DNA of 64,000 nucleotides from Phyllobates terribilis (lineage: Eukaryota). The translations under genes and the position numbers were made by a program. The stretch spans positions 124,372,001 to 124,436,000 of the forward strand of contig NW_027362764.1 in the NCBI RefSeq assembly GCF_046119375.1, written 5' to 3'. This document shows positions 1 to 64,000 of this stretch, one piece after another. The notes beneath the pieces were generated by a model. The model saw only the letters and a list, made by a program, of their open reading frames with translations. It did not search any database and was not told the origin of the DNA. The first letter of the stretch is position 1. Every line of letters begins with the position of its first letter.

Positions 1-325
1 CTCCCCCCATGTGCATCTCTTATCCCCCACATGTGCATCTCTTATCTCCCCCCCATGTGCATCTCTTATCCCCCCCCACATGTGCACCTCTCTCATCCCC
101 CCCACCCCATGTGCATCTTTTATCATCTCCCCCCCCACGTGCACCTCTCTCATCCCCCTCCCCCCACGTGCACCTCTCTCATCCCCCTCCCCCCACATGT
201 GCACCTCTCTCATCCCCCTCCCCCCACATGTGCACCTCTCTCATCCCCCTCCCCCCACATGTGCACCTCTCTCATCCCCCCCACCCCATGTGCATCTTTT
301 ATCATCCCCCCCCCATGTGCATCTC
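1..325 (+). repeat. C-rich minisatellite, ~27-30 bp unit (CCCCCCACATGTGCACCTCTCTCATCCCCT)
   Basis: Direct tandem repetition is visible; it explains the Pro/His-rich spurious ORFs at 9-505. Confidence 0.9.
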
Positions 326-754
326 TTATCTCACACACACACACACACACCTCCCATTCCCCCCACTCCTAGTAAATTGTATTTTGAAAAAAACAAAACT
401 TGTTATACTTACCCCCATGCGATCCCTGCAGAATCCTGGCACTCGTCCAAATCGCTGACACCAGGTTCTCCTGACTTCCGGCCATGTGACGGCACCGTCA
501 CATGACCGGAAGTCAGGGGAATCATGAGATGTCCCGGACCGGCGCTTAGCATGGGGCCGGGGGCCCCATGAGGAGAGAGACTCACAAGAGGGGGCCCCCA
601 ACGGGGCTCCAAGGGGGCCCCTACCGGCTGGGCCCCACACTGGAGTCAGGGCAGACATGCCCTGATGGCGGCCCTGCTGGAGCCTGGAGGGGCCCCCTCT
701 CCCTCGGGGCCCCCGTTCAATGAACGGGCTGCACGGGCGGTAGTTCCGCCCCTG
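1..754. mobile_element. Right part of a non-autonomous DNA transposon (hAT-like MITE), truncated by the window edge
   Basis: Ends in TAGTTCCGCCCCTG (reverse complement CAGGGGCGGAACTA, a hAT-type terminus) exactly where LTR homology begins at 755. Confidence 0.45.
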
Positions 755-1303
755 GTTCTTATTATCCAGACCACTTCTGCAGGTAACGGCTGCCCACGTC
801 GTACTGTGCTCACCAGGTGAGGGGCTCAGACAACTCCCAGATAACTTTGGAGCGCTTCACAGGACCCCCTTTGTGTGTCCTTTGTCTGGCCTTTCTTACC
901 AACCCTTCTGTCCGGCAGCCTCGGGCCTCCTCTTGGTAAACTTGGCGCCAGTTTCCCTGACCCTATGTGGTGCCTTCCTGGTGGGTGTAGCGACGGGCTG
1001 CGCCACATAAAATGTCACAGCCTCCGGTTTCTAGCTGAGGGTCGTTTCCCGCCTCCGCTAGTTTCGGGGACTGGTCTCCCCCTTTGGCCTGACCCCTCCA
1101 CGCAGGTGGATTCGGGCGTGCGGTGGCAACTCACCCGTCCGCACCCCTGGGATCCCTTCGTTCCTCGTTTCTGGAGCCTTCTCCGCTCCTCTTCCTTCCT
1201 TCTCCCTCTTCCAGGCCTAGGCCTCTGTTACTAGGCTCGCCTCCGGAGCAGAGCTCATGCAGAGCCCCTGCTCCCTGTCACTTCTGCTCAGACTACTCTG
1301 CAC
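755..1303 (-). mobile_element. Part of a solo LTR (outer copy), split by the hAT insertion; continues at 14384-14692
   Basis: 755-1303 aligns with 12492-13040 of the intact LTR; both segments are 549 bp and end in CTCTGCAC. Confidence 0.85.
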
Positions 1304-2218
1304 TAGAGATGAGCGTTGTTCTACTCGAACTGTTCGCCAATCTCAAATTCGAGCTGTTTTGGGCGGTGTTCGAGCCGTTCGGCGAACACGAACAATTTGA
1401 GAAAAATTCGGCTGTTCGAGGTTATGTTCGATAACTGTTCGTGCACCAAAATCATAACTGGATTTTTTCTCAGTAATGATGAAAATTAATGTTAATACGC
1501 AGTTTGAGTGTACAGCGGGGTGGGGGGAGGGGCAGGGGATGGATCTCTGCAGGAACAATGAAGATCTCCATTTTTTTTTTCTCTTTCCCGCATTTACAGT
1601 GGGGAGGTGCAATCTGTCAGCCTATCAGCAGCGCACACACGGAGCGAAGTGCTTTTTTTCACACAAGTAAGGGCATGTGTCATTGGCAGTGTATGTCACA
1701 TGTCCTTGCCCTATAAGACCAAGCCATTTTCCCCGTCGCCACCATTTTCTCACTGCTGCAGCTGCGTGTTAGACGGCACCGCTGTTGCTGTGTGCGCTAT
1801 ACCTTGTTAATTTCAAGCCAATTTTCGCACAAATCTACAGATAGCTTGGGAGTAGGGAATAGTTGTGATTGCAGTCCTTTTAAGGACTAGGTTACAGCAT
1901 TTCCTACGACTTTTATCAGGCAGGTCTGTGCTCTTAAATAGATAGATTGTGGGAGTAAAGAATAATTGTAATTGGAGTCCTTTTCAGGACTAGGTTACAT
2001 CAGTTCCTATCAGTTTTTGCCAGGCAGGTCTGTGCCAGTGCTGTGCAAGTTTTTTTCACAGCATTTGGCTGAATCTAGCAAAGCTAATCCTTTTTGGCCT
2101 ATTGCAGAGTGTGTTAGTCAGTGGAGTAGCCTATCTGTGTTGCAAGATATACCACCTGTGTATAGAATACCAATTTTTTTACTGCACCTAGTGAAGTAAA
2201 ATCTTTTGGGCATAGCAT

Positions 2219-5200
2219 CATTCTATTAGTCCATCTATACTGACCTCCATCAGGTTGCAAATTGAATATAATTTTTTTCTGCATCTAGCTCTGAAAAAAT
2301 ATTGGGCTTCTAGCTGTGTGTGGGACTTGTTGTATTAGTCCATCTATACTGACCTCCATCAGGTTGCAAAGTGCATATATTTTTTTCTTCATCTACCTCT
2401 GAAAAAATATTGGGCTTCTAGCTGTGTGTGGGACTTGTGCTGTTAATCCATCTATACAGACCTCCATCAGGTTGCAAACTGAATATATTTTTTTATGCAT
2501 CTACCTCTGAAAAAATATTGGGCTTCTAGCTGTGTGTGGGACTTGTTGTATTAGTCCATCTATACTGACCTCCATCAGGTTGCAAATTGAATATAATTTT
2601 TTTCTGCATCTAGCTCTGAAAAAATATTGGGCTTCTAGCTGTGTGTGGGACTTGTTGTATTAGTCCATCTATACTGACCTCCATCAGGTTGCAAACTGCA
2701 TATATTTTTTTCTTCATCTACCTCTGAAAAAATATTGGGCTTCTAGCTGTGTGTGGGACTTGTTCTATTAATCCATCTATACAGACCTCCATCAGGTTGC
2801 AAACTGAATATATTTTTTTCTGCATCTACCTCTGCAAAAATATTGGGCTTCTAGCTGTGTGTGGGACTTGTTCTATTAATCCATCTATACAGACCTCCAT
2901 CAGGTTGCAAACTGAATATATTTTTTTCTGCATCTACCTCTGCAAAAATATTGGGCTTCTAGCTGTGTGTGGGACTTGTTCTATTAATCCATCTATACAG
3001 ACCTCCATCAGGTTGCAAACTGAATATATTTTTTTCTGCATCTACCTCTGAAAAAATATTGGGCTTCTAGCTGTGTGTGGGACTTGTTCTATTAATCCAT
3101 CTATACAGACCTCCATCAGGTTGCAAACTGAATATATTTTTTTCTGCATCTACCTCTGAAAAAATATTGGGCTTCTAGCTGTGTGTGGGACTTGTTGTAT
3201 TAGTCCATCTATACAGACCTCCATCAGGTTGCAAACTGAATATATTTTTTTCTGCATCTACCTCTGAAAAAATATTGGGCTTCTAGCTGTGTGTGGGACT
3301 TGTTGTATTAGTCCATCTATACTGACCTCCATCAGGTTGCAAACTGAATATATTTTTTTCTGCATCTACCTCTGAAAAAATATTGGGCTTCTAGCCGTGT
3401 GTGGGAATTGTTCTATTAATCCATCTATACAGACCTCCATCAGGTTGCAAACTGAATATATTTTTTTCTGCATCTACCTCTGAAAAAATATTGGGCTTCT
3501 AGCTGTGTGTGGGACTTGTTCTATTAATCCATCTATACAGACCTCCATCAGGTTGCAAACTAAATATATTTTTTTCTGCATCTACCTCTGAAAAAATATT
3601 TGGCCTTCTAGCAGTGTGTGGGACTTTCTCTATTAGTCCATCTATACTGACCACCATCAGGTTGCAAATTAAAAATAATTTTTATCTGCATCTAGCTCTG
3701 AAAAATATTTGGCCTTCTAGCAGTGTGTGGGACTTTCTCTATTAGTCCATCTATACTGACCTCCATCAGGTTGCAAATTAAAAATAATTTTTATCTGCAT
3801 TTAGCTCTGAAAAAATATTGGGCTTCTAGCTGTGTGTGGGACTTGTTGTATTAGTCCATCTATACTGACCTCCATCAGGTTGCAAACTGCATATATTTTT
3901 TTCTTCATCTGCCTCTGAAAAAATATTGGGCTTCCAGCTGTGTGTGGGACTTGTTCTATTAATCCATCTATACAGACCTCCATCAGGTTGCAAACTGAAT
4001 ATATTTTTTTCTGCATCTACCTCTGAAAAAATATTGGGCTTCTAGCTGTGTGTGGGACTTGTTGTATTAGTCCATCTATACTGACCTCCATCAGGTTGCA
4101 AACTGAATATATTTTTTTCTGCATCTACCTCTGAAAAAATATTGGGCTTCTAGCCGTGTGTGGGAATTGTTCTATTAATCCATCTATACAGACCTCCATC
4201 AGGTTGCAAACTGAATATATTTTTTTCTGCATCTACCTCTGAAAAAATATTGGGCTTCTAGCTGTGTGTGGGACTTGTTCTATTAATCCATCTATACAGA
4301 CCTCCATCAGGTTGCAAACTGAATATATTTTTTTCTGCATCTACCTCTGAAAAAATATTTGGCCTTCTAGCAGTGTGTGGGACTTTCTCTATTAGTCCAT
4401 CTATACTGACCACCATCAGGTTGCAAATTAAAAATAATTTTTATCTGCATCTAGCTCTGAAAAAATATTTGGCCTTCTAGCAGTGTGTGGGACTTTCTCT
4501 ATTAGTCCATCTATACTGACCTCCATCAGGTTGCAAATTAAAAATAATTTTTATCTGCATTTAGCTCTGAAAAAATATTGGGCTTCTAGCTGTGTGTGGG
4601 ACTTGTTGTATTAGTCCATCTATACTGACCTCCATCAGGTTGCAAACTGCATATATTTTTTTCTTCATCTGCCTCTGAAAAAATATTGGGCTTCCAGCTG
4701 TGTGTGGGACTTGTTCTATTAATCCATCTATACAGACCTCCATCAGGTTGCAAACTGAATATATTTTTTTCTGCATCTACCTCTGAAAAAATATTGGGCT
4801 TCTAGCTGTGTGTGGGACTTGTTGTATTAGTCCATCTATACTGACCTCCATCAGGTTGCAAATTGAATATAATTTTTTTCTGCATCTAGCTCTGAAAAAA
4901 TATTGGGCTTCTAGCTGTGTGTGGGACTTGTTGTATTAGTCCATCTATACTGACCTCCATCAGGTTGCAAACTGCATATATTTTTTTCTTCATCTACCTC
5001 TGAAAAAATATTGGGCTTCTAGCTGTGTGTGGGACTTGTTCTATTAATCCATCTATACAGACCTCCATCAGGTTGCAAACTGAATATATTTTTTTCTGCA
5101 TCTACCTCTGAAAAAATATTGGGCTTCTAGCTGTGTGTGGGACTTGTTCTATTAATCCATCTATACAGAGCTCCATCAGGTTGCAAACTGAATATATTTT

Positions 5201-6188
5201 TTTCTGCATCTACCTCTGAAAAAATATTGGGCTTCTAGCTGTGTGTGGGACTTGTTCTATTAATCCATCTATACAGACCTCCATCAGTTTGCAAACTGAA
5301 TATATTTTTTTCTGCATCTACCTCTGAAAAAATATTGGGCTTCTAGCTGTGTGTGGGACTTGTTGTATTAGTCCATCTATACAGACCTCCATCAGGTTGC
5401 AAACTGAATATATTTTTTTCTGCATCTACCGCTGAAAAAATATTGGGCTTCTAGCTGTGTGTGGGACTTGTTGTATTAGTCCATCTATACTGACCTCCAT
5501 CAGGTTGCAAACTGAATATATTTTTTTCTTCATCTACCTCTGAAAAAATATTGGGCTTCTAGCTGTGTGTGGGAATTGTTCTATTAATCCATCTATACAG
5601 ACCTCCATCAGGTTGCAAACTGAATATATTTTTTTCTGCATCTACCTCTGAAAAAATATTGGGCTTCTAGCTGTGTGTGGGACTTGTTGTATTAGTCCAT
5701 CTATACTGACCTCCATCAGGTTGCAAACTGAATATATTTTTTTCTGCATCTACCTCTGAAAAAATATTGGGCTTCTAGCTGTGTGTGGGACTTGTTCTAT
5801 TAATCCATCTATACAGACCTCCATCAGGTTGCAAACTGAATATATTTTTTTCTGCATCTACCTCTGAAAAAATATTTGGCCTTCTAGCAGTGTGTGGGAC
5901 TTTCTCTATTAGTCCATCTATACTGACCTCCATCAGGTTGCAAATTAAAAATAATTTTTATCTGCATCTAGCTCTGAAAAAATATTTGGCCTTCTAGCAG
6001 TGTGTGGGACTTTCTCTATTAGTCCATCTATACTGACCTCCATCAGGTTGCAAATTAAAAATAATTTTTATCTGCATCTAGCTCTGAAAAAATATTTGGC
6101 CTTCTAGCAGTGTGTGGGACTTTCTCTATTAGTCCATCTATACTGACCTCCATCAGGTTGCAAATTGAATATAATTTTTTTCTGCATT
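2219..6188 (+). repeat. 108-bp satellite array (~36-37 monomers) inside the hAT, with a 7-monomer (~760 bp) higher-order duplication
   Basis: AAAAAATATTGGGC recurs at 2294, 2402 and 2510 (period 108); diagnostic variants recur at offsets of 759-760 (3394/4153, 3911/4671). Confidence 0.97.
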
Positions 6189-6306
6189 TAACCCAGCCAA
6201 TAGTTTTGGCCTAATACCACAGTTTGGCCACTCAGCTCTGCTCGGTTCCCATCCATTGTTTTTTTGTGCAAACAACTCCAGAGTTGTTAATTAGTTAACC
6301 ACCAAA

Positions 6307-9300
6307 ATGAGTGGAAAAAGGCCTGCTGCTGGTGGAAAGGGGAATAGGCGTGTTGGGAAGGGGAAAAAAGGTTGTGTCCGTGGGGTAGGTGTTAAAGCAA
6401 CAGTAACATCTGCAGAAGAAAGACCATCTTCCAGCCAAACTAAAATGTCTACTTCTTTTAGCGGACAATGTGATAAGATCCCTTTCTTACGGCCACGCCA
6501 ATCGCTACAAATTCCAGATGAGGCACAAAAACAGCAGGTGCTTCAACGGATATCAAGTGCTCCTTTAAGTGGGCTCTCCTCCACATCAACTTCAACATCA
6601 CAAATACTCCAGTCCTCAAAGGTGTCACCCCAATCGCACTTGCTTCCTCACAGCTCCCAAATCTCCAGCTGCCCGTCTGAGTATGAGGTAGAACAGATGG
6701 TTGAGTCTGCAGAGCTGTTTACTCATACTATAGCCTGGGAATCAGAGGTCGACTCCAGCGCTTCTGTGAATCCAGACGAGGAAATGATCTGCACTGATGC
6801 CCAGAATCTTTATGAGTCGGATCCAGGACCAGACGCAGAAGGTTCTGACCATAATGTAGACCCTCATTCCCAAACTGTAACTCCTGTTGGTGGAGACAAT
6901 GAGGAAGACGATGATAAGACTCAAATACCTGATTGGAGCGACAACTTTAGTTTTTTGTCAGGGCAGGAACAGGTTGGCTCTGAGGACGACGGGTGTGATA
7001 ACGCACAGGGTGATGATGATGAGGTTGGAGATCCCACTTACTGTCAGATCGATAAAGATGACCCAACTCGTGTTATCTGTAACATTTGTCAGCAAAAGCT
7101 AAGTAGAGGCCAAAAAATACATAGTTTGAGTACTTCATGCATGAACCGGCACATGGACATGAAGCATAAGTTGCAGTGGGAAGCTCAGTGTGCTACAATG
7201 CGGCCTAGCCGGCCAGGCCAACCACCGTCTGCCATATCTTGTGCATCCGCGGCCTCTTCATCCTCTGTGACTGGGGGGACAGCAGTCACACCTGTTTTGG
7301 GGCGCAGACCTGCCACCTCTTTACCCGCAACAGCCAGCGTGATTGGCAGGTCATCATTTTCTTTGGAGGTGGTAACACCAGCTGGTGTTGAGCGCTGTCC
7401 GACATCGATAGCACCACCTTTGGATCAAGGTAACCTAACATGTCCGCCTGCATCTTCCTCACAGACCGGCAGTTTGCCGGGGACACCCTTATCAACCCTG
7501 TCTAAGCACAATAGCCAGCCCTCGGTCCCTCAGATGTGGACAAGTAAAAGACCATTTCCTCCTAGCCATGAGAAAGCTAAGAGGTTGAATTTCACCATCT
7601 GCAAGTTCTTGGCTACAGAAATGCTGCCTTTCCGCCTGGTGGACACAGAGGATTTTCGAGACCTTATGTCCGTCGCAGTGCCCCAGTACCAGATGCCCAG
7701 TTGGCACTACTTCTCAAAGAAAGGTGTGCCTGCGCTCCACCAGCATGTCGCACACAACATCACCGCTTCTTTGAGAAACTCTGTGTGTGACAGGGTGCAT
7801 TTCACCACAGACACTTGGACGAGTAGGCATGGACAGGGGCGTTACATGTCGCTGACTGGGCACTGGGTAACTATGGTGACAGCAGGACAAGGGGCTGCTG
7901 TCCAAGTCTTGCCGTCCCCACGAGTTGTGCGTCAATCCTCTTTATGTCAAAGTTCCTCCACTGCTTCTGCCTCCTCAACCTCCTCTCGGTCTTCCACCTG
8001 CACCCAAAGCCTGTCTGGTCATGCCACAAGCTTTCTAACTGCGCAGAAGGGATCCTGCACACCTCCTTACTATGCTGGCAGTAGGGCTCAACGTCATCAG
8101 GCGGTTTTTACATTGAAATGTCTGGGAAATGTGAGTCACACAGCTGAGGAGTTGTGGTCAGCTCTGGAGAACCAATTTCATGAATGGTTGTCTCCACTGG
8201 ACCTGAAACCAGGGAAGGCCGTGTGCGACAATGCTGCAAACCTGGGTGCGGCCCTTCGCCGGGGCAATGTCACACACGTGCCTTGTATGGCTCACGTGTT
8301 GAACCTGGTTGTCCAGCAATTTTTAGCCCACTATCCCAGACTAGATGGCCTTCTGCAGAGGGCACGGTCGCTGTGTGCTCACTTTCGCCGTTCGCATTCC
8401 GCAGCTCAGCGACTTACATCTCTACAGAAGTCGTTGGGCCTGCCACTTCACTGGCTAAAATGCGATGTGCCTACCCGGTGGAATTCAACTCTGCACATGT
8501 TGCAGCGACTGTGGCAGCACCGACAAGCCCTGGTGCAATACGTTCTGATGTATAGCCTGGGCCAACGAGATCCAGAGGTGGGGCAAATCACGCTGGAGGA
8601 GTGGTCTCAGATCAGGGACCTATGCACTCTTCTGCACAGTTTTGAAATGGCGACGAAGATGTTTAGTGCTGACGATGCCATTATCAGCATGACTATTCCG
8701 GTGATTTACATGCTGGAGCACATGTTAAACAGAATTCGGAGTCAGGTGGTGGCACAAGAGGAGGTGGAGGAAGTAGAGGAGGAGGAGTTGTATGCGGAAG
8801 GGCTAACATCTGCAAGGTCCAGACGGTCGGCAGCACCAAGGCGGCAGGCATGTGAGGGTGGGGGAGATGGTTTTACCAGGGCGCATGGTAGCAGCCAAAC
8901 TAGTGAGGAAGGTGCAGGAGCCCAGGAAGAAGTGGAGGACGAACTGATGGAAGACTCATCAGATGAGGGAGACTTTGATCACATTTCTGTTGTGCGAGGT
9001 TGGGGGGAGAGGACAGAAGAAGGAAGCATGATTGTTACCTCGCCACCAACACAACAGGGACTTGGTGCTCCTGGATGCGCAAGACACATGAGTGCCTTCT
9101 TGCTGCACTACCTGCAACATGACCCTCGAATTGTGAGAATTAGAAATAATCCTGACTACTGGGTTGCCACACTGTTAGATCCCCGGTACAAAAGTAAATT
9201 TGCAGAAATTATTCCTGCCATAGAAAGGGATGCACGCATGCAGGAGTATCAGCAGAGACTGTTGCAGAATCTTGCATGTGCTTTTCCACAAAATACCAGT

Positions 9301-9795
9301 GGTGCACGTAGTGAATCTCACAGTTCCAACTTGCCAACCGTGGGACCGTCAAGTGTTCAGCACTCAAACCGTAACAGAACCACAGTATCTGCTGGTAACA
9401 TCAATTTTGCGGAATCATTTCACCACTTTTTTAGCCCATCCTTTGCAAGGCCACAGGAGACAAGAAGTCTGACACATAGTCAACGCCTAGAGACGATGGT
9501 ACAGGAGTATCTCCAAGTAAACATTGAAGCCACGACTGTGTCACTGGACCCTTGCTCTTTTTGGGCTTCCAATCTGGATAAATGGCCGGAGCTAGCCACT
9601 TACGCCTTGGAGATCTTGTCATGCCCCGCAGCCAGCGTTCTGTCTGAACGTGTGTTCAGCGCTGCTGGTGGTGTGCTGACAGATAAGCGCACGCGGCTCT
9701 CCACTGATAATGTAGACAGACTCACGTTCATAAAGATGAACAAATCATGGATCCGAAACGACTTTTCTACCCCTGTGTCATCCTGGGGAGAGTAA
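6307..9795 (+). CDS. hAT transposase (ZBED-like), 1162 aa, uninterrupted ORF
   Basis: BED-type CxxC...HxxxxH (ICNIC...RHMDMKH); catalytic motifs FTTDTW and CDNAAN; CMAH (CxxH); TRWNST; LLDPRY; hATC dimerisation region SVLSERVFSAAG; basic N-terminal NLS-like stretch. Confidence 0.95.
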   Translation: MSGKRPAAGGKGNRRVGKGKKGCVRGVGVKATVTSAEERPSSSQTKMSTSFSGQCDKIPFLRPRQSLQIPDEAQKQQVLQRISSAPLSGLSSTSTSTSQILQSSKVSPQSHLLPHSSQISSCPSEYEVEQMVESAELFTHTIAWESEVDSSASVNPDEEMICTDAQNLYESDPGPDAEGSDHNVDPHSQTVTPVGGDNEEDDDKTQIPDWSDNFSFLSGQEQVGSEDDGCDNAQGDDDEVGDPTYCQIDKDDPTRVICNICQQKLSRGQKIHSLSTSCMNRHMDMKHKLQWEAQCATMRPSRPGQPPSAISCASAASSSSVTGGTAVTPVLGRRPATSLPATASVIGRSSFSLEVVTPAGVERCPTSIAPPLDQGNLTCPPASSSQTGSLPGTPLSTLSKHNSQPSVPQMWTSKRPFPPSHEKAKRLNFTICKFLATEMLPFRLVDTEDFRDLMSVAVPQYQMPSWHYFSKKGVPALHQHVAHNITASLRNSVCDRVHFTTDTWTSRHGQGRYMSLTGHWVTMVTAGQGAAVQVLPSPRVVRQSSLCQSSSTASASSTSSRSSTCTQSLSGHATSFLTAQKGSCTPPYYAGSRAQRHQAVFTLKCLGNVSHTAEELWSALENQFHEWLSPLDLKPGKAVCDNAANLGAALRRGNVTHVPCMAHVLNLVVQQFLAHYPRLDGLLQRARSLCAHFRRSHSAAQRLTSLQKSLGLPLHWLKCDVPTRWNSTLHMLQRLWQHRQALVQYVLMYSLGQRDPEVGQITLEEWSQIRDLCTLLHSFEMATKMFSADDAIISMTIPVIYMLEHMLNRIRSQVVAQEEVEEVEEEELYAEGLTSARSRRSAAPRRQACEGGGDGFTRAHGSSQTSEEGAGAQEEVEDELMEDSSDEGDFDHISVVRGWGERTEEGSMIVTSPPTQQGLGAPGCARHMSAFLLHYLQHDPRIVRIRNNPDYWVATLLDPRYKSKFAEIIPAIERDARMQEYQQRLLQNLACAFPQNTSGARSESHSSNLPTVGPSSVQHSNRNRTTVSAGNINFAESFHHFFSPSFARPQETRSLTHSQRLETMVQEYLQVNIEATTVSLDPCSFWASNLDKWPELATYALEILSCPAASVLSERVFSAAGGVLTDKRTRLSTDNVDRLTFIKMNKSWIRNDFSTPVSSWGE

Positions 9796-9829
9796 AAGCT
9801 TGATGATTGGTTAAAATCACCCTACCAAC

Positions 9830-10112
9830 CGTTTTAAGCTTTCAAATTACTAATCATGTTTATCTGTATCTTGGCTGGAAAATAATTTGGGCTTTGTAGC
9901 AGTGTGCAGCACTGATTCTATTAGGCCATCTATAATAAGCTCCACCACATTTAAAATTACTAATCATGTTTATCTGTATCTTGACTGGAAAATAATTTGG
10001 GCTTTGTAGCAGTGTGCAGCACTGATCCTATTAGGCCATCTATACTAAAGCTTCACCAGATTTAAAATTAATAATAATTTTTAGCTGCATCTAGCCCGGA
10101 AAATAATTTTGG
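9830..10112 (+). repeat. Two to three diverged monomers related to the 108-bp satellite
   Basis: AAAATAATTTGGGCTTTGTAGCAGTGTG...CTATTAGGCCATCTATA resembles the array monomer. Confidence 0.6.
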
Positions 10113-10114
10113 GG

Positions 10115-11667
10115 CTCCGAGATGCGCAAGACACATAAGTGCCTTCTTGCTGCACTACCTGCAGCATGACCCTCATATTGTCAGAATTCGAAGTAATCAT
10201 GACTACTGGGTTGCCACACTCTTAGATCCCCCAAACTTTTCGATCAACCTTTTCATTTTAATAAAGACCAAAAAAATGGTCATTTTTGAAATTATAAGCA
10301 TTACCAGGTTGTTAGAAACTGAAATCAAACAGTTTTCAACTCAAAACTTTATTCTAGGTGATGTTACATTTTCACATAGGACCCCTTGTTCGAAAGGAGC
10401 TTCTGAACTCTCTCGTCCATTGAATTTGTCAGGTTTTGGATGGTTTCTGCTTCAATTGTTTTGCATGAGGACAGAATACCCTCCCAGAGCTGTTGCTTAG
10501 ATGTGAACTGCCTCCCGCCATCATAGACACTCCTTTTAATGATGCTCCAAAGGTTCTGAATGGGGTAGAGGTCAGGGGAGCATGGGGGTCACACCATAAG
10601 TTTGTCCCCTTTTATGCCCATATCAGCCAGAGATGCAGATGTTTTATGTGCAGCATGAGATGGTGCATTATCATGCAGAAAAATGATCTTGCTGTGAAAT
10701 ACACGGTTCTTCTTCTTGAACCATGGCAGGAAGTGCTGTTTGAGAAAATCCACATACATTATGGAGTTCATCTTTAGCGCCTTCAGGGATCCTAAAGGGG
10801 CCGACAATCTCTCTCCCCATGATTCCAGCCCAAAACATTACTCCACCTCCTCCTTGTTGGCGCTGTAGCCGTGTTTGCGTGGGGTGTCCATCAACCAGCC
10901 ATCCTCCACTCCATCCATCTGGACCATCGAGCGCTGCACGGCACTCATCCGTGAACAAAACAGTTTTGAAATCAGTCTTCATGTAATGTTTGGCCCACTG
11001 GAGCCATTTCTGCTTGTGTGAAGTGGATAGAGGAGGTCGACAGGATGGCGTATGCACAGCTGCGAACCTCTGAAGGACCCTGCATCTTGTTGTTCGGGGG
11101 ACGTTGGAGGCACCAGCAGCTTCAAAAACTTGTCTGCTGCTATGACAAGGTTTTTTTGCCGCTGCTCTTTCAACCTGACGTAATTGCCTGTAGGAAAGAG
11201 TCCTCAATTTGCCCTTATCAGCACGCACACGTGTGTACTGTGAATCAGCTACATACTTCTTGATTGCCAAGACACTTCATCCTGATCATCGCACAATGTT
11301 GATTGTAGTCATGCCTTGACCTAAACACTCCACAATTTGTTGCTTCTCAGCAGCCGACGCATCCTTTTTCTTTCCCATTTTGGCAGAAAATGTAGGCTGC
11401 TTAATAATGTGAGACAGCCTTCTTAAGTAGTCTTGCCTTTCATTGGACACACCTGCCAAACTAATTAGCACAGGTGTCTGCAATTGCTTACAGTGATATA
11501 AAGAGCCCTGACACACATCACCATCAATGAGTTTAACTGACAAACAAACAAATTCTTCCCTTATCACTCCTAAACACTTTTTGCATAATAATTTGGAACA
11601 CAGTGTACATGTGCTTTTCCACAAAACACCAGTGGTTCACGTAGTGAATCTTACAGTTCTAACTTGC
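10115..11667 (+). pseudogene. Partial second copy of transposase coding sequence (homologous to ~9068-9345), interrupted by a Tc1 element
   Basis: 10115-10231 translates LHYLQHDPHIVRIRSNHDYWVATLLDP; 11608-11667 matches 9279-9345. Confidence 0.75.
10233..11605 (-). mobile_element. Degenerate Tc1/mariner element, DD37E (TRT-like) type
   Basis: Motifs VLFTDECRAALDGPDGW, QQGGGGVMFWAGI and LHDNAPSH...PPCSPDLYPIQNLW, with 37 residues between the second D and the E position; one terminus ends CAGTG+TA; frameshifted and truncated. Confidence 0.85.
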
Positions 11668-13475
11668 CAACCGTGGTCTGTATGGAGTTGTTCAATAAAG
11701 GGCCCAAAATTAAGATAACATAGATGGGAGAGGTCTCTATGAATAGGAATTCCTAAGTATTTGATACCCTGTGAGGGCCAGGCAAAGGGAAAGTTGGACT
11801 GGATGGAATCCTATATGGATTTGGGGAGGGAGACATCGAGGGCCTCAGACTTCGCTGCATTGATTTTAAAATTTGACCATGTAACAAAGTGATCTATTTC
11901 AGCCATAACAGCATGGATGGATATATGTGATTGAGTGATATATACTAGGACATCATCAGCAAATAGAGAGCACTTGTACTCGGTGCCTCCCACCTCAATC
12001 CACCTAATATTGGGGTTATGGCGAATTGATGAGAGCAGGTGCTCCGTCACTAGGATGTATAAGAGAGGGGACAGAGAACATCCCTGCCTTGTCCCATTGG
12101 TGATTGTGAAAGGTGATGAAAATGTTCTGACGCGCCCCCTGGGCCTTGGGACACCCGGAGCCGGACCCTTTTTGGTGGATGCTGGTGGTTGTAGTCTCCG
12201 TGGCGGCATCCCGGTTCCGTGGCTCAGGGCGGTCAAACCAGTGGCGGAACTATTTATGTGGTTTTGATGTTTAAATGTCCGACTACGCCTCCCGTGGATT
12301 GCGGTCAGAGTGAACCGCCGCTCCAGTGCAGACCGCTGAGGCTGGTGTTGTGGGTGCAGCAGAGCGTAGCATAACTCCCCACGGGAGGAGTATAGCCTCA
12401 GGGCAGTGTATGCGGAGGATGGGGGTGATGGTGCAGGGCAGCAGCAGTAATGACACGGAGTCAGTGATGCAGTCCAGCGCCTTTACTCACAGTTCTTATT
12501 ATCCAGACCACGTCTGCAGGTAACGGCTGCCCACGTCGTACTGTGCTCACCAGGTGAGGGGCTCAGACAACTCCCAGATAACTTTGGAGTGCTTCACAGG
12601 ACCCCCTTTGTGTGTCCTTTGTCTGGCCTTTCTTACCAACCCTTCTGTCCGGCTGCCTCGGGCCTCCTCTTGGTAAACTTGGCGCCAGTTTCCCTGACCC
12701 TATGTGGTGCCTTCCTAGCGGGTGTAGCGAGGGGCTGCGCCACATAAAATGTCACAGCCTCCTGTTTCTAGCTGAGGGTCGTTTCCTGCCTCCACTAGTT
12801 TCGGGGACCGGTCTCCCCCTTTGGCCTGACCCCTCCACGCAGGTGGATTCGGGCGTGCGGTGGCGACTCGCCCGTCCACACCCCTGAGATCCCTTCGTTC
12901 CTCGTTCCTGGAGCCTTCTCCGCTCCTCTTCCTTCCTTTTCCCTCTTCCAGGCCTGGGCCTCTGTTACTAGGCCCGCCTCCGGAGCAGAGCTCATGCAGA
13001 GCCCCTGCTCCCTGCCACTTCTGCTCAGACTTCTCTGCACTGAACTAAGATGGTGCCCACCTTTTATACTCCCTTCTCAATGCACCCAGGAACTGCTTCC
13101 TCCCTGCTCCTGCACTACAGGGTTCCCCTTCCTCAGTGTTCCCTCCCCCCACTCCAGCCAGGGACAGGGACTGTCGTGCCCATCTCAGGGGCATATTGGT
13201 CGCCCTGCCCCACGGCAATGTGGTGTAATGCATGCAGGTGTCGGGTCCTGATCCACACTACATCCTTACCTGAGAGTGAGATATCACACCTCTGGGTGAG
13301 GTGCAATACCTCTGTAGCAACCGAGCCCTCAGGGTGCTACAGTTCCATTTATCTTCAGCCTAGGTGACGTATTGCGATACAGGGCCGTGATTTTGGCTAT
13401 AAAAGGGTCCCCTAGACCCCTACCCCAAGCTTTTTAAGAGAATCCTATATGGCGTGCCAGGAGACTCTATGGAAT
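11668..13475 (-). mobile_element. L1-clade LINE RT fragment, interrupted by a solo LTR
   Basis: The frame KITALYRNTSPRLKINGT|FSSPFTITNGTRQGCSLSPLLY...SLFADDVLV is continuous across the LTR insertion point. Confidence 0.8.
12128..13341 (-). mobile_element. Solo LTR (1214 bp), Gypsy-type
   Basis: Minus strand reads TGTAGCACCCTGAGGG...GGGGGCGCGTCA; 4-bp TSD GTTC on both sides; termini are shared with the LTRs at 45902, 49484 and 52867. Confidence 0.92.
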
Positions 13476-13605
13476 GCTTTCTCAACATCCAACGAGAGTA
13501 TCTAATTACAAATTTTTAACTGCATCTAGCCCAGGAAATACTTTGTGCCTAGTAGCAGTGTCTGCTAGTCAGCGGATTATCCCGGCTGTTAAGCAAGCTA
13601 CACCA

Positions 13606-13877
13606 CCTGTAGTTTGGACACTTAATTTTTTCAAAGGAAATGCTTCGGGACCACGGTATACTCAGTGAAGAGCATCAGGAGGCACCCCAAGGCATAGGGG
13701 CTGGGACTGGCAGTAGGATGCCTTGCGGTGGACAGCCGAGCTCGATCCTTATAAAAGCTTTTTAACTGCAGCAGCTTTAGTGGACGCTACTGGAGCTGGA
13801 ATTACGCGGCTGCTGGCATGAGACTTGCCCTCCAATAGATCCTTGTAAATGGATTTAAAGTGTATTCATTCAAATTA
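13606..13877 (-). pseudogene. 18S rRNA gene fragment (helix 18/530-loop region into V4) captured in the hAT 3' region
   Basis: Reverse complement reads GGAGGGCAAGTCTCATGCCAGCAGCCGCG-TAATTCCAGCTCCAGTAGCG...GCTGCAGTTAAAAAGC...GATGCTCTTCACTGAGT...TTTGAAAAAATTAAGTGT, colinear with vertebrate 18S as recalled from memory. Confidence 0.9.
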
Positions 13878-14383
13878 GAGAGACAATTTAAATTAAAAAG
13901 CTTAGAGCAGCCTCCACCACAGGGGGGCTCGCTCGACCCACCAGCGGACAGGCACCAGTATTGGGAGAGGGGGGCTGGCCGTCAGGGTTCACCGCGGCTC
14001 TGGCACAAACCCGGCGACGCGGAGGTGGCACGGGCAGGAGTGGACTGAACGTGTCGACTTCTCACTTTTTGGATTTTAGAAGGGCATGACATGCCTATAT
14101 CTGTGTCTCCCCCTCCTTTTACTCCTCCACCTCTTTTCTTTTCGCATGACTATATGTACTTGTCACTTTTCCATGTGTTAGTTGTGTCTTCTGAGCAGTT
14201 TGTCAGCTTTTGGACACCTTTGAAGGTGTTTTCTATGTGTTTCTATGTGTTTTTGTTTGCCTGCCATTGGTTTTAACGGTGTTCGAAGGTGTTCGACGAA
14301 CAGTTCGACGAACAGTTCGGCGAACACACGGGTGTTCGACGAACCGAACCGAACTCGAACACTACGGGGGTGGCTCAACACTA

Positions 14384-15734
14384 CTCTGCACTGAACTAAG
14401 ATGGTGCCCACCTTTTATACTCCCTTCTCAATGCACCCAGGAACTGCTTCCTCCCTGCTCCTGCACTACAGGGTTCCCCTTCCTCAGTGTTCCCTCCCCC
14501 CACTCCAGCCAGGGACAGGGACTGTCGTGCCCATCTCAGGGGCATATTGGTCACCCTGCCCCACGGCAATGTGGTGTAATGCATGCAGGTGTTGGGTCCT
14601 GATCCACACTCCATCCTTACCTGAGAGTGAGATATTACACCTCTGGGTGAGGTGCAATACCTCTGTAGCAACCGAGCCCTCAGGGTGCTACAGTTCCATT
14701 TATCTTCAGCCTAGGTGATGTATTGCGATACAGGGCAGTGATTTTGGCTATAAAAGGGTCCCCTAGACCCCTACCCCAAGCTTTTTAAGAGAATAATATA
14801 TGGCGTGCCAGGAGACTCTATGGAATGCTTTCTCAGCATCCAACGAGAGTATCTAATTACAAATTTTTAACTGCATCTAGCCCAGGAAATACTTTGTGCC
14901 TAGTAGCAGTGTCTGCTAGTCAGCGGATTATCCCGGCTGTTAAGCAAGCTACACCACCTGTAGTTTGGACACTTAATTTTTTCAAAGGAAATGCTTCGGG
15001 ACCACGGGATACTCAGTGAAGAGCATCAGGAGGCACCCCAAGGCATAGGGGCTGGGACTGGCGGTAGGATGCCTTGTGGTGGACAGCCGAGCTCGATCCT
15101 TATAAAAGCTTTTTAACTGCAGCAGCTTTAGTGGACGCTACTGGAGCTGGAATTACGCGGCTGCTGGCATGAGACTTGCCCTCCAATAGATCCTTGTAAA
15201 AGGATTTAAAGTGTATTCATTCAAATTAGAGAGACAATTTAAATTAAAAAGCTTAGAGTTGCCTCGATCACAGGGGGGCTCGCTCGACCCACCAGCGGAC
15301 AGGCACCAGTATTGGGAGAGGGGGGCTGGCCGTCAGGGTCCACTGCGGCTCTGGCACAAACCCGGCGACACGGAGGTGGCATGGGCAGGAACGGACTGGC
15401 CGTGTCGGCGTCTCACTTTTTGGATTTTAGAAGGGCATGACATGCCTATATCTGTGTCTCCCCCTCCTTTTACTCCTCCACCTCTTTTCTTTTCGCATGA
15501 CTATATGTACTTGTCACTTTTCCATGTCTTAGTTATGTCTTCTGAGCAGTTTGTCAGCTTTTGGACACCTTTGAAGGTGTTTTCTATGTGTTTCTATGTG
15601 TTTTTGTTTGCCTTCCATTGGTTTTAACGGTGTTTGAAGGTGTTCGACGAACAGTTCGACGAACAGTTCGGCGAACACACGGGTGTTCGACGAACCGAAC
15701 CGAACTCGAACACTACGGGGGTGGCTCAACACTA
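14384..15734 (+). mobile_element. 3' module of an outer, sibling composite hAT copy (LTR remainder, L1 remainder, 18S fragment, right TIR)
   Basis: 1351-bp near-duplicate of 13033-14383; ends GCTCAACACTA followed by CTTACAAT. Confidence 0.92.
14957..15228 (-). pseudogene. Second copy of the 18S rRNA fragment
   Basis: Duplicate of 13606-13877 at offset 1351. Confidence 0.9.
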
Positions 15735-17479
15735 CTTACAATAGGCACTTAAACAGAATTTAGCAGGGATAAGGGTTGCTTACTTTACCATAGCACTGTA
15801 TTTATAGATAGATTTCAGCTGAATTGCTAACTTGGCACTATGGGCCTGATTCGTTATTGCATTTGCACCATTTTTGGTTTACTTTTTGGTGAATTCTGCC
15901 TATTTCTCATTTGTGTCTGATATTTTTTTAATTGGTGCCTTTTTTAAAGTTTATTTTATAAGCTTTCATCTGGGTTTTTTTTTTTTTTTGCCATTCTGGG
16001 CCGGCTTTTTGTTTTCCAGATTTTTGGGCTCATTCATCAATTGAAGCCTTTTAAAAAGTCACAGAATTTGGCGCAAACGTACACAAATGTACTCCAGTTC
16101 CTTCCTTCCTCTTCCCTTTGTTGTACGCCAGTCATTCCGGAGTCATTTTAACAAAATGTGCAATCTTTTGTTCTAAGAAGTCACAAAACAGGTCAAAAAC
16201 ATAATGAGCATTTTTGTTTTCGTGCAAAATTTCTAAACCACATTTCCCAATTTGAAGAATTTGTCACAAAAAAACATCAATGAAAACCACAAGACTAAAT
16301 TGGAGAAGTGACTTAAAAAAAAAAGATTAATCGGGCCCTTTGTGTTATCTGTGTTTTTATAAATGATTGCAAACAAACAAACTTACTTTGTCTTGTTTGG
16401 AAATTTGACCCTGCCACATCTATTTGCAGAGCTCTGTAGCACAAGAGTTCATTTATGTCTAACATCACAGCAGAGTATAGAGCTTTTATAAGACCAAGGC
16501 TGAATCTTTACAAAGCGTGCGGCGTCTAATGCATCTGTGGCCTGACTGTTATGTAAAGAACACTCCTATCTAAGGAGCAGCCAATGGGAGATGGGCATCT
16601 GTCCAAGGTACTGCAGAATCAAGGCTAGATTGGGAACAGCCATTCAGCTACTCTGTGATTTTAGATGATTCTACTGAGAGTAATGTATGTACATAACAGA
16701 AGCTTAATATTTAGTCATTGTATTTATAGAATTACATTTTATGAACAAGTATGAAACAATCTGGCTACATTCCACATATTTCATACTGAATAAAGGTAAC
16801 CGAAAAAAATAAAATTGCATATGCATACGATTTAAATAGTAACTAAACTTTTTTTATTTAGTTATCCCAAAGGCATTGATTGTTAAGCTGTGAATTTTTT
16901 TGTGATACTTTATTTTGTTTTCTTCCCTCCCAAACACTATGGTGTAGTGCTTTTTAAATGCCCAGTGTGCTCCTTTAGAATCTACTTTCAACTGTTGCTT
17001 GGCAAGATCTGTACACTATATTTATTATCTCGTATATTCAGTGTATGGGAATATTCCTGAATATAGGGGTTGAGATCAAAGAGGCTCAAACAGGGAAATT
17101 TCTATACAGACTGTTTAAAAGCAATCTGTCAGTAGGATCCATCCTCCTAAGACGTCTATATGGCCACCTAGGTCATAGAAAGTTGAATAAAATGATACCT
17201 TGATATCTGCAATCCAATGTTTTATTCCAGAGAAATCCATGTTTCTCTTATATGTAAATGAGTTCAGGACTATAAGCCAGACACTCATCTGCATGAGAAT
17301 CTGCCTCCAGAGCTTATTTTAAATGAAAGGGGGAGTTACCAGTGTGAGGCAGTAGAACTGAACTTTGTCGCATCAGAAACACCTTAGCAGCTGTGGCTCT
17401 CACAGCTCTGCTGTATTGTACTGTCTGCCTGTGAGATGGAAGCTGAAGCACTGAGAGGAACGTGCAAATGTTTCAATTG

Positions 17480-17695
17480 GGCTACGGCCCCACTATCAGT
17501 ATTTGGTCAGTATTCGGTCAGTATTTTTTTCTCAGGAGTGGGAGCCGAAACCAGGTGAGGAACAATCAGATAAAAGGTATAATAGAAACAAGTGCACTAA
17601 GTCTACATTTATCACCCACTCCTGGTCTTGGCTCCCACTCCTGAGAAAAAATAATGACCGAATACTGCCCAAATACTGATAGTGGGGCTATGGCC
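17480..17695. mobile_element. Palindromic MITE
   Basis: ~65-bp inverted arms GCCCCACTATCAGTATTTGG...CAGGAGTGGGAGCC and GGCTCCCACTCCTGAG...CCAAATACTGATAGTGGGGC. Confidence 0.7.
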
Positions 17696-18556
17696 TTATA
17701 ATCGCACCCAGCTCTGCAGTGAGATCAGGAGAGCAGAGAGCGGCCATTACACATCACACTGGTAACGCCCCATTTAATGTATAATAAGCTCTTCGGACAG
17801 ATGCTCATTCAGATCACTGTCCGGTCCATAGTCCTGAACAGTTCATTTACACATAAGAAAAACACGGACTTCTCTTTGTAATTTATCCTATCAGAGAAAT
17901 CTGTTTCTTTCTCCTCCTCCACTAAAATATCACTCGTAATTCTTGGGTTAAATCTGTATTTCAGTTAATTTTCCCATTACTGAGATGACAGTTGTTGTTT
18001 TTAAAATTCTATGGAGAGGGGAGGAGATATAGGCAGACACAGACATTCTGCTGCAAGTTCTCCTAATATGAAAGTTATATTTCTCCATAGAACTTTATGA
18101 GCACCAACCGTTATCTCAGTAATAGGAAAGTCTGTATTCACCGAAGACAGATTTTACTTATTAATTAAGAATCTTGAGAATAAATGATCAGTTCAGAAAG
18201 AGAAAGAAGCAGATTTTTCTAAAGTTTTTTATTTTACATGTACTATTGATTTATGACCGAACATGTAAACGACAGTCACTCTTTAAATTTTCACAACATA
18301 TTTATTCCATTAAATAGGTTATCATGCTCCACTCACTTCTGCATCAGAAGTGAGAGGTACCGATAATGTTACAACCCCACACACCAGTCGAGACACGTCC
18401 ATATGACCTGTTTATTAGAATAGGACATTTGCATGATATCTGTAGATCATGCCCTTATCTTCTCATGGGTGTGGGGTTGTAATGTCATTGGCGCCTCTCA
18501 TCTCATATGTGGAAGGGTGTGCATCTGACAACCCCTTTAAATGTTTTTTTTCGTAG

Positions 18557-18655
18557 TAATCACTTATGTCACCATGAGCCCAGGAGGTAAGGGGGCCACT
18601 TCTACCTCCAAAGCAGGTGGAAATGTGCATTATGATGTGCTGTTGGACTGCAAAG
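18557..18655 (+). CDS. Candidate 99-bp phase 1-1 coding exon of an unidentified host gene (xITYVTMSPGGKGATSTSKAGGNVHYDVLLDCK)
   Basis: Acceptor TTTTTTTTCGTAG, donor AAG|GTAAAA, open frame, length divisible by 3; protein not recognised. Confidence 0.35.
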
Positions 18656-18922
18656 GTAAAATTATATCGGTGACCTCTCAGCAACTAAAGTTCTCTCTCA
18701 CATTAGATTATTTTAAAGGGGTTGTCTAGCTTTAGACTACAAGACTATTTTTGGGGTTGTCTGTTTTTATTCCAGCTCATTTCTTTGGTTTAACTGTAGT
18801 TTATTGAGCTTTGCATAAACAGGAGTGTGAAGAATATTGGAGGTATAATTCTATGTCAATCATTTGTATCCTATTTGGCTTTGGGATTATAAAAACCCCT
18901 TCAGTGTGAATCTGTAGCCTAA

Positions 18923-19403
18923 AGCCCCCGTCACACTAAGCGAGATCGCTAGTGAGATCGCTGCTGAGTCACAAGTTTTGTGACGCAACAGCGACCTCAG
19001 TAGCGATCTCGCTACGTTTGACACTTAGCAGTGACCAGGCCCCTGCTGTGAGATCGCTGGTCGTGTCGGAATGGTCTGGACATTTCTTTGATCGTTGAGG
19101 CCCCGCTGGGTAGCGTGTATCGGTGTGTTTGACACCTTACCAACGACCTCGTTGGCGACTCAGAACTGAGAAGTCGTCCCTCATCGAGGTCTGAATCTTC
19201 AGAGTAGCTGCTATGTGACAGGGTCCCAACGAACGCCGACATCGTTATACAGGTCGCTACGGGTCGCCGTATCGTTGCTATATCGTTGGGAAGATCTGAC
19301 TGTTTGACATCTCACCAGCGACCACATAGCGACGCAGCAACGATCCCTGCCAGGTTGTATCGTTGTCAGGATCGCTGTAGCGTCCCTAAGTGTGATGGTA
19401 CCT
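18923..19403. mobile_element. Harbinger-like MITE with internal inverted repeats
   Basis: Termini AGCCCCCGTCACAC and GTGTGATGGTACCT flanked by TAA; multiple internal GCGATCTCGC/AGCGAC palindromic motifs. Confidence 0.65.
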
Positions 19404-20300
19404 TAACAGCTAGCAGCAACAGTGGGGGTCAAGAGTCAAAAGGCTGTGAGTGACAGATCTCACACCTTGAACAGCTCAGCTCAGAACAAAAGGCTTGTTT
19501 GCATGTGGCCATCATGAGGTCTAAATTGCTTTGCTTAGTCAGCTATGATTTTATAAGGAGAATGTGGATTTATCATACATCCTTGATGTACATTGTTTAA
19601 ATTTCAGAGATCCCCAGAAAATGGCAAACGCCCGCCTAGCCCATAGGGATATGGAGATACATAAAAACAGCTAGTAGCAGCCAGATAGCAAAGCTGTGTT
19701 TGGTCTTAACGTGTAGCAGGGGCCCAGCTGGTTCCGATGGCTCCAAAACCGCCTCCTTAGGACCGTCCATTAAGGAGTTATGACCCATCTGGAATTTTGG
19801 AGTTTTTAGCTTCCATAGGCATGGGTAGGAGACTTAGGTTCACCCCCTAGGGCAGGAGCGGAGTGACCCAAAAGTGGATAAAAGCTAGTGTAAGGCCATG
19901 TGTGTTCTCTCTGTCTCTGTCATGCTTGCTGTTCACTTTGAATGGGGGGGGGGGGCATGTCGAGTAACGTGCTGTGAAGGAACTAGGAGCCAGCTGGGGT
20001 AGTCCAGGCCCTCATTCGGCCCAGCGCACTCATGGTCGAACATCACACTGGTAATTGACATGATCCATCTGCTTATATCTATCACTATTTGTATTTGCAT
20101 ATCTGACTATTGTATATATATAACCATCGTGTATATAGTGCATTGTCTAGTGTGCCTTTAGGGCGATTAAATATATAATTTAACCTTGGGCTGCTCTTTT
20201 GTCTCGATCCATGAATCCACACGTTCATTGCTCGGTTTACCTTTCTATGCTACCGGGGCTGATTTATAGCCCGATATAACCCTGTTAAGGGACCAGGCGT

Positions 20301-21830
20301 ATATTATTATTATTATTAGCTATTATTATAGCGCCATTTATTCCATGGCGCCTTTTATGTGAAAAAGGTGGTATACATAGCAGAAACACTTACAATAATC
20401 TTAACAAAAAAAGTCAGCGACTGGTACAGGAGGAGAGAGGACCCTGCCCGTGAGGGCTCACAATCTACGAGGAATGGGTGAGGATACAGTAGGTGGGGGG
20501 TAGAGCTGGTCATGCAGCAATGTTGTGGAGTGGTGGTTACTGCAGATTGTAGGCTTGTCGGAAGAGGTAAGTCTTCAGGTTTCTTTTGAAGGTTTCCACA
20601 GTAAGCGAGAGTCTGATATGTTGGGGTAGAGAGTTCCAGAGTAGGGGGGATACACGGGAGAAATCTTGTATGCGATTGTGGGAAGAGGAGATAGGAAGGG
20701 AGTAGAGCAGGAGATCTTGTGATGATCGAAGGTTGCGTGCAGGTAAGTAACGGGAGATTAGGTCACAGATGTATGGAGGAGACAGGTTGTGCATGGCTTT
20801 GTATGCCAGGGTTAGGGTTTTGAACTGGATTCTCTGAGCACACAGAGGGAAGAGGCCGGGGAATAGCGGGGGGACAGGTGGATTAGTCAGGCAGCAGAGT
20901 TTAGGATAGATTGGAGGGGCACGAGAGTGTTGGAAGGGAGGCCACAGAGCAGGAGGTTGCAGTAGTCGATCCGGGAGATGATGAGGGCATGCACTAGTGT
21001 TTTTGCAGAGTCTATGCTGAGGAATGCGCGGATGCGAGAGTTGGAGTCGGCAGGAAGTGGAAAGTACTTGGATATGTGGTTTGAAAGAGAGATCAGAGTC
21101 CATGGTTACCCCGAGGCAGTGAGCTTGCGGGACTAGGGAGAGTGGGCAGCCATTGACGTTGATGGATAGGTCAGATGTGGGGGATGAATGGGAAGGTGGA
21201 AAGATGGCGAATTCTGTTTTATCCATGTTAAGGTTTAGAAATCTGGTGGAGAAAAAGGATGAGATAGCAGACAGACATTGTGGGATTTTGGTTAGTAGGG
21301 AGGAGATATCGGATCCAGAGAGCTAGATCTGTGTGTCATCATCGTAGAGGTGATACTGAAAGCCGTGAGACTCTATGAGCTGTCCCAGGCCAAAGGTGTA
21401 GATGGAGAAGAGAAAAGTTCCTTGAACTGAACCTTGGGGGACACCGACAGATAGGGGGTGAGATGAGGAGGTGGTGTGTGAGTGGGAGACGCTCAATGTC
21501 CTGTCTGTTAGGTATGAGGATATCCAAGATAGGGCCAAGTCCGTGATACCAAGAGATGAGAGAGTCTGTAGTAAGAGGGAATGGTCGACTGTGTTGAAGG
21601 CAGATGACAGGTCCAGGAGGAGGAGGATGGAGTAGTGTCTCTTGGATTTGGCTGTTAGTAGGCCATTGGTGACTTTGGTCAGGGCAGTTTCAGTCGAGTG
21701 ATGCGGTCGGAAGCCAGATTGTAAGCGGTCGAAGAGGGAACATGAGGAGAGGTGGGAGGACAGTTCAAAGTGGACATGTTGTTCCAATAGTTTTGAGGCA
21801 TAGGAGAGAAGTGATATGGGGAAGTATATC
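20301..21830 (-). mobile_element. 5'-truncated L2 LINE (RT C-terminal half plus 3' tail)
   Basis: [43 protein letters not shown]; downstream frame LPQHIRLS...FKRNLKTYLF; (ATA)n tail at ~20301-20330. Confidence 0.9.
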
Positions 21831-22574
21831 GAACAAGGAACTGGTGGCAGTCCTACCGGGTTGATAAGGTTCTGTTTCACTGGGGTTAGTGAAAGGGACC
21901 TCTCAGCCAGTCAGAGGTGTGAGCGAGTGTGGTGCCACGTCAGTCACTTTGTGGGCCACCTCCTCTCCCTGTGCCTTCCCGGGTCCATATGGACAGGGGG
22001 TTTCTGTGCAAAACCGTACCAATCTGACCTTGCCTGTCCCCAGGGGTGAGGAATGTGACGTTGGTGAAAGTGGGTAGCCCGCATTACGTGATTCATCTGA
22101 CATAATAGTGACGTCAGGCGGGGTGACGAGGTGCAGATCCATCACATGTGGTGGCAGTGGTTGGATACTGTGTAATCTCTCAGGTGCCATCCATCACACG
22201 GAGCATGGCTCCCTCCTTTTGAGCTAGGCATTTCATCTATATAGCTTTACATGGGCAGGTGTCTAAACAGTAGGGCTTGTATCCGGCTCTGTCCTTATAT
22301 ATATTGAGGTTGGTTTATTTACTTACTACAGGGTATATGCTCATTTTGTTTTTTTTTGTTTTTTTTTTCTAGCTGGAATGTGGCTAGAAGTATGTAAATT
22401 GCATACTTGCAATCACCTTACCTCCCCCTCCCAGCGTCGGCACCGGAAAATACTAACAGCAAGAATTGCGCGTGATGTGAGGATTCACAAGTCTGCAGTT
22501 TAATAGAGTGCCTGCAGACTTGTAACCTAAGGCCGAACAACCCTTTTAAGGTTCATGGGTCCAACATTAGAAGG

Positions 22575-23430
22575 ACACCGATCAAAAATGATGAGCATGG
22601 AAGGATTGCAAGGAGAAATACTCTACTGTCCAAAAAGAATATTGCTGCTGTCTATAGTTTGATAAAGGTCACCTGGAAAAAAGACTATTGGAACAATGTA
22701 TTGTAGACGGATGAGACCAAAATAAAGATTTTTGTGGTTTATATGAGAAGTGTTATATTTGTAGAAAGAAAAATACTGCGTTACAGCATAAAACCTCATA
22801 TCATCTGTGAGACACAGCGGTGGTAGGGTCATGGTTTGGGCATGTTTGCTGCATCTGGGACAAGACAACTGCTATCATTAATGGACCAATTAATGCTGAA
22901 TTTTATTAGAAAATTCTAAAGAAAAATGTCAGGATATCTGTCCATGAGCTGAATCTCAATAAAACTTGGGTCATGCAGCAAAAAAACGAGCCAAAGCACA
23001 CAAGTCATTCTAGAAAAGAATGGTTAAAGAAGAAGAAAGGTAAAATTTTGGAAGGGCCAAGTCAAAGTCCTAACATTGATCGTATAGAAATGTTGCTGAA
23101 GGCCCTGAAGCGAGCAGTTCATGAGAGAAAACTCACCAACATAATGGAGTAGAAGCTGCTTTCTTGGGAGGAATGGGGTAAAATTCTTCCAAGCCGATGT
23201 TCAAGACTGATCAACAATTACTGTAAACACTTAGATGCAGTTATTGCTGCACCATATAGTCACATCAGATACTGAAATTGGATCATTTTCGTTAATTATA
23301 AAAATGAAAAATTCTATTATTTTTCACCCATTTATTTGAGCTAATTCTATTTCACTCCTTTTAGAAATTGTGTGAAAATTTGATGTAGTCTTATGTCATA
23401 ATTATGCAGTATAATTCTATATGGCTCATA
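22575..23430 (+). mobile_element. Highly degenerate Tc1 (DD34E-type) transposase relic
   Basis: Broken-frame matches to YWNNVLxTDETK, HGGGRVMVWACFAASG, WVMQQxNxPKHTS and EGPSQSPNID. Confidence 0.8.
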
Positions 23431-23839
23431 AACTTTCAAGCCTCACTGTTCTTTACACTGGTGAGAGCTTCTTTTTTTTTTACTCAAACACGGCTCCATA
23501 ATCCCCACTTTTCCTCATAAAGCCATATTATTATACTAAGACATTCTAACCGCCTGCAACCACCACCTGAATGTTATATCGCTGCCATTTGGCTCAATGA
23601 TAAATCCATCAGTAACCTTCTAACCAGGCTCTCGTGGCTGCAGGTAGTCAGAATTGTAAAGTACACTCAAACAAAGGACAAGTTTGGCATGTACATAGGA
23701 TAGTCCATAAATGTCATATCCATAATATATTCCATAAAAGTTTGATACACTGGGTGATTTGGGTGCTTTCTGCATATGATTTATACATTGCGTACGACAA
23801 GAGTAAAACATTGCATAGCAAGGCAAAGCACAACTGGCA

Positions 23840-23931
23840 TCAGTAGAGTAGCGCCAAACAAGGAAGCCTTCTCTGCAGTAACAGCACAGCGAGCAGGAGA
23901 AAAGTGCTGCTGGAGTATAATGAATAATAGG
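23840..23931 (-). other. Candidate terminal coding exon of an unidentified minus-strand gene
   Basis: Strong acceptor TTCTTCTTACTTTTGTGCCTTTTTGTAG; one frame gives a hydrophobic C-terminus YYSLYSSSTFLLLAVLLLQRRLPCLALLY*. Confidence 0.25.
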
Positions 23932-24246
23932 CTACAAAAAGGCACAAAAGTAAGAAGAATGAAGACCTACAACCTAACATTAATATTTTATACGTCAGTT
24001 TTTCACATTCGAGTGATATCTGTATTTCTCATGGGAAACACTCGTACCTAAGACAGTCTATGGGGCTTTTCACCTTTCTGTGATTTCTGGCAGCCCGTGT
24101 GGTCTGGGCAAAATAGTTTAGACATGTCCGATATTGATCCAAGTGTCAGATCAAACTCGGCAATGAAAGTCTATGGTTCGGTGAAAAAATTGGACAGATA
24201 GGAGAAACTGGAGAAACTTTTTTGTTTTCTCATTAGTGAAAAAAAA

Positions 24247-27200
24247 TGATGAAACTCTGACAAAAATCTGATGAAAATCACAGATGAAACTCTGATGAAA
24301 ATCACTGATGAAACTCTGATGAAAATCACAGATGAAACTCTGATGACTATGACTGATGAAACTGATGAAAATCACTGATGAAACTCCAATGAAAATCACT
24401 GATGAAACTCTGATGAAAATCACTGATGAAACTCTGATGAAAATCACTGATGAAACTCTGATGACTATGACTGATGAAACTGATGAAAATCACTGATGAA
24501 ACTCCAATGAAAATCACTGATGAAACTGATGAAAATCACTGATGAAACTCTGATGAAAATCACTGATAAAACTCTGATGAAATTCACTGATGAAACTCTG
24601 ATGAAATTCACTAATGAAACTCTGACGAATTTCACTGATGAAACTCTGATGACTATGACTGATGAAACTGATGAAAATCACTGATGAAACTCTGATGAAA
24701 ATCACTGATGAAGCTCTGATGAAATTCACTGATGAAACTCTGATGAAATTCACTAATGAAACTCTGATTAAATTCACTAATGAAACTCTGATGAAAATCA
24801 CTGATGAAACTCTGATGAATATCACTGATGAAACTGCTGAAAATCACTAATGAAACTCTGATGAATATCACTGATGAAACTGATGAATATCACTGATGAA
24901 ACTGATGAAAATCACTGATGAAAATCACTGATGAAACTGATGAAAATCACTGATGAAGCTCTGATGAAATTCACTGATGAAACTCTGATGAAATTCACTA
25001 ATGAAACTGTGATGAAAATCACTGATGAAACTCTGATGAATATCACTGATGAAACTGATGAAAATCACTAATGAAACTCCAATAAAAATCACTGATGAAA
25101 CTCTGATGAAAATCACTGATGAAACTCTGATGAAATTCACTGATGAAACTCTGATGAAATTCACTGATGAAACTCTGATGAAAATCACTGATGAAACTCT
25201 GATGACTATGACTGATGAAACTGATGAAAATCACTGATGAAAATCACTGATGACTATGACTGATGAAACTGATGAAAATCACTGATGAAACTCTGATGAA
25301 AATCACTGATGAAGCTCTGATGAAATTCACTGATGAAACTCTGATGAAATTCACTAATGAAACTGATGAAAATCACTGATGAAACTCTGATGAATATCAC
25401 TGATGAAACTGATGAAAATCACTAATGAAACTTTGATGAAAATCACTGATGAAACTCTGATGAAATTCACTGATGAAACTTTGATGAAATTCACTAATGA
25501 AACTCTGATGAATATCACTGATGAAACTCTGATGACTATGACTGATGAAACTGATGAAAATCACAAATGAAACTCTGATGAATATCACTGATGAAACTCT
25601 GATGAAATTCACTGATGAAACTCTGATGAAAATCACTGATGAAACTCTGATGAATATCACTGATGAAACTGATGAAAATCACTAATGAAACTCTGATGAA
25701 TATCACTGATGAAACTGATGAATATCACTGATGAAACTGATGAAAATCACTGATGAAAATCACTGATGAAACTCTGATGAAAATCACTGATGAAGCTCTG
25801 ATGAAATTCACTGATGAAACTCTGATGAAATTCACTAATGAAACTCTGATGAAAATCACTGATAAAACTCTGATGAATATCACTGATGAAACTGATGAAA
25901 ATCACTAATGAAACTCTGATGAAAATCACTGATGAAACTCTGATGAAATTCACTGATGAAACTTTGATGAAATTCACTAATGAAACTCTGATGAATATCA
26001 CTGATGAAACTCTGATGACTATGACTGATGAAACTGATGAAAATCACTGATGAAAATCACTGATGAAACTCTGATGAAAATCACTGATGAAGCTCTGATG
26101 AAATTCACTGATGAAACTCTGATGAAAATCACTGATGAAACTCTGATGAATTTCACTGATGAAACTGATGAATATCACTGATGAAACTGATGAAAATCAC
26201 TGATGAAACTCTGATGAAAATCACTAATGAAACTGTGATGAATATCACTGATGAAACTGATGAATATCACTGATGAAACTGATGAAAATCACTGATGAAA
26301 CTCTGATGAAATTCACTAATGAAACTCTGATGAAATTCACTAATGAAACTCTGATGAATATCACTGATGAAACTCTGATGACTATGACTGATGAAACTGA
26401 TGAAAATCACTGATGAAAATCACTGATGAAAATCACTGATGAAACTCTGATGAAAATCACTGCTGAAGCTCTGATGAAATTCACTGATGAAACTCTGATG
26501 AAATTCACTAATGAAACTCTGATGAAAATCACTGATGAAACTCTGATGAATATCACTGATGAAACTGCTGAAAATCACTAATGAAACTCTGATGAATATC
26601 ACTGATGAAACTGATGAATATCACTGATGAAACTGATGAAAATCACTGATGAAACTCTGATGAAAATCACTGATGAAGCTCTGATGACATTCACTGATAA
26701 AACTCTGATGAAATTCACTGATGAAACTCTGATGAAATTCACTAATTTAACTCTGATGAAATTCACTAATGAAACTCTGATGAATATCACTGATGAAACT
26801 CTGATGACTATGACTGATGAAACTGATGAAAATCACTGATGAAAATCACTGATGAAACTCTGATGAAAATCACTGATGAAGCTCTGATGAAATTCACTGA
26901 TGAAACTCTGATGAAATTCACTAATGAAACTCTGATGAAAATCACTGATGAAACTCTGATGAATATCACTGATGAAACTCTGATGAATATCACTGATGAA
27001 ACTGATGAATATCACTGATGAAACTGATGAAAATCACTGATGAAACTCTGATGAAAATCACTGATGAAGCTCTGATGACATTCACTGATGAAACTCTGAT
27101 GAAATTCACCAATGAAACTCTGATGAAAATCACTGATGAAACTCTGATGAAATTCACTAATGAAACTCTGATGACTATGACTGATGAAACTGATGAAAAT

Positions 27201-27430
27201 CACTGATGAAAATCACTGATGAAACTCTGATGAAAATCACTGATGAAGCTCTGATGACATTCACTGATGAAACTCTGATGAAATTCACCAATGAAACTCT
27301 GATGAAAATCACTGATGAAACTCTGATGAAATTCACTAATGAAACTCTGATGACTATGACTGATGAAACTGATGAAAATCACTGATGAAAATCACTGATG
27401 AAACTCTGATGAAATTCACTGATGAAACTC
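24247..27430 (+). repeat. 3.2-kb minisatellite of 11-13 bp CTGATGAA-cored subunits (24-bp basic unit CTGATGAAAATCACTGATGAAACT) inside a MITE
   Basis: Direct repetition; flanks carry remnants of inverted termini (ACGTCAGT at ~23993; ACTGACGTTTGAATGAGG at ~27455). Confidence 0.98.
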
Positions 27431-30018
27431 GGTCGTTTTTTCGCATGTCAAAAAGACTGACGTTTGAATGAGGTCTTACTCTATGAATTTCTGATTGCTG
27501 GGGGTCCAGATACTAAAGAGACTATTGCTCTGGAGCCAAGAACCAGACTCTGCAGAGCGTCGTTTTAAATGGAGCAGAGATGCACAAGCTCGACCTCCAC
27601 TCCATTTTGAGATTGTCAGAGAAAGCCACTCACAGCACTCAGCTTTCTCTGAGCGCTTCGCTCTGTAGTCAGACCCCCCTCACCCCAGTGATTGATACGT
27701 TTTCCCTTATCCAATGTATGGGGGGTAATAAAGTACAAACAACTGTTACAAATATACAATATATCTTGGGGGAAAAAATCTTTATTATGCTGTTTATGTT
27801 TTATGCCAATATTTAAGTTTATTTTGGAATATGATATCACATAACATTTTAACTGTTTATATTAAGTTTATTATTTGTATCTTCTTTTATAAATGCAAAT
27901 TATAGGATATATTTTATGTTTGGACTCATGTGCTATATTATGAGCTAAAATGTCTACTGGGACATCTAATCTGACCCTTTTCTCCTATAATAACTCATCT
28001 CGACTATATATTCATATGTATTATTATTATTATTAACTATTATTGTTATTATATTCCATGTTTTGTAGCTGCAGCAATGAAATGCAAAAAAAGTTAAAGA
28101 ACCACAAGATGGTGGCTGCTGTGTAGCATGAGTCTTCGCCGCAGTATCTCTGCTTGTGTGAGTCATCCTTCTATATTTCTGGCTTCAGAGTATCTCACTT
28201 GTGGCTGACTGCCTAATTATTCTGTCACTCTGCTGGCAGAGCAAAGGCGCTGGATCTAAAGCTATGTTATTTGGATCATTTCTTAAACAAACCATGCACC
28301 ACAGGCAATCCCATGTGTAAATGTTAGAACCCAGCAAACACTTTACTTAAAGAGAAAGTATAGGAAGAGTGTGAAAAGCACAAAAGTTCTAACAGTTTGA
28401 CAAATAGCAGAGTGAGGGCGAAAGAAGGCAATGTTAGCACTCAGGAAAGCACATTTGTACTGGTATAACCTTGTTGGGCTGTGATTACACATTGCACTGT
28501 TTCACATATTTTTGCATAAATTTTCGCACAAAAAATGCAACAAATATTCACCAAGATTGCTGTGCATAACTGTGAAATATATAACTGAGCGCTTAATAGA
28601 AAGACTGCAGTTTAGGGAATGTTCACACTGAATTTTTTCAGATGGATTTTTCAGCCAGAAAAACATGTCAAAAAAGCGTTTCGAAAAACAAGATTTTTTG
28701 GCATCTTTTTTGATTAGTTTGTTTTTGTTTATTTTATATTTTTTTTTTACAGTTTTTGGGTATGGGGCTTTTTCTGCTTCAATTCATTCAGTGATCAAAT
28801 TTGAAGTGTTTTAATTTTCAAGCAGAAACCATAGGCATGTTTTCTCACTGATATCAGTAGGAAGCTTATTCAAAGAGTATTTGAAGCAGTTTTTCATGTG
28901 GCTTTTGGAGACTCTGTCTCAAAACATAACATATCACTTTCATATCCAAACATAACTTTTCACTTTTTCTCATGACTTCTAGAGTCTATTTTCATTATGT
29001 CAAATCTAGAAGTACTGAACATACTATAGATTTTTAGTTTTAAAAATCTGTATAACAAGCGCAGTGGTGCAGAAATTTTTAAACCCTGTAGTTCCACACG
29101 TGAGATAAAAAATTATAGTCACCTTTAGCACCAACGATATCAGCTCTGGGTCTATTGGCAATTGAGTGACATTGTTATGCCATATGAGTGCTGCAGCCAA
29201 TTAGCAGCCGCTGATGGACTGCTTTGATTCACATTTTCAAGGGAAGTGTGAGTGCTGTCACCGTCAGCAGCCACTGATCGGTGCAGCGCTCATGTGGTAT
29301 AACAATATCACGCGAGCGCTGGGAGACCCATATCCAATATTGCTGGACATTTGTTTTTTTCACTTGAAAGAAGTTTTTTTTTTCATTTTACCCAGGAGAC
29401 TACGGCATTTAAGAAAAGTGGTGGACAATCCCTTTAAAAAGGCAGTCTGTTCATAAGATATTGATGGCCTATTCAGAATATAGGTTGTCAAAGTGATCAG
29501 CTGTTATAAGCTCCATCAGCTGCTTCATTTAATGTGTAGCAGTGGCTGTCGGATGATGCAGAGTAACTTCTAATCAAGAGAATGGGAGATGTTCTGCAGT
29601 ACCTGGCAGTGGCTACTACACATTGAATTTATTGTATTTATTTATTTATTTATTTTACTCACTTATTATAGCGCCAAAAATTCCACAGCGCTTTACAGAC
29701 ATTATTGGAATGGAACTACATTGCAGCTCCTGTCAATTTGTTTACATCTGACTGCTGGAGCTTATAGTTGCTGATTGATGTGGGTGCTGGGTGTCAGACC
29801 CACACTATACTGATATTATCTATCCTAATGATAGGTCATCAATATCTTGTTTCTAGGCCACCCCTTTAAACACTGATAGGTTATACACTTATAATATGCT
29901 TAGGGTTTCACTCCATAAATATTTTCAACATCTCTGTTAACTGGCTACGAATGAGAGCATTCTTATTTACAGCTAGAAGCTGAAAATACATATAGACCCC
30001 ATGCTTATTAAAGCTTAA

Positions 30019-30374
30019 AAGGGGTATTCCCATCTCCAAGAGCCTATCCCAATATGTAGTAGGTGTAATAATAATAATATTAGCAAATATCTCCATTTAG
30101 AAATGTAGTATAGTATTTTTGATTCGCTATCTCTTACCTCATGTGCAGGCATTGCAGGACCTTAGGTATCCATGGTTACGACCACTAGCAACTAGCTAAC
30201 TAACTGTGACGTTATTATTGGACGTAACCATGGATACCTAAGGTCCTGTATTGCCTGCACATGAGGACACAGACATAGCGAATAAAAAAATATACTAAAT
30301 TTTAAATTGTAGATATTTCCTAATATTACTATTATTACATATTGGGATAGGATCTTGGAGATGGGAATACCCCT
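30019..30374. mobile_element. TTAA-flanked MITE (T2/Kolobok-like)
   Basis: TIR AAGGGGTATTCCCATCTCCAAG / CTTGGAGATGGGAATACCCCT, flanked by TTAA. Confidence 0.75.
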
Positions 30375-31203
30375 TTAAGGCTCGTTTACACTGGCCAATC
30401 TGCGGCTATAGATGACCACAGATCGGCTGCCTAGAAGCCGATTTGCAGTCATTCAGTAGCCTGTTTAGACAGGCCAGTCTGCCTTAGGATGTGCACAGAA
30501 CGATCAGCAATAGATTGTTCTGTACGCATAGGCTGCATTGAAGCCGAAAGATCATTTGCAGCTTATTTATAATGGTCAATTATCTGGAAAACTGACATCC
30601 TAGGAACCCTCGTTGCTGATAATTGTGCAGGGTAAATGCACTTTTAAAGTTTTCTATAATACTGTCAAGTATTGGCTAAATAAATCAGCTGCACAGATCT
30701 GCTTGGTTAAATTTCTACAATGAATCAGTGTGGGGAAAATGGGCATCAAATTTTGTCTCCATTTTTGTGTAAGTAAGATTCTCATGGAAACATTTTGTTA
30801 AAGCCCATCCCCAAACACCAGAAACAGATTTCTGTCTCCTAAACAAGACAAGCATCATTAGCACAACCCATTAATAACTGTTGTACCACTTCCTGTGTCT
30901 AACTGACTTATAAACCGTCAAGACAAGTGGGGGGATGATGCATGTCTGCAGTGTAGTTACTGTCGCAGAGTGCATCTTCTTACAGTCACCACTGTACTTA
31001 CGAGAGCTTCAATCAGCAAGATATCTTGAGTAAACAGTATTTACTTCATACTGGTTAAACATGAGATACAATTCAGTGTCACACAATCCGTGTGCTGCTT
31101 ACATAACACATTCAGGAAAGAAAGGAAAACACACAGGAAGTAAAAACAACGAACAATTGAGAGCTTTTCTCCCCCACATTACAGCAAGCATATAACTATA
31201 CAC

Positions 31204-34200
31204 TGTTAGAACCTTGCTCTTAGGTTTTTTCTATTGCTGGTCACATGACCTTGTTGGCCTATTTAGTCCTGCTCCGCCCTTCTGGCTTTGCTGGACTTCA
31301 TTGTATTACTACTCTTTAGCTAGCCTGTGCTCAGTATCTAACTCTGTTAGTTTGCTTGGTCTCCGGACCTCTGTGTTCTATATATTTTGTTTGTTCGTCT
31401 GTCTGCTACTATTTCTGTTAGGAGGTGTCCATTTTGCTCCCAGTCCCTAGTACTTGTAGGGATTCCTTCCCCACATCTATAGGTCTCCGTACAGACTAGC
31501 TGAGGACTTTAGCAGGTCTGATCGCAGGATCAGGTTCCCTGTTACATCGTAGGGATCAAGCTGAGTTCTATCGTAGGGACAGATCTCCTCTCTTTCCTTA
31601 GCTCTGGTAGCAGAACATAACAGTAAGTCCAGCCTGCAAATTCTCTAAGGAAAGATTTTTCTGTTCCATCATGGTGTCGGTTCTGGATTTGGCTAAACGC
31701 CTGCAGGGACTCTCTCTGGAGGTGGCCGAGCTCCGTCAGCACGTGAGTAACTGTCCTGGAGCACATTTCTTGGAGCCTAAGGTACGTTTACCTGATTTAT
31801 TTTTTGGTGAACACCAAGAATTTTTTTCATTTAAAAATGCTTGCTTATTGTATTTTCGTTTGAGACCCAGGTCCTCTGGGGATGAATCCCAGCGCATATG
31901 GTTCATAATGTCACTTTTGTGCAAAGAGCCTCAGGAGTGGGCCTTTTCTTTGCAACCTAGTGATACATGCTTTAGATCAGTGGATAGTTTTTTTCTGCTT
32001 TGGGGCTATTATATGATGATCCTGACCGTGTCTCATCTGCTGAGACTGAGTTGAGACGTTTGAGACAGGGATCAGGTAATGTGGAAAAATATTGTACTCA
32101 TTTCCGTCGGTGGTCTACTCAAATAGGGTGGAACGATTCTGCTCTGAAGAGTCTGTTTCATGCTGGGCTTAGTGAAAGGGTTAAAGACCTGCTAATTGCT
32201 TATCCCACACCTGAAGATTTGCAACAGGCTATGCAATTATAGGAGACTGCGTGCAAGGGTTAATGAGAGCAAATCCTCTGCTATGTCAGTTTCTGGTCAT
32301 GAGAATGTGTGTACTGACAGTGGAGAGCCGATGGAGATTGGAACGATGGCACCTCGCTCTCAAGAAAAGGACCGCAGATTTTCTGAAGGTTTGTGTTTCT
32401 ATTGCGGAAATTCTGGTCATTTCATTAAAAGCTGTGTGCTTCGTATGAAGAAAGAAAAAAAAATGGTCAGTCATGCCCGTATTGCCTGTTTAAATTCCAA
32501 GGGTGTATTTTTAGCTGCTTCCACTATTGCTCAGGAAAAATTAATGGAATTTCGGGTGTTTGTCGATTGTGGGTCTACTCTGAATGTAATTGATGGGGGA
32601 TTCTTGGAAAAACTCAATTTAAAACCCGAACCTTTGTCATCCCCCATTGCTGTGGTTTCTGTGGATGGCTCCCCTTTGAAGAATGTTACTCTCAAGGTCT
32701 GTGAATTTCCTCTCACTATTAATGGTGTTCACCATGAGAAATTGGATTTGGTGGTATTGGATAATTTGCCTTCTCCGGTGGTGTTGGGATTGCCCTGGTT
32801 AAAATTGCACAATCCTGTACTGGATTGGTCTACCAATGAAATTAAATCCTGGAGCCATAAATGTTATGACAAGTGTTGTAACGGGCATATTGCAGCTGTG
32901 GATAGGGGGGAATTGCCTGTTCCTATTCAGGATTTTTGGAGAGTTTTTTCTGAGAAGGAATCGCAGGTTTTGCCTCCCCATAGAGACTATGATTGTACTA
33001 TTGAATTTGTCCCTGGAGCGACTCTTCCTAAAAGTCGTTTATTTAACCTTACTATTCCTGAGAGAAAGGCTTTGGAGGAATACATACAGACAAGTTTGGC
33101 CGCCGGTCACATTAGGCCCTCTAAGTCTCCTGTGGCGGTTGGATTTTTTTTTGTAAAAAAAAAAGGACGGCGGTTTACGTCCTTGTCTGGATTTTCGTGA
33201 GATTAACAAAATTACTGTACGCAATCCTTACCCACTGCCATTGATTCCTGATCTGTTTAACCAGTTAGTGGGGGCCAAGTGGTTCTCTAAAATTGACCTT
33301 CGGGGGGGCATACAATCTGTTGCGCATGAAGGAGGGTGACGAATGGAAGACTGCTTTTAACACTCCTGTGGGTCATTTTGAGAATTTGGTTATGCCTTTT
33401 GGTCTCACCAATGCTCCAGCATTTTTTCAGAATCTTATTAATGACATCCTTAGACCTTTGATCGGCAAAAATGTGGTTGTGTATTTGGATGACATTTTGA
33501 TTTATTCGCCGGATCTGGAATCTCATTGGCGGAGCGTACGTGAGGTATTACAGTTATTAATTGACAATTCGCTTTTTGCTAAGCTGGAGAAATGTGAGTT
33601 CGCTGTACAGAGAATTAGTTTTTTGGGCTACATTATCTCCAGCGAAGGTTTTGAGATGGACCCGGTTAAAGTTCAAGCTGTACAGGAATGGCCTAGGCCT
33701 ATTGGTTTGAAATCGATACAGAGGTTTTTGGGTTTCGCCATTATAGAAAATTCATTAAAAATTTTTCTATTATTGTCAAACCTCTGACCGATCTCACCAG
33801 GAAAGGTGCTAATGCGGTTCAGTGGACTGCTGAGGCCATTGAAGCTTTTGTGTATCTCAAGGAGAGGTTCATCTCTGCTCCCATCCTTATGCAGCCTGAT
33901 GTGACTAAGCCGTTTTTGGTTGAGGTTGATGCTTCCTCTGTGGGGGTTGGCGCAGTATTGTCTCAGGATAACGGGGATGGAGTACATCCCTGTGCCTTTT
34001 TTTCAAAAAAAATTTCGGAGACTGAACTGAATTACGATATTGGTAATCGGGAATTATTGGCTATTAAACTCGCATTTGAACACTGGCGCCACCTCTTGGA
34101 AGGTGCTGAATTTCCCGTTCAGGTTTTTACGGATCATAAAAATCTGATATATCTTGATGCTGCCAAGCGCCTGAATGCCCGTCAGGCTAGGTGGGCACTG

Positions 34201-36153
34201 TTTTTCTCGCGGTTTAATTTTTCCGTTACTTACATCCCAGGTACTAAGAATGTTAAGGCGGATGCTTTGTCTCGCAGTTTTTCTCCCATAGTCGGTGCTG
34301 AGAAAGAGGAGAACATTTTACAAGAAGGTGTTGTGATAGCTGCTTTGGACTCCGTTCTGGAAGATGAGATTCTTAAAGCACAGGAGAATGCCCCATCTAA
34401 CACTCCCCATGGGAGGTTGTTTGTGCCTGGGACCTTTAGGAGAGATTTGTTTGTTGAGTGTCACGAATCTCGGTTGGCAGGTCATCCCGGAATCTCTGAG
34501 ACCAAGAGACTGGTGGGTCGCAGTTTTTGGTGGCCTGGATGGCAGAAGGAAGTCATTAAGTGGGTGCGTCAATGTACTATATGTGCTAGATCTAAGTCCT
34601 CACATACTCCTGCTGCGGGGTTACTTTGCCCTCTGGAGGTTCCCAGTGCTCCTTGGACACATTTGGCTATGGACTTTATAACTGACCTTCCCCCCTCTGA
34701 GGGTTTTACTGTCATCTGGGTGGTCGTGGACCGTTTTAGCAAGATGTGTCACTTGGTTCCCTTCGTCAAACTGCCCTGCGCTAAGACTCTCGCTAAGGCC
34801 TTTGTCAAGGAAATTGTCAGACTTCATGGCGTTCCTACTGACATTGTTTCTGATAGGGGACCTCAGTTCGTGGCTCGTTTTTGGCGCGCCTTTTGTGACA
34901 GGTTGGGAGTTCATTTGTCGTTCTCATCCGGATATCATCCTGAATCTAATGGCCAGACAGAAAGGAAAAACCAGGATGTTGAGCAGTTCTTGCGTTGTTT
35001 TGTGGCAGACAATCAAGAGGGGTGGTCTGAGTTTCTGCCACTTGCTGAATTTGCTCTGAACAATCATACATCTTCTTCTGCTGGTTGTTCGCCTTTTTTT
35101 TGTTGTTCTGGGAGACATCCGTCGTTTGGGTCGTTCTCCAAGTTGGTATCTGCCGTGCCTGAGGAGGAGAATTTTTCCGGCAATTTGGAGAGAGTTTGGA
35201 CGGATGTGCGTGGTAATCTTCAGGAGGCTAACAGAAAATCTAAAGACTACTTTGATAGGAAACGAAAGGAGGTTTTGTTCGCTGTTGGTGACATGGTTTG
35301 GTTGTCCTCTAGGAATCTGCGGTTGAGGATTCCTTCTAAGAAATTGGGTCTCAAGTTTGTAGGGCCCTTTAAGGTGCTTCAGGTTGTCAACCAATCTGCT
35401 GTTAGGTTGGAGGTTCCTACCTCCTGGAGAATTAATCCGGTGTTTCATGTCTCTCTGTTGAAAAAAGCTGTTGTGTCGGATTGTGACGCCTCTGCCTCTG
35501 TTCCTCCGGTGGTGGAGGACGGGGAATATGAAATTTCTCGCATCCTTAATTCTAGACGGTATAGAGGTAGTTTGCAGTATCTCGTGGCCTGGAAAGGTTT
35601 CGGACCTGAGGATAACTCATGGGTGAGGTCGGATGATGTTTCCACATCCAGACTTATCAGAGCGTTTCACAGGAGATTTCCTGATAAGCCTGGTCCTAGG
35701 GGATCCGGAGGATCCTCTTAGAAGGGGGGGGTACTGTTAGAACCTTGCTCTTAGTTTTTTTCTATTGCTGGTCACATGACCTTGTTGGCCTATTTAGTCC
35801 TGCTCCGCCCTTCTGGCTTTGCTGGACTTCATTGTATTACTACTCTTTAGCTAGCCTGTGCTCAGTATCTAACTCTGTTAGTTTGCTTGGTCTCCGGACC
35901 TCTGTGTTCTATATATTTTGTTTGTTCGTCTGTCTGCTACTATTTCTGTTAGGAGGTGTCCATTTTGCTCCCAGGCCCTAGTACTTGTAGGGATTCCTTC
36001 CCCACATCTATAGGTCTCCGTACAGACTAGCTGAGGACTTTAGCAGGTCTGATCGCAGGATCAGGTTCCCTGTTACATCGTAGGGATCAAGCTGAGTTCT
36101 ATCGTAGGGACAGATCTCCTCTCTTTCCTTAGCTCTGGTAGCAGAACATAACA
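31204..36153 (+). mobile_element. Young Ty3/Gypsy chromovirus (Tf1/sushi group) inserted in the Copia 3' LTR
   Basis: 419-bp LTRs (31204-31622, 35735-36153) differing at about 2 positions; 5-bp TSD TACAC; PPT AGAAGGGGGGGG; C-terminal chromodomain. Confidence 0.97.
31671..35721 (+). pseudogene. Chromovirus gag-pol with about 4-5 frameshifts
   Basis: CFYCGNSGHFIKSC knuckle; FVDCGS protease; [11 protein letters not shown]; VEVDASSVGVGAVL RNase H; HHCC plus MDFITDL/SDRGPQF/GQTERKN integrase; GPF motif; chromodomain YEISRILNSR...YLVAWKGFGPEDNSW. Confidence 0.93.
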
Positions 36154-36259
36154 TACACACTATCGCCATCTGCTGTCTGGTTAGTATAAAGTTCTCCTTT
36201 CACTTATAATAAGTCCTAATCTGTTGTATATGCCAACACCCTTTCTCAACAGTAAGGAC

Positions 36260-39200
36260 TTATTCAATCAAACCCAACTTTTTTATTAGTCTCTGGTGTT
36301 TATCAGCATTCAACGCCTTCGTGAATATGTCTGCTGTCATTTCTTCAGTAGGACAATACTCTAACTTCAAGACTCGTTGTTCCTGATGATCTCTCAAGAA
36401 ATGATATTTCACATCAATATGCTTGGTTCTTGGATTGACTCTTTCCATCTGAGCAAGAACAAAACATCCTTGATTGTCCTCTTTCAGTTTTGTTGGTTCC
36501 AACTGTGGTTGTCCTAATTCTGTCAACAATTGTCTTAACCACAGTACTTCTTGACTCGCATGTGCTGCGGCAACATATTCTGCTTCTGTTGAAGACAGTG
36601 TCACAATTGACTGTTTCTTACTTGTCCAACTTATTGGTCCACCTGAGAGAAAAAAAATATGTCCACTGGTAGATCTTCTGTCAGTTGGATCTCCAGCCCA
36701 ATCTGCATCAACATATCCTGTTAAAATGCAATTATCACTTGTGGGTAATTTCAGCTTAACATTGCTTGTTCCTTTCAAATAACGCATTACTCTCTTCACG
36801 GCATTCCAATCAGCTTTATTTGGTTTTGATACCTTTGTACTCAGGATTCCTACTGCTGCTGCGATGTCAGGTCCTGTAACGGTCGCTAGATACAGTAGTT
36901 TTCCTATTGCTGTTCTGTATTCTTCATTATTTGTTAGCATATTTTTTTCACTGTTCATCTCTTTGAGATAATTAGTTTCCATTGGAGACTTTACTGTTTT
37001 TGCATCCTTTAATCCAAATTTTTCTGTTATGTCTTGAATCATGTGATTTTGATTCAGTAGGAAACTTCCGTCTTCTTCTCTTTCTACCTGTATTCCTAGG
37101 TACTGTTTCACATTTCCCAAGTCTTTGATTTCGAAATGTTGCTTCAGGATTTTTAGAATGTTTTCTTTATCCCTTTCTTGTTTAAAACAAATCAAAATGT
37201 CGTCGACATATAGGAGTACATAAATCCATCTATTAATCAGCCTTTTTGTGTACAAGCATGGATCAGCTTTGCTTCTTTGAAATTTTTCATTTGTAAGTAC
37301 TTCTGTGATTTTGTCATTCCACGCTTTAGCTGCTTGCTTTAAACCATATATGCTTTTCTGTAGTTTGCAAACTATGTTTGGATTTCTTTCATCTTTGAAT
37401 CCTGGAGGTTGTTCCATGTAAATGTCTTCTGCTAAATCTCCATTCAGAAAAGCTGTCTTTACATCCAGATGTCTCAGTTCCATCTGTTTCATTGCTGCAA
37501 CTGTAAGTAAAGTTCTTATTGTAGTGTGTTTGACAACTGGAGCAAATGTCTCATCATAGTCTTCTCCATATTTTTGAGAATACCCTTTAGCTACGAGTTT
37601 TCTCGGTATCTTTCAGCTGTGCCATCTGTTTGGTATTTTACTTTAAAAATCCATTTACATCCTATGGCTTTTCTTCCTTCTGGCAAATCTGTTAGTGTCC
37701 ATGTATTTGAATCATGCATGGATTTAATTTCTGTTTCTGTTGCTTCTATCCATTTATTAGCTTCTTCTTCAGGAAGTTTAGATATGTCTTCCCAAGAGGT
37801 AGGCTCATAGATTTTTCTTATGCTTGTCTTGTATGAGAGACGTTTTGGTGGTTTTCCTTTGTTCGCTCTCATTGAACGTCTTGGTTCTGTGTCTGTTTGT
37901 AGTTGTGATTCTTCACTTTCAGTATTTTGTTCTTCATTGATTTCTACTTCTTTCTCATCAGATATTTCTTCAGTTATGTCACTATTGTTTTTCTCATTTT
38001 TTGTTTCAACTGAAATCATAATGTCTTCATTTAAATCTTCAATGAATGTCACACTGTTACTCACCGTAACTGTCTGTTTTGGGATCTAAGATTCTATATC
38101 CTTTGCAATTTTCACTATATCTAACAAATATTCCTTCCATGGATCTGTTTTGAAGTTTGGAACGTTTTTCTGTTGGAATGAATATAAAAACTTTACATCC
38201 AAAAACTTTTAAATGATTGACACTTGGTTTCATACCTTGCCACAGTTCATATGGAGTTTTCGTCAGTTTTCAGGAAAAAAGTCGGTTCTGTAGATATGTA
38301 GCAGTCATTGCTGCCTCACTCCAATATTTCTCTGGTAGTTTGGAATCCGTCAGCATACATCTTATCATTTATGTTAGAGTTCTGTTTTTCCTTTCTGCTA
38401 CTCCATTTTGTTCAGGTGTGTATGGAACAGTTTTCTGGTGTTCTATTCCATTTTGTCTTAAGTAGTCTTCTATTCTGTGACCTGTAAATTCACCTCCATT
38501 ATCACTTCTGATGACAATTGGCTTCCTTTGAAATTTGTTACTTGATCTTGTTACATAGTCTACAAGTTTATCAAAAACTTCACTTTTGTTCTTAATTAAG
38601 TATGTGACTGTGTATCTTGAGTAGTCGTCTATAAAATTCAACATGTATCTATTGCCTCCTGATGTAGTCACTTTCATGGGTCCATATACGTCAGTATGCA
38701 CCAAATCAAGTGGTCTTTCGCTTTTCATCTCACTTTCTTTTGGAATAGATATCCTTGTGACTTTGGATTTTATACAACATTCACATCTTACGGTAATTGA
38801 GCAATTTGATATCTTTAAATCTTTTGTCAATTCTTTTCTCTGTAGTTCCCTTATATTGTCAGGGTGTCTATGTCCTAGACGTCTATGCCACATGTGAATA
38901 CAGTTTTTGTGATCATGTGTACATACCTTCATCGGTTCCTTTGGTGTGTCAAAATGATATAATTGTTCATCTGCCTTGACTTTGGTGATCACCTTGTTTC
39001 CTGCAATAATTGCACACTCATTGTCTTTGAATTTTACTGTAAGTCCTTTTGCTGTTAAACGTTTCACAGATAATAATCCGCCTTCCAATTTTGGAACATA
39101 CAACACATCCTGTACAAGTATCTTTGAATCTTGTCCGAACTTGTTTGAACAATTTAGCATACCTTGTCCGATGCCTTCTGCGGTTATTTTGCTTCCATCT

Positions 39201-41244
39201 GCAAGATAAATGGCTTCTTTCTTATCTAAATCAAGATCAGTAAAGAAATTCTTGTCACTTGTCATATGACTCGTTGCTCCTGAATCAATAAACCAACCAA
39301 GTGATGATTTTTTGTCTGTTACTTTAAATGTGCCATTCCAATTATTCTCACATGAATCGGAAATTGTGTTTTTTACTTTCTGTGTATGCTTTTTATGTTG
39401 TAATTTTTGTTGTTCTGCTTTCCATATGGTACAGTCTTTCTTTAAATGACCTTTTTTCTTACATCTGAAGCATTCTCTTGTCTCTTTATTATAGGGTTTT
39501 TTAAATTCTGTAGTTTTCACTGTCCTTTTCAGTAGAAGAATCATTTCTTTACATAGTAACATAGTTTGTAAAGCCGAATAAAGACTTGCGTCCATCAAGT
39601 TCGACCTGTTAGTTCTGTAATTGCTAAAGTTGATCCAGAGGAGGGCAAAAACCCCAAATGATTTAGCCAATCTTCACCTGAGGAAAAATTCCCTCCCGAC
39701 TCTGAAACCAGCAGTCAGAATAAATCCCTGTATCAACCTACTATTTTATTTTATTTTTAAGTATATGCTGAAATCTGCCTGGTATCTAGAAATGCATCCA
39801 GTCCCCGCTTGAACTGGTGTAGTGAATCCGACATTACCGTCTCCTCAATCAGTGAATTCCATATTCTCACTGCTCTTACCGTAAAGAACCCCTTCCTATG
39901 CTGGTGCTGAAACCTTTTCTCTTCCAGTCTTAGTGAATGCCCTCTTGTTACCGTAATATCCCTCCTTTTGAACAAATCCCTGGCAAGATCTCTATACTGT
40001 CCCCTAACATATTTGTACACATTTATTATGTCCCCTCTCAACCTTCTCTTTTCCAGACTGAATAGTCCTAGTTTTGCCAACCTCTCTGGGTATTGCAGTC
40101 ACTCCATTCCCTTTATTAATTTTGTTGCCCTCCTTTGTACCTTTTCAAGCTCATTTATATCCTTTCTATATATTGGGGCCCATAACTGAGCACAGTATTC
40201 CAAGTGTGGTCTGACCAGTGCTTTGTACAGTGGAAGAACAATGTTCTCATCCTTTGCAGCTATACCTCTTCTGATACATCCCATTACCCTGTTGGCCCTT
40301 ACAGCAGCGGCCTGACTTTGGGTACTCCAATTTAGTTTGCTATCAATTAAGATGCCCAAGTCCTTCTCCATCTCTGAATTCCCCAATGATTTCCCATTCA
40401 GTGAGTACTGGTGACTTCTATTTTTCCTTCCCATATGTATGACCTTACATTTCTCCTCGTTAAACCTCATTTGCCATTTAATGCTCCACCTACCCAGCTT
40501 ATCTAAATCCCTCTGTAGGTCTGCACTGTCCTCTTTTTTATTAATTGTTTTACATAACTTTGTGTCATCTGCAAATATTGATATTTTACTATTTATCCCG
40601 TTGACTATGTCGTTAATAAAGATATTAAATAACATTGGGCCTAGTACAGACCCCTGTGGTACCCCACTAGTGACGCTTTGTTCTTTTCTTCTCTGATATT
40701 CATCTATTATTCTTGTTTTCACAAAATCTAATGTAATGTCAGTTTCTGGTCTCGTCTCAAGGGCATTTATCAAGGCTGTATACGAATCTGGTAAACTGCA
40801 CAATAATATAGCTGCTACATGACTATCTTTAATGTCTTCACCAATAGATCTTAGCTGTGATATCACTTCCATCATTGAGAATATATGCTTCTGCATGTCG
40901 TCATTTGCACTCAATCTCATACTGTAAAGCTTTCTTAATAAAAATAACTTGTGATTCAAGCTAGGTCTTTCATACAGTTTTCTTAATTTTTCCCACATTC
41001 CTTTAGCTGTTTCTTAATTTCTTATATGTATTAATTAAGCATCATCCACTAATAAGCTAATGGTGGCTCTAGCTTGTCTATTCTTCTTATCCCATGTCTG
41101 ATTATCTTGATCTGGTCTTTCTGTAACAATTACTTCCCATAAATCATCCTTAGATAACAACATCTCTACTTTGAATTTCCATAACTGATCATTTTCACTA
41201 TTCAGTTTAGCTACTGTGAATTTCAGTTCTGTGTTACTCATCAT
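36260..41244 (-). pseudogene. Copia gag-pol, disrupted by stops, frameshifts and a CR1 insertion
   Basis: CFRCKKKGHLKKDC knuckle; FIDSGATSHM protease; WHRRLGH; VHTDVYGP, IDDYSRY, SDNGGEF and NGVAERKNR integrase motifs; DVKTAFLNG and LLYVDDIL RT motifs; YVDADWAG and EAEY RNase H motifs. Confidence 0.92.
39551..40680 (-). mobile_element. 5'-truncated CR1 LINE inserted in Copia gag
   Basis: VTSGVPQGSVLGP, IFADDTKL, VRPHLEYC, LFSLEKRRLRGD; CTATGTTACTATGT 3' tail; apparent 6-bp TSD TTCTTT. Confidence 0.9.
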
Positions 41245-42329
41245 CTTTATATAGTCTTACTTGTTTAGAGAGTTGTACTGAAGATATTCTCCTGTTTTTT
41301 TCTTGCTGATAGTTCCTGTATGTCCTGCCTGTGTTGAATTCTCTGTAATTATATCCAGCTCTTGGGATCATGAAATCCTCTGTCACTCTGTATCTGGATT
41401 TATTTCCTTCTGTTTACAGAGCTTATCTGTGTGCTCCGTTATCTGGGGTTATAAACCAGGATCCTCTTGTAGTGCGGGCCTGTAGTGTCTGGGCTTTAGT
41501 GTCTGGGTTCCGGCCTGGGCCCATAACCTGTCGCAGAGTGCATCTTCTTACAGTCACCACTGTACTTACAAGAGCTTCAATCAGCAAGATATCTTGAGTA
41601 AACAGTATTTACTTCATACTGGTTAAACATGAGATACAATTCAGTGTCATACAGTCCGTGTGCTGCTTACATAACACATTCAGGAAAGAAAGGAAAACAC
41701 ACAGGAAGTAAAAACAACCAACAATTGAGAGCTTTTCTCCCCCACATTACAGCAAGCATATAACTATACACACTATCGCCATCTGCTGTCTGGTTAGTAT
41801 AAAGTCCTCCTTTCACTTATAATAAGTCCTAATCTGTTGTATATGCCAACAGTTACTACATGTGCAAAAATAATAATAATAATGTATTATACTGCTCCTA
41901 CAGATAAAAATATGGACATAAGTAGGGATGACCATGACTGAACTTAAATTAATGTCTTTTTCTGGCTGCCTTATCAACTTCTATCCAAAATATACTGTCA
42001 AACTCTCCAAAAGACCTCTCTGAGAGAATCTTCACTAGTCTAGAAAAACATTTTCAATGTTATTTTGGTTAGTTTTTTAAGGCTGCCTGCACATGGTATC
42101 TTTAAAATGCCAGCAGAACCACCGAGTTTTTGCAGTGCATTATGTTCATTTTATGAGGTGCTTTTGGGTCACTTTTTCCAGGTGGAATCTTCCTGAAAAA
42201 GACGACATGTGCACATACCAGATCACTTAGACTTAGTTCACATTTCCATTTACGTATTCCGTTTACAACATGTAGTAGAGTGCAATAAAGGAGGATTCTT
42301 GCAGGATGTGTCAGAGATGAGGAAAGGTT

Positions 42330-43233
42330 GCCATCTGCTGGCCAGAAGAAATAAAGCGGACCCAAGTTATGCCAGAAGAGTTGGAGGGGGAAGAGATTCA
42401 GATGCTGCACCTAATCAGTGGACCTCCCGGAAGGATTTCCTGGATATAAAAGCCCAGCGCGCCAAGACGCATGGAGATTTGGCGCCAGGCTGCAGAATGG
42501 AGCAGACGTGTTCCAAAGGGACCGCAGATCCCAGTGCGGCAGGCCCCAGTTAGAGGCCTATGCTGCATCAGAGTCAGACGCCGCCTGAGAAGTTCTGGAC
42601 TCCTCACAAAAGCGCCCCGAGCCCTGCACGTGTGGCCCAGAGTCAGAACCTGCGCCCCACACAGAGTAAGTTCCTGGGACCAGACGCCGCCAGTCAAGAG
42701 CCGAGGTCTGGATCCCCGCACCCCAAGCGTGAGAGATTACTGTCGACGGTCAAGCCGAAAAGAGCTGAGAGAGGACTGCGACAGGAGAGATGCGCCAGCA
42801 GTAGCGGAGGAATCGAGAAAGTGAACAAGGCCGTCGCTTCCAATTTCCACTCACGATACCACGGACACGGTCACGGACAGTTGGGATTAGGATTTCAAGT
42901 TGGGAGGGGGGCGTTTGGTGCATAGGAGGCTAAACAGGAGCTGATAGACTTTATCCGGAAGAGACTTGCGGCCTAGCGGGAATAACCAGTGACCCCCACT
43001 AGTGCCATACAAAGAGAACTCACATGGTGATTCCCACGACTGGGTGCATCACATTTATGCAGAGAACTTTACCCTTATTAACTGAAACTATTTCTCATTG
43101 TTATTCCAAGTTTTTGTTTATTATCCCTGTTACTAACCCCCTTGCATAACACTTGTTATACATATAAAGTGGTTTTAGCAATCCCTGACTGTTCCCGCCT
43201 TGTGTCTCTGTTGCATCCCGGCACCTGCATTAC
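42330..43233 (+). mobile_element. Probable solo-LTR remnant
   Basis: TATA-like GGATATAAAAG at ~42442, GC-rich body, ends GCATTACA; left boundary uncertain. Confidence 0.4.
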
Positions 43234-43261
43234 AATCAGGCAAAGGAAGTAGAGTCCTGTT

Positions 43262-43436
43262 CAGTCCTGTTACAAATAGAAGCAGAGGGTCCCCATTGAT
43301 TTATATGGGGTACATTTGGTTTCTTTTTACTGTTTGAAGAAATTTTTCTTCCATTCTAAAAATAAGCTGCAAATGAAAATTAGACAGGCTCCATATAAAT
43401 CAACGGGGCCCCTCTGCTTCCGCTTGTAACAGGACT
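43262..43436. mobile_element. Small hairpin MITE
   Basis: ~45-bp inverted arms CCTGTTACAAATAGAAGCAGAGGG...ATTTATATGGGG and CTCCATATAAATC...CCTCTGCTTCCGCTTGTAACAGG. Confidence 0.6.
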
Positions 43437-43534
43437 GCACAGGATCCTATTTCTTTTAGTCTGTTCTAAATGGAATAGGTAAATGGACTTGTGAGCAGCA
43501 TCTTACCTTTATACGGAGGTCAGTTCTTCTAGAG

Positions 43535-44829
43535 CAGGGATGTCAAACTCATATACACAGAGGGCCAAAATAAAAAACTTGGATAAAGTCGCGGGCCAAC
43601 TTTGATATTTATTAGAATTTTTTTTTTTTAAAATGTGTACAACTGAGGAAGTTTTCCGTCGCATCTAATATGGAAACAAAGTTAAAGGGGTTGTCCCACA
43701 AACAAAGTAAATTTTAATTAATAAATCTTAAGAGACAGACCACATTACCAGAGCATTGGGTATTTCCTCGCGGGCAGGGGCGTACAAAGAAATCATGGCG
43801 TCTCATAGCAGAAGTTCTAATCGGGCCCCACCCACCTCCAAAAAAAGTTAATATTCTATGGGGTTACAGAAGAACAAATCCCACAACTTTGCAGCCCTTA
43901 CAAAGTAATTTTCCTCCTATTGAAGCCCCCAGATTGCCCTTTCATTGCCCCCATAAAGTAACACAGTATGATACCTCCAGGGTGAATTCTTCCACAGTAC
44001 ACTCCACACACATAGTATGATGACCCTACTTACTCCACCTCAACTCCCCCAGTAAAGTATGGTGATCCCAACAAAGTATGATGCCCCAAACTTGATTCCC
44101 ATACAGCCCTCCACACAGTATAATAGGCCCCACATAGTCCTCCATTCAGAATACTGGCCCCACATAGTCTTCCATATGGTGTCACGGGCCAAAGTGTCAC
44201 GGGTGTGTCAGGTGTAATAGACAGTCGCTCTGGAACTAGCTGTAGAAGGTCACTGCGCTTGCCATTGCAGACACCTTCTTAATCCTTCTTCCTTTAAGAC
44301 TCAGCGGTGACCTCCCTCCTGCTGCTGATTGACACACCCTTGCATGGGAGTTAAAAACCCTCAGTTTGCTCCAGGCAATTGCCGGTGAGACTTCTATGTA
44401 CAGGCTTGGAGCACTAGCAGTCGGCTAGCGTCTTCTCTGGAGTCCTTTGAGGACAGTTGGCGTTACTCTTCTGGTGTCTGCTCAAGTGGAGTTAATCCCC
44501 TTTGTTTGTATACCTTGTTGTCTCTAGTTTGTAGTGGGGCCTGACCAGTGCTCACCCTTCCCCCTCCCTATCTAGGGCCAAGCTCTAGGGTCATCCAGGG
44601 TTTAGGGTCCTGTTCGGTGATAGGTGTGGAACCTATATAAGGATGGTAAGGTAGGCAGTGTGATATTAGATCTGCCTAGGGGTCTCCACTCCCCCTTTCC
44701 CTAGTGTTTGGGTTTCCTCCCCCTCTTCCCTTCGTGTTGCACTTAGTCTTTCCCACACCTTGCGTGACACAAATATAATCATACTGAGGGCCAGATTTGG
44801 CCTGCAGGCCAGAGTTTGACACATGTATG
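43535..44829. mobile_element. Non-autonomous hAT (Charlie-like) element
   Basis: Termini CAGGGATGTCAAACTC and GAGTTTGACAC; 8-bp TSD TTCTAGAG. Confidence 0.7.
44195..44769. mobile_element. Solo LTR nested in the hAT MITE
   Basis: TGTCACGG...GCGTGACA termini; near-TSD CAAAG/CAAAT. Confidence 0.6.
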
Positions 44830-45901
44830 TTCTAGAGGTTCTTTAACATGAACAGTTACATTTCCCACAATGTGTGGTGATCGCTGTTCACTTCAAACCA
44901 ATCAATGTTTGGTTATTAACAACTTCATGTGTCAGGATTTCTGTTGCCCTTCTAAAGTTTGACCACTAGTGGATGCTATTATTCACTTTAATATTGTTCT
45001 GCAGTTTCACTCCTTACCACTGGAGGCTACTGTTGTGTTCTGCAATTGTCCTTTACCAAGATGGCGAATTCTGAATCTATGGAATCCATTTTGTTTTCTG
45101 TTTGGGCCTACTTAAAGCCGCATCGATCTCTCACTCATTGCTTGAGTATTGTGTCTAGCTGTTAGCCTAGTTTCAGTCTCCAGCTTCTGAACAGTCTTAC
45201 CCAGACTGTTTTACGCATCTACGGATTGTTTCCTACAACTTCTTGCTATCTCCAAAAACTTCTACTACCGCTTGCTGTTCCGGCTTGTGCTCCTTCGACC
45301 ACTGGTTTCCAGCAGTACTACGCCAGTATCGTAACATCATGTTGTAATTATTGCAAGTGTTTCATACAATCAAGCGGTTGTGCTCCTCTCATACATTGTA
45401 CAGTATTGTCCCTGCTTACATAACAGGATGTGCCAACGAAAAACAATGATTTTTAGGTCTGCTTAAAAGATGAGAATTAATGACAAACAATGAAATGATC
45501 AATTGCCCTTTGATAGCTGAGTATGTTTACACTGGAAAAAGATTGTGAGCAAACATTTGTACATGTGATCATAACCTTCATAAAAGGACCTTACGTGGTT
45601 GTTCGATACCTAAAATGCTCTTTATAAACATCTATTTTTAACCCTTAACCATTTTTGTAATTTGCTATATTTTATAATACCCTACTCTTCTCATAATAGG
45701 ACTTATCTCTATATGTGCTTTTTTTTTACTTTTCTTTCTGTAATTGGGAGCATGGTCAGTTCTCCCTTCAATCATCATGCATGGAACAGGAAGTCTTAAG
45801 AGGATGGCGCTGTGGTCACTTACCACAGCTTCTTTCCTCCTCACCCTCTGACATCTGGAATCAATAGCGCTGATAGAAGCTGTGGGAGAGGGTAGTGCTA
45901 G

Positions 45902-47021
45902 TGTGGCGCCCCTGAGGGTTCAGTCGCCACAGAGATACTGCACCTCACCCCGAGGTGTGGTGTCTCCCTTCTCTCAGGTAGGGACGGGAGTGTTGCACGG
46001 AACCCCAACCACCTACATCCAACACAACACTGCTCCAGGCCAGCAGGAGGGGCAAGACGCAATGTAGTTTTCTGCTGAGCCCTGGCCCTGGCTGGAGTAG
46101 GTGGGGAACCAATAGTGGGTGTGGGAGGAGGAAACAGATACACGGAGCACATATATAGTAAGTATATAATAGGAAGCCATATTAGGTCTAGGGGGAATTC
46201 TAGTGAGGGCTGTTCAGAGGAACAGTCCGGGAGCAGAGGCTCAGTCAGAGCTCTGCTCCACAAGTTAGGGCCCAGGATAGAGGCCCCGGAGGGGAGCAGG
46301 GAGCAGGCTCCATTCTACGTAAAGGATCCCAGGGGGTACGGCGCGTGCAGGACGGCACCCGTACACCCCGCTCCTGCCAGGTGTCAGGAAGGATCGGTTG
46401 CTACACTCAAAACCCCAGGGGGTCAGGTTGGTCCCAGATCCGACGTACAGGAAGGACTTCAGCATACCCAAGCGGGAATGAGAGTGGGCAGCGTAGGACA
46501 ACGGTGAGAAGGACCGAGTGTGAAAAAGGTCAAGATAGGAACATATGAAAGTGGGGTTCCGCCAGGCATTCCTAAATTTGCTTGAGAAAGGATTGAACCC
46601 CTGTCCGGTGAACGTAGCGCGGCGAGGGAGGCCTTCACCTGCAAAGTGCATTTGTGAATTGCCTAAGAACTGTAAGTAAAACCTTGGACGACTGCATCGA
46701 ACAGCCTCTGTCTGTTTCTTCACTGGCATCACTGATCCTCACCGCACTACAACGCCCAGCACACCATTCCACCATCTATCTATCTACACTGCCCTGAGGC
46801 CCGCTCCACCTGTGGGGAGCTGTACCATCTTTAGCTGCCTTGTCACCTGCCTCAGAGGACTGCTGCAGCGCTGGTGACCTTCACCAGACACCACAGGTGG
46901 CGTCACGAATTTCTCTGAACTTTATTAGTAATCGCTACCCCTTTTGTGCACTGTCCGCCCTGGGCCAGCCACCATGATATATATACTGTCCCCAAACAGT
47001 AAGGCCCCCGGGGGCGCGACA
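45902..47021 (+). mobile_element. Solo LTR related to the LTRs of the cold-shock-domain element
   Basis: TGTGGCGCCCCTGAGGGTTCAGTCGCCACAGAG...GGGGGCGCGACA; 4-bp TSD CTAG. Confidence 0.88.
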
Positions 47022-47873
47022 CTAGCACACTTCTTCTGTCACTGCCAACCCGCAGCTTGTTTCTCTGAAACAGGACACCATTAGAGTGCGGTGATAGAAA
47101 TAATGTAAGTGACAGCAGCCTGTGTCACTCAACCTGCTTCTATCACCGCCCTGAAATGAATCGTCATCAGTACGTCACAATTTTAGCACTTTTTTTTTGC
47201 TATACTGCATCACATGTGACACCAAATCCCCTTTCCTCTAATCCATGTCCCTTTTTAGCAAAGCCAAGCACTCTTGTCAAACAAGTCACAAAAAGTGTCT
47301 AAAACACATAATTAATGTGGTATAAGTCATAAAAGACAGGGGGATTTTTTATTATACCAAAATTCTGACACATGTAACTTGATAAATGTGTCCCTTTATT
47401 ATAAATTTGTGGGGGTGAGGTACTTCTCTTGTGTGAGTGGAGGAGATTAAAAGGCTAGATTTTCAATGTATGTGGGGTTTCGTAAAATGTTTATAACCCA
47501 GCATCAGATTAAGGAAGTTTAAATGATGATGCAGGGGACCCCGATTATTGATCTATATGGGTCCCAAAACTTTCTAGTCGTTTCCTTGTTATGGATGCTT
47601 CTATTTTACGGAGCCATACAGAGGTACACCAAGAATTAAAGGGACTTGATGTGCTGCATTACAAACTTTGTCATAGGTGAAGTGACCGCGGGCAAGGCTG
47701 CGCGTTGGTATCTATGATCTGGCCCAGCAAGATCCCCACACACAGACTCTATCTTGATAACCGTATCTTTACTTGTATACATTTTTAACACAGCAGAACA
47801 CAATAAATGACAACCGTAAATGTCCACAGCAATAACGTGTACTTATAAGCTGACCTTCACTGTCCCTACTCAC

Positions 47874-48300
47874 CCGTTACCAGTCCTTTACTCCAGAAGG
47901 ATGTGTCCCCCGTCGCAGGCCTGTCTGTCTCTGCAGGAAGGCGTCCCAGCCGAAGAAAAAAAACAGGAACAACAAATTTCGCTGAAAGGAGGGAATACTT
48001 CGGCCTCTCGCCAGAGGTCCCGCTTACAGTCTCTCTGATCCGGATAGCAGCTCTTGTGGATTCCCTTGTGTAGTCCAGACTCCAGTAGTGGGGAGTGTAA
48101 CAGCTGAATCCTTCAGCCGTGCGGAAGCTGGGGAAAGCTCTGAGGAAAAGATGTCAGATAGCAGCAGCCAAGTTGAGAGTATCCTCTACGGCACACCCGA
48201 GGACCTGCACACCGTCTTGGTTCTTTTCACAGACTCTCTCAGACCCTTCGCGCGCTTTTTCCTGCTTCTCACTCTGGTCACGTGACTCTCTAGGGCGGGA
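47874..48300 (-). promoter_or_regulatory. Candidate promoter and non-coding first exon of a minus-strand host gene
   Basis: CpG-rich; palindromic GTCACGTGAC E-box (48277-48286) next to GC box GGGCGGGA; no minus-strand ATG over 47874-48327; strong donor CGG|GTGAGT at 47874/47873. Confidence 0.5.
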
Positions 48301-51300
48301 CACAGGAGACTCAGTCTTTTTCTCTGTCATCACACCCTGCGCAGGTGCAACCTCTGGCCACAAGGTGGCAGCACCATCCTGCGTAATCATTTCTGTCACA
48401 GGCTCTATTTCAATTATCACAGAACAGCCAGAGCCTGCCAGCTCACTACATAGGCATGGTGTCTTTTACGCATTTACATTCCTTTTCTCATTAAAGAGGC
48501 AATCTCAAGTTTAAAAGTTATCCCCTATGCACGGGATAGGGGATAACTTTCTGATCACTGGGGGTCCGACCACCATGGACCACACTGATTTTGAGGATTA
48601 GAGTGGAAGTCAATCATGCGCACTGCCATTCCATTCTTTCATAATGGAAGTGCTGAAGATTGCTGAGCACCGCGATATTCAACTCTCTTATTAAAATGAA
48701 TGGAGAGGCAGTGGGCATGATCGACCTCCATTTCATTCAGCAGAAGCTCTTCAAAGCCCCGGTTCGCAGGATCGATGGGGGTCACGGCGGTTGGACCACC
48801 AGTGATTGGAAAGTTGTCCCCTATCCTTTAGATACAGTAGGAGGTAAAATTCAAACTTGAGAACACCCTTAAAGTTTTTGGCTTGGTTGAAAAAGACCTT
48901 CCCCATTCTGTTTCATATATTAACCCCTTTACCCCCGAGGGTGGTTTGCACGTTAATGACCAGGCCAATTTTTACAATTCTGACCACTGTCAATTTATGA
49001 GGTAATAACTCGGGAATGCTTCAACGGATCCCACTCATTCTGATATTTTTTTTTTTGTGACATATTGTACTTCATGATAGTGGTAAAATTTCTTCGATAT
49101 GACTTGCGTTTATTTGTGAAAAAATTGGAAATTTGGTGAAAATTTTGAAAATTTCGCAATTTTCAAAAGTTGAATTTTCATGCCCTTAAATCCAAGAGAT
49201 ATGTCACACAAAATAGTTAATAAATAACAATTCCCACATGTCTACTTTACATCAGCACAATTTTGGAACCAAAATTTTTTTTTGTTAGGGAGCTATAAGG
49301 GTTAAAAGTTGACCAGCGACTTCTCATTTTTCCAACAAAATTTACAAAACCATTTTTTTAGGGACCACATCACATTTGAAGTGACTTTGAGGGGTCTTTA
49401 TCACAGAAAATACTCAAAAGTGACACCATTCTAAAAACTGCACCCCTCAAGGTGCTCAAAACCACATTCAAGAAGTTTATTAATGACGCCGTGGGGTACT
49501 CGGTGCCGGGCCGGTCGTTGCTAGGGGAGATGTCACAGTGGTGGTGACCCGGTCCGTGACCCAGTGTGGTCAATCAAAAGGGGAATTATTTACACGGGAT
49601 TTTATAGTTTTATATTTATATAGTTCGTGACGCCACCTGTGGTATGCAGCTATATGGAGCCGCCGCCGCTGCGGTGCAGGTCCTCTGGAGCTGTTGCTAG
49701 TGCAGCAGAGTTGGTTTAGCTCTCCACAGGTAGAGCTTAGCTCCAGGGTGGTGCTGAGATGTTATGGATGTTGCGGTGTAGTGCAGGGGGTGATGGCGCA
49801 GATAATAATCACAGAGACAGTGGGGTGCAGTCTTCCGAGTTTACTCACAGTTGTTAAGTTCCTCAGGTTGCACTGTCCAGCTTACAGCCTCCCACGTTGC
49901 GCTGCGTTCATCAGTCAGGGGTTCAGCAATCCCTCAGGTAGTTCAAGAGTGCCTGACAGGACCCCTTTCTATGTGCCTTCCTCAGTTGTTTTCCTGCGCT
50001 GGCTCTCGCCCTCCTGCCCTGCGCCTCACAATCAGTGTCCCAAGTCGATAGCCTCGGGTCTTGTCGGGCGACCTGCAGTCCCCTGGACGCTCTGTGGCCA
50101 CCTTTTCGGCGATGTAATTGTGGCTGTGGCAACTGCACCCTAAAAGTACTGAAGCCTCCGGTTTCAAGCTGAGCCTTGTAGTTCTCCACTAGTTTAGGGG
50201 CCGGTTCCCTCTGCGGCTTGATCCTTCCACACCTGGTAGATTCGGGCGTATGGGTGGCCTCCAGCACTGCCCGTACCTCTAGGATCCCCTCGTTCCTCCT
50301 GGAGCCTTCCTTCCTGCTCCACTCTCCTTCTCAGTCCTGGGCCTCTCTGCTAGGCCCACTCTGGAGCAGAGCTCGTGCAGAGCCCCTGCTCCCTCCACTC
50401 CTCCTCTGACTGGCTCTCTGACTGGACTCACTTTCCAAGATGGTTCCCTATTTTATATCACTTCCTTTCCTGTGCTCTCCTGAACTACGTCCTCCACCCA
50501 CACCCACTACATGGTTCCACCCTCCAGCTAGGGACCAGGGACTGTGCTCTTCCTTAGGAGCAATCTCACCCTGCCCCCACTGAAGTGGAATGTGCTGGAT
50601 GCAGGTGTTAGGGTCCCAGGCAGCACTCTATCCTTACCTGAGAGTGAGATACCACACCTCTGGGTGAGATGCAGTACCTCTGTGGCGACTGAACCCTCAG
50701 GGGCACCACATACCCCCTTAGTAAAACACAGCACGTCCGCGGGCTGGAACAGAGTGAAACACAAAATATTTTAAAGACATACAATTTTTAGATGCATCAC
50801 ATATAAGATCATAAACATAACATTTCTTCCCTTTATGGGAGGCACATCACTTGAATGTTACAGGTTTCCTAAGCAGCTTACAACACATTGTAAAACATTC
50901 TTCAAGTAGATAAAACATTTCTCTTATCAAACATTTTTAGTAGGCTACAGCGCAATCTGTAACCGGCTGTCCATTCTTTTCAACAAGGAGCAATCTAGCA
51001 AACATGAGCATGAGGGACCCGTCCGAAAACCCTCAACGTAGGCCCTGGGCGTGGCTGCAGGGCATAGGTGATCCAGGTGTTGGACCACGTCTTCAGCCAC
51101 GCCAAACGGGTTTTTGTTCTGAGGTCATTCGTTGTTACATAAAACCAATAAGGGGCACTTTAAGAAGTGCAATTATATTCAAGTAAACGTTTTTCGTTTA
51201 TTCACCGTCCATAACCTTAGTGTCTCTATACCCTTACCAGGCAACGGGATAAACAAAACATTAATTCTTCTGTACCCTTCCGGGTAACTATATACTGTCT

Positions 51301-51316
51301 CTGTGATGGAAACAAT

Positions 51317-52787
51317 TTAACAATGGGGCTCCCTCCGGGGAGGAAACTCCTGATTTTTACAGGCTGACCCAGCCGGGTCTTCAGCCTTCTGCTGCGGGGG
51401 CACATCTCTCTTCTTTGCCACCCGGTATACCTGGAGGGCATACCACCCGCGCTCGCCTTTGTGGCGTCTAAATGTGACATGGTCGCCTGGGTATAGGTCC
51501 CGGCCGGGATGCCCCTGTTGGAGGTGGAGTTCTACATCCCGCTGATTGACGAACACGTCCCTATCAGTATTGGGCTCCCTTACAAAGCCCCACCCAGCGT
51601 CCAAGTCAAATTTGACCACTATCCCCTCCAGACGGGGACTGGGCGTGGTGACTTTTGCCTGGCGGGCCCGGGCCTTGGCTGCCATGTTTCGGGCCTCCAT
51701 GTGCTCCCACCGCACCTACCGGTTATATCGCTCCTTTTCCAACTGCAGGAGCTCCCTCCTGCAGTGCTCTTCCCTCTGGTGGGCCTGGGCCTGCGTTTCC
51801 CACGGGAACCCCATGAGGTCCCCTTCCCGGTCGTCCCACCGGAACTCCTCTCCTCCTGGGCAGGTAACCGGGGGGTGCAGGTGTGTGCGTCAGAGGGAGT
51901 CCCTGCTGGTCTTCATTCCTGGCGGACCAGTCATAAGTGGGGCCTCCATATGCCCACTCAGGTGCAGGAGCAGGTGGCTCTGGTAGGGGGCCCAGGAGCA
52001 GGTCAGCTGAGCAGGCGCCCGGGTTTGGAGATTCCGCCTGAGAATCAAGGAGCTGGTCGGCGTAGCAGGCGCCCGGTGTAGGAGACTCTGGGCTTTGGAG
52101 CAAGTTTGGAGCGTGCGCACCCGGGTACGGAGGCTCCGCCAGGGGGCCCAGTAGCAGATCAGCGCGGTCTGCGCCCGGGACAGGGAAACTCTTCCTACCT
52201 GCTCCCGCGGCCGCTCCTATGCTGCTCTCTGCCTCCTGGTCCTGGTTAGGCTCCGCCGGGGCGCTGCCAGTGGACTCCGGTACTTGCTGCCATCTGATTC
52301 TCATTTTTTCCAACACCTCTCTCTTCCAGCCGGCGATGGCTGTTTGCTGGTCCTCTCCCACCTGCCGACTTAGCTCACACATTTCGGCATGGAGGAACTC
52401 CGCATCCTCCAGGGACAGCTTGCAGATCACCTCTCCCAGGGTAAGAGGTGTTTCGACTTGCTGCAGGCCGCAGGCTGGAGTTCCAGACTCGCCTCCTTCC
52501 ATCTTGCCTGCTGGTGTGGTCTGTCTGGTCTGCTTAAGCCCACACCCTGTCTCCCAGTTTTTTTCTTTCATCTCCCCTTTCTGGGGCGGTCCCATGGCTG
52601 CTTGCTGTCGGCCACACCTGGGGGCAGCTCCCCCACCTTGATGGACACATCCACGTTCATGGTCACTGCTGCTTGGGGCGTGCTCTGTTTTTGGCACCAT
52701 TCTGGGACCCGGCCCACAATGGGAGGTTCTATGTTGTCCTTGATAACGCACATAATGGCTCCCGTTCTTCTGGGGCGGGCACCACAT
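51317..52787 (-). pseudogene. Degenerate ~489-aa ORF: low-complexity/repeat N-terminus, charged helical segment, C-terminal cold-shock domain
   Basis: The 354-aa ORF joins the CSD frame if one base is removed at the G6 run (51870-51875) and the TAG at 51716-51718 is read through. Confidence 0.7.
51419..51634 (-). CDS. Cold-shock (OB-fold) domain, Y-box/Lin28-like
   Basis: RLEGIVVKFDLDAGWGFV (RNP1) ... DRDVFVNQRDV (RNP2) ... LYPGDHVTF ... GERGWYALQV aligns by eye with CspA and YBX1 CSD. Confidence 0.88.
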
Positions 52788-52844
52788 TTAGTATAGAACA
52801 CAGTCTCTAGGCGCACGGTACCCGGTGATAACGGGTGGGTTCAT

Positions 52845-52862
52845 ATCCTGTTCGTGACGCCA
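52845..52862 (-). promoter_or_regulatory. Primer binding site complementary to the tRNA-Ser(CGA) 3' end
   Basis: TGGCGTCACGAACAGGAT, 4 nt inside the 5' LTR; 18/18 complement to ...ATCCTGTTCGTGACG-CCA as recalled for a vertebrate tRNA-Ser-CGA. Confidence 0.85.
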
Positions 52863-54633
52863 AAGATGACGCGCCCCCTGGGCCGTGGGGTACTCGGTGC
52901 CGGGCTGGTCATTGCTAGGGGAGATGTCACATTGGCGGTGACCCGGTCCGTGACCCAGGGTGGTCAATCAAAAGGGGAATTATTTACAGGGGATTTTATA
53001 GTTTTATATATATATAGTTCGTGATGCCACCTGTGGTATGTGGCTATATGGAGCCGCCACTGCGGTGCAGGTCCTCTGGAGCTGTTGTTAGTGCAGCACA
53101 GTTGGTTTAGCTCTCCACAGGTAGAGCTTAGCTCCAGGGCGGTGCTGAGATGTTATGGATGTTGCGGTGTAGTGCAGGGGGTGATGGCAAAGTTCCTCAG
53201 GTTGCACTGTCCAGCTTACAGCCTCCCACGTCACGCTGCGTTCACCAGGCAGGGGTTCAGCAATCCCTCAGGTAGTTCAAGAGTGCCTGACAGGACCCCT
53301 TTCTATGTGCCTTCCTCAGTCGTCTTCCTGCGCTGGCTCTCGCCCTCCTGCCCTGCGCCTCACAATCAGTGTTCCAAGTCAGTAGCCTCGGGTCTTGTCG
53401 GGCGACCTGCAGTCCCCTGGACCCTCTGTGGCCACCTTTTCGGCGATGTAATTGTGGCTGTGGCAACTGCACCCTAAAAGTACAGAAGCCTCCGGTTTCA
53501 AGCTGAGCCTTGTAGTTCTCCACTAGTTTAGGGGCCGGTCCCCTCTCTGCGGCTTGATCCTTCCACGCCTGGTAGATTCGGGCGTACGGGTGGCCTCTCC
53601 TTCTCAGTCCTGGGCCTCTCTGCTAGGCCCACTCTGGAGCAGAGCTCGTGCAGAGCCCCTGCTCCCTCCACTCCTCTTCTGACTGGCTCTCTGACTGTAT
53701 TTTATATCACTTCCTTTCCTGTGCTCTCCTGAACTACGTCCTCCACCCACACCCACTACATGGTTCCACCCTCCAGCTAGGGACCAGGGACTGTGCTCTC
53801 CCTTAGGAGCAATCTCGCCCTGCCCCCACTGAAGTGGAATGTGCTGGATGCAGGTGTTAGGGTCCCGGGCAGCACTCTATCCTTACCTGAGAGTGAGATA
53901 CCACACCTCTGGGTGAGATGCAGTACCTCTGTGGCTACTGAACCCTCAGGGGCACCACATTAACCCTTCAAGTGCTTCACAAGATTTTTTGGAATGTGGA
54001 AAAAAAAATGAACATTTAACTTTTTCCACAAAAATGTTACTTTAGACCCCAATTTTTTTTATTTTCGCAAGGGTATCAGTAAAAAATGGGCCACAAAATT
54101 TGTTGTGCAATTCCTCCTGAGCACGCCGATACCTAATATGTGGGGGAAAACCACTGTTTGGGCACACGGCAGGGTTTGGAAGGGAAGCGCCATTTGACTT
54201 TTAGAATGTAAAATTTGCTTGAAAAATTAGCTGACACCATGTTGCGCTTGGGGAGCCCCTGATGTGCCTAAACAGTGGAAACCCCCAACAAGTGACACCG
54301 TTTTGGAAACTAGACCCCTGAGGGAACTTATGTAGATGTGTGGCGAGCACCTTGACCCCCCAGGATGCTCGAGTCCCCCCCGCATGTTTCATGGTCATAA
54401 GACACCCAAAAAAAACATGCAGGGATCGCTCGTGCATGGCAGGCAATCCCCGCAAGGTCTTTTGGCTGTATAACAGCTGCAAACATATGGGGCGGAGACT
54501 AGAGCATGTCACTCGAGCACCCGCGATAATTGGTGCATACCCGAGCACCGAATGCAAACTGAAGTAGTGAGCACTTGCACTCAACACTAGTCGCCATCAT
54601 CGTCATTTTTATTTCTTTAACTTTTGAAAAAAT

Positions 54634-54803
54634 CCCAACCCTAGCACAACCCCAACCCTAACTCTAGCCCAACCCCAATCCTAACCCTAGCCCAACCCTA
54701 ACCCTAGCACAACCCTAGCTCAACCCTAGCCCAACCCTAACCCTAGCCCAACTCTAACTCTAGCCCAAGCCTAACCCTAGCCCAACCCTAGCACTAACCC
54801 TAG
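54634..54803 (+). repeat. Degenerate telomere-like repeat (AACCCT/AGCCC mix)
   Basis: CCCTAACCCTAGCCCAACCCTAACCCTAG repeated. Confidence 0.85.
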
Positions 54804-56563
54804 AGTTTAATTTTTATGCCGTTCCTTGTGCGGTATAAGTGATTAGATGACTTTATTCTTCGGGTCGGTGCGATTACAGCGATACCAGATTCATATCTTT
54901 TTTTATGATTGACAGCTGTCACACATTAAAAGACGCTTTTTTTTTGCAAAGACTAGTTTTTGCATTGCCATATTTTGAGATCTATAATTTTTCCAGATTT
55001 CAGCTGACAGAGTCATGTGATGGCTTGTTTTTTGCGGGACAAGTTGTCGTTTTTATTGGTACCATTTTCGGGCATGTGACATTTTTTGATCGCTTTCTAC
55101 TCTCATTTTTGGGAGGCAGAATAAACAATTCCGGAATTGTTTTTTTTGTTTTTTTTTATGCTGTTCCGTGTGTGGCAAAATTAATAAAGCAGCGTTAGTC
55201 TTTGGGTCAGTACGATTACAGCGGTATGACATTTATATTTTTTATATGTTTTGGCGCTTTTACACAAAAACTATTTTATAGAAAAAATAATTTTTTTGTA
55301 TTGCTTCATTCAGAGACCTATAACTTTTTTATTTTTCAGCTGATGCAGATGTATGGCGGCTTGTTTTTTGCGGGACAAGATTATGTTTTCAGCGGTACCA
55401 TTTTTATTTGCATTCATCTTTTTGATCGCATTTTTTGTTTGGCGGCATGATGATAAAGCATTGTTTCTTTGCTTAATTTTAATTTTTTTTTACTGTGTTC
55501 ACTAAAGGGGTTAACTAGTGGGACAGTTTGATAGGTCAGGTTGTTACGGACATGACGATACAACATATGTGTACTTTTATTGTTTTTTTTGTTTTTTTTT
55601 CATTAATATTATTTATTTATAGGTACAGTATATTTTTATTTTTTGGATTATTTTTTTCATTTTTTTTTATATTTTTACAATTTTTTTCATTTTTTATTTC
55701 ACTTTCTGATACTTTTTGACTTTTAACACTTTGTCCCACTATGGGACTTTCACTTTTTGCATTCTGATCGGCTCTGATCGGTGCTATACAGCCTGTCAGC
55801 GCTGCACAGGGAGAAGTTACTTTGATCGCGCAGTGCGCATGATCAAAGTAACTTCTTGCTGTCCGGTGACCCGGATGTCATCATGACAACATCCGGGCCA
55901 CATGACAACTACCGGGACCTGGCTCAGACAGACGCCGGAGAGGAGGTAAGTATCGGCGCTTACCTCCCCTTGCTCCCATAATGCTGCGATCGACTTCGAT
56001 CGTAGCATTTTGGGGGCTAATGTGCAGGGAGCGGTGTGAGACCGCTCCTTGCACATAGTACCGGATGTCAGCTGTGACAATCAGCTGACATCCGGAGGCG
56101 ATTACCCTGCACCGTTTGTGTGCGGGCCCGATCGCAATATGCGTAATAGTATGTCTCTGGCCCGATAGGCCCAGGGCATAAGGACGTACTATTACCACAT
56201 ATGTCAGAAAGAGGTTAAATATGAAGTATAAAGATAGAATAATGTTATTAATGGTATATATTAATGGTTATAACATTGTGGACTGAGTATAATGTATCAT
56301 ATATATTTAAATAATTGAGACATCTGCTTCTAATTACTTTGTCAGCTGCATATTTATTAGATAGTGTTTTTCTGGCATTTTTTTTTAGCAGTATATGTGC
56401 ATTTCTTCATTCATATGACACTTGTTATTAATTGTTTTAGCACTTTTCATGTTTCTTTATGAATATCAGCCTGGAAAGGGAATGTGTATGCTTTCTGAAT
56501 TTCACTTTAAAGTTTGTGTAATTCGATTTTATCATGCCTCATGTTTTTCTCTATTCCCAACAG

Positions 56564-56658
56564 CTGTTAGCCAGTTGGCTGTTACAAGTGCCATCAAATT
56601 CTTCTGAAATAATTACAATAATTACTCGAAAAAGGAATCCAAAACATGTCTAGGACAT
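56564..56658 (+). other. Candidate host exon containing 5' UTR and start codon (ATG TCT AGG ACA T; MSRT...)
   Basis: Strong acceptor TTTTTCTCTATTCCCAACAG and donor CAT|GTAAGT; all frames are closed upstream of the ATG at 56646. Confidence 0.45.
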
Positions 56659-57374
56659 GTAAGTGCTTCTATAGGGAGTGTTTGCTGAAGGAAACAAATA
56701 ATTAAAAATCAAATATGATCATCAAAATGTCTGCACAGAAAAAAGTCATATTGATATTTGAAAATGGGAAAAAAATATGCATTTAATAATATATAACCGC
56801 TAGTAATGAAGACGATCTAGTAAATTAGCCTTCTATTGTCTCATGGGTAACCCATCCTTTAGAGACATAGTTAAAAGGATTTGGTCGCTCCAGACCCAAT
56901 TGAAGATGGCCCAAAACAGATGTGTACCTAGTAATTGGCCAGGACACACCTGTCTCCCACAAGCTTCAAAGAAAATAAGTCAGTAAAATAAAGGAAGGAC
57001 AGTTCACACCAATGAACTGTGTTCTAGAGTGAACTACTTATGCCTAATTATTCATTATGTATGAAAGATAAATGATGGAGCAAAAGTCTTTTCCATTTTA
57101 ACGTTTGGTTGTAATTCTTAAAGTGGTTCTCTGGGGAAAAAAAGTAAAGCAAGAAAATTTCATAATAAATATATTCCTAAATATCTTTCATTAGCAAACC
57201 ACACTTGCTTTGTCTATGGAGGTAATTGCTTTAATACATTAAAATGGCTGCTGTCTTCTTATACTGACAAAAACCTTTGATAAAAGGTTAATAGGATGGG
57301 TGCCTGTGAGCATGTGCAGGATCAAGCTCCAAACCTCATTTCATGTGTAGGAAGATGAGCTCTAGGTGAATATT

Positions 57375-58412
57375 CTAATACTGGAGATACCAGGAGTGTT
57401 GAGGTAAGAAGAGGCTGCTCAAACTGCTGTCCACCCTGTCTATCTGATCTATTAGTGAAGATACCAGGAGTACTAAGGTAAGAAGAGGCTGCTCACACTG
57501 ATGTCCACCCTGTCTTTCTAACCTAATACTGGAGATACCATCAGTACTAAGGTAAGAAGAGGCTGCTCACACTGCTGTCCACTCTGTCTATCTGATTTAA
57601 TACTGGAGATACCAGGAGTGCTGAGGTAAGAAGTGGCCATCCACACTGCTGTCCACCCTGTCTATCTGATCTAATACTGGAGATACCAGGGGTGCTGAGG
57701 TAAGAAGAGGCTGCTTACACTGATGTCCACACAGTGTATATGATCTAATACTGGAGATACCAGGAGTACTGAGTTAAGAGGAGGCTGTTCACACTGCTGT
57801 CCACCCTGTCGCTCTGCTCTAATACTAGAGATACCAGGAGTCATGCGGTAAGAAGAGGGCATCGATACTACTGTTTTCCCTCTCTTTCTAATCTAATACT
57901 GGAGATACTAGGGTTCTGAGGTAAGAAAAATACAGTCACATTACAGGATACTCTGTATATCTGATGTAATATTGGAGATACCAGAAATGCTAAGCTAACA
58001 AGAAGCAATTTATACTGCTGTCCATCCTGATTAAGTACTGGTGATACAAGGATGGCTGAAATATGAAGAGTTTACAGACACTGCTGTCCATCCTCTACAT
58101 CTGATCTAATACTGGAGATACCACGGCTGCTGAAGTAAGAAGAGGCTGCTCACACTGCTGTCTACCCTGTCTTTCAATGTTTAATACTGGAGATACCAGG
58201 AGTGCTAGGGTAAGAAGAGTCTGCTCACACTGGTCTACTGGAGATGCCAGGTGTGCTAAGGTTAGAAGTGGTCACTCACATTATTGAGGTCTACTCTCTA
58301 TATCTGATCTAATAATGGAGATACTGGGGTGCTGAAGTAAGAACAGGCTGCTCACACTTTTGTCCACCATGTCTTTTTGATCTAATACTGGAGATACCAG
58401 GTGTGCTTAAGT
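57375..58412 (+). repeat. Diverged 74-bp tandem array (~14 copies)
   Basis: CTAATACTGGAGATACCAGG recurs at 57671, 57745 and 57819. Confidence 0.92.
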
Positions 58413-58762
58413 AAAGGGAATTTCTCACCAGGTTTTTGCCATCTAATCTGAGAGCAGCATAATCTTGAGACAGAGATCTTAATTCCAGTGATGTATCACT
58501 TACTGGGTTACTTGCAGCAGTTTTGCTAACATTACTGTTTTATCAGAAGATTATCAGTAGAGGACTAGTAAATCTGCTGCCATATAGCCCAAACAAGGGC
58601 TAATAAATATGGCAGAGCTTATATATGGAATCTGTGTAGTAACACACAGAGCCCACATAATATTGAGTGGTGTTTGGCTTTATCATGCCTTTATTATTTG
58701 TCCTAGAAGAAATGCCTAAATATTGGACCAGTATGCTGTATGGGTGCTGTATAACTGCTTTA

Positions 58763-59624
58763 GGCTGAGTTCACACGATGCGTTTTTCATGCGTTTCCGC
58801 GGCGTTTTTGCAGTTGCGTAAACGCCGCGGAAACGCATGAAAAACGCATGGTAGAAGGGCAGCAATGTTCCCCAATGGAAATCCGCATGTGCTGTGCCCA
58901 TGATGCGGATTTTTCCGCAGCGTAAACGCTGCGGTCAAAAATCCGCAGCATGTCACTTAATTTTGCGGAAACGCTGCTCTTTTGCCGCCATTGACTTGCA
59001 TTAAACCGCATGGAATCCGCATCACTGTATATGTTGATGCGCTTTTCATGCGGTCTAATGTGCGGATGGTACCCGGGTGTGGATGAGAGGACTCTCATCC
59101 AGACCCAGGTACCATTAAAAAAAAAAGAATAAAATAAAAAATATATATATTCTCACCTTCTGACGGCCCGCGCTGCGTCCTGCCGGCTTCCCGCGCACTT
59201 CGCGGTTGAATGAAGGACCTTCGCTGACGTCAGAGTCATGTGACGGGTCACGTGACGCTGACGTCGGAAGGTCCTACAGTCTTCACTGCCGGCAGCCGGG
59301 ACCGATGAAGCAGGACACTGGGGGCCATCAGATGGTAACGTATAGATTTATTTTTTATCTTTTGACATCACACACTATATAAATCCATGCCGGTTGCACG
59401 GATTTATATAGTGTGAAGTTGACAAGCACTTTCCAAGTGATGCTAAAATCGCTTGGGAAGCGCTTGTCAACCCACATGTGGAAATGAAAGTGAAGACCGC
59501 TTTATTTCCGCATGTCCCTGGCAGGAAACCGCATGTACAATCCGCATGCGTTTTTTCCTGCCAGAGAGATGCAGAAACGCTCAGGAAAAAATCCTGAGCA
59601 TTTCTGCATCGTGTGCACATACCC
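58763..59624. mobile_element. Harbinger-like MITE
   Basis: Termini GGCTGAGTTCACACGATGC and GCATCGTGTGCACATACCC with TTA/TAA flanks. Confidence 0.65.
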
Positions 59625-60531
59625 TAACTGAACTCAGAATATTTATTATGCCATAATACAACTGTGTAAATATTTATTGCTGAAAAATAAATGATCTTTT
59701 TTCTTGTATACTGTTTGGTTAAGGAAGAGATGAATTTATGACCCGCTTTTAAATCTACATTAAGTAATGATAGAACATTAAAAGGTAATACTCATTTCAT
59801 TACTTTTTTTTAAGAAAATGCATAATTTTGCAAGATTTTCCAATGACATGTATAATTGCATGAAAGCTTATTTCCTGAAGAAGCACCGTCATTACTACCT
59901 TCTCTAGTTTCAGAGCAGCAATGTAGCAGTACTGCCACACTTAATTATGATTTTTTTCTAATTTACAAAGCTAATGAATGATGACAAGAAGACAGGATTA
60001 AGATACTGTGGAATCCTAAAGTGCTTTAGACAAAGAGGTTGAGGTCATTTTGACCAGATGGCCTAAACAATAACCTGACTGTAGTCATATAATTACCCAT
60101 TAATGTAGGGTCTATTCCTGGTTTGGATTTTCTATCCAGATCCCATTTCCTATTACTAATTTGCTAGTTCCTTTTATTATTTGTGCTTTGTGGTCATCAA
60201 TATTTCTATTGGCATTGCTTTATATATATATCGTTTCTGAAAGGGTCTGTCCACTTTTCCAGAGGTAGCTAACCCTAAGATTATGCACTATTCACATATT
60301 GACTTCATGTATATATTCCTAAAGATTGAATGCTAATTAAGTAAAATTATTTTCACTATGTGGATGTGGAATAAATGGGCTCAGCGCATCTAGACAGATA
60401 TGCCTTAAAAATGTAACAATTTTAGATTCTTAGGTATAATAAATTTATAAAATTAATTAACAATCTTCACATCCATGGAAGGCTTTTGTGTGGCATTGAT
60501 TTCTACTTGCAAAGGCGGGTATTTATGTTAA

Positions 60532-61016
60532 AGGGGATATCCGGGACTTTGTAAAAAAAAAAAAATGTGCCTAAGCACTATCAGGAAGGTAGTTGCTACC
60601 TACCTGCCTGTTGTGTCCGGCACCGTTCTTCGCCGGCACAGAGTGGTCACAGACCGCTCCTGCCAGCGATTCATGTTGATGAATGTCATGTCGACGGCTT
60701 CTTTTTCGCTCTGCTCTGTTGACAAGGCAGGATTGCTGACGTCATTCTGATTGACAGCCGTATCCCCACTGCCTAACTGGGAGAGCTAGCTGTCAATCAA
60801 AATGACGTTAGAAGTCACGCCCCATCGACAAAGCAGAGCGGAAAAGAAGCTGCCACTCTGTCAACGTGACATCAGCAGAGGCAGCTGAATCGCTGGCAGG
60901 AGCGGTCTGTGACCACCAAAGAACAGTGCTGGACACAACAGGAAGGTAGGTAGCAACTACCTGTCTGTTAGTGCTTAGGCACATTTTTGTTTTTTACAAA
61001 GTTCCGATTATACCCT
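60532..61016. mobile_element. TTAA-flanked MITE (T2/Kolobok-like)
   Basis: AGGGGATATCCGGGACTTTGTAAAAA / TTTTTACAAAGTTCCGATTATACCCT plus long internal inverted arms; TTAA flanks. Confidence 0.75.
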
Positions 61017-61661
61017 TTAAGTGGATTACACATTTCTTTTTACATAGAGTTAATCACCAACATATCTATACAAGGGCATTTATATCATAAACCAACCATA
61101 TATCTGCAACAGGAACTTTATATAGGGGTGACACGGTCCTACTGAGTGATGAGAGCATGTTAGCAACACCAAAACTTGGTAATGTAATTACAGACTTATT
61201 TTAATTGTTGAATTAGAGCCTACTATTTCCAATGCATGTTACTGACTATATTGAACATGTAAAGAAGCAAAAAGAAAAAAATATTGTATTTAATTAATTC
61301 ATAAAAGAGATTTTAATTAATGTTTCATTGAATAGTTAGAAGGAAAAAAAAGTTTTCTTAAAGGGAATCTGGCGGCAGATACATGCTGTATCAGTCATTG
61401 GTTTGTATGCTGCGGCGTTTCCTAGAAAAACATACTCTAACCTAGAGGTCTCAAACATGCGGCCCTCAGGCCGCATGCAGCTCCTGAGGCTGCTTTATGC
61501 GGCCTGCAGGCATAGACCCCTTGACGATCACAACTTGGTCCAGGAGGAGCCGCCGACAGCAGCGCTGCATTGCCGCACAGAGACCGTCTCCCGGCCAATC
61601 AGAGGCCAGCAGCTGATATCTGCGTCCCAGCTCAGCAGCGTATGACGTCACTGCATACGCT

Positions 61662-64000
61662 TTGGCAGAAAATGTGATTCATAGAGTAAAAAAAGCACAG
61701 AATACAATGGACCTAAAAAAAGTCAAGGTAGGCTGGGACCCAACCATCATCCCTGCAAACCAAATGGTGGGGGTGAGGTGTAGAGTCCTGTTAGAACCGG
61801 GAAGAAAAGTCCAGAAAAGATTGTTCATGCCAAAAGACTCCTCAGAACTTCCGGAAGGCCTAGTTCAAGGTGAGACTGTGCTTAGAATTCCTACTGGTGG
61901 ATTTGCTCGAGTGACAATACGGGTGATGAATACTACGAAATTAGACTGGATCCAAAGACTGTGTTAGGTCACATTGAAACCGTCAAAACGGTATATCCAG
62001 CCAGTGTGAGACACGCCCAGGAGTCTACCGTGAATTCAATCTCCCCACCAAGGAACATGAGATGCCCAGGGGAGGAAATTGCACCACCCACCTCAGGGTC
62101 CTGGGATCTCCCAGTATCCCTGGAACACTTGTGTGCTGAAGATATAGCGATAGCAAAACAGATGCTGAGAGAAGAGTGTTATGCATTCTCTAAAGATAAC
62201 TCTGATATAGGCTGTATCCCGTCGTTGCAATTGAAAATCAATTTTAAAGACATGACCCCAGTAACCAGAAGTTACATGTCTGTGCCAAAACCAATACACT
62301 GTGAGGTGAAAGAATATTTACAAGATCTCATCAACAGAGGTTGGATCAAAAAGTCGAAGTCGTCTTATTCCTCTGCTATTGTCTGTGTTAAGAAGAAGGA
62401 CGGTACATTGAGACTCTGTTGTGATTATTGGGATCTAAACTGAAAGTCAGTACCTGATCGACACCGGATACCAAAGATCCAAGATATGCTGGATAGCCTA
62501 TCAGGAAGCACATGGTTCTCTGTCCTCGATCAGGGTAAGGCATACCGCCAAGGGTTTGTCGAAGAGTCCAGTAGACCCTTGACAGCATTCATCACACCGT
62601 GGGGATTATATGAGTGGATCCGCATACCTTTTGGGTTCAGTTCAGCTCCAGCAGAATTTCAGAGGAGCATGAAGACATGTTTAGAAGGATTGAGGGACGA
62701 TATCTGCCAGCTGTACTTGGATGACAATGTGGTACACAGCAAAATTTTCCAGGAGCATGTTGAACACGTGAGGACCATATTACAACGGTATCAACAACAC
62801 GGAGTTAGGTTGACCCCAAAGAAGTTTGAACTGTTCAAAAGGCAAGTCCAATTTCTAGGAAAAATTGTGTCCGGAGAAGGATATACCATGGACCCAGTAG
62901 AAATCGCTCTGGTACTGGCCTTAAAAGACAAGCGGCTCTCTACCGTCGGGGAGTTGAGGCAGATATTAGGATTCCTCTCCTGCTATCATACTTACATTCG
63001 GAACATCTCCAAGATTGCTGCCCCACTATACCTTCTCTTGGAGGGGGGGGGCAGAGACAACAACACACACGGAGAAAAAGAAGAACACGGGTAGGACCGG
63101 GCTTAAAAGAAACAACGCCGTTTCGTCCCAACAGCCCATTCTCTAGACAGCAGACCACAAGGAGGTATTGGAAGAACTAGTAGACTATCTGGTAAAACCA
63201 CCCATCTTGGGATATCCTGATTTCAATTTACCATTTTTTCTTCATTGTGATGCTTCTCAAGTTGGATTGGGAGCTGCCCTGTATCAGCATCAAGATGGAA
63301 AATTGAGAGTCATGTTTTACGGTTGTAGAACATTGACAGATGCAGAGAAGAATTACCATCTACATTCCAGAAAATTGGAGTTCCTGGCATTGAAATGTGC
63401 TATCTGTGAACGATTTAGAGATTATCTCTACTACAGCAAAGAGTTTGAGGTATACACTGACATCAACCCTTTGACCTATGTCCTTACTACAGCCAAACTG
63501 AATGCAACGGGTCAGAGATGGGTAGCTGGACTAGCTGACTTCAATTTCAGCATCAAGTACAGGCCAGGAAAATGCAATGTGGATGCTGACGGATTGTCGA
63601 GAATGCCACTAGAGCCTGAGGAGTTCATGCAAGAATGCTCAGAAGAAGTCAGTCTGGAAGTAATTGACAGCACTACTCAAGCAGTACAAGCTTTTCAGGA
63701 GGAAGACAAACCATTGTGGTGTCCATTGACGGTGGAAACCACCATAAAAGCGTGGGAACAAGATCACCCCCTGTCTATTCAACAACTACTAAAAGGGAAA
63801 ATCCTTAGAGCACAACAGGAAGATCAGATAATTGGTAGAATACTACTTTATGTAGACCAAAATCGGTTTCCAAGTAAATGGGAGAGACAATGAGTCACCA
63901 GCAGTATCTGTTTTAATTAAAGAATGGACGAAGCTCTACCTCAATGAAGACAGTATCCGGTATCGTAAAGGAGGACAAAATCGGCAGTCGGTACTACCCA
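61662..64000 (+). pseudogene. Degenerate Ty3/Gypsy pol fragment (RT, RNase H, start of integrase), continuing beyond the window
   Basis: KKDGTLRLCCDY, SVLDQGKAY, IPFGFSSAPAEFQ, LYLDDNVV, LHCDASQVGLGAAL, KYRPGKCNVDADGLSR; several stops and frameshifts. Confidence 0.92.

Follow-up and report, generated by a model that had tools for sequence, protein, structure and literature searches.

A non-autonomous LTR retrotransposon family of frogs whose single ORF ends in a Y-box-like cold-shock domain

The window, a 64,000-nucleotide stretch of the Phyllobates terribilis genome, contains at positions 49484-53959 on the minus strand a non-autonomous LTR retrotransposon. Its family, which lacks pol, comprises thousands of dispersed LTR-flanked copies, many very recent, and the cold-shock domain (CSD) at the end of its only ORF is under strong purifying selection, with dN/dS (w) of 0.04-0.29 over all tests and weaker constraint on the helices that precede it. 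The explanation that we favor, tentatively and at slightly less than even confidence, is that the window element is a broken copy of a family for which co-resident PNMA-type Gypsy elements likely supply the Gag and Pol used in copying, and that its sole selected protein likely binds and stabilizes family RNA via the CSD. The features of the window element are as follows, in the order of the element.

53960-53963, no strand: target-site duplication (TSD) TTAA on the 5' side of the element; TTAA stands at both flanks
52867-53959, minus strand: 5' LTR, 1093 nt, TG...CA; 96.9% identical to the 3' LTR
52845-52862, minus strand: primer binding site (PBS), 18 nt, tRNA-Ser(CGA); a tRNA gene with matching 3' end lies in locus L205
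51317-52753, minus strand: single ORF, broken in the window copy; supported by unbroken natural relatives and a structure model
51422-51628, minus strand: CSD, Y-box-like; supported by Pfam, PDB profile search, Foldseek, VIA-align and selection tests
50721-51316, minus strand: 3' untranslated region (UTR), parts of which are 77-87% similar to the 3' UTR of the partner Gypsy; neutral control in the selection test
50711-50720, minus strand: polypurine tract (PPT), from the sequence
49484-50710, minus strand: 3' LTR, 1227 nt, TG...CA; pairs with the 5' LTR
49480-49483, no strand: target-site duplication TTAA on the 3' side of the element; TTAA stands at both flanks

The window element and its family

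The structural features named in the original prediction were confirmed. The two long related LTRs are identical at 1046 of 1080 aligned bases, with six indels; the 3' LTR is missing, close to its end, about 11 nt that are present in the 5' LTR, and it contains an internal repeat of the PBS start at about 49623-49634. The predicted tRNA-Ser PBS lies 4 nt away from the LTR and complements the 3' terminus of a genomic tRNA-Ser(CGA), the gene of which was called by ARAGORN in one of four loci examined. Another tRNA pattern matched element PBSs, and no tRNA genes, in six of six loci. The PPT is present, and the predicted lack of gag, protease, reverse transcriptase and integrase agrees with a Pfam scan of five interior frames that gave no match to any of them. 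The TTAA duplication is also found; however, TTAA is not a fixed target, as TSDs across the family are 4 nt long and of varied sequence.

The window subfamily has 559 exact PBS-leader matches, and a young subfamily, the PBS of which we take to be of the tRNA-Ser(AGA) type, has 12,578; the initial candidate numbers of 37,262, 33,380 and 34,004 are not copy numbers. In 20 sampled copies of the young subfamily, the frame is open in 14, a matching 4-nt TSD is found in 15, and median LTR identity is 99.8%. By extrapolation from 15 of 20 copies, one subfamily would contribute approximately 45-50 Mb of DNA. Two groups of tRNA-Ser LTR elements that diverged deeply from each other both retain the CSD, and related proteins from Phyllobates, Ranitomeya, Anomaloglossus and Bufo probably span three frog families. 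RefSeq predicts proteins from some family copies, and some relatives carry the RefSeq name 'Y-box-binding protein 2-A-like'. Four runs of unrecorded kind cover 30 of 30 bins and are uninformative on transcription. The dispersed LTR-flanked copies bear out the prediction of an LTR family in place of a single-copy processed YBX pseudogene; such a pseudogene, expected in one or few copies, closely similar to the host mRNA and in neutral decay, is contradicted by both copy number and selection.

The ORF and the selection acting on it

The ORF starts at 52753 and encodes, in order, a basic N-terminal extension, N-terminal helices, a Pro-rich repeat linker, a 49-residue charged helix, the CSD and a short tail. 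The CSD cargo claimed in the original prediction is confirmed as a domain (Pfam PF00313, scoring 37.2 bits where the cut-off is 27, with E 2.7e-9; motifs GWGFV and DVFVNQ), but it is not free-standing, forming instead the C-terminal end of this long ORF. In the window, the ORF is disrupted by two stops and two frameshifts (an early TGA, frameshifts in the middle part, and TAG at 51716-51718), whereas natural relatives with an unbroken version exist. In six relatives, PF00313 scores are above the cut-off in three and slightly below it (25.3-26.0) in the others.

The structure model of the CSD is a five-stranded OB fold (Foldseek E 2.7e-6; VIA Z 12.0, rmsd 1.6 over 70 residues). The claimed Y-box likeness holds by profile search against PDB, where YBX1/2 score 53-55 bits, CspA 46.5 and Lin28 26-28, and Foldseek likewise places YBX1/2 first among solved structures; single-sequence scores are 21.4 for YBX and 20.0 for CspLA. 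A possible YBX origin of the domain is read from this ranking; when pseudogene L071 served as query for YBX copies of the host, it recovered only itself (one of 21 candidates). The ESM Atlas gave solely CSD clusters, with a top score of 0.78, a lead at most. In the alignments, the phenylalanines of RNP1 and RNP2 are retained, the first-strand tryptophan of YBX is replaced by K, and the RNP2 histidine by N or T. Since this tryptophan and histidine act in base stacking in YBX, the predicted binding by the family CSD may be weaker or retargeted.

Pfam detects no capsid domain or zinc knuckle in the ORF, and none is seen in the structure model; matches to Phostensin_N, CesT, WHD, FUSC, Troponin and similar families fell below the cut-off and were treated as helix noise. 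Modelled alone, the N-terminal part is predicted as a single long helix, at low overall confidence. The 49-residue helix region is charged and poor in hydrophobic residues (4-18%), and a dimer prediction for helix plus CSD gave no answer (score 0.00).

The original prediction had supposed that the domain was kept by the family, and dN/dS across copies is far below 1 in the spreading lineages, not near 1. Variants of the CSD shared among 43 copies comprise 61 synonymous and 8 non-synonymous changes (w 0.04), whereas variants private to one of the same copies comprise 17 and 63 (w 1.18). Across 30 interiors, w is 0.04 in the CSD versus 0.75-0.97 for the three reading frames of the 3' UTR, and among 13 young CSDs, selected by PBS and not by protein, it is 0.08. 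The private-versus-shared contrast was not repeated in nine PBS-picked copies of the window subfamily (w 0.29 versus 0.21, p 0.48); in these copies every class has w below 0.3. A functionless YBX fragment carried along passively, as the broken window copy and the spread of CSD-less derivatives might suggest, is already contradicted by the selection tests and is extremely improbable: every test put w at 0.04-0.29, compared with about 0.9 for the 3' UTR, 14 of 20 young copies have open frames, and lineages whose synonymous sites are saturated still possess the domain.

Probable helpers, CSD-less derivatives and competing explanations

PNMA-type Gypsy elements sharing the PBS, U5 and PPT are likely the helpers of the family, as judged by sequence comparison. 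The U5, PBS, leader and PPT are common to the family and to autonomous Gypsy elements, which have the same tRNA-Ser PBS, 4-nt TSD and PPT and homologous U5, LTR end, leader and 3' UTR patches (L104, L105 and L197). The young subfamily and the intact autonomous element L197 are 78-90% identical over U5, LTR end/PBS and leader. The window subfamily has the PBS, U5 and 3' UTR patches in common with L104-L113, and its type of PBS is also found in autonomous elements L105, L109 and L112; its identity to the helper candidates over the cis blocks is 64-66%, barely exceeding that to non-partners, so its putative helper is matched at the level of lineage only. L104, L105 and L197 encode Gag-CCHC and PR-RT-RH-IN with no CSD (none by Pfam in the Gag-Pol of L104), in contrast to the family ORF, which has no similarity to the helper Gag (probability 0.1%). 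No longer Gag-Pol-CSD protein was found among 28 and 16 matches, evidence of little weight.

Four of the 20 young copies lack the helix and the CSD, and their LTRs are 99.8-100% identical; three CSD-less junctions were counted 67, 328 and 31 times. These deletion derivatives spread, so for some time at least a copy can do without the protein in cis. The original suggestion of a role in packaging, protecting or controlling RNA in the germ line would accordingly be amended: the CSD may have such a role, but it is not strictly needed in cis.

Most probably, the protein is a helper that binds RNA and serves sibling RNAs in common, and the favored pathway would include the following steps: (i) family RNA would be made in germ cells and translated, (ii) the protein would coat family RNA via the CSD, while the helices would oligomerize or dock onto a partner, and (iii) coating would lengthen the lifetime of the RNA or enlarge its share of helper particles. 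By serving not only its own RNA but also those of siblings within one cell, the protein would permit the spread of CSD-less derivatives while protein-making lineages persist. As an analogy, host YB-1 is described as aiding HIV, MLV and MMTV production via viral RNA stabilization (PMC6040738), and ova of a related frog as rich in Gypsy RNA (PMC6278860).

The protein might instead act as a decoy, competing with host Y-box proteins or small-RNA silencing and so freeing LTR RNAs, including those of the helper, for translation. YBX2/FRGY2 mask oocyte mRNA, YBX1/YBX2 are the nearest solved relatives of the CSD, its altered RNA-contact positions could suit a mimic, and trans action is compatible with the spread of CSD-less derivatives. 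We nevertheless consider this unlikely: were the benefit freely shared, non-producers should gain and selection should weaken, but young lineages show w of 0.04-0.1, and the CSD bears no sign of fast arms-race change. Doubt is greater for a nuclear protein that activates the LTRs of its own family by binding single-stranded DNA or the promoter: no target site came to light, and the CSD is almost identical between subfamilies with LTRs only 70-80% alike. On the other side, CSDs bind single-stranded DNA besides RNA (PDB titles; PMC6040738), a basic stretch within the N-terminal extension might act as a nuclear signal, and family-specific trans action would account for both selection and hitch-hikers.

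Slightly less probable again is a stand-in for Gag, in which the helices assemble, the CSD replaces the zinc-knuckle nucleocapsid and the protein co-assembles with helper Gag-Pol. The ORF occupies the gag position and has its RNA-binding-type domain at the C terminus, and other vertebrate non-autonomous LTR families are described as retaining only Gag (PMC12067270, PMC4585706), but the lack of a capsid domain by Pfam or in the model, the dissimilarity to helper Gag and the spread of copies without the CSD all argue against it. Recruitment by the host for RNA control in oocyte or embryo, with selection coming from the host, has a reported precedent in Bik-1, the Gag of which is needed in zebrafish (PMC12067270), and RefSeq does predict proteins from some copies; it is very unlikely, since constraint falls on variants shared by spreading lineages, whereas those private to single insertions look neutral, stops among them, and no single conserved locus was seen within this one species.

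Relation to known elements and significance

PMC4585706 and PMC12067270 describe Xenopus 1A11 and Xretpos, zebrafish Bik-2 (BHIKHARI) and chicken ENS-1 as likewise having LTRs, one ORF, no pol and recent activity. Where described, the ORF of 1A11, Bik-2 and ENS-1/ERNI is Gag or Gag-like, whereas the selected domain of the frog family is a CSD; 1A11 and Xretpos were compared by description. Burro, Ogre and other elements with accessory ORFs similarly captured host-like domains within Gypsy-type elements, but these are presented as add-ons to autonomous elements (PMC6431247, the main text of which does not contain the word 'cold'), while in the frog family it is the sole gene that holds the captured domain. 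No description of an LTR element with a CSD was found in the literature searched, a comparison based on papers and not on Repbase/Dfam entries; 'cold' and 'Y-box' are absent from the main text of the anuran genome papers checked, the supplements of which may list the family.

The family CSD shares its fold and long loop with YBX1 and YBX2 (FRGY2), but it is only about 28-30% identical to them, lacks the stacking tryptophan and histidine, lies C-terminal behind helices, and is intronless and mobile. In YBX1-3, a near-invariant CSD is followed by a long basic/acidic C-terminal domain, in place of which the family protein has a tail of about 30 residues. LINE-1 ORF1p, the product of an autonomous non-LTR element, has a helical region followed by an RRM. 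By analogy, the family protein, with helices followed by an RNA-binding-type domain, would coat its own RNA; it differs in having a CSD instead of an RRM and a long helix that is charged and poor in hydrophobics.

A broader and more speculative reading, possible but on balance doubtful, is that of an old frog satellite-retrotransposon lineage in which gag and pol were replaced by a captured Y-box domain, and the protein steers helper Gypsy particles or oocyte mRNA storage toward its own RNA. Autonomous helper, CSD-making satellite and CSD-less cheaters would then form a three-tier parasite chain that continues to expand a giant genome by thousands of copies.

To our knowledge, the usual content of a non-autonomous LTR element is either of no use or Gag alone. 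Here, the only gene encodes a non-Gag protein, the host-type, predicted RNA-binding domain of which is selected as strongly as many cellular genes, a constraint seen in several lineages that have diverged from one another and probably across three frog families. Repeat DNA of poison frogs was 62.6% unclassified in one study (PMC12208295), and the family puts a name on a sizeable part of it. For annotators, RefSeq entries named 'Y-box-binding protein 2-A-like' include relatives of the element protein. With this family one can test whether a transposon has come to encode, for its own use, a counterpart of a host cofactor borrowed by retroviruses; Y-box proteins are the dominant RNA-packaging factors of oocytes, and the finding bears on the survival of retroelements there.

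Structure of the window element and its protein

Features of the window:
53959 to 49484, minus strand: LTR element bearing a cold-shock domain (CSD), defined by an LTR pair and TTAA flanks
52867-53959 and 49484-50710, minus strand: LTRs, alike at 1046 of 1080 aligned bases, six indels
flanking both element ends: TTAA, target-site duplication (TSD)
52845-52862, minus strand: PBS, 18 nt, complementing the 3' end of a tRNA-Ser(CGA) gene
directly ahead of the 3' LTR, minus strand: short PPT
51422-51628, minus strand: CSD, Pfam 37.2 bits against a cut-off of 27
49623-49634 and about 53019-53030: inner PBS-like copy (also at 1918-1930 of L092, and in L104-L113 and L197)
45902-47021, plus strand: solo LTR of a related family, CTAG duplication, same inner PBS-like motif
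2221-6187, 24263-27430 and 57374-58401: long tandem arrays, units of 108 nt, 24/48 nt and 74 nt

The LTR alignment, the flanks and a matching tRNA-Ser(CGA) gene in the same genome (ARAGORN, one of four loci fetched) bear out the LTRs, TTAA duplication, PBS and PPT of the original prediction. Its account of the interior, with a clear CSD and no recognisable gag, protease, RT or integrase, also stood, the CSD being the only match above the Pfam cut-off in five scanned frames. The window copy is dead: its ORF is interrupted by a TGA early on, by two frameshifts and, ahead of the CSD, by a TAG. Within the LTR, 155-180 nt upstream of the PBS, the first 11-13 nt of that PBS are repeated; this inner copy varies in step with PBS type in both CSD elements and autonomous helpers and may be a second tRNA-pairing site. 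In some relatives (L198-L203), the PBS is complementary to about 5 more nt of the tRNA, reaching the T-loop.

In natural unbroken relatives, the CSD ends one long ORF comprising (i) an in-frame basic N-terminal extension, (ii) two helices, (iii) a Pro-rich linker built of variable repeats, (iv) a 49-residue charged helix, and (v) the CSD with a short tail. AlphaFold, using a 17-sequence alignment, reproduces this layout, with confident helices and CSD and a disordered linker (mean pLDDT 57.7 and pTM 0.28 overall). The modelled CSD superposes on bacterial CspB (VIA-align Z 12.0, rmsd 1.6 over 70 residues). As to the predicted Y-box likeness, a profile of 10 element-type CSDs ranked YBX1/2 (53-55 bits) above CspA (46.5) and Lin28 (26-28), but a single element CSD sequence hardly tells the three apart, and the top Foldseek match, the YBX2 CSD, is almost level with CspA; thus, derivation from a Y-box protein is likely, not proved. 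In alignments, the first-strand Trp and RNP2 His of YBX are replaced in the element CSDs, and both RNP phenylalanines are retained.

Family size, age and selection

Among the matches listed for the CSD region in the window's own 10.57-Gb genome (G000), the 150 scored were all close (83-92%, besides the window copy itself) and scattered across many contigs. A Pfam CSD search of the genome returned mostly element copies, along with CSDE1-type sequences of the host and one YBX-like pseudogene. The exact PBS-plus-leader pattern of the window subfamily was matched 559 times and that of a young subfamily 12,578 times (reversed controls, 0); at least five subfamilies appear on a tree of 70 copies. 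A single-copy processed YBX pseudogene is ruled out by the many dispersed LTR-flanked copies.

Twenty places per PBS list were sampled, about every fifth of the first 100 listed, picked on their PBS regardless of protein. The young sample had a CSD in 15 of 20, a frame open from leader through CSD in 14, an LTR pair in 19 (median identity 99.8%) and matching 4-nt TSDs in 15; the window-subfamily sample had a CSD in 14 of 20, an open frame in one and LTR pairs in 10 (median identity 95.7%). Extrapolation from the young sample, which comes from one contig, gives about 9,400 CSD-bearing copies, roughly 45-50 Mb. A second, deeply diverged group, whose LTRs are different, pairs a similar PBS with a CSD of toad type; it has long open frames in L148 and L155, a frameshift in L147 and older relics alongside.

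Also observed were shorter derivatives with simple-repeat-like sequence instead of helices ahead of the CSD (L149-L151; L060, L073, L075), tandem arrays with LTRs in common and clusters of near-identical copies resembling segmental duplications (L045, L049, L096, L165; G000:C3:796-830 Mb), and an intronless, at least partly duplicated CSDE1-like cluster (L051-L056, G000:C1:734.44 Mb), probably processed copies of the host CSDE1-type gene.

Selection (dN/dS, w) was analyzed in 70 copies without a frameshift over helix and CSD, 68 of them grouped (L013 and L080 excluded) after removal of 11 twice-fetched loci. Between subfamilies, CSD dN/dS is 0.07-0.23. In 43 window-subfamily copies, whose choice by protein likeness biases w downward, CSD variants found in at least four copies are 61 synonymous and 8 non-synonymous (w 0.04), and private variants are 17 synonymous and 63 non-synonymous with 4 stops (w 1.18). 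This contrast (helix and CSD combined, Fisher p 4e-14) is what one expects of copies that are selected while they spread and decay once inserted. It is absent in nine PBS-picked window-subfamily CSDs (p 0.48; w 0.17-0.29 in every class), probably because these span diverged lineages. PBS-picked young CSDs (13 of 15) give w 0.08. Across 30 interiors, shared-variant w is 0.04 for the CSD, 0.28 for the long helix, 0.37 for the N-helices, 0.46 for the linker and 0.53 for the N-extension, against 0.75-0.97 for the 3' UTR read in three frames as a control. CSD dN/dS is far below 1 in the shared, between-subfamily and PBS-picked tests (0.04-0.29). The CSD element family is real, under selection and still spreading.

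Relatives, probable autonomous helpers and known systems

By protein search, a Phyllobates terribilis protein (P0003) matches the young family at 95%, and further relatives occur in Ranitomeya variabilis, R. imitator, Anomaloglossus baeobatrachus and Bufo bufo, two of the last annotated 'Y-box-binding protein 2-A-like', and as a fused piece in B. gargarizans. Their nearest matches in the P. terribilis genome suggest that these proteins sit in LTR elements. Among the 150 matches listed, the others are mostly multi-stretch; the few examined are unrelated CSD proteins. Public gene models P0153, P0001, P0165 and P0181 are read as annotation chimeras or exonised copies: in them the element's CSD, alone or with the helix, is joined to an unrelated gene (R3H coiled-coil protein, Harbinger-like nuclease, serine protease, NLR). 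Two unnamed proteins, P0137 and P0121, have a similar divergent CSD, preceded in P0137 by a predicted helical stretch.

One CSD copy adjoins an integrase-bearing element whose LTR end and PPT context match its own, and ten related loci contain Gypsy elements. L104 encodes PNMA/Retrotrans_gag, a CCHC knuckle and PR-RT-RH-IN; several Gypsy loci carry the window's PBS and patches alike in U5, leader and 3' UTR. Among the 20 young-pattern places, L197 is autonomous: its gag (352 aa) and pol (1145 aa) frames are open and its LTR blocks 100% identical. Over U5, LTR end and leader, the young CSD family is 78-90% identical to L197 versus 55-75% to the other likely helper, and the window copy only 64-69% identical to either.

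Single-ORF non-autonomous LTR elements are known from Xenopus, zebrafish and chicken (PMC4585706, PMC12067270); those of their ORFs that are described encode Gag or a Gag-like protein. Domain capture is known in autonomous giant elements (PMC6431247). Listings from a largely open-access literature and term look-up in the main text of three anuran genome papers (PMC6278860, PMC12208295, PMC12822217) turned up no CSD-bearing LTR element.

Derivatives without the CSD and the role of the protein

In four of the 20 young copies (L157, L158, L164, L165), four distinct deletions have removed the long helix together with the CSD; the N-terminal two-thirds of their protein frame is still open, and their LTRs are 99.8-100% identical. 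Three of the deletion junctions occur 67, 328 and 31 times in the genome; the first two are widely dispersed, and part of the third set lies clustered on a single contig. Given the near-identical LTRs and repeated junctions, these derivatives spread, which is evidence against a strict cis role for the protein. Together with the strong selection, this spread is most simply fitted by a protein that would help any family RNA present in its cell, yet would favor its makers enough to persist.

Among other roles, a putative decoy or counter-defence factor is unlikely, and a putative nuclear activator of the LTR is decidedly improbable. We give little credence to a putative Gag stand-in; the Gag of the likely helper carries no CSD by Pfam and does not resemble the ORF of the CSD element. 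Host co-option of the protein earns less credence still, and the CSD as passive cargo, with its low dN/dS, is scarcely believable.

We tentatively favor a putative RNA-binding helper: the protein would bind family RNA, which would be stabilised or directed into the particles of the likely autonomous Gypsy helper. Host YB-1 promotes HIV, MLV and MMTV production via RNA (PMC6040738), and Oophaga ova are rich in Gypsy RNA (PMC6278860). Such a protein would act on family RNA in the same cell, favoring its makers enough to be retained.
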